A stretch of DNA of 62,836 nucleotides, filler included, from Dimargaris cristalligena (Eukaryota), in assembly GCA_003614675.1 (NCBI GenBank). It is 2 parts of 2 records of this genome, joined end to end, with 100 filler letters (N's around TTAATTAATTAA, not from the genome) between each part and the next. Parts side by side here need not be neighbours in the genome. Positions count along the whole stretch, not along the records: positions 31,476 to 62,836 come from ML002443.1; 1 more part is not named here. One strand, written 5' to 3'. This document shows positions 1 to 62,836 of the stretch, piece after piece. The first letter of the stretch is position 1; each line of letters opens with the position of its first letter. The notes beneath the pieces are model-generated. The model worked only from the letters and a program-made list of their open reading frames with translations, searched no databases and was not told where the DNA came from. The position numbers were made by a program, and so were the translations under genes.

Positions 1-1832
1 AAGAATACGGGGAAGCAGACGACTTCGACGAAGAGGGAGGGGGGGGCCAAAGGACAGTTAAAGGGATACAGAAGGCGTAGGCGGCAGAATAGTCCGACGG
101 GGCAAAGAAAAGTGGGCGGAGACCGTAAAGGCAGGTAAACTAAACCGGTAGTATATAGAATTGTATAGGAAAAGTAAGTCACAGAGAAAGTGGGCCAGGA
201 TGGCTGGGGTGTTAAATACAAAGGCACCGACGAAGGACAAGAGAAAGGGCAGGCGGGTGTGACAAAGCAGTCACTTTTTTTAGGCAAAATTAAATTTTCA
301 AGTGAAAAAGAACGGCTGAAGGGACGGGGCGCCTCCAGCGCGACGTTTTATGGACCTGACCTCCCCCACTGTGTTCGCTATGGCTATGAGGGCCACCGTC
401 AATTCATTCATGGGCTCCCTGTATATTAGAAAAGGAGGGTATTGCAGTTGGTATAGTGTGGCGTGTAATTCGAAAATACTAACGCAGAATCACCAACGAC
501 TTGTCCACGTTCCCCCTGTGACTTCCCAGGCTTCACGTTGAATATCTGCTCTCCAAAATTTCTCATTGGGGGTATTTTTAGCTTCGGCTCACCGGCGTAC
601 CGACGGCTCGGACCGTCCCGACGCTCTCTCTTTTACTCCTACCTCATCCGAGGACGCTCCGCTAGGTGGGAAAGGATGCCAAAACAATTATTGATGGCTT
701 CTCCATAAAGACAGCCAGGTTTATTACTGGCATTTCATCAAACCCATTGGCTATTTGGGAAAGGTAACCTGAGGAGAGGAGGGGGGAGGTGATACAGGGC
801 GGAGTTGTAATAATGATCATTATCGGTTAAAATTGATAGGACCAAGCTCTAAAGAAACCCGCACTGTATTGTCTGGGAGTGGGGTGTTATCACGTATATC
901 CAATTGCCATATCGCAGCATCCAATCCACAGCAATCAATCAGTGGTTGATCCAAAAATAGTAGAGTCGCTATAATTTGGCAGTACGGATGACTCCGGAGG
1001 AGGAAAAGGTCCCGTCTTCCTACCTTGAAAGAAGCTGGTTGGTGAAGGAACCAATGAGCAGGAAAAGAAATGAATACGACGGCAGGATTATCTTTGCCAT
1101 CCGGTGCTATCGGAGCCAACCACTATTGCTCGAAACGCAATGCGACTCATCCCCGGGGAGCACCTCCATCGATAACAAATGTCAGGGGAAAAAACAATAA
1201 TCCAGCAGGTTGGCGGGCGATACCAACCAATGGTAAAGAGATAGGTTTAACAGGAGGAAACCTGGCAGCATATATGGATAATCTGAAGTATCCCTTGTAT
1301 TCGAAAGTGGGTCACCAAGTCCGACGGATAGAATTGATGAGGGGACAGTCTTAATATCGATGAGGTTGATGGGTGGGGAGGTCCTGACTGTCCAAAGTCC
1401 GGGGCATCGACCATTGTCTGAGACAGTGCAATTGTTATATTATTACACAACGTATTAGGACTTTCCCTAAAGCAATAAAAAGGCATTATACCCGAAAGAC
1501 CAGTCAAATAGAATAGCCGAGGCTGGGGCAGTACAGTCCCGCCGCATCCAAAGGCCTAATTATTTTGTCTTCTGTTAGGTAGATCAGCCACCCGAAAAAT
1601 CCACTTCTGGGTAAGCAGCTGTGTACGGCCGACTAACTCCGGTTCCAGGTCTTTTCTCTGAATTGGAAAAGCAGTCACGCCAGAGACGCCTGAGTGGCAT
1701 TATTTCCCTGTGCATAAATGCCGAATTCAGCTGACCTGGTCTAAGGGTTTTTGTGAGTTATATATAGAATGTGTTTAAAAGGGGATATTTGAAGGGGACG
1801 ACGTGAAATAAGGATAAGCAGGCTAAACTGAC

Positions 1833-4533
1833 CTGGGATGGTAGGGGCCTTGCTTCGGCGGGAATTGGTAAAAGGGCCTCTGGGTACAGAGTATAGTGTT
1901 ATTCATACCAATATGTGTAGCCAGGATAAGACGCCAGTATTTAATACAATTGTGTAATCCTTTAGGCTAATCGATGGTATTAAACTCAGGGATGGCGTGC
2001 TTTAGACCCTGGCATGGTCGGCGCAAACCCCACGACTACCTTAGTATGCCAAATCGCAGGGCCTTCTCTGGCCACAAATCCCCAAGGACGCTGGATAGAA
2101 CTCCCATGCCCAAGGTAGCACCAACGGCCGACTACATTCTCACCCACAATGCATGGGACATTGCAACAATGTAGGGGCCCAGGGAGGACCCAAGAAAGAG
2201 AGTTGACTTGGGGGTGTTTTACTCGGCCCAATATGTGCATGCATGTATCAAAATGGCATGTCCGGTATCAAGTCAGGGGTATCCATGTCGCTGTCAAAAA
2301 ATCGGTTTATTGAACCCCTCGCTGGATGAACTTATAATTAGAAGGGCATTTGGAGTATAGGCAAAGTACACATACTGCAACTTACGTCCATTTCCGAAAT
2401 TGAGGAGGGTACATTAGGGGCAGTGAAGGTAAATGGGCGGCTAGACGAGCCGGGTGGCCCACGTGGAGGACATTGGCCACTAGATCCAGGGTGTCCTGGA
2501 GGACCCGTAGCGGATGAGTTGGACTATAAAAAATATTGCAGGGTGTAAAATTAAACATTGGATAGACATCTAGGTTGGTTAGTTATAATAGATTACTATA
2601 ATATAGCACTGACCTCACACTCTAGTTAACTATCTGGAATACTGACTCGGTTGGCTAAATCAAAATGACCGGGTGGATTGGATTGCAGACGTTGGGTTCG
2701 CTGGGCCTTTTCAGCTTGCAACTCGCGCACTTGACTATATTACATTTAAACCCTCAAAATACGACAGGGATCCATTAGTTCCCATCGTTGTAAAGGTAAT
2801 TAAATACCAAATACATCTCTGTGGAAGTGAATAACACCATGCAGCTAAACAATAGCGAAATAGGTTGGAGGGGGCATATTGCCGGCTGGGAAACATATGC
2901 TGAACATAAGCCCCGGATACCCTACCGTTTCAGCTCTTTCATGTTTAGCAGCTCATCTTTGGCCCGACGTAGAACCTGCTTCTGGCGTTCGACTTTAGCC
3001 TTAAGATAGGCAATTAGCTGGGCCGAATTGCGTAGTTGAAACTAAGTGGCGGGGGATTTTAGAAGTTTCGGGTACCATTACCATTACTCATTCATAGACA
3101 CTACCAATATTAGAAGCGGGGCGAAAGTGTTGGGGTGTAATATATTTACCTCACAAATCCCCTTGTGGGGGCTTATTAGAGAAAGGTCTGATTATGGCAT
3201 ATGGTTCGGTTACCTTGACAATTTCATGATGTTCATCTATCAAAAGCTCGGTTGTGTAGAAATATCGCTGGATTTTAGGCGCAAGCTAGTGGTTATAAAG
3301 ATGGGGAGTAGCAGGAAGGGGGGGAGAAGGGATTAAGGTATACTAAATAGGATGCTCAATTCGTTAGCTATATAACGACACGGAACTTGCTTGTAATTGC
3401 AGATAATCCAGGGGGTGAAAATAAAAGGGGGAGGCCTCAGGAACAGCATAGGCGCGACCAAATCGAGGGTGTATGTAAGGTCTGATATCATTTGAACACC
3501 GGCCTCGGATATTCGAAATTGGTAGAATAGGAGAGATGAGTGAGAGGTGAGAGGAGCAACATGCGCCTGGGATGATCCCAATGTCGGAGAAAAACAACGA
3601 GGATTTTCGATCACTCAGGCTGCTCGAACACCACGTCACCCGCGGTAAACTATCACGTACTTGCTCATTGATGGGCGCGAGGTTGCATATTTCGTGACAG
3701 ACGGGACATGCCACGTCGGACGGTGGTATGGTCAGAACACTACCGCCGCCGCCTCGGAACGAGCCCTCTGCGAAAGGGAATGCGAATCAGGAAAGCATAT
3801 AACTGTATGATTAAATCCAGCGGTATTTTACTTACCCCCAGGAACCGCACTTCAGTGAGGATCGGGAATAGCCGAATCGTTTACATCGGGAATGCCATGT
3901 TAAGACAAATCCGATATGCAATTGGATCCATCTCCCTAGTTTTCATTTAACCGAAGAGACCCTGATTGGTCATGGTTATTCCGAAGTTGGTTTATAATTA
4001 CCGAGACGAGCAGGAGGAGGAGGAGGATAATTTTTTATATAAAAAAATGGAAAGGGGGGGAGAGAGGGGGGGTTTTGAGTATGAGGTGTTTTACCTGATA
4101 CCGGTATACACTGTTGGCACAGAATGTGACCGCATTCAGTGAGCCAATAGTCAGCAGCGGCGGAACTCTTGCACCGATTGCAGTGCACCCACAGTTCAGG
4201 GCCTAAGATCACGTCTTCGGAGGCTGTGCTGGGGGACAACCCCGGCTGCTGGGGGGGTGGCTGAGTGGGGATCGCTGCTACTTGCGGCTGTGACTGTAAT
4301 TGTGGTTGGGATAAAGGCGGCGGCGGTGGTGGTGGTAATAGGGGAGCAGGGGGTAGAAACGGTCGGGGACCTATTCCGGACGTGGGCATTGGAACGGTGA
4401 ACGGGTCATTGAGTAAGCTGCCGCCAGCGGTGGAGGTCGGGCGTGGAGGTGACGGATAGCGGCCGGACCGGTGTGATCTGGGTATGTGGAAATGACTTTG
4501 ACTCTGATTGGGGGGAAGTGGGGGGGCGGACAT
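1833..4533 (-). CDS. Zip3/RNF212-like meiotic RING-finger E3 ligase (multi-exon; 3' end unresolved, probably extends below 1833)
   Basis: Frame-consistent GT-AG exons 4533-4095, 3767-3661, 3285-3214, 3041-2926, 2734-2647, 2523-2386, and tentatively 1879-1833. They give WVHCNRC..YWLTECGHILCQQC..CPVC (RING), then LAPKIQRYF..FQLRNSAQLIAYLKAKVERQKQVLRRAKDEL (coiled coil), then a low-complexity tail, as in RNF212/Zip3. Confidence 0.75.
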
Positions 4534-7500
4534 GATGCACTGTAAGGTCGAGTAGGACAAAGTAATTTGCTATATATATATATGTATTTTCAATGGGTGG
4601 CTATAAAGGGAGGTATTTATCCATATAACAATTCATTGGAATTCAAGAGACCATGAAAAATAAAATGAAGTCGAATTTTAAACTGGTGTAAAGGGAGAGA
4701 GAGAGTAGGATAGAAATGTATGAGTAAAAGGGTGCTATATAGGAAATATATTAGATGACCGGTGGAGGTGAATCTATGCGGGTAAGGGGTGTCGTCAACT
4801 GTATGCGTCAGCGAGGCGGGACTCTCCCCCATACCAGCTCTCGAGCGGCATATGCACTCGGGGAGACGGGGTCGAAGGGACCCTGCACGGTGGAGAATTG
4901 TAGGGTTATGCCGGCCGGAGAAATGTGGTTGCTGTTCTTTTTTTGGTCGAGACTTGGGTGAGGTGTGTGCACTTCTTTCTTAGGTAACTCAGACGAAACG
5001 AGACTTGGCTAGTCGTAGTGTTCCCGACCGACCCCAATGAAGCTGGGAAAAATCTCACCCTATTGACCTCGCATACCCACCACAGAGTCTCGCAACAGCC
5101 GACGGAGTGGAAAGTAGTCAGAAGTGGGTGCATGGCCCGGCCACCCCAAACTACCCGCATCAACTTGAACGGATAAAGACGAGCAATCTTATAATCCGCC
5201 GTAGACCTGGCAGGGCGGTAACATTTCCACCACAATCGAGGACATATAAGGGGTAGAGGGATATCCCCTCCCCTCCCCGTAATACTGGTATTCAACTAAT
5301 AGCCACCATGCTGGCAATAGGGGTGTCCATCCTTCGATACCTACTGATATCGGCTTTTAAGGCAATATTAAGGAGTCCAATCTGCCGCCCCATCCCGGAT
5401 TTGAATCGAGAGGTTTGGCCCTAAAACGAAAGAGGGGGGGGAGTTCTCCAACCAGTTATTACTAGTATTACTATTATTCCAACCACCGCATAGTCGTATA
5501 TTAGAAGCTTGCGTGTAGGTGCCGCCCCAGAGGTAATTGTTCGGGCCACACCATGGCCCCTTCCTGAGGGGCACTGCTGCTGATAAATCGGACTCTAATA
5601 ATAGCCAACCTCGGATTACGGATGGGTTCCCCGCTTTTGAAGCAGTATGAGCCAATCACTTACACCGGGACAAAGTCGAGACGATCTGGAATCTTCATTT
5701 CCGGGGGATACGCCTATCTCAGTATCTACATCAATCGATGGCTATATATAGATATAGATATATCCCGAAATCTATGGAGAAGTAGACATGCCCCGTGCTT
5801 TCGCAAGCCGGAAATGCGACAGGATGGGGTCATTCGGCCGGGGGGTTGTGACCCTGACGAAACCGCCGAACCAAGGGAATAAAATGCCCTTTGCCCGAGA
5901 AAACCAGTCGTTAAATTATATTGCCACTTTCTGTTGCTATTGGTGGTGGTAGAAGGGGGCTATCGGCATCATTATGGCTACGAATACTCCGACCGTCAAT
6001 TACCACTCTTTCTCACCACTGCAGTATCGGGATGTCCCTCACTTCCCGAGGACGCCTCCCGTAACTAATACCACACCCCCCTCCCCTCAAATAAAACATC
6101 CGGTCCAAATACTCTCTCATCTAGGGAACTGCCTCAGCCCCCCCCCATACCGGCTATGTTTATGTTTGTGTGCCTGGGTCTGTGGGTGCCATTTCACGCG
6201 ACATGTATGGAGAGGTCATTGAATGTGCTAGAGGGGGATGGCTGGAGGGAATAGGAATGAGTATCTCCCTGTATCTGTGTGGGGTGAGGGTATTGTTGCG
6301 TACGGAGAGGGTGGGGTAGAGTCGGATGAGACTCTCCGTATTCGTCGTTCAAACTCAATACTCGGGTTGACCATGCGGCCAGGGGCGAGCCTCCCCTTTT
6401 ACTCCTCCTCGTCTTCCCCAGAGAATGGGAGGGACTCTCCAGACCGGCATTGAGAACACCCCGTCGCCAGCTGATACGATGAAATAGCCATCTTCCCCCC
6501 GACCCACATTATACTTGTCCGCAGGTGGGCGTTTAGCTTATAGGAGGCGTTGGGTAGTTTATTAGTTGCGGAAGCGGCACATTCTACGTGCATGGTGTTT
6601 TTTCTATTAGACCGAACCATGACGCTAGGCAACGGTCAGATGGTCAACTGAGGAGAGTTATTTTTAGAGGGGATTAACACACACACACACACGCCGTCCA
6701 TTATCCCCCAAGAGAATCAAACCAAGAAAGAACCTTGGCGCCACATCTTAAGATGATGGCGGAAAGGGAAGAAGACTAAAGACATACACACGCACACAAT
6801 GCACAGTAATCCGGTTCTGTATTACACCCCCCTCCTTATATTCATCCTTCTGTCTATCTATTGATGTCTGGGGCCTCTAGGCGAAAGGGCCGAGAACCTT
6901 CTCCCTTCTGTTTCTTCTCGGCTTGCGTACCTCCGCTTCGAGATGCTAGCACCTGACTAGACAGGCCCAGAGGCGGGACTAGGAGAACTCTCCGGCATTG
7001 AATTGCAATAATGGTTCACGGCCTGGTTTGACCTAAATCCTTAATCTGGGCACATACCTTTCTAGTCCCATTGCCCTTTGGCATTCTTCCGGTTGCCAAA
7101 CCCCGCCTGCCGACGGCTGGTACCTACATGAGCTCGATTCATAGCCTCCCTGGGGTCCATTCAGTTTCCAACCCGTGGGGGGAGAGAGGGAGAGGGATAG
7201 AAAGGGAGGGGGGTACAGAGAAGGAACCACTTCCTTCCCCTCTGCATCGCTGACGAATGTCTGAATCAGCAGCCGGCGTGGCTGACCATTACCATCACCC
7301 TCCGATGGTAAGTTAAGTTACACCCTCCTTTCTTCTCTATTCTACTGCTATTACCCCGCAGGTCTCTCCTGGCGCGTGGGGTATTTTACATAATACAGGT
7401 GGCCCTATATCATCTCCCAAAAATAACCCGGGGTGTGCTGTTCTCCTCAGCTTGATGCGCAGTCCGGTCCTGTATAGTCATGCAAGCCGGTCGTTGTGGT

Positions 7501-7765
7501 GAATCACCGAGTGATGCTATGGGGCTATATAGACCATTATTACTACTATTATTAATGGGATGGAAAGGTGCATTACGCTGAAGCCATCACACAATCAACC
7601 GACCGGTTCACCTCCCATTGTCCCTCATACCCCGCTAGCCGAGCGGGTAAATCTATTAGGTGCGGAGCATACTCATTACACATTCGGATATGTAAGGTTG
7701 GGGAGGACTTAGTTTAGATATTGTTGCGTTAAGCCCACATGGTGGAATAATAGAAATTTGGCATG

Positions 7766-7809
<44 letters not shown>
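7766..7809. repeat. Compound (AT)n(AG)n microsatellite
   Basis: Directly visible run tatatata...agagagag. Confidence 0.9.
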
Positions 7810-8176
7810 ATGGGTGTGTGTAGCTTAGCTATGTTAATGGCAGCTATGTTGGGACATATACACACACGCTTACTCATACTGGCATCCACATCCACACTAC
7901 TACGGGGAATTGGGGTGTGTCAGTCTGGCGCCATGGCGTTGGCGAATACAGTGACTTCGACTATACTCTCGCCCCCCCCCCCAAAAAAAGACTACTGAGT
8001 ACCGGACCGTAGTTTCGGCGAGCCCAGACCCCTTGCGGGTATTATTAGACTACGATGATTGGGGTGGGGGAATCGGCGGGACGGGAGTTTTGGCTGGCTA
8101 CAATAGAAAGGGAGGGAGGGTCCCTTAATTCTCTGTAAATCATTGTCATCTCGATTAATATCAGTTGACGTGCGAA

Positions 8177-8186
8177 TATATAAATA
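8177..8186 (+). promoter_or_regulatory. Putative TATA box of the thioesterase gene
   Basis: TATATAAATA about 310 nt upstream of ATG 8488, followed by a pyrimidine-rich leader. Confidence 0.4.
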
Positions 8187-8487
8187 GCTCCCCCCTCGCC
8201 GCCCTCACCCGCCCATCACGCACCGTTCTGTAGCACCACCAGTCGCACTCCCCACCGCACTGTCCCTTTCCCCATTATTTTGTTGTTGCTGTTTTATTGG
8301 GGTTGGCTTTTAATTTATGTGTAGGAATCCCTAGATCTTATTTGCTATAATTAAATCTCGATTATCATCTATACGACATCCCCGTGTGCCCCCACCCTCA
8401 CCCCATTTATCTAGCACCAAATCTTCAGCTCCGACCCACGGCCTCTCCCTCCTTCTCCGTATTCAATCAATTCTCCCCTTGCCCACC

Positions 8488-9246
8488 ATGTCGAACCACT
8501 ACGAGACCATGACCCAGTACCAGCGCGGTATTACCCGCAAGCAGCCCTTGTTCCTTATCCACGCCGCCAGTGGCTTGAGCCTCCCGTACTTCGGCATGTA
8601 CCCCCTGGACCGCCCGGTGTACGGCATCACCAACCCTTACTTCAACGAGCCCGTGAACAAACCCAACCGCCGGGAATTCAAGTGCATGAAGACCATGGCG
8701 CGCGCGTACCTGCGCATGATCCGCCGGGTCCAGCCCCGCGGCCCGTACCTCCTGGGGGGTTGGTCGTTCGGTGGGGTCTTGGCCCTGGAAGTGGCCCGCC
8801 AGCTAATTGGGCTGGACGAAGTGGTATCCCATGTAGTGCTGCTGGACTCCGCCCACCTCCCCGGGTATAAATTCCCCGTGGAATACAACTATGTGTTGGT
8901 GGACGCCCTGCTTTCCCGCAGCGAAGGGCTCGACCCCGACACCTGTGCCAAGATCCGCGAGTCGTACCGCAATTCGCAGTACCTCATGGGTCAGCATGCC
9001 ACTGCGCCTTACCATGGCAAAGTCACCCTGATCCGGTCCACCGTGTACGACGAATCGATCCCCATGCCCGCCGTGGAAGAGGAGCTGGAGCGGAAGGTGG
9101 TGGAAAGTACCGATAATTGTTGGGGCGACCGGTTGTCCAACTTGAATGTGCTGGATATCCCCGTGTCGCATGATTCGTTGTTCGACCCTGAATACGTGGA
9201 ACAGACTTCCAATTTGCTCCGTGATGCTCTGGCCGAATTACCCTAA
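8488..9246 (+). CDS. Stand-alone thioesterase-domain protein (NRPS/PKS terminal TE-like alpha/beta hydrolase), intronless
   Basis: Motifs PLFLIHAASG, QPRGPYLLGGWSFGG (GxSxG nucleophile), VVLLDS and C-terminal SHDSLF (catalytic His). ATG 8488 is in cccaccATG context. Confidence 0.88.
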   Translation: MSNHYETMTQYQRGITRKQPLFLIHAASGLSLPYFGMYPLDRPVYGITNPYFNEPVNKPNRREFKCMKTMARAYLRMIRRVQPRGPYLLGGWSFGGVLALEVARQLIGLDEVVSHVVLLDSAHLPGYKFPVEYNYVLVDALLSRSEGLDPDTCAKIRESYRNSQYLMGQHATAPYHGKVTLIRSTVYDESIPMPAVEEELERKVVESTDNCWGDRLSNLNVLDIPVSHDSLFDPEYVEQTSNLLRDALAELP

Positions 9247-9933
9247 ATTACCCTAAATTACCCTATCTATCTACCTAGAATCTACCCAGAAAGCAGCGAG
9301 GTTCAAGAGAAGCCGCCCCTTCATCAAATCACATGTGCCTCCCCCTCTCTTCTGCCCTTCTATTATATTATCACCCAAGCCCTGCCCCTTTGTCCGCTCC
9401 ATCCTCCCCTTGAATATCACTCACGCGCTCAATCCCTCACTCACCCATCCCTGAACTGGCCAGGGAACACGTCACACTCGCTCCCCTTACGCTTTGTTCA
9501 CCTACCATGACCCTAAACTATTGACCGCCACACCCGCTTATTTGCTTGCTTGTCACGCTTGCTTTCCACCCCCCACACCCACACCCACTCCCACTCCCAT
9601 ACACACACACACACACCAACATATACGATCCTACCCCATCCCACTAGATTTATTGATTGATTGATTTGGCCTTTCTCTGAACTCTCGCATCATTTTTCCT
9701 AACCTTGCAATTTTACGCTATTCTCTTTTATTAATCGCCGCTTGTAAAGTGGAGGCACCAACTACTCGCCACCGCTTTCCCCTAATTTAACCAAGTCTTT
9801 TTGTATGTAATAAAAGCATCCATACCATCCATTTACTACGGGTAATATATATATATATATATATGGTTATTGAGGCAGAAAAGTTGGAATAGGGAGGATG
9901 TATGATAGTGGTGTCCAATGGGGGGGTTTTTTT

Positions 9934-12197
9934 TTAGATCCCATCTCGGGTCACTTCAATATCCTCCAAATAGGTAAGGACTTCCCGGGCCAAGGCGTGC
10001 TTGATCGAATGCTCTGCATCGTCGTCGTTGGCGGCGGCGCGAATAGCCAGGTATTTCCGGCCCAGGATATCGAAATTGTCACCCCTGATTTGATTGAGCG
10101 CCGACGGGGAGGATAATGAGGCAGGTGACTGTTCAGAGAAGAACCCCCGGCCGTTGACCACGATACCCCCCGCTTCGCGCACAATCACGGTACCGGCGGC
10201 AATATCCCACAGGTGCGAACCAATTTCCCAGTACATATCGGTGGCCCCGCGGGCAACCATACACATGTCCAACGCGCCCGACCCTAGTACCCGAACCCCG
10301 CGCACTTGGGCGCCTCCTTCTCCTCCTCCGGACCCTCGTCGATGATGCTGGGCGGATACCAACGGAGCCGGGGTTGGGGTTACAGTTGAAGTGGCGGTGG
10401 TGGGATGGGCCCCCTGTTGTTCCGATGATAGGAGACGACGCAGGGACGCCAGGCGGGAATCCAGGACGGCCGGGGTCCGGTCGGAGCCGTGTTCAAAACC
10501 CACCAGACATTGGTTCAGGGGTGGCAGTGGGGCGGGCTGGCCAGTAGGAAAAGGAAGGCGAGTGGATTGGTTCAGCCAGGCCCCGTGGCCCTGGCGAGCG
10601 CTATAGAGCTGGCATTGAAATCCATATTCATATTCATATTGTATTAAAATAGAATCCATCAGGGGTATTAGTTACATAAATAATGAGAATATGGGTGGGG
10701 AGGAGGTAATGCAGGGGCAGATATAACCGACTTCTGAGACCGTGTAGTCGGCTGGATAAATATTAAAAACGGACAGCCTCATCCATTCTTGTATTTTTAC
10801 ACTAGTTGTTTCAGTGGATATGTAGATTTGGGGAATTAGGGGAAAACAGGACAGGCCCACTCACTACTCCACTACTACTACTACTACTACTTATCTATCA
10901 TACCTCATCAAGGACTGGGTTGTACACTACGCCGACTACTAGTTCCTTTCGGTAAGCCAGCGCGATGGAAATAGCAACGAAGGGGAATCTATGGGTTTTC
11001 GAGTTACAAAAAGGGATTATATAACACATCTAAACTTAGTATAGGTGGATGAGACTGGGGTGGCAGTTAGGGTGCGGTGCTATCATCACTCATACCATAC
11101 TTTGACAAGCCTCGAATTGTATAGCTGACGCCCCTTTCTCCCCTGTTAACAGCGGTGGGGCTTGCCTAGCCCTACGAACCACCCATATTCCATCGGCATT
11201 TCGAAGTGCCCCGATGCTTCAATTAAACTAGGTTTTTTTTTACCTTTGGGTGAAGTTGGTGGTCCCATCTGGATGTATGTGTAAGCCCCCGGTAGTAGGG
11301 ATAGTATATAATGTGCACAATATATAGAGTAGATGTAAGCATTCGAGCCATATTGAACCACCTCACTCGCCAAGCAGAACGTGGATTTTCCCCATAGGGG
11401 TTTTCTTTTAAATATCCAGCATACTCTATGCCTAGTTTAAGTAACGCCCCCACCTAAAGCACGATCAATCAATAGATTTAGGGGATAGTTTACCGACGGG
11501 ATCGACAATCCAGGTCGGATCATCAGCCAAAGTCCACGAACTGTCCGAGGCACTTTCCTCGCCAATGAGTCTAGGGAATATACGTATATATATATATATA
11601 AGTGAGGGTTTACATAAAGGAGCCGGGGGGGAGGTGTAACTTAAATTAATTTTAATATAATCGTGGCCACCAAACCGGCGGGACGGGGATTGGCCGGGTT
11701 CCTGTGGCGACGGTCTTCCAGGAGAGGGGCGCGCAGTGGAGAGACGACCACACCAGGCATTATCGTGTCCAATGTGCTTCAGCTTCTCCTCTCTTTAACC
11801 CTCGCTCCCAACCAGTTCGCTCTTTTTCCCTGTCCATCCCTCCTCTTCCACCCTCTTAATTCGCCTTTCCAAGGGCACATACCACATAGGTCCCTAGCGC
11901 GTATATCACTCGTACTTTTGATTTTGATATATATATATATATTTTAAAAAAGTGAAGTCGATATTCAACTTACTTATGGTCCGGGTACCGCTCGCGAATA
12001 ATACCAAAAACGAGGGTTTCGACGTGCTGGTCAACCAGGGTCACTAGGTCAGAGGGGTTGCCATTCTTGACCTGCCCTTCGACCGATAGGCCCTGGCCGT
12101 AGAAGGCGTCCCGAATAACCTGGCCGCCTTGCCGGGCGAGGTCACAGGCGAACTGGAGAATGGCGGCTGTATCGAGAGTAGAGTGCTGGGAGGCCAT
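9934..12197 (-). CDS. Inositol monophosphatase (IMPase), 5 exons
   Basis: Exons approx. 12197-11974, 11570-11494, 11268-11244, 10988-10904, 10609-9934. They give DLVTLVD, IGEES, TWIVDPVDGTTNF, VGVVYNP, GSGALDMCMVARG and WDIAAGTVIVREAGG, the IMPase signature motifs. Confidence 0.93.
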
Positions 12198-12732
12198 AGG
12201 GTAATAATACTCTGGAAATGTGGAAATGGGTGAGAGAATAGCTGGGAAGAATGGGGGGATGAGCAAGACCCTCCTCTCCTCTCCTCTCTTCCTTATACTA
12301 TAGTGAGGTAATAAACCGCTTCTTCTTTCGCCTTGAACTATTCACTATCTGGTCCCATCAAACTGATCGGTGGTACTTTTTTTTTGTGGTGAATAATTTT
12401 GGAGGGATATGTTGATTTTCCTTAGTAGCAGCAGCAAAGTGCATACATAGATGGATAGGGTTGGGGAGAAGAGCAAAAGTCCACTCCACACAGCCACGGT
12501 TCAACTACTATACTACAAGGAATACAGCCCTCCCAACTAAGCGACGGCTCACGACAGAGCTGCATTGATCTCTTTTGCTACTACATTCACCTTGGCCATG
12601 CGCTGCTCTATTCAATTCCCCCTTATTTCATCTGGTCGCCTCCATTGAATCCCCTCCCTCCACACCGCACCACACACCCCATTCGCGCCGATCACTCTCT
12701 CGCAGCCGTCGTCCAAAAAATTGTTCGTAGCC

Positions 12733-12978
12733 ATGCGGCCTCTCACTCTTGCGCAAAAGGATCGCCTCACCAGTCGGCTATTCATGGTCTGTGCCGTCGG
12801 CTCCATCCTCACCGTAGCCGCTCCCACGTTGTTCCCCTGTCCCGTCATGGAGCAGCAAAAAGAACGGGACCGGGAGGACTATTACGCCATCGCCCACCAC
12901 GAGGCTTATTTTACCGGGCAGCAGAAAGACCCCCGGCCGGCCGTTCGGTTGCCCTCTACCGAGAAGCCTACCCAGTAA
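12733..12978 (+). CDS. COA2: Cytochrome c oxidase assembly factor 2-like small protein
   Basis: 81 aa. Basic N-terminus, one hydrophobic segment (LFMVCAVGSILTVAAPTL), then FPCPV, matching the (L/F)PCP pattern of Coa2. Confidence 0.65.
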   Translation: MRPLTLAQKDRLTSRLFMVCAVGSILTVAAPTLFPCPVMEQQKERDREDYYAIAHHEAYFTGQQKDPRPAVRLPSTEKPTQ

Positions 12979-13661
12979 ATTAAATACGCTTCGCATACGC
13001 ACATTACGGGCGTGCCCCCCCCCCTTACCATACAAGGGAAGCGTACCGCGCCGGTTACATTCATGTTGTTTTTCTATATACACACACATTCCAATCATTT
13101 TTTATTTATTTATAGACCTTTAGTCGGCCTCACTCTTCAATGTCAGTTTGGTACCTTAGACTTGGCCTCCATTCAATATGTGCACATGGCCTTACTTCAG
13201 CTGTCCCTCCCCCCTCTTCTTTTTTTTTTTGTACAATAAACTGCCATATTCGACCCATCGCCATTTGCTGATGGATAGTGGGATTATTCAAACACTGGCC
13301 CTTCTCCAATCGCATAGGGATTTCGGAGGGCTTCAAGGAGGCGGAGGGTGCGAAATCAGGGCTCAGCAACGAATTTCATTCGTGAATCTCCAGCAATAGG
13401 GCAGGTGAAAACCATCAGGCAATTGTATCACATCTTATCGCTAACCCGAAGCACTATACTAAGTGTAATCTATAAATAAAGAGCAGTGATTTAATCAGTC
13501 TGGTCATTGTATAAAACTAAAAAAGCCATTTAGGGGAAGATGTGGGTATGTGGAGAGGGAGAGGAGGGGTTTAAAACATCGGTTCTCGACCACCAATATA
13601 AAAAATAAAAAAGAAGAAGAAAAAGAAGGAAGAATTGGGGAGCCAGGCCCTCCCAAAAGAT

Positions 13662-13899
13662 CTATTTGTCTTCGGGGATGTAGAGGGGAACGGTGCGTGG
13701 CACATAACGGTCGGTATTGTACACCGATTTGCCAACCTCCCAGCCGGGCACGTCCTTCATAATTTCGGCTTCGCGGGCCTTCATGGCTTCCTCCCGACGG
13801 TAGGTGTCCCGGTCCTGTTCGGCCTGCAGCAACGGCACCAGGTGGAGACGCGACCAAATCTTTTCGCGCTTCAGCTCACTGTAGATAGGAGGGACAAAA

Positions 13900-13933
<34 letters not shown>

Positions 13934-14323
13934 TGGTTCAAGATATAATAAAGCCAGTAACATACCATTTTAGAATGTATACAAATGTGTCGGAGTCGAC
14001 CCATCTCTAGGCCGCGGGGCTACAGGCTGGTTCACCTCTTGGTGCATCCCCCAATAAGGCCCAGAAGACGGCGGCTATTCCATTGGGAGGGCTGGGGGGT
14101 ATACATTCTAGTGACAATGCCCCGAATATAATAGTATCAATAGCTCCGCTTACCGCCATTCTTTCTTGGATTCCAAATGGTGGTACATGCCAAAGGACAC
14201 CACGCCCAATAGGCCCAGGAACAGGGCAGCACCGGAGGGGCCCCGCTTGGGCAGGTAGCGTTGGTACCGGAAGGCGGGGTACTTCCCGGGAGCCCCGATG
14301 TCTTGAGTGGGGATGGAGGACAT
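13662..14323 (-). CDS. NDUFA13: NADH:ubiquinone oxidoreductase subunit A13 (GRIM-19), 2 exons
   Basis: Exons 14323-14154 and 13878-13662 translate to YQRYLPKRGPSGAALFLG..ELKREKIWSRLHLVPLLQAEQDRD..EAEIMKDVPGWEVGKSVYNTDRY. Not captured in the ORF track. Confidence 0.93.
13901..13925. repeat. (AG)n microsatellite within the NDUFA13 intron
   Basis: Directly visible gagagaga run; it forms the polypyrimidine tract on the minus strand. Confidence 0.85.
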
Positions 14324-15561
14324 GCTGTGGATTTAATAAATGAATGAGAGTAGGTAATGGACAGAGGAGGAAACTAGTATAATAGCGGTCGAAAGAAGAG
14401 TGAATCTACTAGTAGTAGTACTACGGGGTAAAACGGAAGGAATGCAACCAGCACTGTTGTCAAGTCTAAAGGGGATAGGGATGGGCCTCGCTGACTTGGG
14501 TGGATATTGAATCTGATTGGCAAGAGGCGGAATGTAACGAGTAGTATAGCAGTGGTGGTGAACCGCGGCCGGATTCTATGCTTGTCGAGGGGGCCAGTGC
14601 CTTCTTTCCCTCTGGGTGGTGTGGGTTACGAATGGGGAGGAACGACCTTGGTTGCGGATGAATGGGGTGGGGGAGCTGGCTGGATAGTCCACGTGACTTT
14701 TATTTATCCCTGAAGCTGATGAAGGTATCTATCTAATGATGGAGGGGGGGAAGGGATCAAAGTAATATCTAGCAGATGTTTCAAAATTAAGCATTTCCAC
14801 TGCCATTCCTTGTATACCATTGAAACACATGTAGGTTGCCGGGTGGTTTGCAATACTAAGATGGCGATATTAACAGTGGCCTATGAAATGCAAACGTTCT
14901 CCTTGGTGACTATTTCCCCTACACAGGTCTAACCTAATCCAATCCAGCCCAATTAACCGAAAGTCCTGTATGATCAGGGGAAGTTGCTGCTATTTCTTCC
15001 AGGGGGGTTTAAAACCAAACCTGAGGGGTTTGAACCTCCTCCATAGGGTTAAGGGAATGGATAGTATATATCAACGGACTCGCCAATAGCCAGCCTCTAG
15101 ATAATAGTGACTTGGCCCTAATTCGTGCTGGGCCGATTTCCCCAAGCTACTACGCTGTTATCTGTAACATACTCCGCCCGTCTGTTTGGTGGAAGATACA
15201 GTCACAAGCTGCCCCACGCTTGCACGCCCCTCCAGGCCTAACTGGGCCAACAGCTGCCCTCGTTGTACCTTACCCTATATAGCCGAGCCTAGGAATCAAC
15301 CCAATGCTCCTGGTCTCTCCCATTTACCCCGAGGCCGGTTCTGTTTTTCTCTTTGCTCTACAGTCTTCGTTTATTTAGTCTTGGAAACCTCCGCATTACC
15401 TCCCTCCCCAAACACAAGCACAAATACGACCAACCCCCTTTAATTTATGGTTCTAGTGGCATTACCCCGCCAAGTTCCCCTTATCCAACTATATATATAT
15501 ATATATATATAGCCCTCCAGTCGCTTCAATTGTCCAGCCACCTCACCCATTCCTTGCCACC

Positions 15562-17155
15562 ATGTACCAGCTAGCGGAACCCGGCACGCCCCTCCACGAA
15601 ATCGTGGGTCAATTTCGGGCCCCCGTGCGGTTCGCCTTCGGTTACGGCAGCAGTGTCTTCAAACAAGCCCGCCAGGAGAAGGGTAATGAGGTAGGTCCCC
15701 AGTTTGTTTTTTTTGATTATTATTATTATTAAAAAAATAGTTTATCTATATAGTTGTATTGCGAGTGGCAGGTGGGTTTGCTAAACACCTTGGCCATGGG
15801 TGGCATGCCAAAGGGTGCAAGCCATTTAAATAGCCAATTTCGTATTGGGGGTGGTGGCCAACTTCCTGGTACTAAATTCCCCTGTATCCTTACCATTTGA
15901 TCATCCGTCACTAACATGGTACGTCTTAAATCCCATATTTTGTACCCGCCGATACTACTAGTCACTCGTGGACGTCATCCTTGCGGTTACGCATCCCCAG
16001 CACTGGCACTCCCTCAATATGCAGCAGAACCCCCACCACTACTCCGCTCTACGCCTACTCGGGAGTGCCGCCGTGAATTACGTTCAGGATCAAATAGGCG
16101 CCGGCGTCTACTTTAACCCCTATGTCAATATTAATGGAATGGTAACGTATTATATATATGTTCACGTATCTTGGTTTGGCAGCAGTATGGGAAGTCCACC
16201 CAACTTACCTGTCTCGGTCTAGTTTCCACAAATCGTATTTTTTGTGAAGCTCCCTCGGCTCCCATAAGCCCCGGGCTCTCTAAAGCTCCAATTCGACCAA
16301 CACCCCTCCCTTCGCTTATCCTGAATGCTCATTCATCCCATATCTAATTACCCTTCTTCCCTGCTTGATCCTATCCTTGCTTTTCTTCTTCATAACCCTC
16401 AGCGTTTGAAATACGGCGTAGTCTCCCTCAGTACCCTCTGCAGCGATCTAGTCAACTGGGACACCCTGTACCTCGCCGGCCGCATGCAAAAACCCATCAT
16501 GGTCCTCAAGAACGACTCCGTCATCAACATCACCGGCCAAGTGAACCTCACCAATGCCGTCCGCGTGGCCCTCCTCCAACTCCCCGCCTCCTTCACCGAG
16601 GAACAGTTCTTTACCAAAGTGGTCGCGCTGTCCTACACGGGGGATCCCCGGATGCGATTGGGGGAAAACCCGGACAAAGTACGGCATATTGTCCAGGGAC
16701 AACTACCGGAACTCCGCAACGTTTACCAGAGTGTGTTACGGGGTATGTCGAATGTGAGTGTGCCGGCGACGGGGGGAGCCGCGGGGTATCCCCTGATCCA
16801 GCAGGACCTGCACCCGACCACCATGGCCCGGATGGTGCGCCACCTCCCCGGGACGTTTTACTATCGCCTTACCCGCCAATTCCAAAAACAGGACCCGTCA
16901 GTGTTCGCTACCCCGCCCGCTTCGCCCCTGGCGGCTACCACCGAACCGGACGACTGGGACCACCTCGCCGCCCAGCGGCACGTCAGTCTCGGCATGGTGC
17001 AAAGTCCGGCCCTGGCGGCCTGTACCCAGGGCGCCATCCAAGCGACCGTAAGGGGTCCGGCCCTAACGCAGTCGCTGAAGGGCGTACTTACGGCCGGAAT
17101 CGGGCGGAGTATTCGCTACTCCCTTGATAAATTGCGGCGCTCCCGTCGGATATAG
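15562..17155 (+). CDS. TAM41: Mitochondrial phosphatidate cytidylyltransferase Tam41/Mmp37, at least 3 exons (start tentative)
   Basis: Exons 15562-15690 (FRAPVRFAFGYGSSVFKQ), 15962-16141 (WHSLNMQQNPHHYS..GAGVYFNPYV) and 16403-17155 (LKYGVVS..DLVNWDTLYLAGRMQKP..SYTGDPRM..GENPDKV..TQSLKGVLTAG). Confidence 0.93.
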
Positions 17156-18741
17156 GGTCCATCGGTTTGTTTATTTATTTATTTTCTCGGGGGAGGGGGC
17201 CGGGATGCAACCCTTCCTCTCTCTCCCTTACTTTCGCTGTTCTTCGCCCAGTTGGCGACGATAAAGACCGGTGAAGGGTAGAGAGGTGACCGATATATTA
17301 CCTCTTATCCCTTTTAGTATTACTAGGTATATTCATGCGTGCGTGGAAAGTCCGTGACTGCCGACCTCTGGTATAGGACCACGCTACCTCGAACGATGGT
17401 CTGCTGTTCTTACTTTCAACTATTTATTTAAATAAATATAGATGTTATGATTAATTATTATGGTATGTCAGTTGCTTTGTAATAATATAGTACACCTAAT
17501 GATTATTTAATGCTCTTATATGAATTTTTTTGCCAGGCCTTTTTTGATAGAAATAATGTGGGTGGATTTTAAAGTAGGGGTCTAGAAAATAATAATATTG
17601 GCTGCAATTGCTGGCCAGCGTATGAAGGGGTCAGAGAAGACGGTGGGTTGGATAGTTGGGGGTGTGATCGAAAAGGCCTAACGTAAGTGGTAAAATGGAA
17701 ATATATATTTTTGAATGGTATAACAACTCGGCAACATTTAGGAAAATATCCCAAGGGTAAAGTGTAATGGTGTGCAAAAATAACAAAGGACAATTCCAGT
17801 CTAAAAGTTGGCTCTATTTTCCGGTAAGATAGGGGAGAGATATATAGAGGTATACACCATGTTTATGGTCACATTTACTGACCCAACCAGGTCATACACC
17901 AACCAGAAAATTCAATTTGTACAGCCTGACTAGATACTAAGCAATTGTTGATGAAGAATGAATACGTGAACGAGTTTATGGAAATATTCTAAACCTATTC
18001 ATAAATTTATTCACCCCGACCCCATGTCCCAAAGAAGTGAATTGCGGAAACTATATTTACATTGGTTGTCAGTATGGGAGGCCATTCTCACCCATGCCAT
18101 TATTAATAACACAGAAAGGGAATACTATATATGGGTAGAGGGATACAGGGGGGCCGGTATACTTGGCGGAGGCTCTTTACTGGCAGACTAAGTTATGTAT
18201 AATTCCCCCATTCGGGCATACTTAGGTCCGGTTGTAAAGTATTTAGAACGAAGCATAGTCGGGGAAATAACTAGGCCATATGCTTCTAAAGTCCGAATTA
18301 CATACATTATTAAAAAAACTATTATTAAACACCAGGGCGGAACCCCCCCGCCATCCCAAACTAGGCTCCTGGTTGTCCTTTACTACACTAGAGTGAAGGA
18401 CATAGCAATCAGCGTCAGTTGATTGGCATCGAACTACCAATAGTGTAGAAGATTTTCCTGGCTCTGAAATAACCGGGAGGGACGAATGAATCTTCCAGGT
18501 TGGAGCGTATTTCCAATATCAACTTACATTGGATTCCACTTTTTTTGGTGTACCCTTTGCCTATTTCTTTAAATAACCGACCAGTATATCCATAACTCCT
18601 ACTTTCTTTAAACAAGAGAAGTAAGTATATTGGAAGTTATTTATATAGTGTTGAGGTCAAAGGCTGCGGGCTCCCCCGACGTCTTCCATCACTGGGCATA
18701 TTCCCTCCACTTATTCGGCCCAATAATACATGGGGCGAAAT

Positions 18742-19311
18742 CTAAATTGGCGGCTTACTTGTGGGCGTCGGTAACCAGTTAAAAAAAATATAATACCGCG
18801 GGGCTGATCCAGCCGGTAAACAACCGGATTGCGCGCGGTTAATACAGTGACTTGTACAATTCGGAACGGGGTTAGATTTTAAATCGCAGCAGGAGTACTT
18901 TTGGCCGAGACAGCACGCCTGGTGCCTGACAATACACCGGAGCTGGTCAAAAGCAGCCCCACATGACTTACATTTATGCCGGTTTTTTCGTTGGTGGTTC
19001 TTGATATGGCATTTCAATTCATTCTTATCGCTAAATAGGCGCAGACGAAGGTGGCGACAGTTGAGGGTTGGGCTGGGCTTGTTGGGTACGAGGGTAGGGC
19101 TAGGACTGCTGGGTACGGGGGTTGGGTCAGTAATATAACTATCATCGTCTATATCCATTGCCCAATCCTCGTCTACAACCACTGTCCTATCCTCATCTAT
19201 ATCCATCGCCCAATCTTCCTCTACACTGTCCTGATTGATATCCATTAGGTCAGATACGCTGATCTCCGGGGTATACTCGTCGTCAGTATTCATGAACATA
19301 TTGGAGGGCAT
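18742..19311 (-). CDS. Small intronless protein with acidic repeats and degenerate C2H2 zinc fingers
   Basis: 189-aa ORF with HKCKSCGAAFDQLRCIVRH and ..LFSDKNELKCHIKNH, repeated EDWAMDID motif, and a TATATAAAA on the minus strand at about 19401-19409. Confidence 0.55.
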   Translation of the reverse strand: MPSNMFMNTDDEYTPEISVSDLMDINQDSVEEDWAMDIDEDRTVVVDEDWAMDIDDDSYITDPTPVPSSPSPTLVPNKPSPTLNCRHLRLRLFSDKNELKCHIKNHQRKNRHKCKSCGAAFDQLRCIVRHQACCLGQKYSCCDLKSNPVPNCTSHCINRAQSGCLPAGSAPRYYIFFNWLPTPTSKPPI

Positions 19312-21719
19312 TGGGGTCTTAATTGAATCGGGTTAAGAGGAGGTAGATATAAGGGAATGTGAAGCTGTGTTGTATTAGTAATGGAAGGAAGTCCCCCGCT
19401 TTTTATATATGCAAGTATCCCAGAAGGCTATCTGGACTATGGCTGGCCCCCACCTCGAAAATATTGTATACTTCAGGCTACGTAGTATGATGAATCGGCA
19501 GATCCGCCCGTATTGTCCTAGCTTTTGGGGGTTGGTGGGCCTTTTTTGTGGGTTTGCAAAAGGAAACCATTCGCATATCCACGGTCCATTATGGGAGGGT
19601 GGTAATTGTCCCTGGCCTTCTTCGGGCTTACCGTGGTTCTACCAAAAAAATATATATTCTTTTTGAAATCAATTGTGACGTGGGGATCATGAAGCCATTG
19701 ACCATAGCCATTGCTGACAGCACTAGTACAAAGATGAAATATTCGCCAAGGGACGAGGAATTAGGGGGCATTTCGATGTTCCAGCCAAACCACCGCTAGA
19801 CAAATTCATGGACGCCAGTGCTCCTCGTTTGGACAAAGCTCGCCTTATGATCAAAATTCAGCCCATTCATTCTTAGCATAAGCAAATGACTGTTCGATTC
19901 TTTTGAAATCGGGAGACAACCCACCGAGTTAGTAATAAATATGGTTTTAGGGCGATGGTCCATGTTATCATCAAACTGAAACCGCATTGTAGAATTGAGT
20001 ACTTAGTTAATTGACCTCCTACCACACTTCCTGCATTGCCGAGGCCTGACCTATTCCCAAAGACCAATCCCATCTAATAATGATTTAGCAGACTAAAATA
20101 TTGAGTTAATAGCCATTTAACAACTTTAAAACAATCAACGCCAGTAAACTATTATTATAGGATTTTGGATAATACCATTGCTAATTAAGTTCAATGGTAA
20201 TTTTCAACGCCTACACTGCTCGCTTGCTACCGATTCGCCTCTCCTTAGTTCGCATGGTACTGAAGCTCGATAGGGACAATTCAATGAAATAGGATTACCG
20301 TGAAGCTAAGTTTCCTTGTCTTCACCCATACAAGGGCGATTTACAAAAATAGTTGATGTCTATAGCCATTGATGGCGTCTTCTAGGCTGGGTGCAGTTAC
20401 GGATGAGCAGGAACGTTAAACTCGACCCCATTATTATTGGGCTTGCCATGTTGATATATTCTGGCACATAATCCATCAGCATAGCTAATGCTATTCGTAT
20501 AATGATTGTAGTCCTTCCCTACCGCCTTTTGTATATGGTTGGTGGTCTATGGAATGGAGGGTTTAATGACCTACATGATACTCCTGTGCGACTGATCTCT
20601 AAAGACGGACATGGCTTTGGGTCCGTTTTTGCGGCTATTCATGGTTGGAGGCAGTGGGGTCCTTTCGTAGGAATCAACGGGGGAAAAGGTGCAGTTGGAT
20701 TCCGGCTGTACTAGTGCCATGGTATCACTGGGATTTTGGTTACCACGAGGCTATACTTTGGGAGTAAAAATAATGGATTTTTCCACTAGGGTTTGCCAGT
20801 CCTGAATAGGTCCGGTCTGTTTGTAAAATAGGGACATCATTTCGAGGAGTATGCCTGCGACCAGTTAATACGAACATCCTATTCATCATTTTATGTAGGT
20901 TGCATTTCATATGGGCACCATTGGTTGGCAGGGTGTGGATAGTTTTTTATTAATGCTCAGGTCATAAAGACGTTTAATCCACATCAGCTGGATTTCATAA
21001 AATGTATCCGTTAAATCAATAACGAAGACAGTTGTAGTCTAGTTCGAAATCTGTAGTCCAAAAGGGATTATAAATTAGTTGGCAGTTAAGGGGTGTGTGG
21101 CCTGGGGCTTTTAGAGGTTGCCAGCGACAACACCCATTTCTCTATAATCACTATTTCCAAAGGTACAGGGGCTAAACATCATTTAGGATGAGCCGGAGTG
21201 GCTGCGGCCACTTAATGCCGAGGGGGGTAGTTGACACAGTATTTATTATTTTCCCCTGATAGCCTAATCTAGTATCCGTTGCACCTTCATTAACTGAAGC
21301 ATAATAATATACCTAGGACTATATATAGGGGATACTCCATTAGAGGCCCTGTCGGCCAATTTTTGGAAAAGCAAAGTCTAGGCTTGAAGTCCAAAGTGCC
21401 AAAAACCCACCACACATTCCCCATCCAGTAGGGTGCGAAAACCAAAGGGTAACTCAACTCCTCCATTTCCCCATCTTCCTCAGTAAAGTTCTCGAAAGGG
21501 TGGCTCTTTATCTCCCCGAGTGCGCCAGTGTGTCTGACCCCACTCTTGGAATTCCCCGCCTCCTCCTCTTCTAAACAACCTACTTGGTCATCCCCATTTT
21601 TATTCTTGACTTATTCCCATTTCATCTCTAGACCAGAGTCGGTCCATCCCTCCCCGTTCCGAAATAGTCTACCTAGGCCGTACTCTCTCCCCCGCTTCCT
21701 AGTATCTATTCCCGCCAAC

Positions 21720-24700
21720 ATGTCCATGCGTGGGCTGACCGTATTTATTGCGGACCTTCGAAAATGTAAGTTCCGGGCAGGTTCCCCAGCGGCATTCACA
21801 TTGTCCTCGGTGGTCGTATAAATCGCCAATGACCCATCATCCCCCGGGACCTCGAGACCCCTCTTCCAAATAAGAAGGCGAAGGGGAGGGGTTGGCTGGG
21901 TGGGGGGGTCTTTAGTGGTCCTGGAATCGCCCGAGCCCCGCTAGGTGCTTGCGGGCCTTTCCCCTCTTTAGACCCCCTTAAAATGACACCCAGGGCGTTG
22001 TTTGAGCATTCCCTAACTCTGTTAAATGTTCCAACTGAACCGCAATTTTACCGCTCCAAATTATTTAGGTCGTATCCACGAACTCGAAGAGAAGCGAATC
22101 AACAAAGAAATGGCCAATATCCGGGCCAAATTCAAAGGTAGGTTCTCGTTACGCCCTTTAAATACCGTTAAGCCCTTTGAGTTATGGGGATCTAACGTCA
22201 CCCCGCACCTATCAACCCCCGGGCTTGCGGAACCCATAAATGGCTAAACTAATCATTTATACGATCACGCATACCAAACTCTGTCCATTGAATTAGAATC
22301 GAATCTCAAGGGGTATCAGAAGAAGAAATACGTTTGCAAGTTATTGTACATGTATATCCTCGGCTGGGATATTGATTTTGGTCATGCCGAGGCGGTTAAT
22401 TTGATTTCCAGTAACAAGTTTAGTGAAAAGCAGATGGTAGGTGCCTGGTTTTACTCTTTTATTATTTTTGTGAATGACCCTGGCGGGCTAACCCACACAT
22501 TCCGGAGCGAGTGTGCCTTCAACTGTCCGTATTTCCAAATGTAGAATGTCATATATATATTTATATTGACTGTTCCATTCGCGATATTTGATTTTTTTTA
22601 TCTATAATCTTTCCAATACATATCGGCACACCCAGGGCTATCTCGCCGTGACCCTACTATTGACTGAGAACAGCGATCTGATTCGCCTCGTAGTCAATTC
22701 TATTCGCAAGGACCTGGACTCCCAAAATGAACTATTTAATTGCCTGGCCTTGCATGCCATTGCTAATATCGGGGGTCGTGAAATGGCCGAAACTGTGTCC
22801 GGCGAAGTTCAAAAGCTGCTTATATCTCCGTAAGTACCACCCAGAGGCATATTTTCTCAACTTGCTTTTTATTGACTCCCATCCGGCCCAGTTGCGGCTT
22901 CGACAACGGTTGGATAGTTTCATGTCTAGCAGCCTTTATCATTTCGGCCTCGGATATCCTCCGAATATACTATGATCTAGTCATATTTACCGTTTTCCCT
23001 TCGTCGATCATACCCACGCTTCCCATCCCCCTACCCCGACACTACAGAATCTCCAAAAGTTTCGTCAAAAAGAAGGCGGCGCTGTGCTTACTACGTCTTT
23101 TTCGAAAACACTCCGACGTCCTTCCGGCAGTAGAGTGGGCCGAACGCATTCTTCCTATTCTCGACGATCCTGACATTGTAAGTTACCCGATCAATATTAT
23201 CTTAATTGGCTTACTGTATAGTCTTTTAATAGCCCATAGAACACCGTCAATCTTTTAAATTATATAAAAAAACCCTGTCGGATCTGAACTAATTAATGCC
23301 AAAATTACACTGGACTTTTTCTTCTAAATTTCCTATTCTATTTGCTAGGGCGTTGCTACATCGGCTGCCTCGCTCATCACAGCGCTAGCCCAGCAATATC
23401 CTCAACAATATGCCATGTGCGTCCCAAAAGCGATCCGACGCCTATACCGAGTAAGTAGATGGCAATACGATGGCCTGTTTTCGTATACCCGAGGCTAGCA
23501 GGATCTGTCTGCATTCATTGAATCCAATGGCCAACAGACCCATTATCTAAGTACTAACCTGCTCTCAAATTTATGTGAATCAATGTGAACAACTAGGCTG
23601 TGATCGACAAGGAATATATTGCTGATTACGTGTACTACAAAGTACCTGCACCATGGCTCCAGGTCAAACTCCTACGCCTTTTACAGTACTATCCTATTCC
23701 AGGTAAGTAACCTTGATCTTACTTACATGGTTCCTTTATATTGCAGGGGTTCGTCTGAAACTCAACTCTGTATTTACTGGCAGGCTCCTTTGGCAGTGTA
23801 GACAGGCGCCTCTTTGTATTCGAGACGATTTTTAAAAGCAACTTTACCAACTCTTCTATACACATTACCCCCTTATTTGATAATCCCCCTACTTGATCGA
23901 ACTACCGTTTTTCATCTGGCAGACGATGAGGCTTTGCGAACCCGCATTCTCACTGTCCTCCATGCCATCGTGCAAAATTCACGAGACATTCCCCGGAATA
24001 TCCAACATGCCAACGCCCTACACGCCATTCTATTTGAAGCCATCAATTTGATTATCCATATTGGTTGTGAACCTGAGCTCCTGGCCCAATCGGCATTCCT
24101 CTTGGGGCGTTTCATTGCCTCTAAGGAAACCAATGTCCGGTATCTGGGTCTCGAAACCATGGCCCACTTGGCGGGAGCCCTGGACAATTTAGATCCGATC
24201 AAAAAGCACCAAGACCTCATCATGGCCTCGCTGCGGGACCGGGATGTGAGCGTGCGCCGCCGGGGACTCGATCTGCTCTACAGTATGTGTGATGTGGGCA
24301 ATTCCCGGGTCATTGTCCGGGAACTGCTCCGTTATTTACCCATGGCCGACTACGCCCTGCGTGAGGAAATGGTGCTCAAAATTGCCATTTTGACGGAAAA
24401 GTTCGCCACGGAATACCAGTGGTACATTGATACGATTATGAAGTTGCTGAGCACGGCGGGTGACCAAGTTGGAGAGGAGATCTGGTACCGCCTTATCCAA
24501 ATTGTGTTGAGTAACGAGAGTCTACAGGAATACGCCGCCCGGGTTGTGCTCAGTGCCCTTCGGTCCCCGCACTGCCACGAGAACGCGCTCAAGGTAGGGG
24601 CCTACGTACTGGGTGAGTTTGGGCACCTCATCGCCAACGAAACGGGGTGCAGTCCAATGGAACAGTTCAAGGCCCTCCATGCCCGGTTCTCGACCGCGTC

Positions 24701-26216
24701 GTTGGATACCAAGGTGATGCTCCTCACCACTTACCTCAAGTTCGTGAACCTCTTCCCCGAAATCAAGGAAGCCTGCGTTCGGGTCTTTGAGCGCTACCGT
24801 TACGCACTCCATATTGAGCTACAACAACGGGCCTGTGAGTACTATAATATTGCCACCCGTGATTCGGATGATCTGTTGCAAACCATCTGCGAAGAAATGC
24901 CCCCCTTCCCCGTGCGGGAGTCGGCGCTGGTGTCCCGGCTGCAGAAACAACACCTCGACACGGAGGATAAGCGTACCTGGGTGGTGGGCGGTAAGGAAGC
25001 CAATATTGAACTTAAATCCCAGGATGGCCGGTCGATTCAGAACCAAGGCCGGGCAGCTGGCACCATTATTACTAATGCTACTCTAGCGGCGGCTGCGGCC
25101 GCGGCGGGTAGTCACTCCGCTTCGGATACGGCAATGGCCGGAAATGGCGGACCCCAGGCCGGCGAGGTCGACCTCCTAAACTTACACGAGGATTTGAGCA
25201 GCCTGGTGTTGGTGTCTAAGAACCTGGACTCGACCGACCCTAGTTCAGAGGCTGACTCGCCCCTCCAACTGGGGGTGGCCGGCACCGGTTTCCAGCGGTT
25301 GCTCTACACCACCCAGGGAGTGCTCTATGAAGACGACGACCTGCAAATTGGGATTAAATCCGAGTTCCACGGTTACCAGGGTCGGTTGGTGATTTACACC
25401 GGCAACCAAACGGGTGATGTCCTGAACTCCTTTACCCTGACCGTGCACAGTGCCCCGCACCTTAAGGCCACCACGGTGCAGGCGGCCCCCAATCTGATCC
25501 AACCCTTCGCTCAGGCGCCTTACCTGTTGAACCTCGAATGTCAGGATCTATTCCCAACCGCCCCTGTGATTCAGCTTACCTATTGTAAGGGCAATCCGTC
25601 CAGCACCACCCCTGGCGGGGGTGGCGACCACTCCACGACCGGCACCGGAAACGGAACGGGAAGTACCCCCACCTCCCTTTTTGTTCAACTTCCCGTCGCA
25701 TTGACGAAATTCGTCGAACCCTTCCACATGCCCGCCGCGGACTTCTTCGGACGCTGGCGCCAAATTGGGACGGGTAAGCGGGAGTCCCAGTCCGTATTCA
25801 AAGCCCCTGAGACCTTCCAGAAGGAACCGCACCGGGCCCTGTTGCGCGGCCTAGGCTTTGCTCTGTTGGATGACGCTGATCCTAACGAAAATAACCTGGT
25901 GGGGGTAGGCATTTTCGTCACCGTGACCGAGAAGATTGGCTGTCTGATGCGGCTTGAGCCCAGCATTGAGCACCAGGTAAGTAGAGTGGCAAAATAAGAG
26001 GGAATATATAGATACATATATTAACTGGTCCGAATGGTGCGATACTAATGAAAGAACATGTGAACTAATCCATGTTATTATTCAAATACCTTTGCCTATT
26101 TTGTATTTGATGACACGCAGATGTACCGATTAACTGTTCGGACTACCAGCGACAAACTCTCGTTGGTGATGCGTGAACATATTGAAGAGATGGTTGAGTC
26201 ACTGCAGTCTTACTAG
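21720..26216 (+). CDS. APL3: AP-2 adaptor complex alpha subunit (alpha-adaptin), multi-exon
   Basis: [84 protein letters not shown], appendage domain ..GCLMRLEP. Final exon 26121-26216 reads MYRLTVRTT..*. Confidence 0.96.
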
Positions 26217-26970
26217 GCAAAACCTTTCTTTTATTTTATTTTCATTCTGTAATTGATCCCATCCAGGTCATTTATAATCAGGATCGTCATTACCCGACTA
26301 GTAGACGGTATAGCGGTGTATGTCTTTTTGGGCGGCCTATTTACCATACGTTCTATTATCGCCAACCCCCCGACATATGGCCATTATTATACACCCACGA
26401 CAAGCAACCATATTTCGGGGGGACCTTTGTTTTCTTTTCCCCCTCCCGTAGATATCCCCTCCCCCTTATTCACTCGCTTCAATAAATTTAAGCCAATTAA
26501 TACTATTCTTATTTTTAAAAACAACGCAGTTTAGTTTAGTACACTTATGACTAGAGGAAAAGTTCAGTTGAACTGCGGTTGTTTTGGAATGAGAAAATCA
26601 AGGGAATGAGTAGAAGATTAACCCTTACAAGTTGCGCCCAGTCAACGAGCTCTCCGCATACCCGCACGCGATTGTTTTGGCCGTCACATAAAAGATCTAA
26701 ATTGTTGGGAGGAGTAGACGTAGTGGAACTGCTGTGACAGGGCATGGGTTGGATTGGTTTGGTTTGCACCCAAAGACAGGGGAATACGTAAGTAAAGTAT
26801 ACAGGAACTATTCCGTTCCCTTTTACTATTGTTATTTGGCCAGCCTACACTCGAGAAGACCGGGAAAATGCCACTTTTACATAAACGAATTATTAATGCT
26901 GCTAATTTACATAGTATCCCTCCTAATTCTTAAGAATAGCGTTAACAATTTAGATTTTTTTTTAAATAAA

Positions 26971-26992
26971 CACACACACACACACACACACA
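26971..26992. repeat. (CA)n microsatellite
   Basis: Directly visible. Confidence 0.85.
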
Positions 26993-28260
26993 CGATGGCG
27001 CCATTTTATCGCTGGGACTGATACTGTGGTGGAAATGGCTGAGCCAAGCCAATCCTCGAGTGGATGGGGTCAACTATGCTTACCAAGGGTATTGTTACTC
27101 AGCGAATGATGGATTGCCGATGGTCAAACCACTACCCGATTAGCCATGGTCGGGGCTTTAAAACCAGCGGGCCTGTCGTCTAGCCCTATATTTATTTATT
27201 TATTTTGGCGGGAGAAGGAATTGTCGAGGTTCGAATCCGGAAGCTGGTTAATTATAAACCGCTGGGTTTCACCCGACTAAGCGTAACCCCCCATAGGGAG
27301 GGTCGGAGATTTGGTGTACTACCATCAGTTGTGTGAGTCTGTCTTATCGATGAACTAGGTGGAGGAGTGTTTCGGATACAACCCGATAACCTGTCGCTTT
27401 AATTATTATTTTTTGCAGCAAAATAGAGAGATGACCAGCGGAGATTGGGGGTGGGCGAATCTACCAGGAGCCAAAGGGAGGGTATTATATGCAATGGGGC
27501 TGATGGAGGCGTTGAACGTGTACGACATAGTTCCTTTTTATATTTTTATAAAAGTCAAAGTGTTTTTGGAAGCCCCCGTTCCCCTCCCCCAAACCATGAG
27601 CGGAATTATAAGGGGTCTCTTTCCCACAGTTGGGTAGCCTATGGCTAAGCTGGCGTCTTCCGGCTGCATAGCGGCCGAGAGATCATGTAATTAGAATAGG
27701 TCGCTGGTTACCCCAAACCGGTGAGCCGTGTTACTAACGAGAGCCTTATCCCTGAAACGAGCCAGGCGGGGGCTCTAAAGAGATATCATATGTGAGCCTA
27801 TATAGTTACCACCAATATTAATGGGAAAAAAGCTAAAATAGACCCTTAATCGTTCCTTTTCATTTAATACGAGGCTTAGGTCTAGCACTTCCACGTTACT
27901 ATATTTGGAAATACGATGCCAATTGCACAGGTTAATAGGTACTTGATATCGCTCCAGTAGGTAGTTTTGGTATGGTCAAAGGATTGGGGAGATTATATAT
28001 ATATATCCCCTTTTACCTGTTGGCGCGATTTTATATTGACTGTATATCTAGATATTCCCCCCTTACTATTAACCCCCGAGGTGATAAGTACCTCACCATT
28101 ATCCTCCTAACATAGCCACGCCTCCAATCCCTTTATATTTCTTTTTGAGGGTCATTTTTTACATAAGTGACTGAATAGCTCGCTCATATGATACTGCGTT
28201 GCTCAAATCCAACTACTTATACTATACCGTTCATATCCATTTACATCATTATTTAGAACT

Positions 28261-29364
28261 ATGAAACCACACCAGGTGAGTAAATTATATTTTATATGGT
28301 TAGTATTTAGCCTACTAATTCCCAGTACCCTTTCTTCCGAAACAAACGAGGGTGGCCAACTAGCTTTCGACGCCGAGTCGTTTCAAGCGCTTTACAACTG
28401 GTCGCTCCAGTACTTAGCTGCGAACCCTGCCGAACCTGACTCCCCTTCAGTTGGGAGTTCGAGCGACTACGGCGGTTCCCACGTGGCCCTAGGCCCTTCA
28501 ATCGACGACTCTTTTAACCCGGACCGTTCGGCTTGGGACTATACATCAACTTCTGGCGACGCCCGCCGAGTCGCCCCGGCCCCTCTGGATGCGCAAGCCG
28601 ATGATCTCATATTTCCCGAATGGTGGTTTGATTTTGACAGCCCGGCCGCCGATGTCGATGCCACAGTCGAAGGCCCCCATATCCCTAATAGAGACTCGGC
28701 CCAGTCCAGTCCAAGTCAACTATACGATACTATCGACTCTATTAACGCTATTGATGTCATGGACGCTACTGACGTCTCCGACGCTGCTACCGCCTATACC
28801 CCCCCATCCACGCCTGCAGTAGAAGGAAACGAGGCTATCCCCCCTTCCTATCCCCCCACCGGATTCACGGGCTTGCCCCCAAACCGGTATACCAGAGGTA
28901 CAATTGCCCTGTCCTTCCTCAAGGATCCGGCCGAGTTGGAGGGAGAGCACCTGAAACCCGACTTGCCGGCCCCGGGTCCCCCCCATAAGCCCACGCCATC
29001 AATTCGACGCCGTAAGCGACCCAGATTACATCACGGTTGCCCCCACTGTCCGCGACGGTTCGCGTATAATCGGGCCCTTGCTATGCACATGGCCGCCCGG
29101 GTCTGTTTAAAGGAGCGCAAATGCCAGGATTGCCACCATGTCTTTAAAGATAATCCCCAGTATCATAAGCATCGGGGGACCCGTCAAGGCGAATGTGCCA
29201 ACTACCCCTATTCCTGTGCTCATTGTGGGGAGAAATTTAAAATACTTAGCAAGCTGGCTACTCACCAATTTTCTAAAACTATTACGCCGCCGTACACATG
29301 CCAGAAATGTGACCAGGACTTCCCCGCCAAATGTTTGCGTGCCATTCATGAGCGAGCTTGTTAG
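28261..29364 (+). CDS. C2H2/C2HC multi-zinc-finger protein with hydrophobic N-terminus
   Basis: 367-aa ORF. Four fingers (CPHCPRRF..HMAARVC, CQDCHHVF..H, CAHCGEKF..H, CQKCDQDF..HERAC), a basic cluster RRRKRPR, and an acidic, Pro/Ser-rich middle. Confidence 0.82.
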   Translation: MKPHQVSKLYFIWLVFSLLIPSTLSSETNEGGQLAFDAESFQALYNWSLQYLAANPAEPDSPSVGSSSDYGGSHVALGPSIDDSFNPDRSAWDYTSTSGDARRVAPAPLDAQADDLIFPEWWFDFDSPAADVDATVEGPHIPNRDSAQSSPSQLYDTIDSINAIDVMDATDVSDAATAYTPPSTPAVEGNEAIPPSYPPTGFTGLPPNRYTRGTIALSFLKDPAELEGEHLKPDLPAPGPPHKPTPSIRRRKRPRLHHGCPHCPRRFAYNRALAMHMAARVCLKERKCQDCHHVFKDNPQYHKHRGTRQGECANYPYSCAHCGEKFKILSKLATHQFSKTITPPYTCQKCDQDFPAKCLRAIHERAC

Positions 29365-29683
29365 CGGGATCTCCGTGGCAACATCGCAACTCTTAGCCCA
29401 AGGTTTATAACTGGACCCATCAATGAAATGTATTATATCGAACTTGGCTCAATGTGGAGGTATCTTTATTAAAAGCCCAGTCGGGGAATTGTAGTTTCAA
29501 ATGCCGGGGGTAACCAACCACCATGGTGTATTTATTGGGAACTTTACAGGTTTTTAGACAATTCAAGGATAACGATTAGAGTAGTTGGGCCACATGTACA
29601 ATCCCAATGTGTGCTACTTCTTTGATTAATGCGAAATAATAAAAAAATAAAAAGAGACCCAGTTTAACGTCCAAAGTAAATTA

Positions 29684-31164
29684 CTAGATAGAGGACATGA
29701 CGAGGGCCGCACTAGGGACCAATTTCAATTCCCGTAGAGTCTTCTGACCTTGATCCATACCCAAAACCTGCCGAGGGAAGGTGGTCATCAGCTTAAACTG
29801 GGCCACCCCCGTCTTCTCCCGAACGAAATCGTAAAGAGCCGCCAGGGTATCGTCGGCATCGAAGTTATGGGTGATGGGGGACCCGCTCATGGGTCGAATT
29901 TGGACGCGGGCCTGTTCGTAGCCGGTGGTAGCGACCTTGGTCGAACTAGCGATTTCCTGGGCGGATAAATGGACGGGGCTGGCCGCGGCTATACCAGCGG
30001 CCTGGTTTTTTTCAATTTCCCGTTTGGCCGCCCGCTCCCGCTTATCCTCCTCGATCCTTTGTTTAATCCGCTGCCGGGCCAACTGCTCCTCCCGCTTCTC
30101 CTGCTTCCGAAGTTCAATCTCCCGCAGGATTTGTTTCTCCTTGATGGATTCTTTGGTTTCGACGTATTCTTTGCCGGTCTGGCGGCGCATCTTTTCGCGC
30201 TCCCGGGCTTCGGTGGCCTCTTGGGCCAGACGCTCGGCTTTTTTCTGGGACATGCGTTCTTTGAGATCCTGTAGTTTCTGGGCCTTTTCTTCGGCGGTTA
30301 GCGGCTTGATGGCTTCCGTGGATTCGGAAAAATCGACGTGACCGGTGCGAGAGGCGTGGGCTTCGGCAAATTCCGCTAATATTAAAAAAAATCGGGGGAA
30401 AATCATGGAATTTAAAGAACCGTAGGTGTGATGATAGGAAATTCGGTGCATAGGTAAGGATGGCACACCCGTTTTGAGAGATTCATACGGTTGGATAGGA
30501 GAGAGCATCATGGATCTATAAGGGGATTCGGGGCAGTATTACTTACCATTTCGAAATAGTTTCTGGCATTCATTGCATTTGAGGGACTGGGCGGTGGGTT
30601 GAGTCACCTCACCATCATCAGTTGAGTCGCTAGCGGTTCCTTCCGGATGGGATAGGATCCTGCAGGTGGGGGAGCGGAGGATATTTGGGTTACGCAGGGA
30701 CAAAGCATACCAGAATAGCATATGATTAGATAAGATTAATGCATGTACGGGGGGGGATGTGCGGGACCGGCTAGAATTCGAAAGGCTTACATAACATGGG
30801 TTAGAAACGCGGTCCACTTACCAGTCCATGGCGGCTTGGAGGCCTTGGTTTTTAGTTTTGGCCAAGGCTAGTTCGCTGTAACGGCCAGAGAATGAAAGGG
30901 AAAATACATCAACAATAGGTCACCATACCCGTTGTCCGGGGCCGTGGAGATATGTCTGAACGCCAATTAAAATATAATCGGAAGAGAAGTGCTTTAGGCT
31001 CGCCTCAAGAAAGGACGAGATAGGCGTGATCAAGGGTATTCCCAAGTTCGGGGTATGCGATGACGAGGAGAAGGAGGAGGAGTTGACTAGGGCTGAGTTA
31101 CTTACACTCGTTCTTCGGGGAAGCCCATGTCGATGAGGGCCTGTTTGTCGTTGGAGTTGGACAT
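29684..31164 (-). CDS. UBA - C2H2 - coiled coil - UBX protein (UBXN1/SAKS1-like Cdc48/p97 cofactor), 4 exons
   Basis: Exons give [29 protein letters not shown] (UBA), SLKCNECQKLF..AHASRTGH, IKPLTAEEK.., and ARVQIRP..LMTTFPR..LKLVPSAALV (UBX). Confidence 0.9.
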
Positions 31165-31375
31165 GGTGGGCAAATGCGGGACTGAGGCAGGTAGGTTCAG
31201 AAAAGTCGATAGTAGTACAGAGAAATCGAGAAACGAAGGGTGCAGTAGTAAGGAATGTATTGGATTAACAGGGTAAATGGAGGTTATGTCTAACAGGTGG
31301 AGTCGAGGAACTGGGGCGATGACAAAGCAAAGAAGAATAGCATATGATTAGATAAGATTAATGCATGTACGGTGA

Positions 31376-31475
31376 NNNNNNNNNNNNNNNNNNNNNNNNN
31401 NNNNNNNNNNNNNNNNNNNTTAATTAATTAANNNNNNNNNNNNNNNNNNNNNNNNNNNNNNNNNNNNNNNNNNNN
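31376..31475. other. Scaffold gap / artificial linker (N-run with TTAATTAATTAA at 31420-31431)
   Basis: 100 nt of N with a central six-frame stop linker. Confidence 0.97.
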
Positions 31476-31774
31476 TCCCCGGTTGCCCTAGTTGTCCCTA
31501 TCTGAAGATCAGATAAGAATTGTCCCCGCCGAAGTGCGTGTTTCCCTTAGCCAGTTAGTTTTTCCCACTAGACTGAGGCTGCTCCAGTTGGCCCTGATAA
31601 GGTTATCAGGCTATATTGCCCTGTGGTATTAATTGTGACCACAACACCAGTTTATTTATTGCCGGCTGACATCCACCGATATTATCAAACTTTTCATAAT
31701 TCCCACCGTGAGACCAGATTGATTACAAAGAGAATAGAGACCTAGTTTAACCCCACCGTATCACAATTTATAAG

Positions 31775-31918
31775 ATATGGGAGAGGTTCAACCGAGCTGT
31801 ATAACGAAAAATCCATTGGATGAAGCAAATCTTACTGGTTAAACATAAATCTCCCATACATTATCCCATGCGCTTATCATTTAAAACCTTATACAGCGGG
31901 GCCGAATTTCACCCATAT
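31775..31918 (+). mobile_element. 144-bp MITE-like element, copy 1
   Basis: Imperfect ~30-nt terminal inverted repeats ATATGGGAGAGGTTCAACCGAGCTGTATAA ... TTATACAGCGGGGCCGAATTTCACCCATAT. Aligns end to end with 51084-51227. Confidence 0.72.
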
Positions 31919-32667
31919 TATCTTGGGAATCGGGGTAGGTCATATATTTGAAATTGCATAAACCGTAGCCTGTATACATATAGTATAGGTTCAATCTAGC
32001 TATATAACGGGAGAACATGATCGATGAGACCGGGTGTCACTTCTTATATTAAGAGGATCTCGTTCATTTAACCATATAGATGACTAAGGGCGTGTCTGTG
32101 TATAAAAGTCCTTCCCTGGCCAATTCTTAATATACATCACCGATTCGGGTATTATCTCCCTAATACTATTTTGGAATAGCCACATGAATGTAGTCTACTT
32201 TGAAGAGGTAAATAAATACCATATATACTGCATCTGTTGGTTTAAATTGCCCATAAAAAATATTCAAATACTAGGGAATCCTATACAGCTCGACTAAATT
32301 TCGCACCCACAATTCGCACTATAGCTAAGCTAAATATCGCGGGTCTACAGAAGGCAGGTGGGACTATAGCTATATACAGGCCGTAATATTCAAACCGATG
32401 GCTGGTAAGCAACTGTTAAACAGTGGACGGTTGTTTATAATTTTCCCAAACCCTGGAAGTCGGACTTGTTGAGAGTAAACCGGTATACTATTGGTTGCTT
32501 GGCTTGTTATGGGCTAGCCACTCTTTCGCATTGGCAAGCGCTGCAGCCAACTCCATTTTTGTTTCCCATCCCATTCCACTCGCTTTTTCTATCGTTCCTT
32601 ATTTTGGCGTTTCCTTTTCTTGCCCTTCTCAGTTCCGTTGCTAGTTATTACCTACCCTCCCACCGAC

Positions 32668-35600
32668 ATGGATTTCTCCGTCCTCTACAAACATATTGGC
32701 GGCCAAGTGGTGTTTTCGCCCGACGGCAAGTACCTTGCTTCAAGCCTGAAGGAGCGTCTCGTCATTCGCGACAGCCTGGAGCTGGGGGTATTGCATACAT
32801 TTATTTGCTCGTATCCGATCCAGGACATTCAATGGGGCCCCCATTCCGACTACATTCTCTCGGCTTCGTATAAGCAGGCCAAGGTCGATGTGTGGAATCT
32901 ACAAGACGAAAAGCGGCACATTGACATTGAAGACGCCTTTTGCGGTATGAATAGTGCTCGTTGGTGCCCCGATGGCATTCATATTATGGTCGTGTCCGAG
33001 TTTCAGGTAAGGGCCGTATAGTAATTCATAGGCAGTCAATGGGTGGCCTCCAACCTATTTCTAAACTCCGACAGGGGTTGGGGATCTAAACTATGTATTT
33101 GTTGACCGCAAATCCCTAGGGTACGATGCTAGTTTAACGAAAATACACGACTATTTCGCTCACCACATTTCTCCTACCCTATTACCATCAAACTTAATTA
33201 AACCGGCACTATTTAGGTGCGGTTATCCATATGGTCCCTCTTGAGTGGCGAGGCATTTTATATCCAGTACCCGAAATATAAAGATAAAGGTAGGTTGGTT
33301 GTCTGTCTTTTAATTTCATGTAGATTAAGTTGCTTATTTGTGGAATTGCCGCCGCTTTTATCGATTGTCCTCGGTATATTTAGTAACCGGATATTTCCCA
33401 TTAATTATGCCACTTTGTCACCACCCTCTTACTCGGCTCCTTACAGGCATTTCCTACAGCTCCGACGACCGGTTTGTAGCGATCCTTGAACGACAGGAGT
33501 CCAAGGACGCGGTGGGTGTATATAGTACCGATCCATGGGCCCTTCAGAAGGTAAGTCTCCTAATTTACCATATGCGACGTATTGCCTCTCCATTGTAAAT
33601 TTATCCATCGTGTACTACCATATGATAAATTCACTTAGAGTGAATAGCTTAGGACATCGATATTAACCACCTTAATAACGGCTTGTAAATACTCGTCTAT
33701 ATAGCAATTTACGGTGGATGCCATTGATATTGAAAATATCGCCTGGTCCCCAGATGACCGGTATATTGCCGTTTGGGACTCCAATGTAGACGTAAGTGTA
33801 TTGTTTTTGCATATAGGCCGAACAAAATCAGGAAATGCTGACTATTTGTTTGCTTTAGTAAACAACTACCATAATAATATTATATTTCCTCACTGCAGTA
33901 ATAGCCCTGTCAAAACATCTATTTCTAATCCCCACCATGCCTAACATACATTGAAATTGATGGGGCACCCTTTCTACCTATCAGTACAAAGTATTTATCT
34001 ACAATCCTCTAGGTATTTTGAAACGGACATACCGGGCCTACGAGGACGGACTGGGCATCAAAAGCGTCACCTGGGACCCATTTAGTCAATTCTTAGCAGT
34101 TGGCAGCTACGACCAACAGGTAAGTACTGTTTTTATTCAATCATGTACGATTTGTTTTTCGGGGTTAGGTTTAGACTGATCGGCTTAAGGTATATGCGAG
34201 TTACCGGTTACCTTTTAACTCGGCTGAGGACTTGCGTATGCTGATTTCTAACTAACTGTACCAACTGCCATTGTTTCCAATTCTGCACCAGGTTCGCTTG
34301 CTAAATACGTATAACTGGTCCCCATTTTTGACGCTCAAACACCCTTCCAAAGTCACTCGGCCGGATGTTGTAAGTCTTAATTCATATTGTTCCATTTTAC
34401 TCATTAGTGTCAAATTCCTTGACTTGAATCAAGGGAAATAGTAACGGTCGTTCAAAAGAACGCTATTCTCCCATAATAGTGAACATGCCCTAACCTTGGT
34501 CTTTGGTATCTATCTCTTTTTCGTTTACCATACCCGGTACCAGAAAATATACGTCGAAACAGATGTGTCCAACGAAATTAACGATACCTCGCATCGATTT
34601 TCAACCAAAAAGATGCTTCGGCGATGTAAGTTACCCGGGGAGGTTTTTTTTTTCATCTGACTACACTGTATACTTGATTCACCCTCCTCCATAAGATTTG
34701 ATCCATCGATTTAGCCAGTTAACCAAACCATATTTACTATTCAAAAACACTCCCATTTGTCCGTACTAACGGCATTGCTTTTAGTTGAACTACAAGATAA
34801 ATACAGCAATATCACCACTGTTGTTCCCGACGGCACCAAGCCCAACCCCAAGCTAGGCATTGGGTTCATGGAGTTTAGTTACTCTGGGGACTATTTCTGT
34901 ACTCGCAATGGTAAGTTCCTGTTTTTTTTTTGTACCTGGATGTCCTTAAATGGTCTTATTATGGGCCACTATACCTCTACCATGTCATTTTTTATATGGT
35001 ATAAGGCAACTGGCCCCACACACAATTGGTATGCAAATATCCAATCTTTAACTAACTACTGGTCATCCTTTGCCAAATTATTGGTATTTGCTCCACCTTA
35101 AACCCTCGTTGGTTCTTCGTCAGATAATATGCCCAATAGTCTATGGATTTGGGATATGAAGACTTTACGACTATACGCCTTCATCCATATGATTGACCCG
35201 ATTCGAACGGTTCGGTGGAACCCCGCGTCAGCCGATATACTGGCATTCTCGTGTACTGCCAATTGCGTATACCTTTGGCGGCCCGAAAGGGGATGCGAGT
35301 TTTACGAACTTCCAGCAGGTAAGCCCCACAGGCCGATTCACTTTCCTTTTTAAAACTTCCACCAATGAATGTCCTACGGAGCACTAAAGAGTTCCAGTAG
35401 CCAATTGTTTCCCCAAATAGGAGAGTTGCACGAACCTACACAGTATGTACCGCAGTTTATGGGGGGAAATCAACTAGTATTCCAGGCGGGGATCCTACAC
35501 CTTGATGTTTTCATAGATGGCTTTCCCCCATATTTCTTTGCGCGATTTTTGTGAACTTATCGATGACTGAATGACTGACAATCCATTCTTACTGATTATA

Positions 35601-35778
35601 CCATATCTTACGTCTGTCCCTATTATCTTGGACTCCTGCTACGGCGGGTGTGCCTCCATCCCTTTGTTTAGCCAACTTTAACCTAACGACCTTCCACTGG
35701 AGTCCCTCGGGCCACGCGATTGCCTTCCTGGACAAGGAAAGGTTCCACCTGGGATTTGTCGCCCGTCCGTCAGAATAA
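32668..35778 (+). CDS. WRAP73: WD-repeat protein WRAP73/WDR8 (centrosome/spindle pole body), multi-exon
   Basis: MDFSVLYK..FSPDGKYLAS..RLVIRD, SEFQVRLSIWSL..YIQYPK, YRAYEDGLGIKSVTW..FLAVGSYDQ, PNPKLGIG, NMPNSLWIWD. Last exon ends ..ARPSE* at 35778. Confidence 0.9.
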
Positions 35779-36816
35779 ACTTGCACTATTGCTCACTTAA
35801 TTACTTCCATTCCGGGCTCCATAAGTGCTCAAATGCCCCGACGCTACGTGTCAGTCATACTCCGTTAATAGCCCTACTTTAGTTTAAAAGTCGATGTACT
35901 TTATCGCTTTGGTTAATTTGAATCAGATCCTATATAATATAAATAAGTTGATCTGCTCGGGTGCTGTGTAATATTTGCCGATTGGCCCTTTGGGTGGTCA
36001 GGATCACACTGATCCAACCTGTTCAGTAGAGTAGCACATGAGAAGTGAAGTCATGTGCAAATATTAGCTGGCGGTGGGTTTCCGCTAGAAGTATTGCGAG
36101 CAAACCTATAGCAATAATACCGCAAAGTTCGTAGTAGTACGTTGCTTGACTGTGACGATGCGGCATTGGGGGGAAATACCCACCACTGACCGTAGCCAAC
36201 TAGTTTGGTAATCGATGTTCGGTAGTTCTGGCCCTATAATAGGGAAATGCCCAAGAAAATACCGTATCTGATAACTAGTTTACGTGGGCCCCAGTTAAAG
36301 TCTCAAACCAGCCACTGGTGACACATAATCGTATGAGCCACCGATTAGCTGGAGGGCATTATTAACTGAGGCCGGTCTGAAACCGACCAACTGTTCCATT
36401 CCCAGTCAGTCCAACTAGCCCCACCACTCGGGTTGGGTGGTCGGGACTATTTCTCTATTACTCTCTATAGTGGGAGGGCCGCACGCACTATAAATCAAGC
36501 ACCGGGCTCCTGAGACTATATATAATGATGAGGGCTGCTCCCTCTCACCCAAACACCAAGCACGTCATCCGTCCCTTACTACACTTGCTCACTGGCCACC
36601 ACCACTATAGCCCAAAGACGCATTCCACGCTTCTTATTGGCACCTTGTCCATGCGAAGTGAAGGTCCCTTACTCTTGTGCCTGGTTGTCCATTAACAACC
36701 TCGATTTGCTTTTTCACATTGTAACTTTCCATTGGTCTTCCGTCGTGGCCCGACGGCTCTTCTCAGCACCAAACCGCTTGTTCCTGCACTCAACCTTTTA
36801 GTATTTTCCGTCAGCA

Positions 36817-39246
36817 ATGCACTTACTCCGTGTGCCTACCCATGGCTCAGGTCGGAGGGCATTCCCGCTACACCGGGTCAACCTACGGACCGCCCGACAC
36901 CTCAGTACGACAATCCGCTCCCATGTTCCGCCGTTGACTCGGGCTGGCGCTAGTGAGGTCTTGGGTTGCCCCCTACTGGCTTTTTCCAAGGGAACCTGGA
37001 CGACCCAGAGCTCCCGTCCTATCCGGTTACTTAGCACCAAGAAGGACCAACTCCCCCCTACCCCAACCAAAGTACCCCCGGTCCCAACTCCCCGCACCAA
37101 AAAGGACCAGCAGGCCAGCGACTTTCAAATTATTCGGCATCTGCTTAAGTACGTCTGGCCGAAAAACGACCCGGGGGCTAAGCTCCGCGTGGTCGCCGCT
37201 TTATCTCTACTAGTCATGGGTAAAGTATTAAACGTGCAGGTGCCCATGATCTTCAAGCACATTGTAGACACGTTAAATGGGGTCGACCCGGCGGCCGGGG
37301 GAGTGTCCCTCGTAACCATAGCCGGTGCCATGTTAATTGGTTACGGTGGCGCTCGACTAGGCGCGGCTGCCTTCCAGGAACTGCGCAATGCCGTTTTTTC
37401 CCGGGTGGCCCAAACGGCGATCCGTAAAGTGGCCCTCAATGTATACCAACACTTGCTCCATCTGGACCTGAGTTTCCATCTTTCGCGGCACACGGGCGGG
37501 CTCACGCGGGCCATTGATCGCGGAACCAAGGGTATTAGTTTCCTGCTCTCGTCCATGGTCTTCCACTTTCTCCCGACCGTTTTGGAGATTGGTATCGTCT
37601 GTACCATCCTAGCCTCCAAGTACGGGGTGTCGTTCGCCTACATTACGGCCGGCACCATGGCCGCGTACGTGGCCTTCACCCTGGCCGTGACCCAGTGGCG
37701 TACGCGCTTCCGCCGGGATATGAACGTGGCCGATAACCAGGCCGCCACCATCGCGGTGGATTCCTTGATCAACTTTGAGTCGGTCAAATATTTCAACAAC
37801 GAGAATTTCGAGGCCCAACAATACAATCAGGCCCTGGTCAAATACGAGAAGGCTGCCCTGCGTACCGCCAGTAGTCTGGCCTTTTTAAATGCCGGTCAGA
37901 ACGCCATCTTTAGCGTGTCCCTGACGGCTATGATGTGGATGGCCAGTCAGGGTATTGTGGACGGAACCCTAACGGTTGGGGACTTGGTCATGGTGAATGG
38001 CCTCGTCTTCCAGCTATCCCTGCCCCTGAATTTCCTGGGCTCGGTGTACCGTGAGCTCCGCCAATCCCTAATCGATATGGACGCCCTGTTCGGCCTGCAG
38101 AACGTCAATAGCCAGGTCGTTGACTCCCCCAATGCCCGCGATCTCGTCTGGCGGGGTGGGGAGATTCGCTTCGAGGATGTGACTTTTGGCTACCACCCGG
38201 ACCGCCCCATCCTCTCAAACTTCAGCTTTGTCATTCCCGCCGGGCAGAAGACGGCCATCGTGGGTCCGAGTGGGTGCGGCAAGTCGACGATCCTTAAGCT
38301 GATTTTCCGCTTTTACGACCCCACCTCGGGTAATATATATATCGATGGGCAGAACCTTAAGGATATCAAATTAGAGAGCCTGCGGAAGATGGTGGGCACG
38401 GTACCCCAGGTAAGTTTATGAATAGATAGGACCATTTAGGATGGTGTCGGCCGAAGGCTACGCACCGTTTCTAAAATCAACCACATCCCCCTAGAAAGTA
38501 GGGACACAGGGGGGCCCGAGTAGTTTAATTGGGATAAATTGCTCGTCCATAGTATGGTTTATCATTTCAAACAGTTGAACCTTGGAATCTCCCTAGTGGG
38601 CGACCCATTTGAATGATACCATTCATTAGTTTATAACCAAGCTCTCATTAACCCAATTACACAACCAATCCCCAATTCTCCTAAATAGGATACGGCCCTC
38701 TTCAACAACACCATTTACCACAACATCCTCTACGGCCGCACTTCCGCCACGACGGACGAAGTCATAGCGGCGGCCAAGGAAGCCCAGATTCACGACGCCA
38801 TTATGAGATTGCCCGATAAATACGAAACCAGAGTCGGCGAACGTGGCCTGATGCTGTCGGGCGGAGAAAAACAACGCGTGGCGTTAGCCCGTGCCATTCT
38901 GAAAAATAGTCCCATCTTATTTTTCGACGAGGCCACCTCGGCCCTAGACACGCACACGGAGCGGGACATCCTGGCCCACATCCGGGCCATATTACGGAAT
39001 AAGAACCGGACCGGTATTTTTATCGCCCATCGACTGCGGACCATCTACGACGCGGATCTGATCCTGGTTCTTAAAGACGGCCGGCTCCACGAACAGGGTA
39101 CCCATAACTCGCTGCTGAGCCAAACGGGAGACCATTACTTATACCAGGCCATGTGGCAGATGCAGGAGACGGCGGCGACTGACCCCGCCGTAGAGACGGA
39201 AAGTGAATTGGTAGAGAAGCCAGATAGTAAACCAACGGTATTTTAA
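36817..39246 (+). CDS. ATM1: Mitochondrial ABC transporter Atm1/ABCB7, 2 exons (36817-38409, 38689-39246)
   Basis: Presequence-like N-terminus, [21 protein letters not shown], Walker [10 protein letters not shown], signature LSGGEKQR, Walker [16 protein letters not shown]. Confidence 0.97.
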
Positions 39247-40184
39247 TCTAAGACTACCCCCCTCTCCCTATCAGTCAGTTCAGTTCAGGCGGTATCTTGA
39301 AACATCGGAAGGTATTGTGATGTGCAGTTGTTTACATTATTTGGCCCCAGGAATTTTTATGTATATTGGAATAAACTAACGAAATTTATCGAGAGACAGT
39401 ATGTGCAGCAATGCGGTTAGAATGGTCAATAGCTGAATGGTTAGTCAGTCGGTCCATAATCGAAGGGTGAATAGGCTGACGTTTCACTCGACAGTCACTG
39501 TTGTGTTGAAATAGCCTGTTTTGATTTATGGATTAGAGATGGATCCATCGACCCTACTGGTTTAATATTGGCCCAGCGACAACCACTGGGGCACAATAAC
39601 AGTGCATGGCTGACCTTCTCTCGTTGGTCTGATAGAGCCGCAAGGTCCTCGTCCTCTGCACACCTCCCTCTCGCTTAGTAAAGTGGGATTGTGCTGCCAT
39701 TGGTGCCCATCTCCCATTTAGCTATTGGAATTAGCCGGTTACTGAGCACAGCGGGTGATTGGAAGGACAGCGTCCCGATAAATCCAATCCTTGTGGCAAA
39801 ATCCGTTTCATATCTTTTTTTGAGGCCAGTAGGCGGACTACAGAATCAACTGGGTCGCACTTGTCCTCCACTGCTCTACGGCGGTGGTTGGCGCAGAAGT
39901 ACATTCTGAAGACTGTACGAGCCAACCAGGCGGGTCCTTTAACTCCATAACGCCGAGTCCAATAAGATCATACTGGGGTAGTACGAGGTACTCGACTTTC
40001 CCCCTGATTATATCGTATTCACCATTTGTTGAATATTGCGCGTCGCCTCTATTCCCCTCCCTCTCTGCTTCTCCTTATCCCTCACCCCCACACACACACA
40101 CTCTCTCTCATTAAATACCTTTACCTCTCCCAGTATTATCCCTCTTAGAATTCATTTCGTCGACCATTCTACCTATTTGTCACT

Positions 40185-40673
40185 ATGAGTGCTCCTATTG
40201 TCCCCGTCTACATGGACCCCGAGGAACTGGCCGTTCTGGTTCAGGATCCCGCCAAGGTGCCGAAGAAGGACTACCTGGTCATTGACGTGCGCACCACGGA
40301 CTACGTTGGCGGCCACATTCCCGGTGGTATTAACCTACCTGCCTCCCAGTTTTACGGGTTTCTCGAATACATCAACGCCAACTTTGCCACCGTCCCGCTC
40401 ATTGTGGTTCACTGTGCCCTTTCCCAGGTCCGTGGCCCCAAGTCGGCCCGCATTCTCACCGAGTATTTTCAAACCCGGGCCCGGACCAGTCCAAACCCGA
40501 CCGCCAGTGGGACCGAGGACAAGGAAGCCCCAGCGACGGGGACCGCCCCTGCTTTACCCCAGGTCAAGATCCTCCGGGGTGGCATTACCGACTGGGTGGC
40601 CAAGTACAAGGACGTCCCTGGTATGATTGAGGACTTCGACGCCGAGCTCTGGGAGTCGGAACTAATGTACTAG
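40185..40673 (+). CDS. Rhodanese-fold Cdc25-like phosphatase / arsenate reductase (Ych1/Ibp1/Acr2 family), intronless
   Basis: VIDVRTTDYVGGHIPG, active-site loop HCALSQVRGP (HCX5R), and ILRGGITDW. Confidence 0.9.
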   Translation: MSAPIVPVYMDPEELAVLVQDPAKVPKKDYLVIDVRTTDYVGGHIPGGINLPASQFYGFLEYINANFATVPLIVVHCALSQVRGPKSARILTEYFQTRARTSPNPTASGTEDKEAPATGTAPALPQVKILRGGITDWVAKYKDVPGMIEDFDAELWESELMY

Positions 40674-41249
40674 CCACTTGCCGTACCTTCGTTTTTATTT
40701 TTTATTTTTCATGTCTTGCCCTCCTCCCACACCCACGCCGATTTGGCCTTACTTGATTGTCCCTTGACGGGATACATAGAGGATCTCGCCCTTTAGGCTT
40801 TGATAGCCTCCCAAAAGAATCACCTCGTCACGTACTTCATCTATTCACCCGCTTGATGCGGGGATAGCTATATATCTTTCAACACCATTACTTACCAAAG
40901 CCGGATCTTTGATCATGATATATAAGGCTCAATAAAGGAATGATCTGCTGCCAGGAGGGTGGTCATTGTTTACCTACACAACTTGATCTAGTACTAATCT
41001 TTATATTATCTGGGATCGAGGGGCCTTATTCGGTGATATTAGGGTGATGGCATGCTAGGATTATCCCGTAGATGGGTTGGATACGCTGCTATATAATAAA
41101 AATATCGGGCCGTGCGAGTAAATATCCAACATGAGAAGCGAATGGGGGACAATGGCATAGGTAATAGTAGTACAATCGATGGCGGGCTTTTTCGTTATGC
41201 ATCTCATCAGGAATAAGCCAGAGGGGAAATTCCTTTGGAAATAAGCATC

Positions 41250-42170
41250 CTAATCGTCTGAATCATCGTCGCGGGGTGGTTGGAGGGATTGCACATAGTT
41301 ATACACCTCAGGATACCGGCAGGCGACAGTGGACTTGAGCTCTCTGGGTAATCATCACGACAACAGTACGGTTCGGTATAAAGTGCAATTGTGATATAAT
41401 CTAATGAGTAGAGGTCTTCGCTGAAAAAAGGACGAGTAAAATATAGTATAGCAGGTAAAGGGACTGGTGGGCAATACACCATAATCTAACATTACCTGAT
41501 CCTCCGATATATGGAGTCGATATCGGTCTTTAGTTCACGAATAGTGTTGGTGTGGTGCTTGAGTTTACCGCTCATTTCGTAGTAAGAGCTCCGACTCAGG
41601 GCGTTGAACTCCATCAGCTCTTCTCGTGCAATACGCAGGGCTTCTTTACTGTTCAGGGTTGGTGGTACAATTGGTCATTGCAGAATCGCCATATAAGCAC
41701 ATAGTACAGGTATGTTGGTTTTAATAGCTCCACCGGGGCAAGGCAGTTCGTCGCAGGCCACCAATATTGGCGTATTAAAGACGAATGCCTCTTTCACAGA
41801 CTATTCCTTTGCTGTAAAGCCACGGTAGGTGGGGGGGAGAGGGTTTGCTTAGGGATAAAGCCCAGAGTTGCTAAGTAGTAATAGGCCTCACTTACGCTTT
41901 AAGCTGCTCCCCGGCAATAGCATCCACCTGTTCATTACTTAAACTGTCAATGAGGGGCGCAAACACCGGTTCCGTTAATGCATCCTCGGACGACAGGTCA
42001 TTGATTGATAGGGTCTGGGCTGGCATGAGGGGGCCGGTCGGTGGGTCTGAGGATGGTGGTAAGTCAAAGTCAAAAAGACCGAGGCTGTTCTGACGCTGTA
42101 CGGGCAAAGCGGTATGCACCGGGAAGGCCGGCGAAACAGGAGGCGGGGATTCGTGTCGGGAAAGACTCAT
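41250..42170 (-). CDS. KXD1: KxDL-motif protein (BLOC-1/BORC subunit Kxd1), 3 exons
   Basis: Exons approx. 42170-41896, 41648-41496, 41343-41250. They translate to ..ELMEFNALSRSSYYEMSGKLKHHTNTIRELKTDIDSIYRRIRELKSTVACRYPEVY..*, matching the KXD1 core. Confidence 0.82.
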
Positions 42171-43069
42171 AATCTGCGGGGTATTTTTACAGTAACGGGG
42201 AGGGGCAAGTCTGAGAAGGGTGAATGTAAAAGCCGAAAGAAACATGTATATAGATGGGTACAAAATTGAACGAGAATGAGAGAGCCAAATGTAGGACAAG
42301 AAACCTCCCATTGAACTTATCCCACACATGGGCTATGGGGACTATCGATAATAAATGCTGTCAGCGTGCTGTTATCTATTCGCGTTACTTATATCTCTCA
42401 ATGGGCAAATCCACAAGACTACAATAACCGAACAATCGCCGTACACATGTGCGGGGATAGCATCAGGCAATAACCTCAATCAGTAAAACTAAAGGAAATT
42501 AAATAGGATCGGCTGGTAGGAATGAATACGAGGAGGAGAAAGGTAGGAAACATAATTCAGTGCTAATACCTCTCCCGTCTACTTCGAAAAAAGTAATCCT
42601 TTTAAGGAAGATTCTGGATTTCCCTTTATTAACATAATGGGGCTGCCAAACAAATTGTCCGTTAGAACGAAACATAATACATGACCAATAAAAATGGAGT
42701 CGGATTATATTTATAAAATGTAATACAAATAATGTCGTGAGGTCGAATCAATATTAGCTTCGCGCTCAAAAAATCAGGACTACTCTCGATTTCTCCAACC
42801 CGGACCACTTCTCTGAAAATGGGAAACATCAAGTCCTTTAAAAATAGAATCGAAAATGGGGGTTTTATTTAAAATATTCCAAAGAATACTCAGGAGCCAT
42901 CATACTAACCGCTTATAATAAAAATGATGTTTTATGTTCAAGGTCGGGCTTCAGCTCGTACTCTGCCACTCGATTGCGTCCGTGCTTTCGTTCCCTATTC
43001 ACGATCGAAGCCTGCAGGATTAATTAAATCTGTCAAACTGCTATCTAGAACCGGTTGGTTTAGGAAGGG

Positions 43070-45340
43070 TCAATGTGGGCATTTGCTAGAGATCCTTCGT
43101 CATCGACGGCCATTGCTATCGAGCAGGATCTCGTTTTGGTGATTTGCTTTCCACTCCACGCTCTCGGTGGCGACTAAAAATTACTTCATTGGGACTGGTG
43201 ACAAGATCTGTTTGAGAGAAATTAGGTAAATTTCGGAAGTGATGGTCGAAGGTGACACGGATAACTATTCTAACCCTAACCCTCCGCCCATTCTGCACTA
43301 AGCAGAAATACTAAAGATATAGCATGTAGAAGAGAGTAGCGCATCATTGGGTAAATGGTTTAGAGATCTTTTCCCACAGCGATTGTTTCGGTTCAAACTT
43401 AGCCAATGTTTCAATGGGATAATGATTAGCGGGGTTTGATTTCATAAACGCCTCCTTGGCAAGATTGGGCGCAAATCTCGGCACATTAAGTACGACGCCT
43501 AGTTCACCACGGGATGATAGGCGAAACCAGTATGATCCCATCTGAAAACGGTGACATGTCACATCGTCCGATTTCAACCAGACATTTTTATCGTTGACCA
43601 GATTGACCAAGTACTTCTTCTGTTTGCTGAGCTCTGAATTCGCCAAGAATTTCCTGTAGCAGCCGAAACTTAGGTTTATCAGAGAGCCCCGTAGTGCCTG
43701 GACAAGTCCAAGCACCTGCTCGCCGTTTTCATCGAGAATGGCGAGAGTAAGGAAGAAGTAAGTGGATTGTAGTCGGTGATATCGAAGATCGCTATCACTA
43801 TTCATCCAAGACAACCGCGGAGTGGCGATATCCGTAAGCTGCAGGTATTGGCTGATTGCAGAGTATTGCTGAGTCTGATAGAGATGGACGATGGCCAAGT
43901 GAATCGACAAGCCCGCAATCACAGAGACGGCCAATTGGGGGTCGTAGTAGAATGCTTTCATGGGCGCCATGCTGAGACCCGATTCAGCCCCTACTTGATC
44001 CAGCCAGTCCTCGAAAAGGGAAGGCTTGCCCCGGTAATTTGTAGCTCGAATGTAGATAGTACTCAGCAACTGCAATGTTTTGGCATTGGCGAACTGGACC
44101 ACGACTGAACTGAGGGCCGGTGAGATACTGTGTAGGGGACTGGCTGGATTTCCCTGGCCGTTTGTAGGTTAGCCGTCCTTCCCTTGGTTTAAAATGATGT
44201 ATTTCCAGTTGGCGCTGGACAAGAGCAAATGGCCCTGGTTGGCAGCCATGAATGGATTAACACAATCATCTAGGTTGGGCTCTGCTGTCCAATAAGCACC
44301 ATCGTCCACTCCTTGCTTGGTATGGCTTTCATAATTGATGGTCCTCATAATCACCTCGACTGCCGTCGTCGATTCCAACGGTGCTACATTGGACCATACT
44401 CTAGCCCATCCTCGGACGGCCTCAGGGTCAAGAGTGGATCCAGCTAATAGCTTGCCAGTTTCATCTAAGAAACCGTTTAACTAGAGTGCATCAAAAAATA
44501 ATAGGTATTTAGTTTAGGATATGAAAACGGCGACATCCACTACTAGCCAGCATAGCCGAACTTGGCCTTTGGAGAAGTGCAGATTGAGTGCTCAACTCTG
44601 ATTGATAATAACGGGAACTTCAGGGTAGTCAGGCCAGCGTAATGGTTGGGAATAGAGGATTTAAGAAAGTACGCACTTTCGTGGTAACCAGCTCCTTAGG
44701 TTTGTTCTTGACACTTCCGTGGATTGACAGCATCGCCATAAGCCAGTCACCGGGTCCCAAAAAGTCGCCTACTTTAGAAATAATCTCATTGGGGATTTCT
44801 TGAGTTCGCTTACCAAGCGTTTGGCGTTGCAAAGTATCAGTGGCAACTAAGCAGTTGGTAAACAACACCAGAATTGCAGCGACTGAGACAATAGCTTTCA
44901 TTATTTTATTTACTGGATAACGAAGAACATCCGAGATTGGTGGGCAGGGGTATATAAAGAGCAAGGTTTAGTAGCCGGGGTATAGGGTGTGGGAATAGTG
45001 TGCCGTAGCTAGGAAATAGGCAAATACAGGAAAGTATTTAGGATGTAAACATGAGTGAATAATATAGCGAGACTTACCAAGAGCAGTGGTTGGGTAGAGG
45101 GGGTAATGGTAATAGGGTGAATAGAAGGGTGGGCGAGTAGTTTACCAAAAATGGGGGGGGGCTGTCTGTATTTATAGGTAATTTTATAGGTAATGATCCT
45201 AAACCCGTGAAAGACACTAACCACGCATATTATAGTATTTGGGTGGGATTATTACAATTGTATAGGGGTTTGAGTGAACTATAAAGGGTGAGATAGGCGG
45301 GAAAATTAATTTGAAGCCAAGAAGAGTTGCCTTGTCAAAC
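43070..45340. repeat. Direct segmental duplication unit A (homologous to ~48400-50660)
   Basis: 3' flank, coding exons, intron, 5'-UTR intron, promoter and MITE all align with the second copy, e.g. aactggaccacgactgaactgagggccggtgagatactgt is identical in both. Confidence 0.88.
43344..44901 (-). pseudogene. Paralog A of the secreted F-box-like protein, disrupted by in-frame nonsense codons
   Basis: Exon 1 44901-44677 and exon 2 from 44480 are colinear with paralog B. An in-frame TAA at 44171-44169 stands where B has CAA, and a TGA at 43346-43344 stands where B has AGA. Confidence 0.78.
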
Positions 45341-45412
45341 ATACGGGTGAAATTTGACCCAACTGTATAGGGTTTTGAATGATATGTGTATGTGATAATA
45401 TATATCAGAGAT
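45237..45412 (-). mobile_element. Two partial, reverse-oriented copies of the 144-bp MITE-like family (45237-~45340 and 45341-45412)
   Basis: 45237-45340 aligns with 50553-50658. 45341 ATACGGGTGAAATTTGACCCAACTGTATAGGGTTTTG matches the reverse complement of the right end of 51084-51227. Confidence 0.6.
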
Positions 45413-48150
45413 CTGCTTCCGCTGGCGGACAAACAAAAGTGAAGTTGATGATAGCAGGCCTCTTGAGGCCGCGATAGACTTCATTTCGTCAGATTTGATG
45501 TATGATGTAAATGGTTTTTTGTAAAAGACGAATCCCTGCTTTAGCAGGTTATATATACTGCTGCTCTAGTCCGGGGCATGCCCTCCCTTATTCTTCCTCA
45601 GACCTTTTGTGAGTCATGAGTACGAATTTTGCTAATGCCTAAATTTGTGATTGGATTGAATAAGCAATTAACTAAATCAACCATCCCGTGCTTATTGAAG
45701 TGGATTGATGCTAAATACTAATGTTTCCAGGTGGGCTTACAAATGATATTGGGTGGGATGCTATCATCAACTTCACTTCTACTGGTCTGCCAGCAGAAGC
45801 AGTTGTCCAAGGGGGAATAACATTCCCATGAAGGACCACTTATACTGGGCTTTCCCAACAGAAGTTTATTGATGAAATTATTTATTGGATAGTACTGAAG
45901 GGACATATTCCAGGGATAGTTGTGGCTGGTAATAATATTATTGGAAGGTAGTTACTGAGGACCAATTGGCACATTGTAGGATATCCTCATCCTTGATTCC
46001 ACAGAGCTTTGCCATTATTGATGACACTACTTAAAATGAGTGGGCTGTGAATTGGGATGTATCAATCCCTGCCTCTTGTAATAATGATTTAAGCCACCAG
46101 GCTAAAGTATCCCCTGAGGCATTGTGGTGACTGTTAAATACTACAAATAGTTTTTGTTAGTCCTGTAGAAGGTGTCTTAAAGGCAGTGACTAGTCTAGGT
46201 ATTTGGCTAGATAATGAACTGGGCAGATGGTAGGATTTTCTTGTAGAGCCCAGAGATTTAATTTTTTATAGTCTCCTTCCTTAACTTGAATGGTCACTAA
46301 ATTCACCAGGATTGGTATAGTAAACTTACTACATTTTTTACTTTCTTTTATTTTTTATCTATTTTTCACATTTATTAGAAGTACACCCCTAATAAGTAAA
46401 TAAGCCCCTGGCCCACTGTGCCCCTATTCACAGTGCAGTTAAAAAAAGTTTTCTCCCTTTCCCTTTTTCCTTCTATTTTTTCACATTAAATTTATTAGTT
46501 ATCCAAGTATTACCTATCCTTTGTGATAACTAGTATAATTATCTGGGAGCTCCCTTTACTTTTCCTTTGCTTAGTTATGCAATCTTCTGGGGCCTTCTCT
46601 CCCTTTCTCTATTATTCATCTATCTTTTTATTTAGGCTTCCCCTTTAGAGTATAAATATTCCCCCTTACTACTGCCTCTTAGAATAGTAAGTCTATTATT
46701 AACTTTCCTATTCTATCATCTATCTTTTAAATAAAGTTCAGTTTTCAAGGATTTAATTTCAGTTCTTTACACTAATAACATTTAGGGCTAACAGATACTG
46801 TTGGAATTATTATTTATTTACTTATTCTAACTGTTCTTCAATGGATGTACCATAGAGGAAGTCCTGGTGTTTATTTATAATGATAGGGACCTGCTGTTAG
46901 AGTTTGCCAGGGAGTTTAATGGCCTTGGCAGTCTGAGAGCAGCATTTAGTTATATACTCTGCAAAGAAGTGGAGCTGGAGGTCAAACAAGCAGGCTAAAT
47001 AATTACAGATGGATGTAGGGTCTTCCCTTTCATCAATTAATTATACTAAGTCACCAATGGATTGGATATTGTGTCCAAAATATTGTTAGTATTTTGACAG
47101 GGTTTTATCAGTAGCTATGTTAATTTGTGCCATTTTAATGGCTGCTAAAAGGTTAAGGTATGGTGGTTTAGTAATCAGTATTGGGTACTGTGGTCCTTGT
47201 TGAATGGACTAATTAGCCCAGTTACTGTTAGCTAAGGGGAGGAAGTTGTGTTCTTCAATATATTGTGTAAGGTACTCTGGGATTTACAACTCCTTTGTGG
47301 TATAGGTAAGGATATGGGGGGCCACATTGCCAAATTCTATATTAACAGGATTACTAATTTGAATATAAGAATCTTCCATATATAAATAAATAGATATGCT
47401 GGCCCTTCTAATCTAACCTAATATGGCTGGATGATTACCCACTATATCAGGCCTTATAGCACCATATTAAACTCCCCATAGTTACCCCTGGTACTATGGG
47501 GTTATTACCTATTACTTATAAACCCCCCAGTTGGGCTCCCCGGTGTTCACACTAATCACTCCACAATCAATCTGTGGAGTCTTCCAGTCCCCATAAAAGT
47601 CTTCCTAATACAAGGACCAGCTGACTGGCTTACTTATCCATAGTTTAGTTATATAGTTCTTCCCTTGGGGCCTCCCTCTAGAGCAGTCCTCTGCATATAT
47701 AAAACTGGGCCCCATTGGGACCAGTTGGGATCCCTAGCTTATTCTTACCCTTAGTTTACCCCCAATAAATAACTATAGACACTTACCCCCTTGTACTGAC
47801 CATAAGTATGCATTGTTACACATCCCTTACCTAGTTGTCCATATTTACTTTATTTAGTTAGTACTATGCCCCTCCCTAATGCTAGTAGCCTGCTTAGCCA
47901 AGTTTAAAGCCCCACCTACTGTTAGAAGTCTATCCCTGGGACTCTTGATGGATTAAGAGTGGATAACCTGGGTAATATAAATAGGGGACATTTTAAATGG
48001 CAATAATGAGAGGGTAAAAAATACCTAAATAACCTAATATAATGGGTTAGAAATAGGGCAGAATAAAAGGCCCATTTGGATATATATATATTTCATTATT
48101 GCCTGCATGACAATTTATTAGACTAATTTTGATACATAATATGGGGGGAC
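45413..48150 (-). mobile_element. Degenerate DIRS1-like (tyrosine recombinase) retroelement relic, probably internally deleted; boundary near 48150 approximate
   Basis: Minus frame ~46290-45878 reads ICPVHYLAKYLD*..LAWWLKSLLQEAGIDTSQFTAHSF*..ILQCANWSSVTTFQ*YY (YR C-terminus). A stop-riddled ORF1-like frame starts at ATG 47991. A ~44-nt inverted repeat links 45413-45456 to 45759-45802. CpG is almost absent. Confidence 0.8.
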
Positions 48151-48399
48151 CATTAAACTGGTCGCAGAGATATAGTTAAAAGAGAAACTAATTTAAAGAG
48201 AAAAAAGAGAAAAGAGAACCTGCGTGCAGCAAAGGGGGAGCACAGGCATGGGGTGATAGGTGAGGTTGGGAGAGACCCAGTGCAAAAAGAGAAAAGATAA
48301 GGAGAAAAGGGTGGTTTGTAAGACCGACTATCCTTATATTGTACTATTGCCATTGGTCAATAAAGGTGGGGTCTCCTCTAAAAAAAGGGGAACACCATC

Positions 48400-50660
48400 T
48401 CAATATGTGGACACTTGCGAGAGGCTATCTATCATTGATGGCCACTGTTACTGAGCAGGACCTCGTCCCGGTGACGTAATTGCCACTCCACGATCTCGGC
48501 GGCAATAACATATTTATTTATTGGGTCCGGTGGCAACACCTGTTTTAGAACAATTGTGCGAATTTCGAAAGTAATTGTCGAAGATAAAAATGATATTCTT
48601 CCAGCCCCCTCCCCTTATTCTGCACAATACAGCAATACAAAAGCAATGGCATTTAGAAGAGAGCGGCGTGTCTTTGGGTAAAAAAATTACCGATCTCTTT
48701 CAATAGCGATTGTTTCGGCTCAAACTTAGCCAACGTTTTAATGGGATAATGGTTAGCGGGTTTAGATTTCATAAACGCTTCCTCGGCGAGTTCAGGCGCA
48801 ACCGTTGACAAATTAATTCCGACGCCTAGTTCACCATGGGATGATAGGCGAAACCAGTACAATCCCTTAGAAATAATTTGGCAAATCCTCCCTTTTGACT
48901 TCAACCAGACATTTTTATCTTTGACCAGATTTTCCAAATACTTTGTCTGTTTTCTGAGACCCAAACCCACCAAGTGCATCTTATAACACCAGAGATTTTT
49001 CCTGTTAGGACTTTTCTGTAATGCCTGGACAAGTTCAAGCACTTGCGCATCGTTTTCATCAAGTGTAACGAGCGTAAGGAAGAAGTAAGTAGCATCTAGT
49101 CGGTAATTTTGAAGCTGAGCGGCATTTCCAGTCTCCATCGCCAATTCTGGAGAGTTAATATTCGGAAGCTGCAGGTATTTTTTGATCTCAGAGTATTGTT
49201 GGGTCTGGTAGAGATGGACGATGGCCAAGTGGATCGACAAGTCTAGCATCACGGTGAAGGCCATTCTGCGGTCTTGATAGCATTTTTGCATATGCGCCAT
49301 CTTGAGACCCACTTCATCCCCTATTTGAGATAGCCAGGCCTCCGCAAGGGAGTTTCCGCCTTGGTAACTGCTAGCTTGAATGTTGATAATACTCAGCAAC
49401 TGCAATGTTTCGGAATTGGCCAACTGGACCACGACTGAACTGAGGGCCGGTGAGATACTGTCTGCGGATCCGCCGGGCCTTCCCATATCATCTTTAGGTT
49501 GCCCGTTATTCGCTTGGTTTAAACGGATGTATTTCCAGTTGGCACTGGTCAAGAGCGGATGGCCCCGGCTGGCGTTAAAGAATGGATTAATACATTTATC
49601 TGGGTCGGATTTTGATCGCGCAAACAACCCTTGATTGGCATACATTTGATGAAAGATGGTATGCTGAACCATGGCGATTAAGGCCGCTGTCGTTTCCACC
49701 GGTGCTAATCTGTACCACACTTTAGCCAGATTTTTGATGGCCTCTAGATCTTGGGTGGGTTCAGAAAACAGCTTACTAGTTTTATCTAAGAAGCTGTTTA
49801 ACTGGAGTGCATCAAAGATAATAGGTACTTAGTTTAGGGGTGGAAACGATGCATCTTCATGTGGTCCACAAAGCCAAATACTGCCTTGGGAAAAGTGCAG
49901 GTTGAGTATACAGCCCTGATTAATGATAACGGGAATTTCGGTGTAGCCGTGTCAGGGGAATAGATGTTGAATATATGACTGATGATGATACTCACTTTAG
50001 GGATAACCTGCGCCTTAGGTATCTTCGCGAGACCTCCGTGGATTACTGATTCCATCATAAGCCAGTCATTGAACTCCAAGTCAGCGCTTATGTTAGCTAG
50101 AATCTCATTGGGGAGTTTTAGAGTTCGTTTCCCAGGCGTCTGGCGTTGCGGGACATCAGTAGCAGCCAAGGAGTCGGTAAACAGCGCCACCATTATATGG
50201 ATTACGGCAATGACTTTCATTTTGGGGTTTACTGGATCAAGAAGTACGCGTGGAGTTGGTGAGGAGGGGTATATAAGGGGCAAGGTTTAGCAGTCGGGAT
50301 ATAGGATGTGGGAATGATGTGCCGTAACTAGGAAATAGGCAGATGTAGGAAATTATTTAGAGTATAGATATGAGTAAATAATATAGCGAGACTTACCAAG
50401 AGCAGTGGTTGGGTAGAAGGGGGAGGGGGTAATGGTAATAGGGTGAATAGAAGGGTTGGCTAGTAGTTTACCAAGAATGAGGGGGCAAGCTGTCCGTATA
50501 TATATAAAATTACCATAAACTCGTGAAGGGTGCTAACCGTGTATATTATAGTATTTGGGTGAAATTAGTGCGACTATATGGGAGTGTGAGTGAAAACTAA
50601 AGGGTGAGATAGGCGGAAAATTCGATTTTAAGCCAATAATAGCTGCCCTGTCCAACATAT
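48400..50660. repeat. Direct segmental duplication unit B (homologous to ~43070-45340)
   Basis: Colinear similarity with unit A across flanks, exons and introns. Confidence 0.88.
48653..50220 (-). CDS. Putative secreted protein with N-terminal F-box-like motif (paralog B, intact, 457 aa, 2 coding exons)
   Basis: Exon 1 50220-49996 (MKVIAVIHIMVALFTDSLAA..GKR TLKLPNEILANISADLEFNDWL) splices in frame (AAA|GTGAGT..CTCCAG|TTA) to exon 2 49801-48653, which is open to its stop. Confidence 0.8.
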
Positions 50661-50696
50661 TTTTCGTTCAAAGGTCTCGGTGAACCTCTCCCATAT
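50553..50696 (-). mobile_element. 144-bp MITE-like element, diverged reverse-oriented copy in the promoter region of paralog B
   Basis: Starts ATTTGGGTGAAATT and ends GGTGAACCTCTCCCATAT. Same length as the other full copies, with internal TTTTTCGTT (reverse complement of AACGAAAAA). Confidence 0.65.
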
Positions 50697-51083
50697 TGAG
50701 TCCACAGTGGCATTGGGGTGATGGAAAAATAGATGTTCGTTTTCAATGAATTGAAGGTGAGCCGCAACAGGTAATACATACGGACTACCCTTGTCCACCC
50801 CTCCCTTTAGGCGACTGGTCAAACCTTTGAATAAAAGAATTCTTAGTTGCCTATTATTGGACTAACTTGATCTCCTCGGATGCTAAGTATTCAATGAAGG
50901 GAGGACGGGAAAGCTCCCGTTGTGCCTAATAAGCCTGATGCGGCGTTTAAATGGATATCGCCAAAGCACCGGAGGTTGAACAGATATCAGGCTAGGAAGG
51001 GATTATACTGCGACCTCCGATTTAAAGTACTTTTGACTCCATCCGTGGTGCCCCGTTCCTGGTAACATAGGCTCATTTCCTTT

Positions 51084-51227
51084 ATATGGGAGAAGTTCAT
51101 CCAAGCTGTATAACGAAAAATTCATTTGATAAGGCCAATATTACTAGTTAAAAATAAATTTCCCATATATTCTCCCATACACATATAATGCAAACCCTTA
51201 TATAGCTGGGCTGAATTTCACCCATAT
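51084..51227 (+). mobile_element. 144-bp MITE-like element, copy 2
   Basis: ATATGGGAGAAGTTCATCCAAGCTGTATAA ... TTATATAGCTGGGCTGAATTTCACCCATAT; colinear with 31775-31918. Confidence 0.72.
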
Positions 51228-52178
51228 CCTTCAATGGCCCACTTACCCAATCACGGTGCCAGTGTAACAACCAGCTGGATGGGAAGGTTTACCTCTGTCG
51301 GTTGTTATCGAAAGAAAGTGCTCCCGCCCCCCCTAGGTCTGGGAGGCTACCTTCTATAGTATTTCCTATACAATAGACCTTTTATATACTTACCCCTTGT
51401 GGCCCTCTATTGACACGTAATAATACTAACATTGGCGGTTGAATTTTCACCCAACGTAACGGACCCTACTATATCCTGCAATAAGGCTTTAGGGGCATCT
51501 GCAGTAGTCGTGGAGTGATGTAGCAGGTGGTTTGAGCTGGACTAGGCTTATTAGTTAGAAAGTAGGCCTGCTGCGGAACCAGCAGTGCTAATTGACTGGA
51601 AACCCCTTTTTTCCCTCTCAAATAATACAGTGGCCGCAGAAGGCGTTCTTCAATTAAAGAAAAGGGGTTCGAAGTATACTAATTGCACTAGTGGGCTAGT
51701 AAGAGGATGATGAGGTAGGTCCATCTGAGTCATAGAGCAAAAATAAATACCGGCTGTCAAACCAAACTATGTCAGCTGAACAGACGACTTAATCGATATT
51801 GCTGTTCAATACAACCTAATGAATTTACAGCCAAGTGGGCCTTAGCTTAAATTCAATAAATCTGGGATGAGGTCTATACTCAAGCAATTCACCTAAAACC
51901 ATGTCACTAAGGATATGTCGGCCCTTAGATATTATACAGCGGATCCTCAATGGACAATTCACATTTAATACCATTAAATGATAACCAAGGGCGAAATGCA
52001 GCCTAACTGTATAAAATTTTTAACAGTATAGTAGGTACAGGAAAAACAGCGGGGTTAATAATGTAACCGGCAATATCAGTCGCAGCAAACACTCATTTCG
52101 CTAGAGGGCATAACTGAACCCCACCCATATTGTTTAGGGTTATTTTCATTTTAGATATATATAAATAAGCCGTATGAA

Positions 52179-54620
52179 TTAAGCTACCAACTCGCTAGGA
52201 GGGGCACAGGCCATTACATCTTCCTCTTCTTCGGGGGTCAGTACAAGGGCCAGTAAATCGTGGGCCTTTTCGGACAGGCGGTTCAAAGCGTCCGATTCGT
52301 GGTGGCCAAAAGTCAAGCGGCTCATGATATACACGTAGGGGTAGAATAGTGACGGAGAGGAATTGGGTGTAGTAGACAGCGAATCGGGATTGACGAGGGA
52401 CTCGCACAAGGATTGGGAATAAGTAAGTAATGCGTGTAAAAAATCGACAATTAAACAAATGAAGTCCTCCCGAAGTGAATAGGGTGTCAATAGTCCGGAA
52501 AGGCGCTGGTATTCGCATTGGAGCGTATTAATCAGAGCAGTTAACAGGGGTCGGGATTGAAGCATTAGCGACTGGGTCGAGGCACCATGGTACCGAAGCA
52601 GTAGAAATAGAGTATGGAGCGCCATTTGCCGCGTTTCAATAGAGCTTGCCCCCCTCTGGCCACTGGTGGCTAAAAGGCTGGTTATACACCTCAACACACA
52701 GTCCAGCCACTCGGAACCGCCGTTGGTCGAGAGTCGGGTCCACAAATCGGGTTCTAATACAAAAAACTGGAGAATTAGACAAAAGCGCCGCACGACTGGA
52801 CCGGGTAGGTTGGGATCGAAGATGAGAGGCATTATAGACGCCTGGGTAAACGCCATCAATCCAGCAGCGTTAGTGGGGTCCGATGGTGTCATACTACCAA
52901 TACTTAATAAAATTAATTGTGAAAAGAAATCAACGGATTTCCGTCGTAGTGGGTCATCGGCCACCATTGTGGGGGCCGCCAGTATGCTTTGAACCCATGT
53001 TTGGACAAATATAGGGTCACCGAGTATATCCTGAATAACCTGTTCGACGATTAGGGGATCCGATGCCGCCAAGGGCAGTAGTGCGGCTAAAATTAGTAGT
53101 TGAGGTACGCCCTATAATGTATAGGGAACCGCCACCACAGGAGTAGGACATTATCAAAATATAAAGGGTTAGATTTATATATATGAATCGGCGGATTACA
53201 TCAAGAGGATATGTAACTATTATACTGAATCGGGACGGGGGATGGGTTGACATAGCAATAAATCTACCTGGTCGTCGGTGGCCCGATGGAGCGGCGTATC
53301 GATTGTGTCGCGCATAAATTTGGTGAGTTTAGCAGGGATCCGAGCACCATCAGCCTCGGCTTGATAGTAGGATATTTCCAGCACCAAAGCGGCAAAGAGA
53401 TGGTCGGCTACCTCGGAACGGTGGGTCGCTGGAAGACCATGGTAAATCGACTTGAGTTGACCTAAAACAACCACCATGGGCAATGGAGGAATCCGGGCCG
53501 AACCAGTCCCTTTGGGTGATCTAGTGCCATCGACTGGACTAGGGGGTACAACAGTGGGGGCAGGCTCAGGTTCGGGCTTGGGCATGGGCACAGGCGGCAA
53601 AAGAGGATCGGTCATAGTACCCACCGACTCGGTTATGATGGCAGGTGGAGACGGTATGGGTGGTCCGTAAAAATCGAGCATATTAGGGAAGCCGGCCGGA
53701 CTGGGGGAGGGGGCTATAGGACGGGGCGAGTTCATGAGACGAGTCGGTGTACGGTTCCGAGACCCTGTCGTTGCCGGCGGGATACGTGCCGACATTTGGG
53801 CAGCGGTCAGTTCCTGCTGTTTGAAATTAAGTTCAGTGCGCAACACCTCGAGCTCCCGGTTCATAGTTTGCTGGAGCTGCTCTTTTTCGTCCTGGTTCCG
53901 AGTGAGGGCCTGGTTCACTTTTTCCTGCAATTGGGTATTCTCGGCTTCCGACTTGACCAGGCGCTTCCGGATAATGGCGATTTCCCCGTCGCTGGTGTAT
54001 TTGTGGGTCAGGAGTTCCTCCTTCTCGTGGAGCGCGCGACGGTTTTCCTCCCGCAGTTTGGCCAGCTCCTCCTTGAGGGCCGATAGCTCGTCCGACCAAA
54101 CGGCGGGCTGGGCCGGGGTCGTGTCCATAGGGGCAACTTGGGGAAACGAGGGGCCCCCGTCCGTGGGAGGGGTATCAAGGTCCATGGAAGTCGTAGGGTT
54201 CTGTCGCCGGGGAGGTAAACTCCCGCCCGGACCCCGGTGGTCCAGAGTGACCCCGGTGAGTTCAAGCTGCTGGGAAGCGAGGAACTCCTCCTCGGTGGAC
54301 TGAAGCATCTTCTCGATGGTGTCGTCCCATTCCAGTAGGGTGTCGAAATCGGCATCGTTCCCCCAGAGATTGCCCAGGTTCTCCTCCTGCTGAAGAACCC
54401 GAATCGAGTCTTTGGCGGCGGCCACGGCGCTACTAGAGGCTTCGTTGTAAGTAGAATCGCTGCGAGCACCTAGATTGTACGTGACCGACACGGACCGCCG
54501 TGCGCCCAGCTGGGTAGCGCTAGACGGCGGGCCCTCTGCATTCGGGGTGCTATTGCTCAGGGAGAGCGTCGGCGGGAGTTTCTCCTGGCTGTTGCGCTGG
54601 GAGTTGGCAGGGGAGGGCAT
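52179..54620 (-). CDS. ATRIP/Rad26-like checkpoint protein, 2 exons (54620-53268, 53111-52179)
   Basis: Acidic N-terminus with LASQ, coiled coil containing DGEIAIIRKRL and LRTELNFKQQEL (ATRIP/Rad26 pattern), and a helical C-terminus. The splice is frame-consistent. Confidence 0.72.
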
Positions 54621-55337
54621 GCGGGAAAGGTAAAGGTGGAGCAGCCGCTAGCCACTGGAAAGGCAATTAAGCAGGACGGTGGTAGGTACGCACAGGCAGT
54701 TAACGCAACTGGGGAAGGAAGGGGAGGAGGGGTTGGATAACGAGGTGAATCAGGAGGGGAGGGAAACCAAACAGGCGGTACCCAAAATAAGGTGAGGTAT
54801 AGGGGGAAACAGTTACATACAATAATGATCCCCGCACCGCATTTATTATAGGCGACACTAATACCACCACCACCAGTAAATGCGTTTGTTTAGGATAAGC
54901 AGTGGCATATGGTGGGAGCTGCGGCAACTCTAAATACAAGAAGGACACGCAGGTGAATGTAAGTAATCCAATGGCAGTCGGATAATGGAGAGGAATGGGG
55001 CTCACTATCTGATGCCCCTACTATTTTACCCGAAGCTGTTATCTTTGGGAGCTGCTTCCACCGTTGGCTAACCACAGCCATTGAATTAATAATATAATAG
55101 CATGGCGTCTCTTATAACTAACACCTATATTATATCCCTTTCCGTTCTTAAATGCACTTTCTCTTCTTCTCCACCTCCCCATTCAATACTACTTGGGTAT
55201 TACACTTTAGGGCCAACCAAGAATCAACAATGCCTCTTCCACTCCTCTGACCGATCTGTATTTGCTATTTACCATTTATACACTACCCTTCAACAGTATT
55301 CGTCCCACTCCTTCCCATTATCCCCCCTTTTCTCGAC

Positions 55338-55955
55338 ATGTCTATTCCCGCCACCGTTCGCAAGGCCGCCCTCGGTGCAAAGCCGACCCTTCGACTACGA
55401 CGGGCTGCCATCACGCTTACACCCGCTGCCGTTAGCAAAATCCGACAACTTACCCCGGCGTCCGAATCCGAGAATTCCGGTAAACTGCTGAAAATCGGCG
55501 TCAAGACGAAGGGGTGCTCCGGACTACAGTATGCCCTGGACTATACTAATGCTAAACAAAAGTTTGACGAGGCTGTGACCCAAGACGGTAAGTTTCTCTC
55601 AAGTGACCATTGTAGTCAGTTTGTTGAGGCGAGACCCGATAAATGCCCGTGGCAGTAGTGATACACACACCTTTTATGATGCCGCTTCCATGCCCCGTTT
55701 ATTAGCTAAAACAGGTCCACTATATGGAGGATGTTTGCCGAGTCATTATTTCTAACTATTTATGAGTTTTATTCCATTATCACCACCCCCTTTCCATTGT
55801 ATATAGGGGTTACGGTGCTAATCGACTCCAAGGCCCTTCTAACAATATTGGGCTCGGAAATGGACTATGTTGAAGAACCTTTGGCCTCCCAGTTTGTTTT
55901 TACTAACCCCAATGTTAAAGAGTCGTGCGGTTGTGGTCAGAGCTTCATGGTTTAA
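55338..55955 (+). CDS. ISA1: Iron-sulfur cluster assembly protein Isa1 (HesB/IscA family), 2 exons (55338-55587, 55807-55955)
   Basis: AAITLTPAAV..IGVKTKGCSGLQY..KFDEAVTQDGVTVLID..FTNPNVKESCGCGQSF. Confidence 0.95.
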
Positions 55956-56618
55956 TCAGCAATGCCCCGGTCTTCTGACATGTGCCCCCCTCTCAACAAC
56001 AGTGGGGGTGTTTTTTTTACTTGTGACCCAGGGCTGCCACCTATTATTCCAGGATTTCTATTCAGCGGTATAGACGCCCTCCTTATTTTTGAGTAATTAT
56101 CTTTTGCGCTGGTAGGGCTTACCAGGGGAGACATTTCCCTTAACGTTGGTCAAAGAATTGGGCACATAATAAAGTCCCCTTGTATAGTTAGTTGCTTTCG
56201 GAAATAACATTGATTTTTGATTGAGACCCGATTATAGTGCATTTGGTGTAAACCATGTCCATCTGAAATGATGTTTACTCGCTTAGATTAACCAAGGATG
56301 GCTCGAGCACGCTTCCGTCCATAAGCCGATATACTCAAACTGGAATGTCGGTCAATGTCCAAATGGGAAGCGGATAAGCAATCTTGGACTCTCTGTTCCG
56401 ATGCCCCCTTTGGACTTGAAATAGGAGGACTCCTGGTCAATCACCATTACTGTAAATAATCGATTACCGATGGACTTGCTGCTTCCACTTGGATTCCCCT
56501 GAGTTTGCTCTCCCTTCCCTACTCAGCTAGTTGGAATTGGCCGGCAGCTGGGATCGCCGGAACGAACTAGAGTATCGGCCATTCAGTTACCGACCTAGAT
56601 GCCAACGATTTGCATCTG

Positions 56619-56622
<4 letters not shown>

Positions 56623-56651
<29 letters not shown>
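56623..56651. repeat. (AT)n microsatellite
   Basis: Directly visible. Confidence 0.85.
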
Positions 56652-56654
<3 letters not shown>

Positions 56655-58222
56655 TAAGCGGGGTTGGGGACAGCTGTAGAATAGTAGTCCGGGTTAGGTT
56701 TGGTCAAGGGATGATCCATCACCACTCAGTAAGGTTAGTAGTGTATTAAAAGGGAAGTAAGTTCTCCCGTGGAACATATGGGGGTTGGCAACGGCTTAGC
56801 AATCCCTCTGCTAAAGCCGGCCCATACTTATCTTATTCGGCCATCCGAGTATTCCATTACACAGAGAATTAAGGTAGGTTGGCTTCGGTGGCAAATACGC
56901 AGTGCCGTGTGGACGTAAAAGAAACAGGCGCGGCGAGAACCCCGAATAGCCTGGTTTATTAATGGAGAGTATACAATGGTAGATGTGAAATCAGAATATT
57001 CCCCAAGGATGCGTGATTGGATGCCAACGGCCTTTCTCTGGGGGGTAGTGTGAAAAAATGGGACCGGCTTTTGGGGCTCAGCACAACCCAGGGTTTATCG
57101 GCACCGTCGCCTTTACCAATTAAAGAAGAGTGGTTGGGTATCCTGGAATCGCCCCGGGGGAGTTTCACTCATTAATAGTTGGCGATTCAATACAGTTCCT
57201 CCATAGTGCGTATATATTCAACCACCCCAGCATCTGTTACTTGAACCGCCTCCGTTAATTAAGAATGCCAATGTCGGGATTATAGGGGCATCGTTTGTTT
57301 AGATGGTGAGAAACCCTGATACGAAGGGGGGCGGGATGTAAGGAAAAGGAGGGGAAGAGTTTCCGGCGATCAGCGAGTGGCCGTTTCGGGGCCGGTTAAT
57401 AATAGGAAGTGGGCAATGTGAGAGGGGGTGAGTTGACGGGGAAACATAAGAGAATAGGGTCCATAAACAGCGATTGGCGCATATGTGACTGGACCGAGTG
57501 TACGACAAACAAGCAGCCACAGCTGGCTGCTAATACAAGCTAATAAACAGGGCGGAGGGACTATGGGAAAGTCGGTGCGGAAGAACATGTTTATTATGCT
57601 GACTCCGGTCGGCCTAGGTCATGCATCCCTAATGGGCAGAGCCCCAGCATTAGAAGGATGCCTTTGCTTTGTAAAGTGTTTTAAAGAAAGACGGGGAGGG
57701 AGAGGTTATGGGCTCAGGGGATTCGCGCAAGTAAGCCTGTGGATTGCCACACGCCATGGGGTCAGTGGGCTCTAATATGGAAGGTGAGCCCTGGCAGTAT
57801 AGAGGTGTGGTGCCAATATAAACCAAGCGAGAGGACAGGGCTAATTGTGGTAGATTGGGTGTCGTCCGATATGGCTTCCATTTGTTGTATACATATCGCC
57901 CACCATGCTTTAAATACATCTGCCCGTCCCCCGGATCCGCCCTACACAGAGCCTTTCGTTATTCCTTCCCCTAACTATCCTTATTGCCTCCACCTTTATC
58001 TAATTGTGGCGCTGTGTTTTCTGATATTTTCTATTGTGTCATTTGCCGGGATATTAGCCATTATTGATCGCTTCTTCCCTTCCCTTAATCATAATCTTAA
58101 TTTTAATTAGTCGGTTATTTATATCCCTGTTCGTTGTTTAGAACTCCACCAACTAAGCTATTCTTGGCCAGCCACTTCAATTCAGTCTCGGAGTCTCTCC
58201 TGCTATTCCCCGTTCTCTTGAA

Positions 58223-61200
58223 ATGCTTGCGACCAACCCACACTCTAACCCTCACTCAGACATGCTGGTCCAACCAGCTACCTCGAGAGATAAGCCGGGC
58301 CAACAACACCCCCTGGCACTGGGGAGGGCCTCCCCCTCTTCTTTTCCTGAAGCTGCCGCCAGTTCTTCTGACCACCGTGCTCAGCACCGCTTAACCAATG
58401 CCACCACCAAATCCTTCACCGTTTCCAACTTTACCCGCGCCTTTGCTTCCTACACCCGCATCAACCGGTCTCCCCCCTCATCGGCCGCTCCCGACGAGGC
58501 TGCTTCTACTCCCTCTTCGTACTATTCTTTCCCGCTTTCGCATTCCACTTCCGCCACTCCCTTCAATACCCCTTCCTACTCCCGCCCGCCTATGCCCTCG
58601 TTTTTCCCAACGAGCCCCTCCATATCGGAGGTACTGGCCAGTCCACCCCCGCCCCCGTCCGCCAGTTCCCCCGCCGTAGCCAGTCAGACCCGGCTGTCCC
58701 TACTGAAGGCCCTCCGTCAACGCCGGGCCAGCGTCCACGTGGCTTCCTATATGCGCGTCATCGCCACCGTCTCCAGCATCCGCACTTTCCCCGTCACTGT
58801 CCGTCGGACCGACACCATCGAGGATCTGGCCCGCCAGATTGAGGCCGAGTATGCTTTCCGTTACCCGTGTTCCCTGCCCCCGTCTCCTCTCGCTGCTGCT
58901 GCCGACGACGACAGTCCGCGCTCCACCGCTTCGCCCCCGGGTTACCCCCCCGCCGCTCCGCTCATCTGCGGCTCCCTGCTATTTAACGACACCCCCCTTA
59001 TATTCGAGTCGATTATCGGCGAGGTGCTCCACATGGATGACACTGTGACCGTGGTCAACCTGCATGACGGTGGTAAGTACCTTACCTTCTAGTTATGGCC
59101 TAGCTGTATTATTGTATACCATGTGTACGCCTCGCTGACTGCCCTCTTACCCCTTGTTTGACTGCTTTAGCTTGGTTCTATTACGGAACATTGCGCCGGT
59201 GCTGACCCGAGCACTCAGCCGTGGCTGTGGCACTAACCTTGTCGCACTGCCGTCCTCGGATGAGTGAAGTTGGTTCATTAAGAACGGTCAACTCCTTCAC
59301 CGTCCGCTCTCCTTTTTTTTCTTTTCGTTTTTGCTAAAGGTGGCTGTATTACTTGGCCCTATTGTTCCAGCAAGGCTTACATCCATGGACTGTATGAGCT
59401 ATCCATGGCTAAGGCGGGATCCGTCACATGTGGCGGTCGCTTAGGCCTGTTCAGTTAGAAACTGGGTTGGACGACGGCCACGTCTGCATCGACTGTGTCC
59501 ACGCGCGCCTATTTTATTTTTCGTCTCTGTATGCATCCCGCATACACTCTCCTGGTTTGTCTATTTGGGCCTGTACCGAACTGACCGACTTTCAACTATC
59601 CCTTTGTGACCCCCCTCCTATTGTGTATCCCTTATTTATGTCGGGTCGCTCGGCACCATTCCCCCGAAATAGCCGAAGACAGCACTAGTCACCAAGCGTC
59701 GCCTGTATGCCCCATTGCTGTTACCCTCCCACCTGTATCTACTACCTCCTCAAGTTCGTCTGGCCCCGTCAGCCCCCCCGAATCCTTTAGACCCGACCAA
59801 TCCGTTATGTCCTTTGACTCATTGAACTCTTTCGCCAGTGACAAGTCTGAGACCGCCCAGCGGGCGGCCATTCACCATGCCCCCGCTATCCAGTTCGCCC
59901 CCGAACTGGCCTATATTTCCTCCCCGGCCAAATCTCAGAACCTGTTTACTCTGGAGCGCCTCACCCGCCTGGCCCTCCCCCATGTTCGTTTTACCAACCT
60001 CCTCACCTCCTTCTCCATGGTAGGCTACTTCCTCCACCATTGCCTCCAGGTCGGGGAATTCGCCGTGGAAAGCGCCCTGTTTTGGTTGGACGTGGAGCGC
60101 TTCCGGGTCACCCAATCCAACGTCTGTCGACTCACCGCCAATTATATTTATATCACCTACCTGGCCCCCCAGGCGCCCCTTTTCGTTAACATCCCCAAAG
60201 AAGTACGTGACGAGATCCAGTGGCCCTTCCTCCCTGGCTGGAACTTGGATGTGTCCGTGTTCGACGAAGCCCAGGAATGGGTCTTCCAAACCATGAAGCA
60301 CCGGCTCCTCACCCGTTTCGAAAAGAGCGATCTCTTTGGCGATATGTGGGATGACCGGCGTTGCCTACCCCAGAACTACGTCCAAGACCAATCAACCTCC
60401 CTGGATCGCCTCCAGCGCTGGGGTTCCGCCAATATCGATGTGGTCCTATGGATTAATGACCTCAACTTCAACGATAGCGACCGGCCCTTGGTGGCCGAGC
60501 TGAGCCGCCTCAGCGACGAGTTCCGGGAAGATTTGGTCAAGCGTATCATGGAGCAGTTTGACCCCCTGCCCCAAACCGTTAAGGCCGTGAACGGATACTT
60601 CACCCACCCCAAGCGGATTACCCATCTTCACAAGAACCTCCGGATGCAGCGCAACAAACGCCTGCTCAAATTCTTCGGGGAGAAGCCCGAGTCCGAGGTC
60701 TTGACTCCACAGTTGGACCTACCCCTGCACTCCCCCTCCCTGTCGGTCCTGCAGCGTCAGCAACGCCAACATACCGAGCGGCTCTATGGCAAGACCAACG
60801 ATTACCTCGAAGGGTCATCTGGGCGGAAGAGGCGCCAGTCCACCGCCTCCAACTACCTACTTGGCCTCGACCAGCCCAGTATGGCCAGTTCAGGAGCCTC
60901 GGTGTATACCCAGTCTTCACCCTGTTCGGCGAGTTTCCCAGATAACTCCAGTATGTTCATGTCGGGCAACAGTTCCTTCATGGACGACCCCAACTGGAAT
61001 AGCTACACCCGAAAGAAGAAGTTTGAGAAACTCGAGGAATTCTTTGGCAACCGTATCCCAGAGGAAATCCTGGTGGAGCAGCAGTTGATTGACCCCCGGG
61101 AACTAGCCGATTGGCGACAGCCGGTCGGCAGCGTTCCATCCCGAAACCCCTCTCCTAGCAACTCGGCCAAAGGCCATCTGGATGCCTCCTTCATCTGTTT

Positions 61201-62836
61201 ACCTACTCTCGAAACCAACAATGATCTATCCGCCGAGCAGAAACGTATCCTAACCAAGCGCCGCAAGAAGCTCAAGTACATGCTGGGCGAACCTCTAGCC
61301 GAGGCTACCGTCGAAAGTAATATGAACGCCCCTTTACTCCGTACCACACTGGGTCGCCAGCGGTCCTACACTACCAGTGATGTGGACGCCGCCAGCCTCC
61401 GTAGCCCCCATTCACCTATGACTGATGACTGGGGGGAAAGATCGCCCGCCAAGCCCCTGCCTATCCAGTCTCTACGCTCCGTCGCCGGGTTTACCCCATT
61501 GTCCCCTAAGCCATCGGCCATATCCCATGCCGCCACTCGGTCACTTTCTGATAAAATGGCCCGGTGCTCCATCTCACAGCGACGTGGTCAAGGGCAACTC
61601 GATTTGTTTGCCCGGGGTCGTACTTATTCCCAGCCCGGCCAATTCCGCCGCCCTTCGGATGCCGTAGGGGCTGAATTCGGTGGTATCCGCGGGCCCCGCC
61701 TGGCCCAAATCGACCTTAGTACCTTACAAAATGACCCCCCCAATTCCGTGTTTGCCCACACCGGGTCCTCCATCCCCTTCCATCCGTCCCCCAGTCTCCC
61801 GGACCTGCGGGACTACAGCGACGCCATTCCTGGTGCCTCGTCTCACCGCAAAAACTCCGAGCCTTTAGTGGGTTCTGATACTATTAGTTGTAGCACCGCA
61901 TTTTTGGCCCAAAGCCCGGGCCTTAACCTAGACCCCGAAATCGCCAGTCTAGCAAGTTCCCTATCTCCAGCTACTCCCCTGACCGCCGAATTCAACGAGA
62001 AAAACATCCGCCGGCGACAATTTGAGAAATTACGTGATGTGCTTGGGCCCAACTTGCCCATCGAAACCATCACCACGGGACTGTCTACCAAAGGAGCGGT
62101 CCGGGGCCATGTCGGCGGGGATGAGAATAGCCACCCTGGCTCCACCAGCATTTTCAATAATAAGGGGAGCTCCAAGCGAAACAATTATAGCCGTCACATG
62201 TCGATGATCGGCACGGGGGTAGGTATCCGATCCGCCAAGTCCAACCAAATCTTCAAAGTCGGCCCTCGGGACGAGACCTCACCTGTGCTTCCTTCTGGCC
62301 CATCTAATCTAACCCCCGAGGAGAAATCCCGGCGCATCAAGCGGGCCAATAAACTGGAACGCATGTTCGGCGAGCACCTGCCTTCGAAGGCCCGTATTCA
62401 GTTGATGAACCAGCCCCGGCCCCGCCAGTCAATTGACCGGATGGAGCCCGCCCTCACCCGCCGGTCGCGGGAGAATCCCAACGTTGCAGGCACTGGCGCT
62501 AAACCCGCCGTCAGTCCACGCAGCTACCATGGGTACAGTCACAGCTACAGCCACTCCCCGAAGGAGAGTCCCTCCGCCTCATTCCAGACGGCTTACACCT
62601 CTCGCCCCATGTCAACCTACGACGAACCCCCGTCGTTTACATCGAGTACCCATCCCTTGTTGCTGCTGGGCTCGGAATCCCCACTCTCGCCTCCCAACAA
62701 TTCCCATTCCGCGTCCGGCTGGCCTCCGGTACGCCGGGGCAGCGTGTCCCAGGCCTCGCTCAAGAAGTTCCTCAATGACGAGGATGCGGTGGATGATTTC
62801 ATTGACTATGTCACCGAGGTGACCCTCTCCCGGCGG
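58223..62836 (+). CDS. Large RGS-domain protein, 3'-truncated by the window edge (exons ~58223/58262-59072 and 59673->62836)
   Basis: Exon 2 appears open to the window end, so it is absent from the ORF track. About 59990-60340 reads ESALFWLDVERFR..ANYIYITYLAPQAPLFVNIPKEVR..FDEAQEWVFQTMKHRLLTRFEKS, which matches the RGS consensus. The splice is phase-consistent (GGTG|GTAAGT..AATAG|CC). Confidence 0.82.

Follow-up and report, generated by a model that had tools for sequence, protein, structure and literature searches.

Dimargaris cristalligena forms haustoria in other fungi, and almost nothing is known about host manipulation by haustorial mycoparasites among the early-diverging fungi. The 62,836 nt stretch of D. 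cristalligena DNA analysed here (the window) carries two paralogous genes on the minus strand, and the question is whether they encode secreted, Kex2-matured F-box proteins that act within a host cell, as an earlier note had proposed. The Dimargaritales are described as mycoparasites (PMC9866270). We see about an even chance that the genes encode a lineage-specific protein that evolves fast, is secreted and processed by Kex2, and is a candidate effector of mycoparasitism.

The two genes, A and B, lie 5.3 kb apart and their products are identical at 239 of 449 aligned residues. The homologous two-exon pair described previously is confirmed on the minus strand at the coordinates that follow. Gene A consists of exon 1 (49996..50220, 75 codons), intron 1 (49802..49995, GTGAGT...CAG, 194 nt, phase 0) and exon 2 (48653..49801, 382 codons and a TAA stop at 48653-48655), giving a product of 457 aa. 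Gene B consists of exon 1 (44677..44901, 75 codons), intron 1 (44481..44676, GTGCGT...TAG, 196 nt, phase 0) and exon 2 (43344..44480, 378 codons including an in-frame TAA, with the terminal stop at 43344-43346). The public gene models P0005 (gene A) and P0006 (gene B) agree with ours in the start codon and the junctions of the first intron, and exon 2 of gene A is 100% identical to D. cristalligena P0004 and P0005 across the shared parts. There is an in-frame stop upstream of the ATG in both genes and therefore no N-terminal extension is possible inside exon 1.

The in-frame TAA of gene B, which the earlier note overlooked, occupies codon 179 (44171-44169); the equivalent codon in gene A is CAA. 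It is absent from P0006 because that model excises 44399-44154 (246 nt, in frame, GT..AG), a segment that spans the stop. The TAA is recent, so gene B has either become a pseudogene not long ago or is expressed from transcripts that lack the TAA segment through splicing. As read, gene B is truncated or broken and gene A is intact; the public models of both genes are imperfect.

The duplicated unit is about 2.06 kb long (43280-45343 and 48607-50659) and takes in about 440 nt upstream of each ATG, an extent that had also been overlooked. The upstream region of gene A (50221..50659, minus strand) has its counterpart at 44902..45343 (minus strand) in front of gene B. Between 50321 and 50500 the two are 89-91% identical, which is above the exon identity, and the gene A region contains a 34-nt stretch identical to its counterpart, an intron-like segment (GTAAGT...TAG) and, some 45 nt ahead of the ATG, a TATATA. 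The spacer between the copies (45344..48606, 3.3 kb) is unrelated DNA outside the duplication. Its GC content is 0.37 at 46-48 kb, its ORFs are only short and broken, and a decayed recombinase-like frame is located at 45920-46354 on the minus strand. The GC content of the region is 0.37-0.45, in comparison with about 0.5 in the flanks. The gene pair has a GC3 of 0.49-0.55, whereas six genes nearby have 0.63-0.71 and one more has 0.52.

Exon 1 of gene A can be divided into a leader (codons 1-20, 50220-50161), a conserved pro-block (codons 21-33, 50160-50122, with KR at 50130-50125) and an F-box-like motif stretch (codons 34-64, 50121-50029), all on the minus strand. The corresponding parts of gene B, on the same strand, are at 44901-44842, 44841-44803 (KR at 44811-44806) and 44802-44710. 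The leaders, the QRQT.GKRT block and the LPNEIL and IPNEII motifs read exactly as they had been quoted. By inspection, the layout is that of a signal peptide: M-K (K2), then a 12-residue core, then small residues (S-L-A|A in gene A; T-N-C|L or L-V-A|T in gene B). The best 12-residue hydrophobic windows are residues 3-14, with Kyte-Doolittle means (2.92 in A and 3.05 in B) that are the highest in each protein. In gene A the 12- and 19-residue windows of greatest hydrophobicity begin at residues 1-4, as do those of gene B bar one 12-residue window from residue 9; the next-best 19-residue window of gene A scores 1.58, and the Kyte-Doolittle windows reveal no second transmembrane-like stretch in either protein. 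The KR at residues 31-32 is the only one in each protein and sits inside the best-conserved block of exon 1, the pro-block (10/13 residues identical between the paralogs, as against 8/20 in the leader and 16/42 in the motif stretch). Within it there are three synonymous codon differences, at Q27, G30 and K31.

The putative signal peptide and Kex2 site fit those of a classical secretory pro-protein. The leader would direct the protein into the ER and be cleaved near residue 19/20, and a kexin-type protease would then remove the conserved 12-13-residue pro-segment after K31-R32. The mature product would be soluble, mostly alpha-helical and about 425 aa long, and would contain few cysteines (4 in gene A). 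We infer secretion and Kex2 processing from these sequence features, and any role in parasitism is likewise inferred.

The family is an orphan, known from one species only within the databases searched. A search of 5.77 billion clusters (3767 candidates) gave four matches at E≤0.001, each either a D. cristalligena protein or encoded by the window itself, all three matches of an exhaustive phmmer scan of 1.84 billion representatives are the same D. cristalligena proteins, and a profile search finds the same four proteins again. These four represent three loci, all in D. cristalligena, and no homologue was found outside this species in the databases searched. That other Dimargaritales gave no relatives may be due in part to the choice of proteomes in these databases.

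Such a distribution would also fit if the genes were young duplicates with little or no function, members of a recently arisen or decaying ORF family that is drifting to loss and in which the N-terminal features have no role. Consistent with this, dN/dS is 0.84 overall, 1.05 in exon 1 and at least 1 across the first 250 codons, and nucleotide identity in the exons (69-74%) is not above that in the intron (72%) or the flanks (69-77%). The low GC3 and the premature stop in gene B point the same way. However, the frames have stayed open through a nucleotide divergence of 27.4% between A and B, and each of the four gap runs consists of whole codons. One stop or fewer has P=0.005 in 5000 simulations, assuming that half of the differences accrued neutrally on one copy, and P drops below 0.005 where more change was neutral. 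Furthermore, dN/dS is 0.43-0.69 in the last 200 codons and 0.43 in the C-terminal 57, the pro-block has synonymous changes yet a conserved protein sequence, and long invariant blocks are common to the third paralog (44-46% identity; 72 invariant columns in the three-way alignment). The family thus evolves fast with its frames kept open, and an absence of function is unlikely. We note that dN/dS near 1 and low GC3, which would also suit a young or decaying gene under weak constraint, count against an effector, as does the stop in gene B. The size of the proteins and their paucity in cysteine, unlike the classic small cysteine-rich effectors, are a further observation of this kind.

Lineage restriction, tandem duplication, fast change with open frames, an atypical codon composition and a low-GC setting that also holds a decayed mobile-element-like ORF suggest that a role at the parasite-host interface is the most likely one for this family, either as a candidate effector or as another secreted interaction factor. 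Being restricted to one lineage, duplicated, fast-evolving and set in atypical DNA, the family has the sequence-level traits that define a candidate effector in operational terms.

The same N-terminus could instead be an uncleaved membrane anchor in the ER or another organelle, leaving the rest of an endogenous, non-secreted protein in the cytosol of the parasite as a membrane-tethered adaptor, F-box-like or not. The secretion leader is judged by inspection, the flanking charges (K2 against D22, R26, K31 and R32) do not force an orientation, and a cytosolic site would reconcile an F-box-like motif and Skp1 with no need for translocation. However, the uninterrupted core is only 12 residues long (3-14) and is followed in gene A by T15-D16; a membrane span tends to be longer, and a core of this kind is typical of cleavable signal peptides. 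Small residues apt for signal peptidase come after the core, and fungal secretory pro-proteins usually have a conserved KR block right behind their leader. An anchored protein is therefore distinctly unlikely, and we retain the secreted, Kex2-processed protein as the best explanation.

The C-terminal domain of about 380 aa, which the earlier note did not recognise, matches no Pfam family at E≤10. The AlphaFold model of exon 2 has a pLDDT of 46 (helices throughout, with residues 130-305 at 50-79) and a second model has a pLDDT of 35, with 27-43 in its N-terminal part. In a fold search of the exon 2 model (VIA-align) 146 chains have Z≥5 and none has Z≥8; the best match, the RNA14 HAT domain, has a Z of 7.5, which is within the noise stated by the tool for helical models, and the matches are generic helical repeats. 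TPR-type clusters are atlas leads at 0.87-0.89, and no internal sequence repeat was found (score 27; shuffled sequences average 31). The models and the fold search, at these confidence levels, give no functional clue.

We turn finally to the F-box. The consensus LPxE(I/L)(L/I)..I...L...D(L) is the pattern of F-box helices 1-2, and the motif LPxEI(L/I)..(I/V)...L...D is present in both paralogs, starting 3-4 residues past the KR. A regular expression for this motif, written post hoc, was scanned on the six frames of the window and on 200 shuffled windows; its two matches in the window are at these two sites and there are none in the shuffles. Eight residues (P37, N38, E39, I40, L48, D52, W53 and L54) are invariant within a surrounding stretch that diverges. 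In a language-model feature search with residues 33-100, the 30 hits include no named families other than F-box clusters, which stand at rank 2 (0.88) and rank 29 (0.81); both are below the threshold of the tool and are leads only. The neighbour at 0.88 is the one search result in favour of an F-box.

Profile and PDB sequence searches do not bear this out. No Pfam-A family, F-box included, was found by hmmscan at E≤10 with five window fragments (exon 1 of A, exon 1 of B and pieces of exon 2) or with three public models including P0005 and P0006, in which exon 1 is joined to exon 2, a limited negative since the HMMER filters discard most matches above E of about 0.1. The F-box profiles named in the earlier note (PF00646 and PF12937) are among those that gave no match. 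Searches of the PDB at E≤10 gave three matches with P0005 (asparaginases and L12), none with a profile of exon 2 of gene A (A2) and one with a profile of the two exon 1 sequences (SKA1), and no F-box protein was among them. Thus, of the secreted, KR-processed F-box protein proposed earlier, the secreted and KR-processed part fits the sequence by inspection, whereas the F-box part lacks profile support. As a motif the F-box-like sequence is genuine, and its identity as an F-box is putative.

The motif and its surroundings bear directly on the proposal that the mature protein exposes an F-box at its new N-terminus, binds Skp1 in the host fungus and recruits host proteins for ubiquitination through its helical body. 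In its favour, an N-terminal motif, a linker and a helical-repeat-like body recall the layout of F-box adaptors, the parasite forms haustoria in other fungi, and Skp1 is highly conserved. An invariant partner, however, means that an F-box module should be well conserved, and the motif stretch is the opposite: it is the least conserved segment of the protein (16/42, in comparison with 83/139, the helical core, and 73/121 in the body) and has a dN/dS of about 1. The third helix of an F-box carries a conserved (C/S)(K/R)xW; at the expected offset the paralogs have V-I-H-G-G-L-A-K-I-P-K (A) and S-I-H-G-S-V-K-N-K-P-K (B), that is IHGG or IHGS and a proline-containing loop with no tryptophan. Residues 61-72 are coil in the low-confidence AlphaFold model, the N-terminal part of which is without confidence, and an N-x-S sequon within the motif of gene A (N43-I-S) could be glycosylated in the ER. 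Taken together, these data make such an adaptor improbable. Equally doubtful is its full form, a fungus-against-fungus hijacker of SCF in which cleavage would bare a cryptic two-helix F-box (T33-LKLPNEIL...) that passes from the haustorium into a Mucorales host and docks on host Skp1, so that the fast-evolving body marks host proteins for degradation.

At present this is an uncharacterised orphan family and the F-box/SCF claim exceeds the evidence. A species-restricted, duplicated and fast-evolving family with a secretion leader and a conserved kexin site is nevertheless a sensible candidate with which to begin. If the motif binds Skp1, ubiquitin-ligase mimicry would reach from bacteria and insects to the interaction between fungi, and SCF hijacking, if true, would be the first shown for an effector of a mycoparasite and in the Zoopagomycota.

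F-box effectors that are secreted or translocated have been described before, and these precedents lend the SCF proposal some plausibility. SSGP-71 is described as one (PMC4617103). Like effectors of that type, as described, the Dimargaris proteins have a secretion leader, an F-box-type motif near the N-terminus and a repeat-like body, and they form a lineage-specific, duplicated family proposed to act within host cells. They differ in having no F-box profile match, a helical rather than an LRR body and three known loci only; moreover, the host would be a fungus and Skp binding is putative. The statement in the earlier note that no such family was known from an early-diverging fungus was too strong, as a predicted secreted candidate effector of Rhizophagus clarus, NLS_30765, is reported to have a Pfam F-box-like domain (PF12937, 2.8e-07; PMC4746824). 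By description, which is the basis of this comparison, that candidate too is from an early-diverging fungus, is predicted to be secreted and has an F-box-type element but nothing else that is recognisably similar to known proteins; it passes the Pfam F-box-like profile and the Dimargaris proteins do not. Described bacterial examples include Legionella AnkB and LegU1 and Ralstonia RipG (GALA). The concept they have in common with the SCF proposal is a pathogen-made F-box adaptor that plugs into host SCF via Skp1. Agrobacterium VirF is a further translocated F-box effector. As described, the bacterial proteins are unrelated in sequence to the Dimargaris family and have type III/IV secretion and profile-recognisable F-boxes, in contrast with a putative ER signal peptide and Kex2 site. 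Finally, fungal secretory pro-proteins (those of the alpha-factor type and many secreted enzyme precursors) have a short pro-peptide that ends in KR and is cut by Kex2. The mature part of the Dimargaris proteins, unlike theirs, has no known family or enzyme signature and its processing is predicted, but the likeness lies in the N-terminus, where a signal-peptide-like leader is followed by a short conserved segment that ends in the only KR (31-32) of the protein.

Two homologous genes lie on the minus strand where the earlier note had placed a tandem pair; both have two exons, and the strings quoted from them are all found exactly so. Gene A, at 48653-50220, has a 75-codon exon 1 (50220-49996, with its ATG at 50220), a 194 nt first intron (GTGAGT...CAG, 49995-49802) and a 382-codon exon 2 ending at the stop at 48653-48655, giving a protein of 457 aa. 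Gene B, at 43344-44901, has the same layout, with exon 1 at 44901-44677 and exon 2 at 44480-43344 separated by a 196 nt intron (GTGCGT...TAG). The start codons and first introns are the same in the public Dimargaris cristalligena models P0005 (gene A) and P0006 (gene B). There is an in-frame stop 22 codons before the ATG in gene A and 21 codons before it in gene B, which indicates that each frame opens with its methionine. The stops rule out an upstream exon extending the N-terminus, and such an extension is also opposed by the lack of an ATG in the conserved segment from the intron-like GTAAGT to about 280 nt upstream.

The earlier note missed an in-frame TAA in gene B (44171-44169, codon 179), the counterpart of which in gene A is CAA. 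P0006 sidesteps this stop by cutting out 44399-44154, a 246 nt in-frame GT..AG segment whose homologue in gene A is coding. The C-to-T change also makes a CTAAC, 16 nt ahead of the acceptor CAG of P0006. The segment 44399-44154 may be either spliced out or retained. P0005 likewise cuts an in-frame 186 nt GT..AG segment (49011-48826) from exon 2 of gene A. This is probably a mis-prediction, because both gene B and a third paralog conserve the segment at the protein level. The second public model of gene A, P0004, begins at an internal Met, and the full 457 aa reading is absent among the proteins returned by the word-index and profile searches. As read from the sequence, one copy (gene A) is intact and the other (gene B) carries a recent premature stop.

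The two proteins are 53% identical (239/449) and 27.4% of the aligned coding nucleotides differ. The Nei-Gojobori estimate of dN/dS is 0.84 overall, with 1.05 for exon 1; by window it is at least 1 over codons 101-250, falling to 0.43-0.69 across the final 200 codons. A young, weakly constrained family without function is one reading of a ratio close to 1, and we consider it unlikely. All four gap runs in the alignment are whole codons and the TAA in gene B is the sole stop. When half of the differences were simulated as unconstrained on one copy (n=5000), a mean of seven stops arose and one stop or fewer was seen at P=0.005; with all differences unconstrained (n=5000) the figure was P<0.0002. 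The rarity of so few stops, together with the whole-codon gaps, indicates that both copies were coding for most of their history and that the TAA is recent. Genes A and B thus represent a real protein that is evolving fast, rather than simple decay.

The duplication spans about 2.06 kb in each copy (43280-45343 and 48607-50659) and has a period of about 5.32 kb; the blocks found share 74-80% identity. Nucleotide identity between the genes is much the same across compartments (upstream 500 nt, 77%; exon 1, 69%; intron, 72%; exon 2, 74%; and downstream, 69%), save at 101-280 nt upstream of the ATGs. This upstream stretch (50321-50500 and 45002-45172, minus strand) is 89-91% identical, compared with 69-74% in the exons, and includes an identical run of 34 nt seen at these two sites only. 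A conserved promoter or leader might account for it, as might gene conversion. The stretch has no ATG, and within it a segment of about 70 nt, GTAAGT...TTTCCTAG, resembles a 5'-UTR intron. There is a TATATA about 45 nt before the ATG in both genes. Further upstream (50533-50667 and approximately 45217-45350, minus strand), a short frame of about 41 codons with a Met start is kept in both copies (MLDRAAIIGLK... and MFDKATLLGFK...), ending in a stop some 310 nt short of the main ATG; these frames may have been retained by chance in duplicated DNA.

The duplication does not extend into the 3.3 kb between the copies, which is low in GC and has short broken frames only. One of these (45920-46354, minus strand) has four in-frame stops and reads ...FTAHSF(stop)...ANWSS...(stop)YY, a pattern that recalls what we take to be the catalytic end of Crypton-type tyrosine recombinases. 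A recombinase was rejected here: one 54 aa piece gave a weak NDC10_II match (E 0.029), and the read-through, with X at the stops, matched nothing in Pfam or PDB. We also rejected the idea that the 2 kb copies are terminal repeats of a mobile element flanking a recombinase-like remnant, because the copies keep long open frames that are conserved at the protein level. The pair lies in a stretch (42000-51500) with a GC content of 0.37-0.45, and the flanks are at about 0.49-0.57. The flanking housekeeping genes encode AP-2 alpha adaptin, an ABC transporter, a rhodanese, a UBX protein, Tam41 and an RGS protein. GC3 is 0.49-0.55 for the pair compared with 0.63-0.71 in six of seven neighbours; the seventh, unnamed, is at 0.52.

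Fungal secretory pro-proteins usually have a leader followed by a block ending in KR, and by inspection the N-termini of genes A and B appear to have this layout. The most hydrophobic 12-residue window in each protein is at residues 3-14 (Kyte-Doolittle 2.92 in gene A and 3.05 in gene B), with K2 before this core and small residues after it. The sole KR in each protein, a putative Kex2 site, is at residues 31-32. It lies within residues 21-33, the block of exon 1 with the highest conservation (10/13 identical, compared with 8/20 for the leader and 16/42 for residues 34-75). Within the block Q27, G30 and K31 are unchanged in the protein despite synonymous codon changes. The same hydrophobic core would also suit an endogenous protein tethered in a membrane, a reading that we regard as quite improbable next to the conserved KR block. 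There is no further membrane-span-like stretch; the next-best 19-residue window in gene A scores 1.58.

Elsewhere in the window, an ORF at 28192-29364 (plus strand) is a second case in which a secretion-type leader and a nuclear-type domain occur in one protein. Its first Met (reading 28261-29364) opens a signal-peptide-like leader of MKPHQVSK, a 12-residue hydrophobic core and then PSTLSS, followed by an acidic low-complexity region, RRRKRPR and C2H2 zinc fingers (Pfam zf-C2H2, 2.4e-08).

The earlier note proposed that Kex2 cleavage exposes an N-terminal F-box. There is a motif in exon 1 of both paralogs, just after the KR (LPNEIL in gene A and IPNEII in gene B), and a regular expression written after the motif had been seen matches these two sites only in six frames and none of 200 shuffles. 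In a language-model feature search with residues 33-100, the only named families among 30 matches were F-box clusters (0.88 for rank 2 and 0.81 for rank 29), both sub-threshold with few features in common. The profile check did not bear the proposal out: in hmmscan at E<=10, none of five window fragments, P0005 and P0006 matched a Pfam family. The matches in three PDB searches (E<=10) were to asparaginase, ribosomal L12 and SKA1, none of them an F-box protein. The defining property of an F-box is Skp1 binding. No part of the protein is less conserved than the motif stretch, where dN/dS is about 1, and this counts against an F-box because the module must fit an invariant Skp1. In what we take to be the F-box consensus, the third helix with its tryptophan falls where genes A and B read IHGG and IHGS, and a proline-containing loop follows. 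In the AlphaFold model of P0005, which takes in exon 1, pLDDT is 27-43 across this part, too low to weigh for or against. That these proteins redirect a host SCF ligase as F-box proteins is, on this evidence, very doubtful. A Crinkler N-terminus, which came to mind from a presumed resemblance (a conserved D-W-L, plus G-L-A-K in gene A), was also rejected: there is no Pfam match and the LAK of gene A is not kept in gene B.

For the body of the protein, AlphaFold gave pLDDT of 46.1 for exon 2 (4-row alignment) and 34.9 for P0005 (3-row alignment), the latter of insufficient quality for fold comparison. The exon 2 model is mainly helical, with moderate confidence at residues 130-305 only. A VIA-align wide search with it found no chain at Z>=8 and 146 at Z>=5, led by the RNA14 HAT domain (Z 7.5 over 109 aligned residues, rmsd 3.9). 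Next come numerous unrelated proteins with helical repeats; judged from this model, the matches appear generic, within the range of a common helical arrangement. The Atlas model of this protein has pLDDT 0.33, and the Atlas feature matches, of TPR/IFT/clathrin type, are sub-threshold (0.87-0.89). Searches of the body found no Pfam repeat family, internal sequence repeat or PDB relative.

Of 3767 candidates in a word-index search of 5.77 bn clusters, four proteins reached E<=0.001, and each belongs to D. cristalligena or the window itself: P0004, P0005, P0006 and P0007, a partial third paralog (46% identity) on a 2.6 kb contig. Identity of 100% to named proteins marks the organism as D. cristalligena. 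An exhaustive phmmer scan of 1.84 bn representatives found the same three representatives and no others, and a profile of three members recovered the same four proteins. A word-index search with P0005 residues 1-80 gave a self-match only among 15 candidates and missed gene B, so it is insensitive. The family is an orphan as far as the searched libraries reach, in which other Dimargaritales proteomes are possibly under-represented. In the library searched, no paper names BJ085DRAFT_30029, H4R33_001991 or H4R33_007081 and none links Dimargaris to F-box proteins. Dimargaritales are mycoparasites (PMC9866270). The most likely reading, at about even odds, is that the pair belongs to a fast-evolving, lineage-specific family of mycoparasite proteins that are secreted and processed by kexin, which would make these proteins candidates for an effector or interface role.

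For early-diverging fungi, the concept of a candidate effector that is secreted and of F-box type has already been published, in Rhizophagus clarus (PMC4746824). The closest worked example is the SSGP-71 family of the Hessian fly (PMC4617103).
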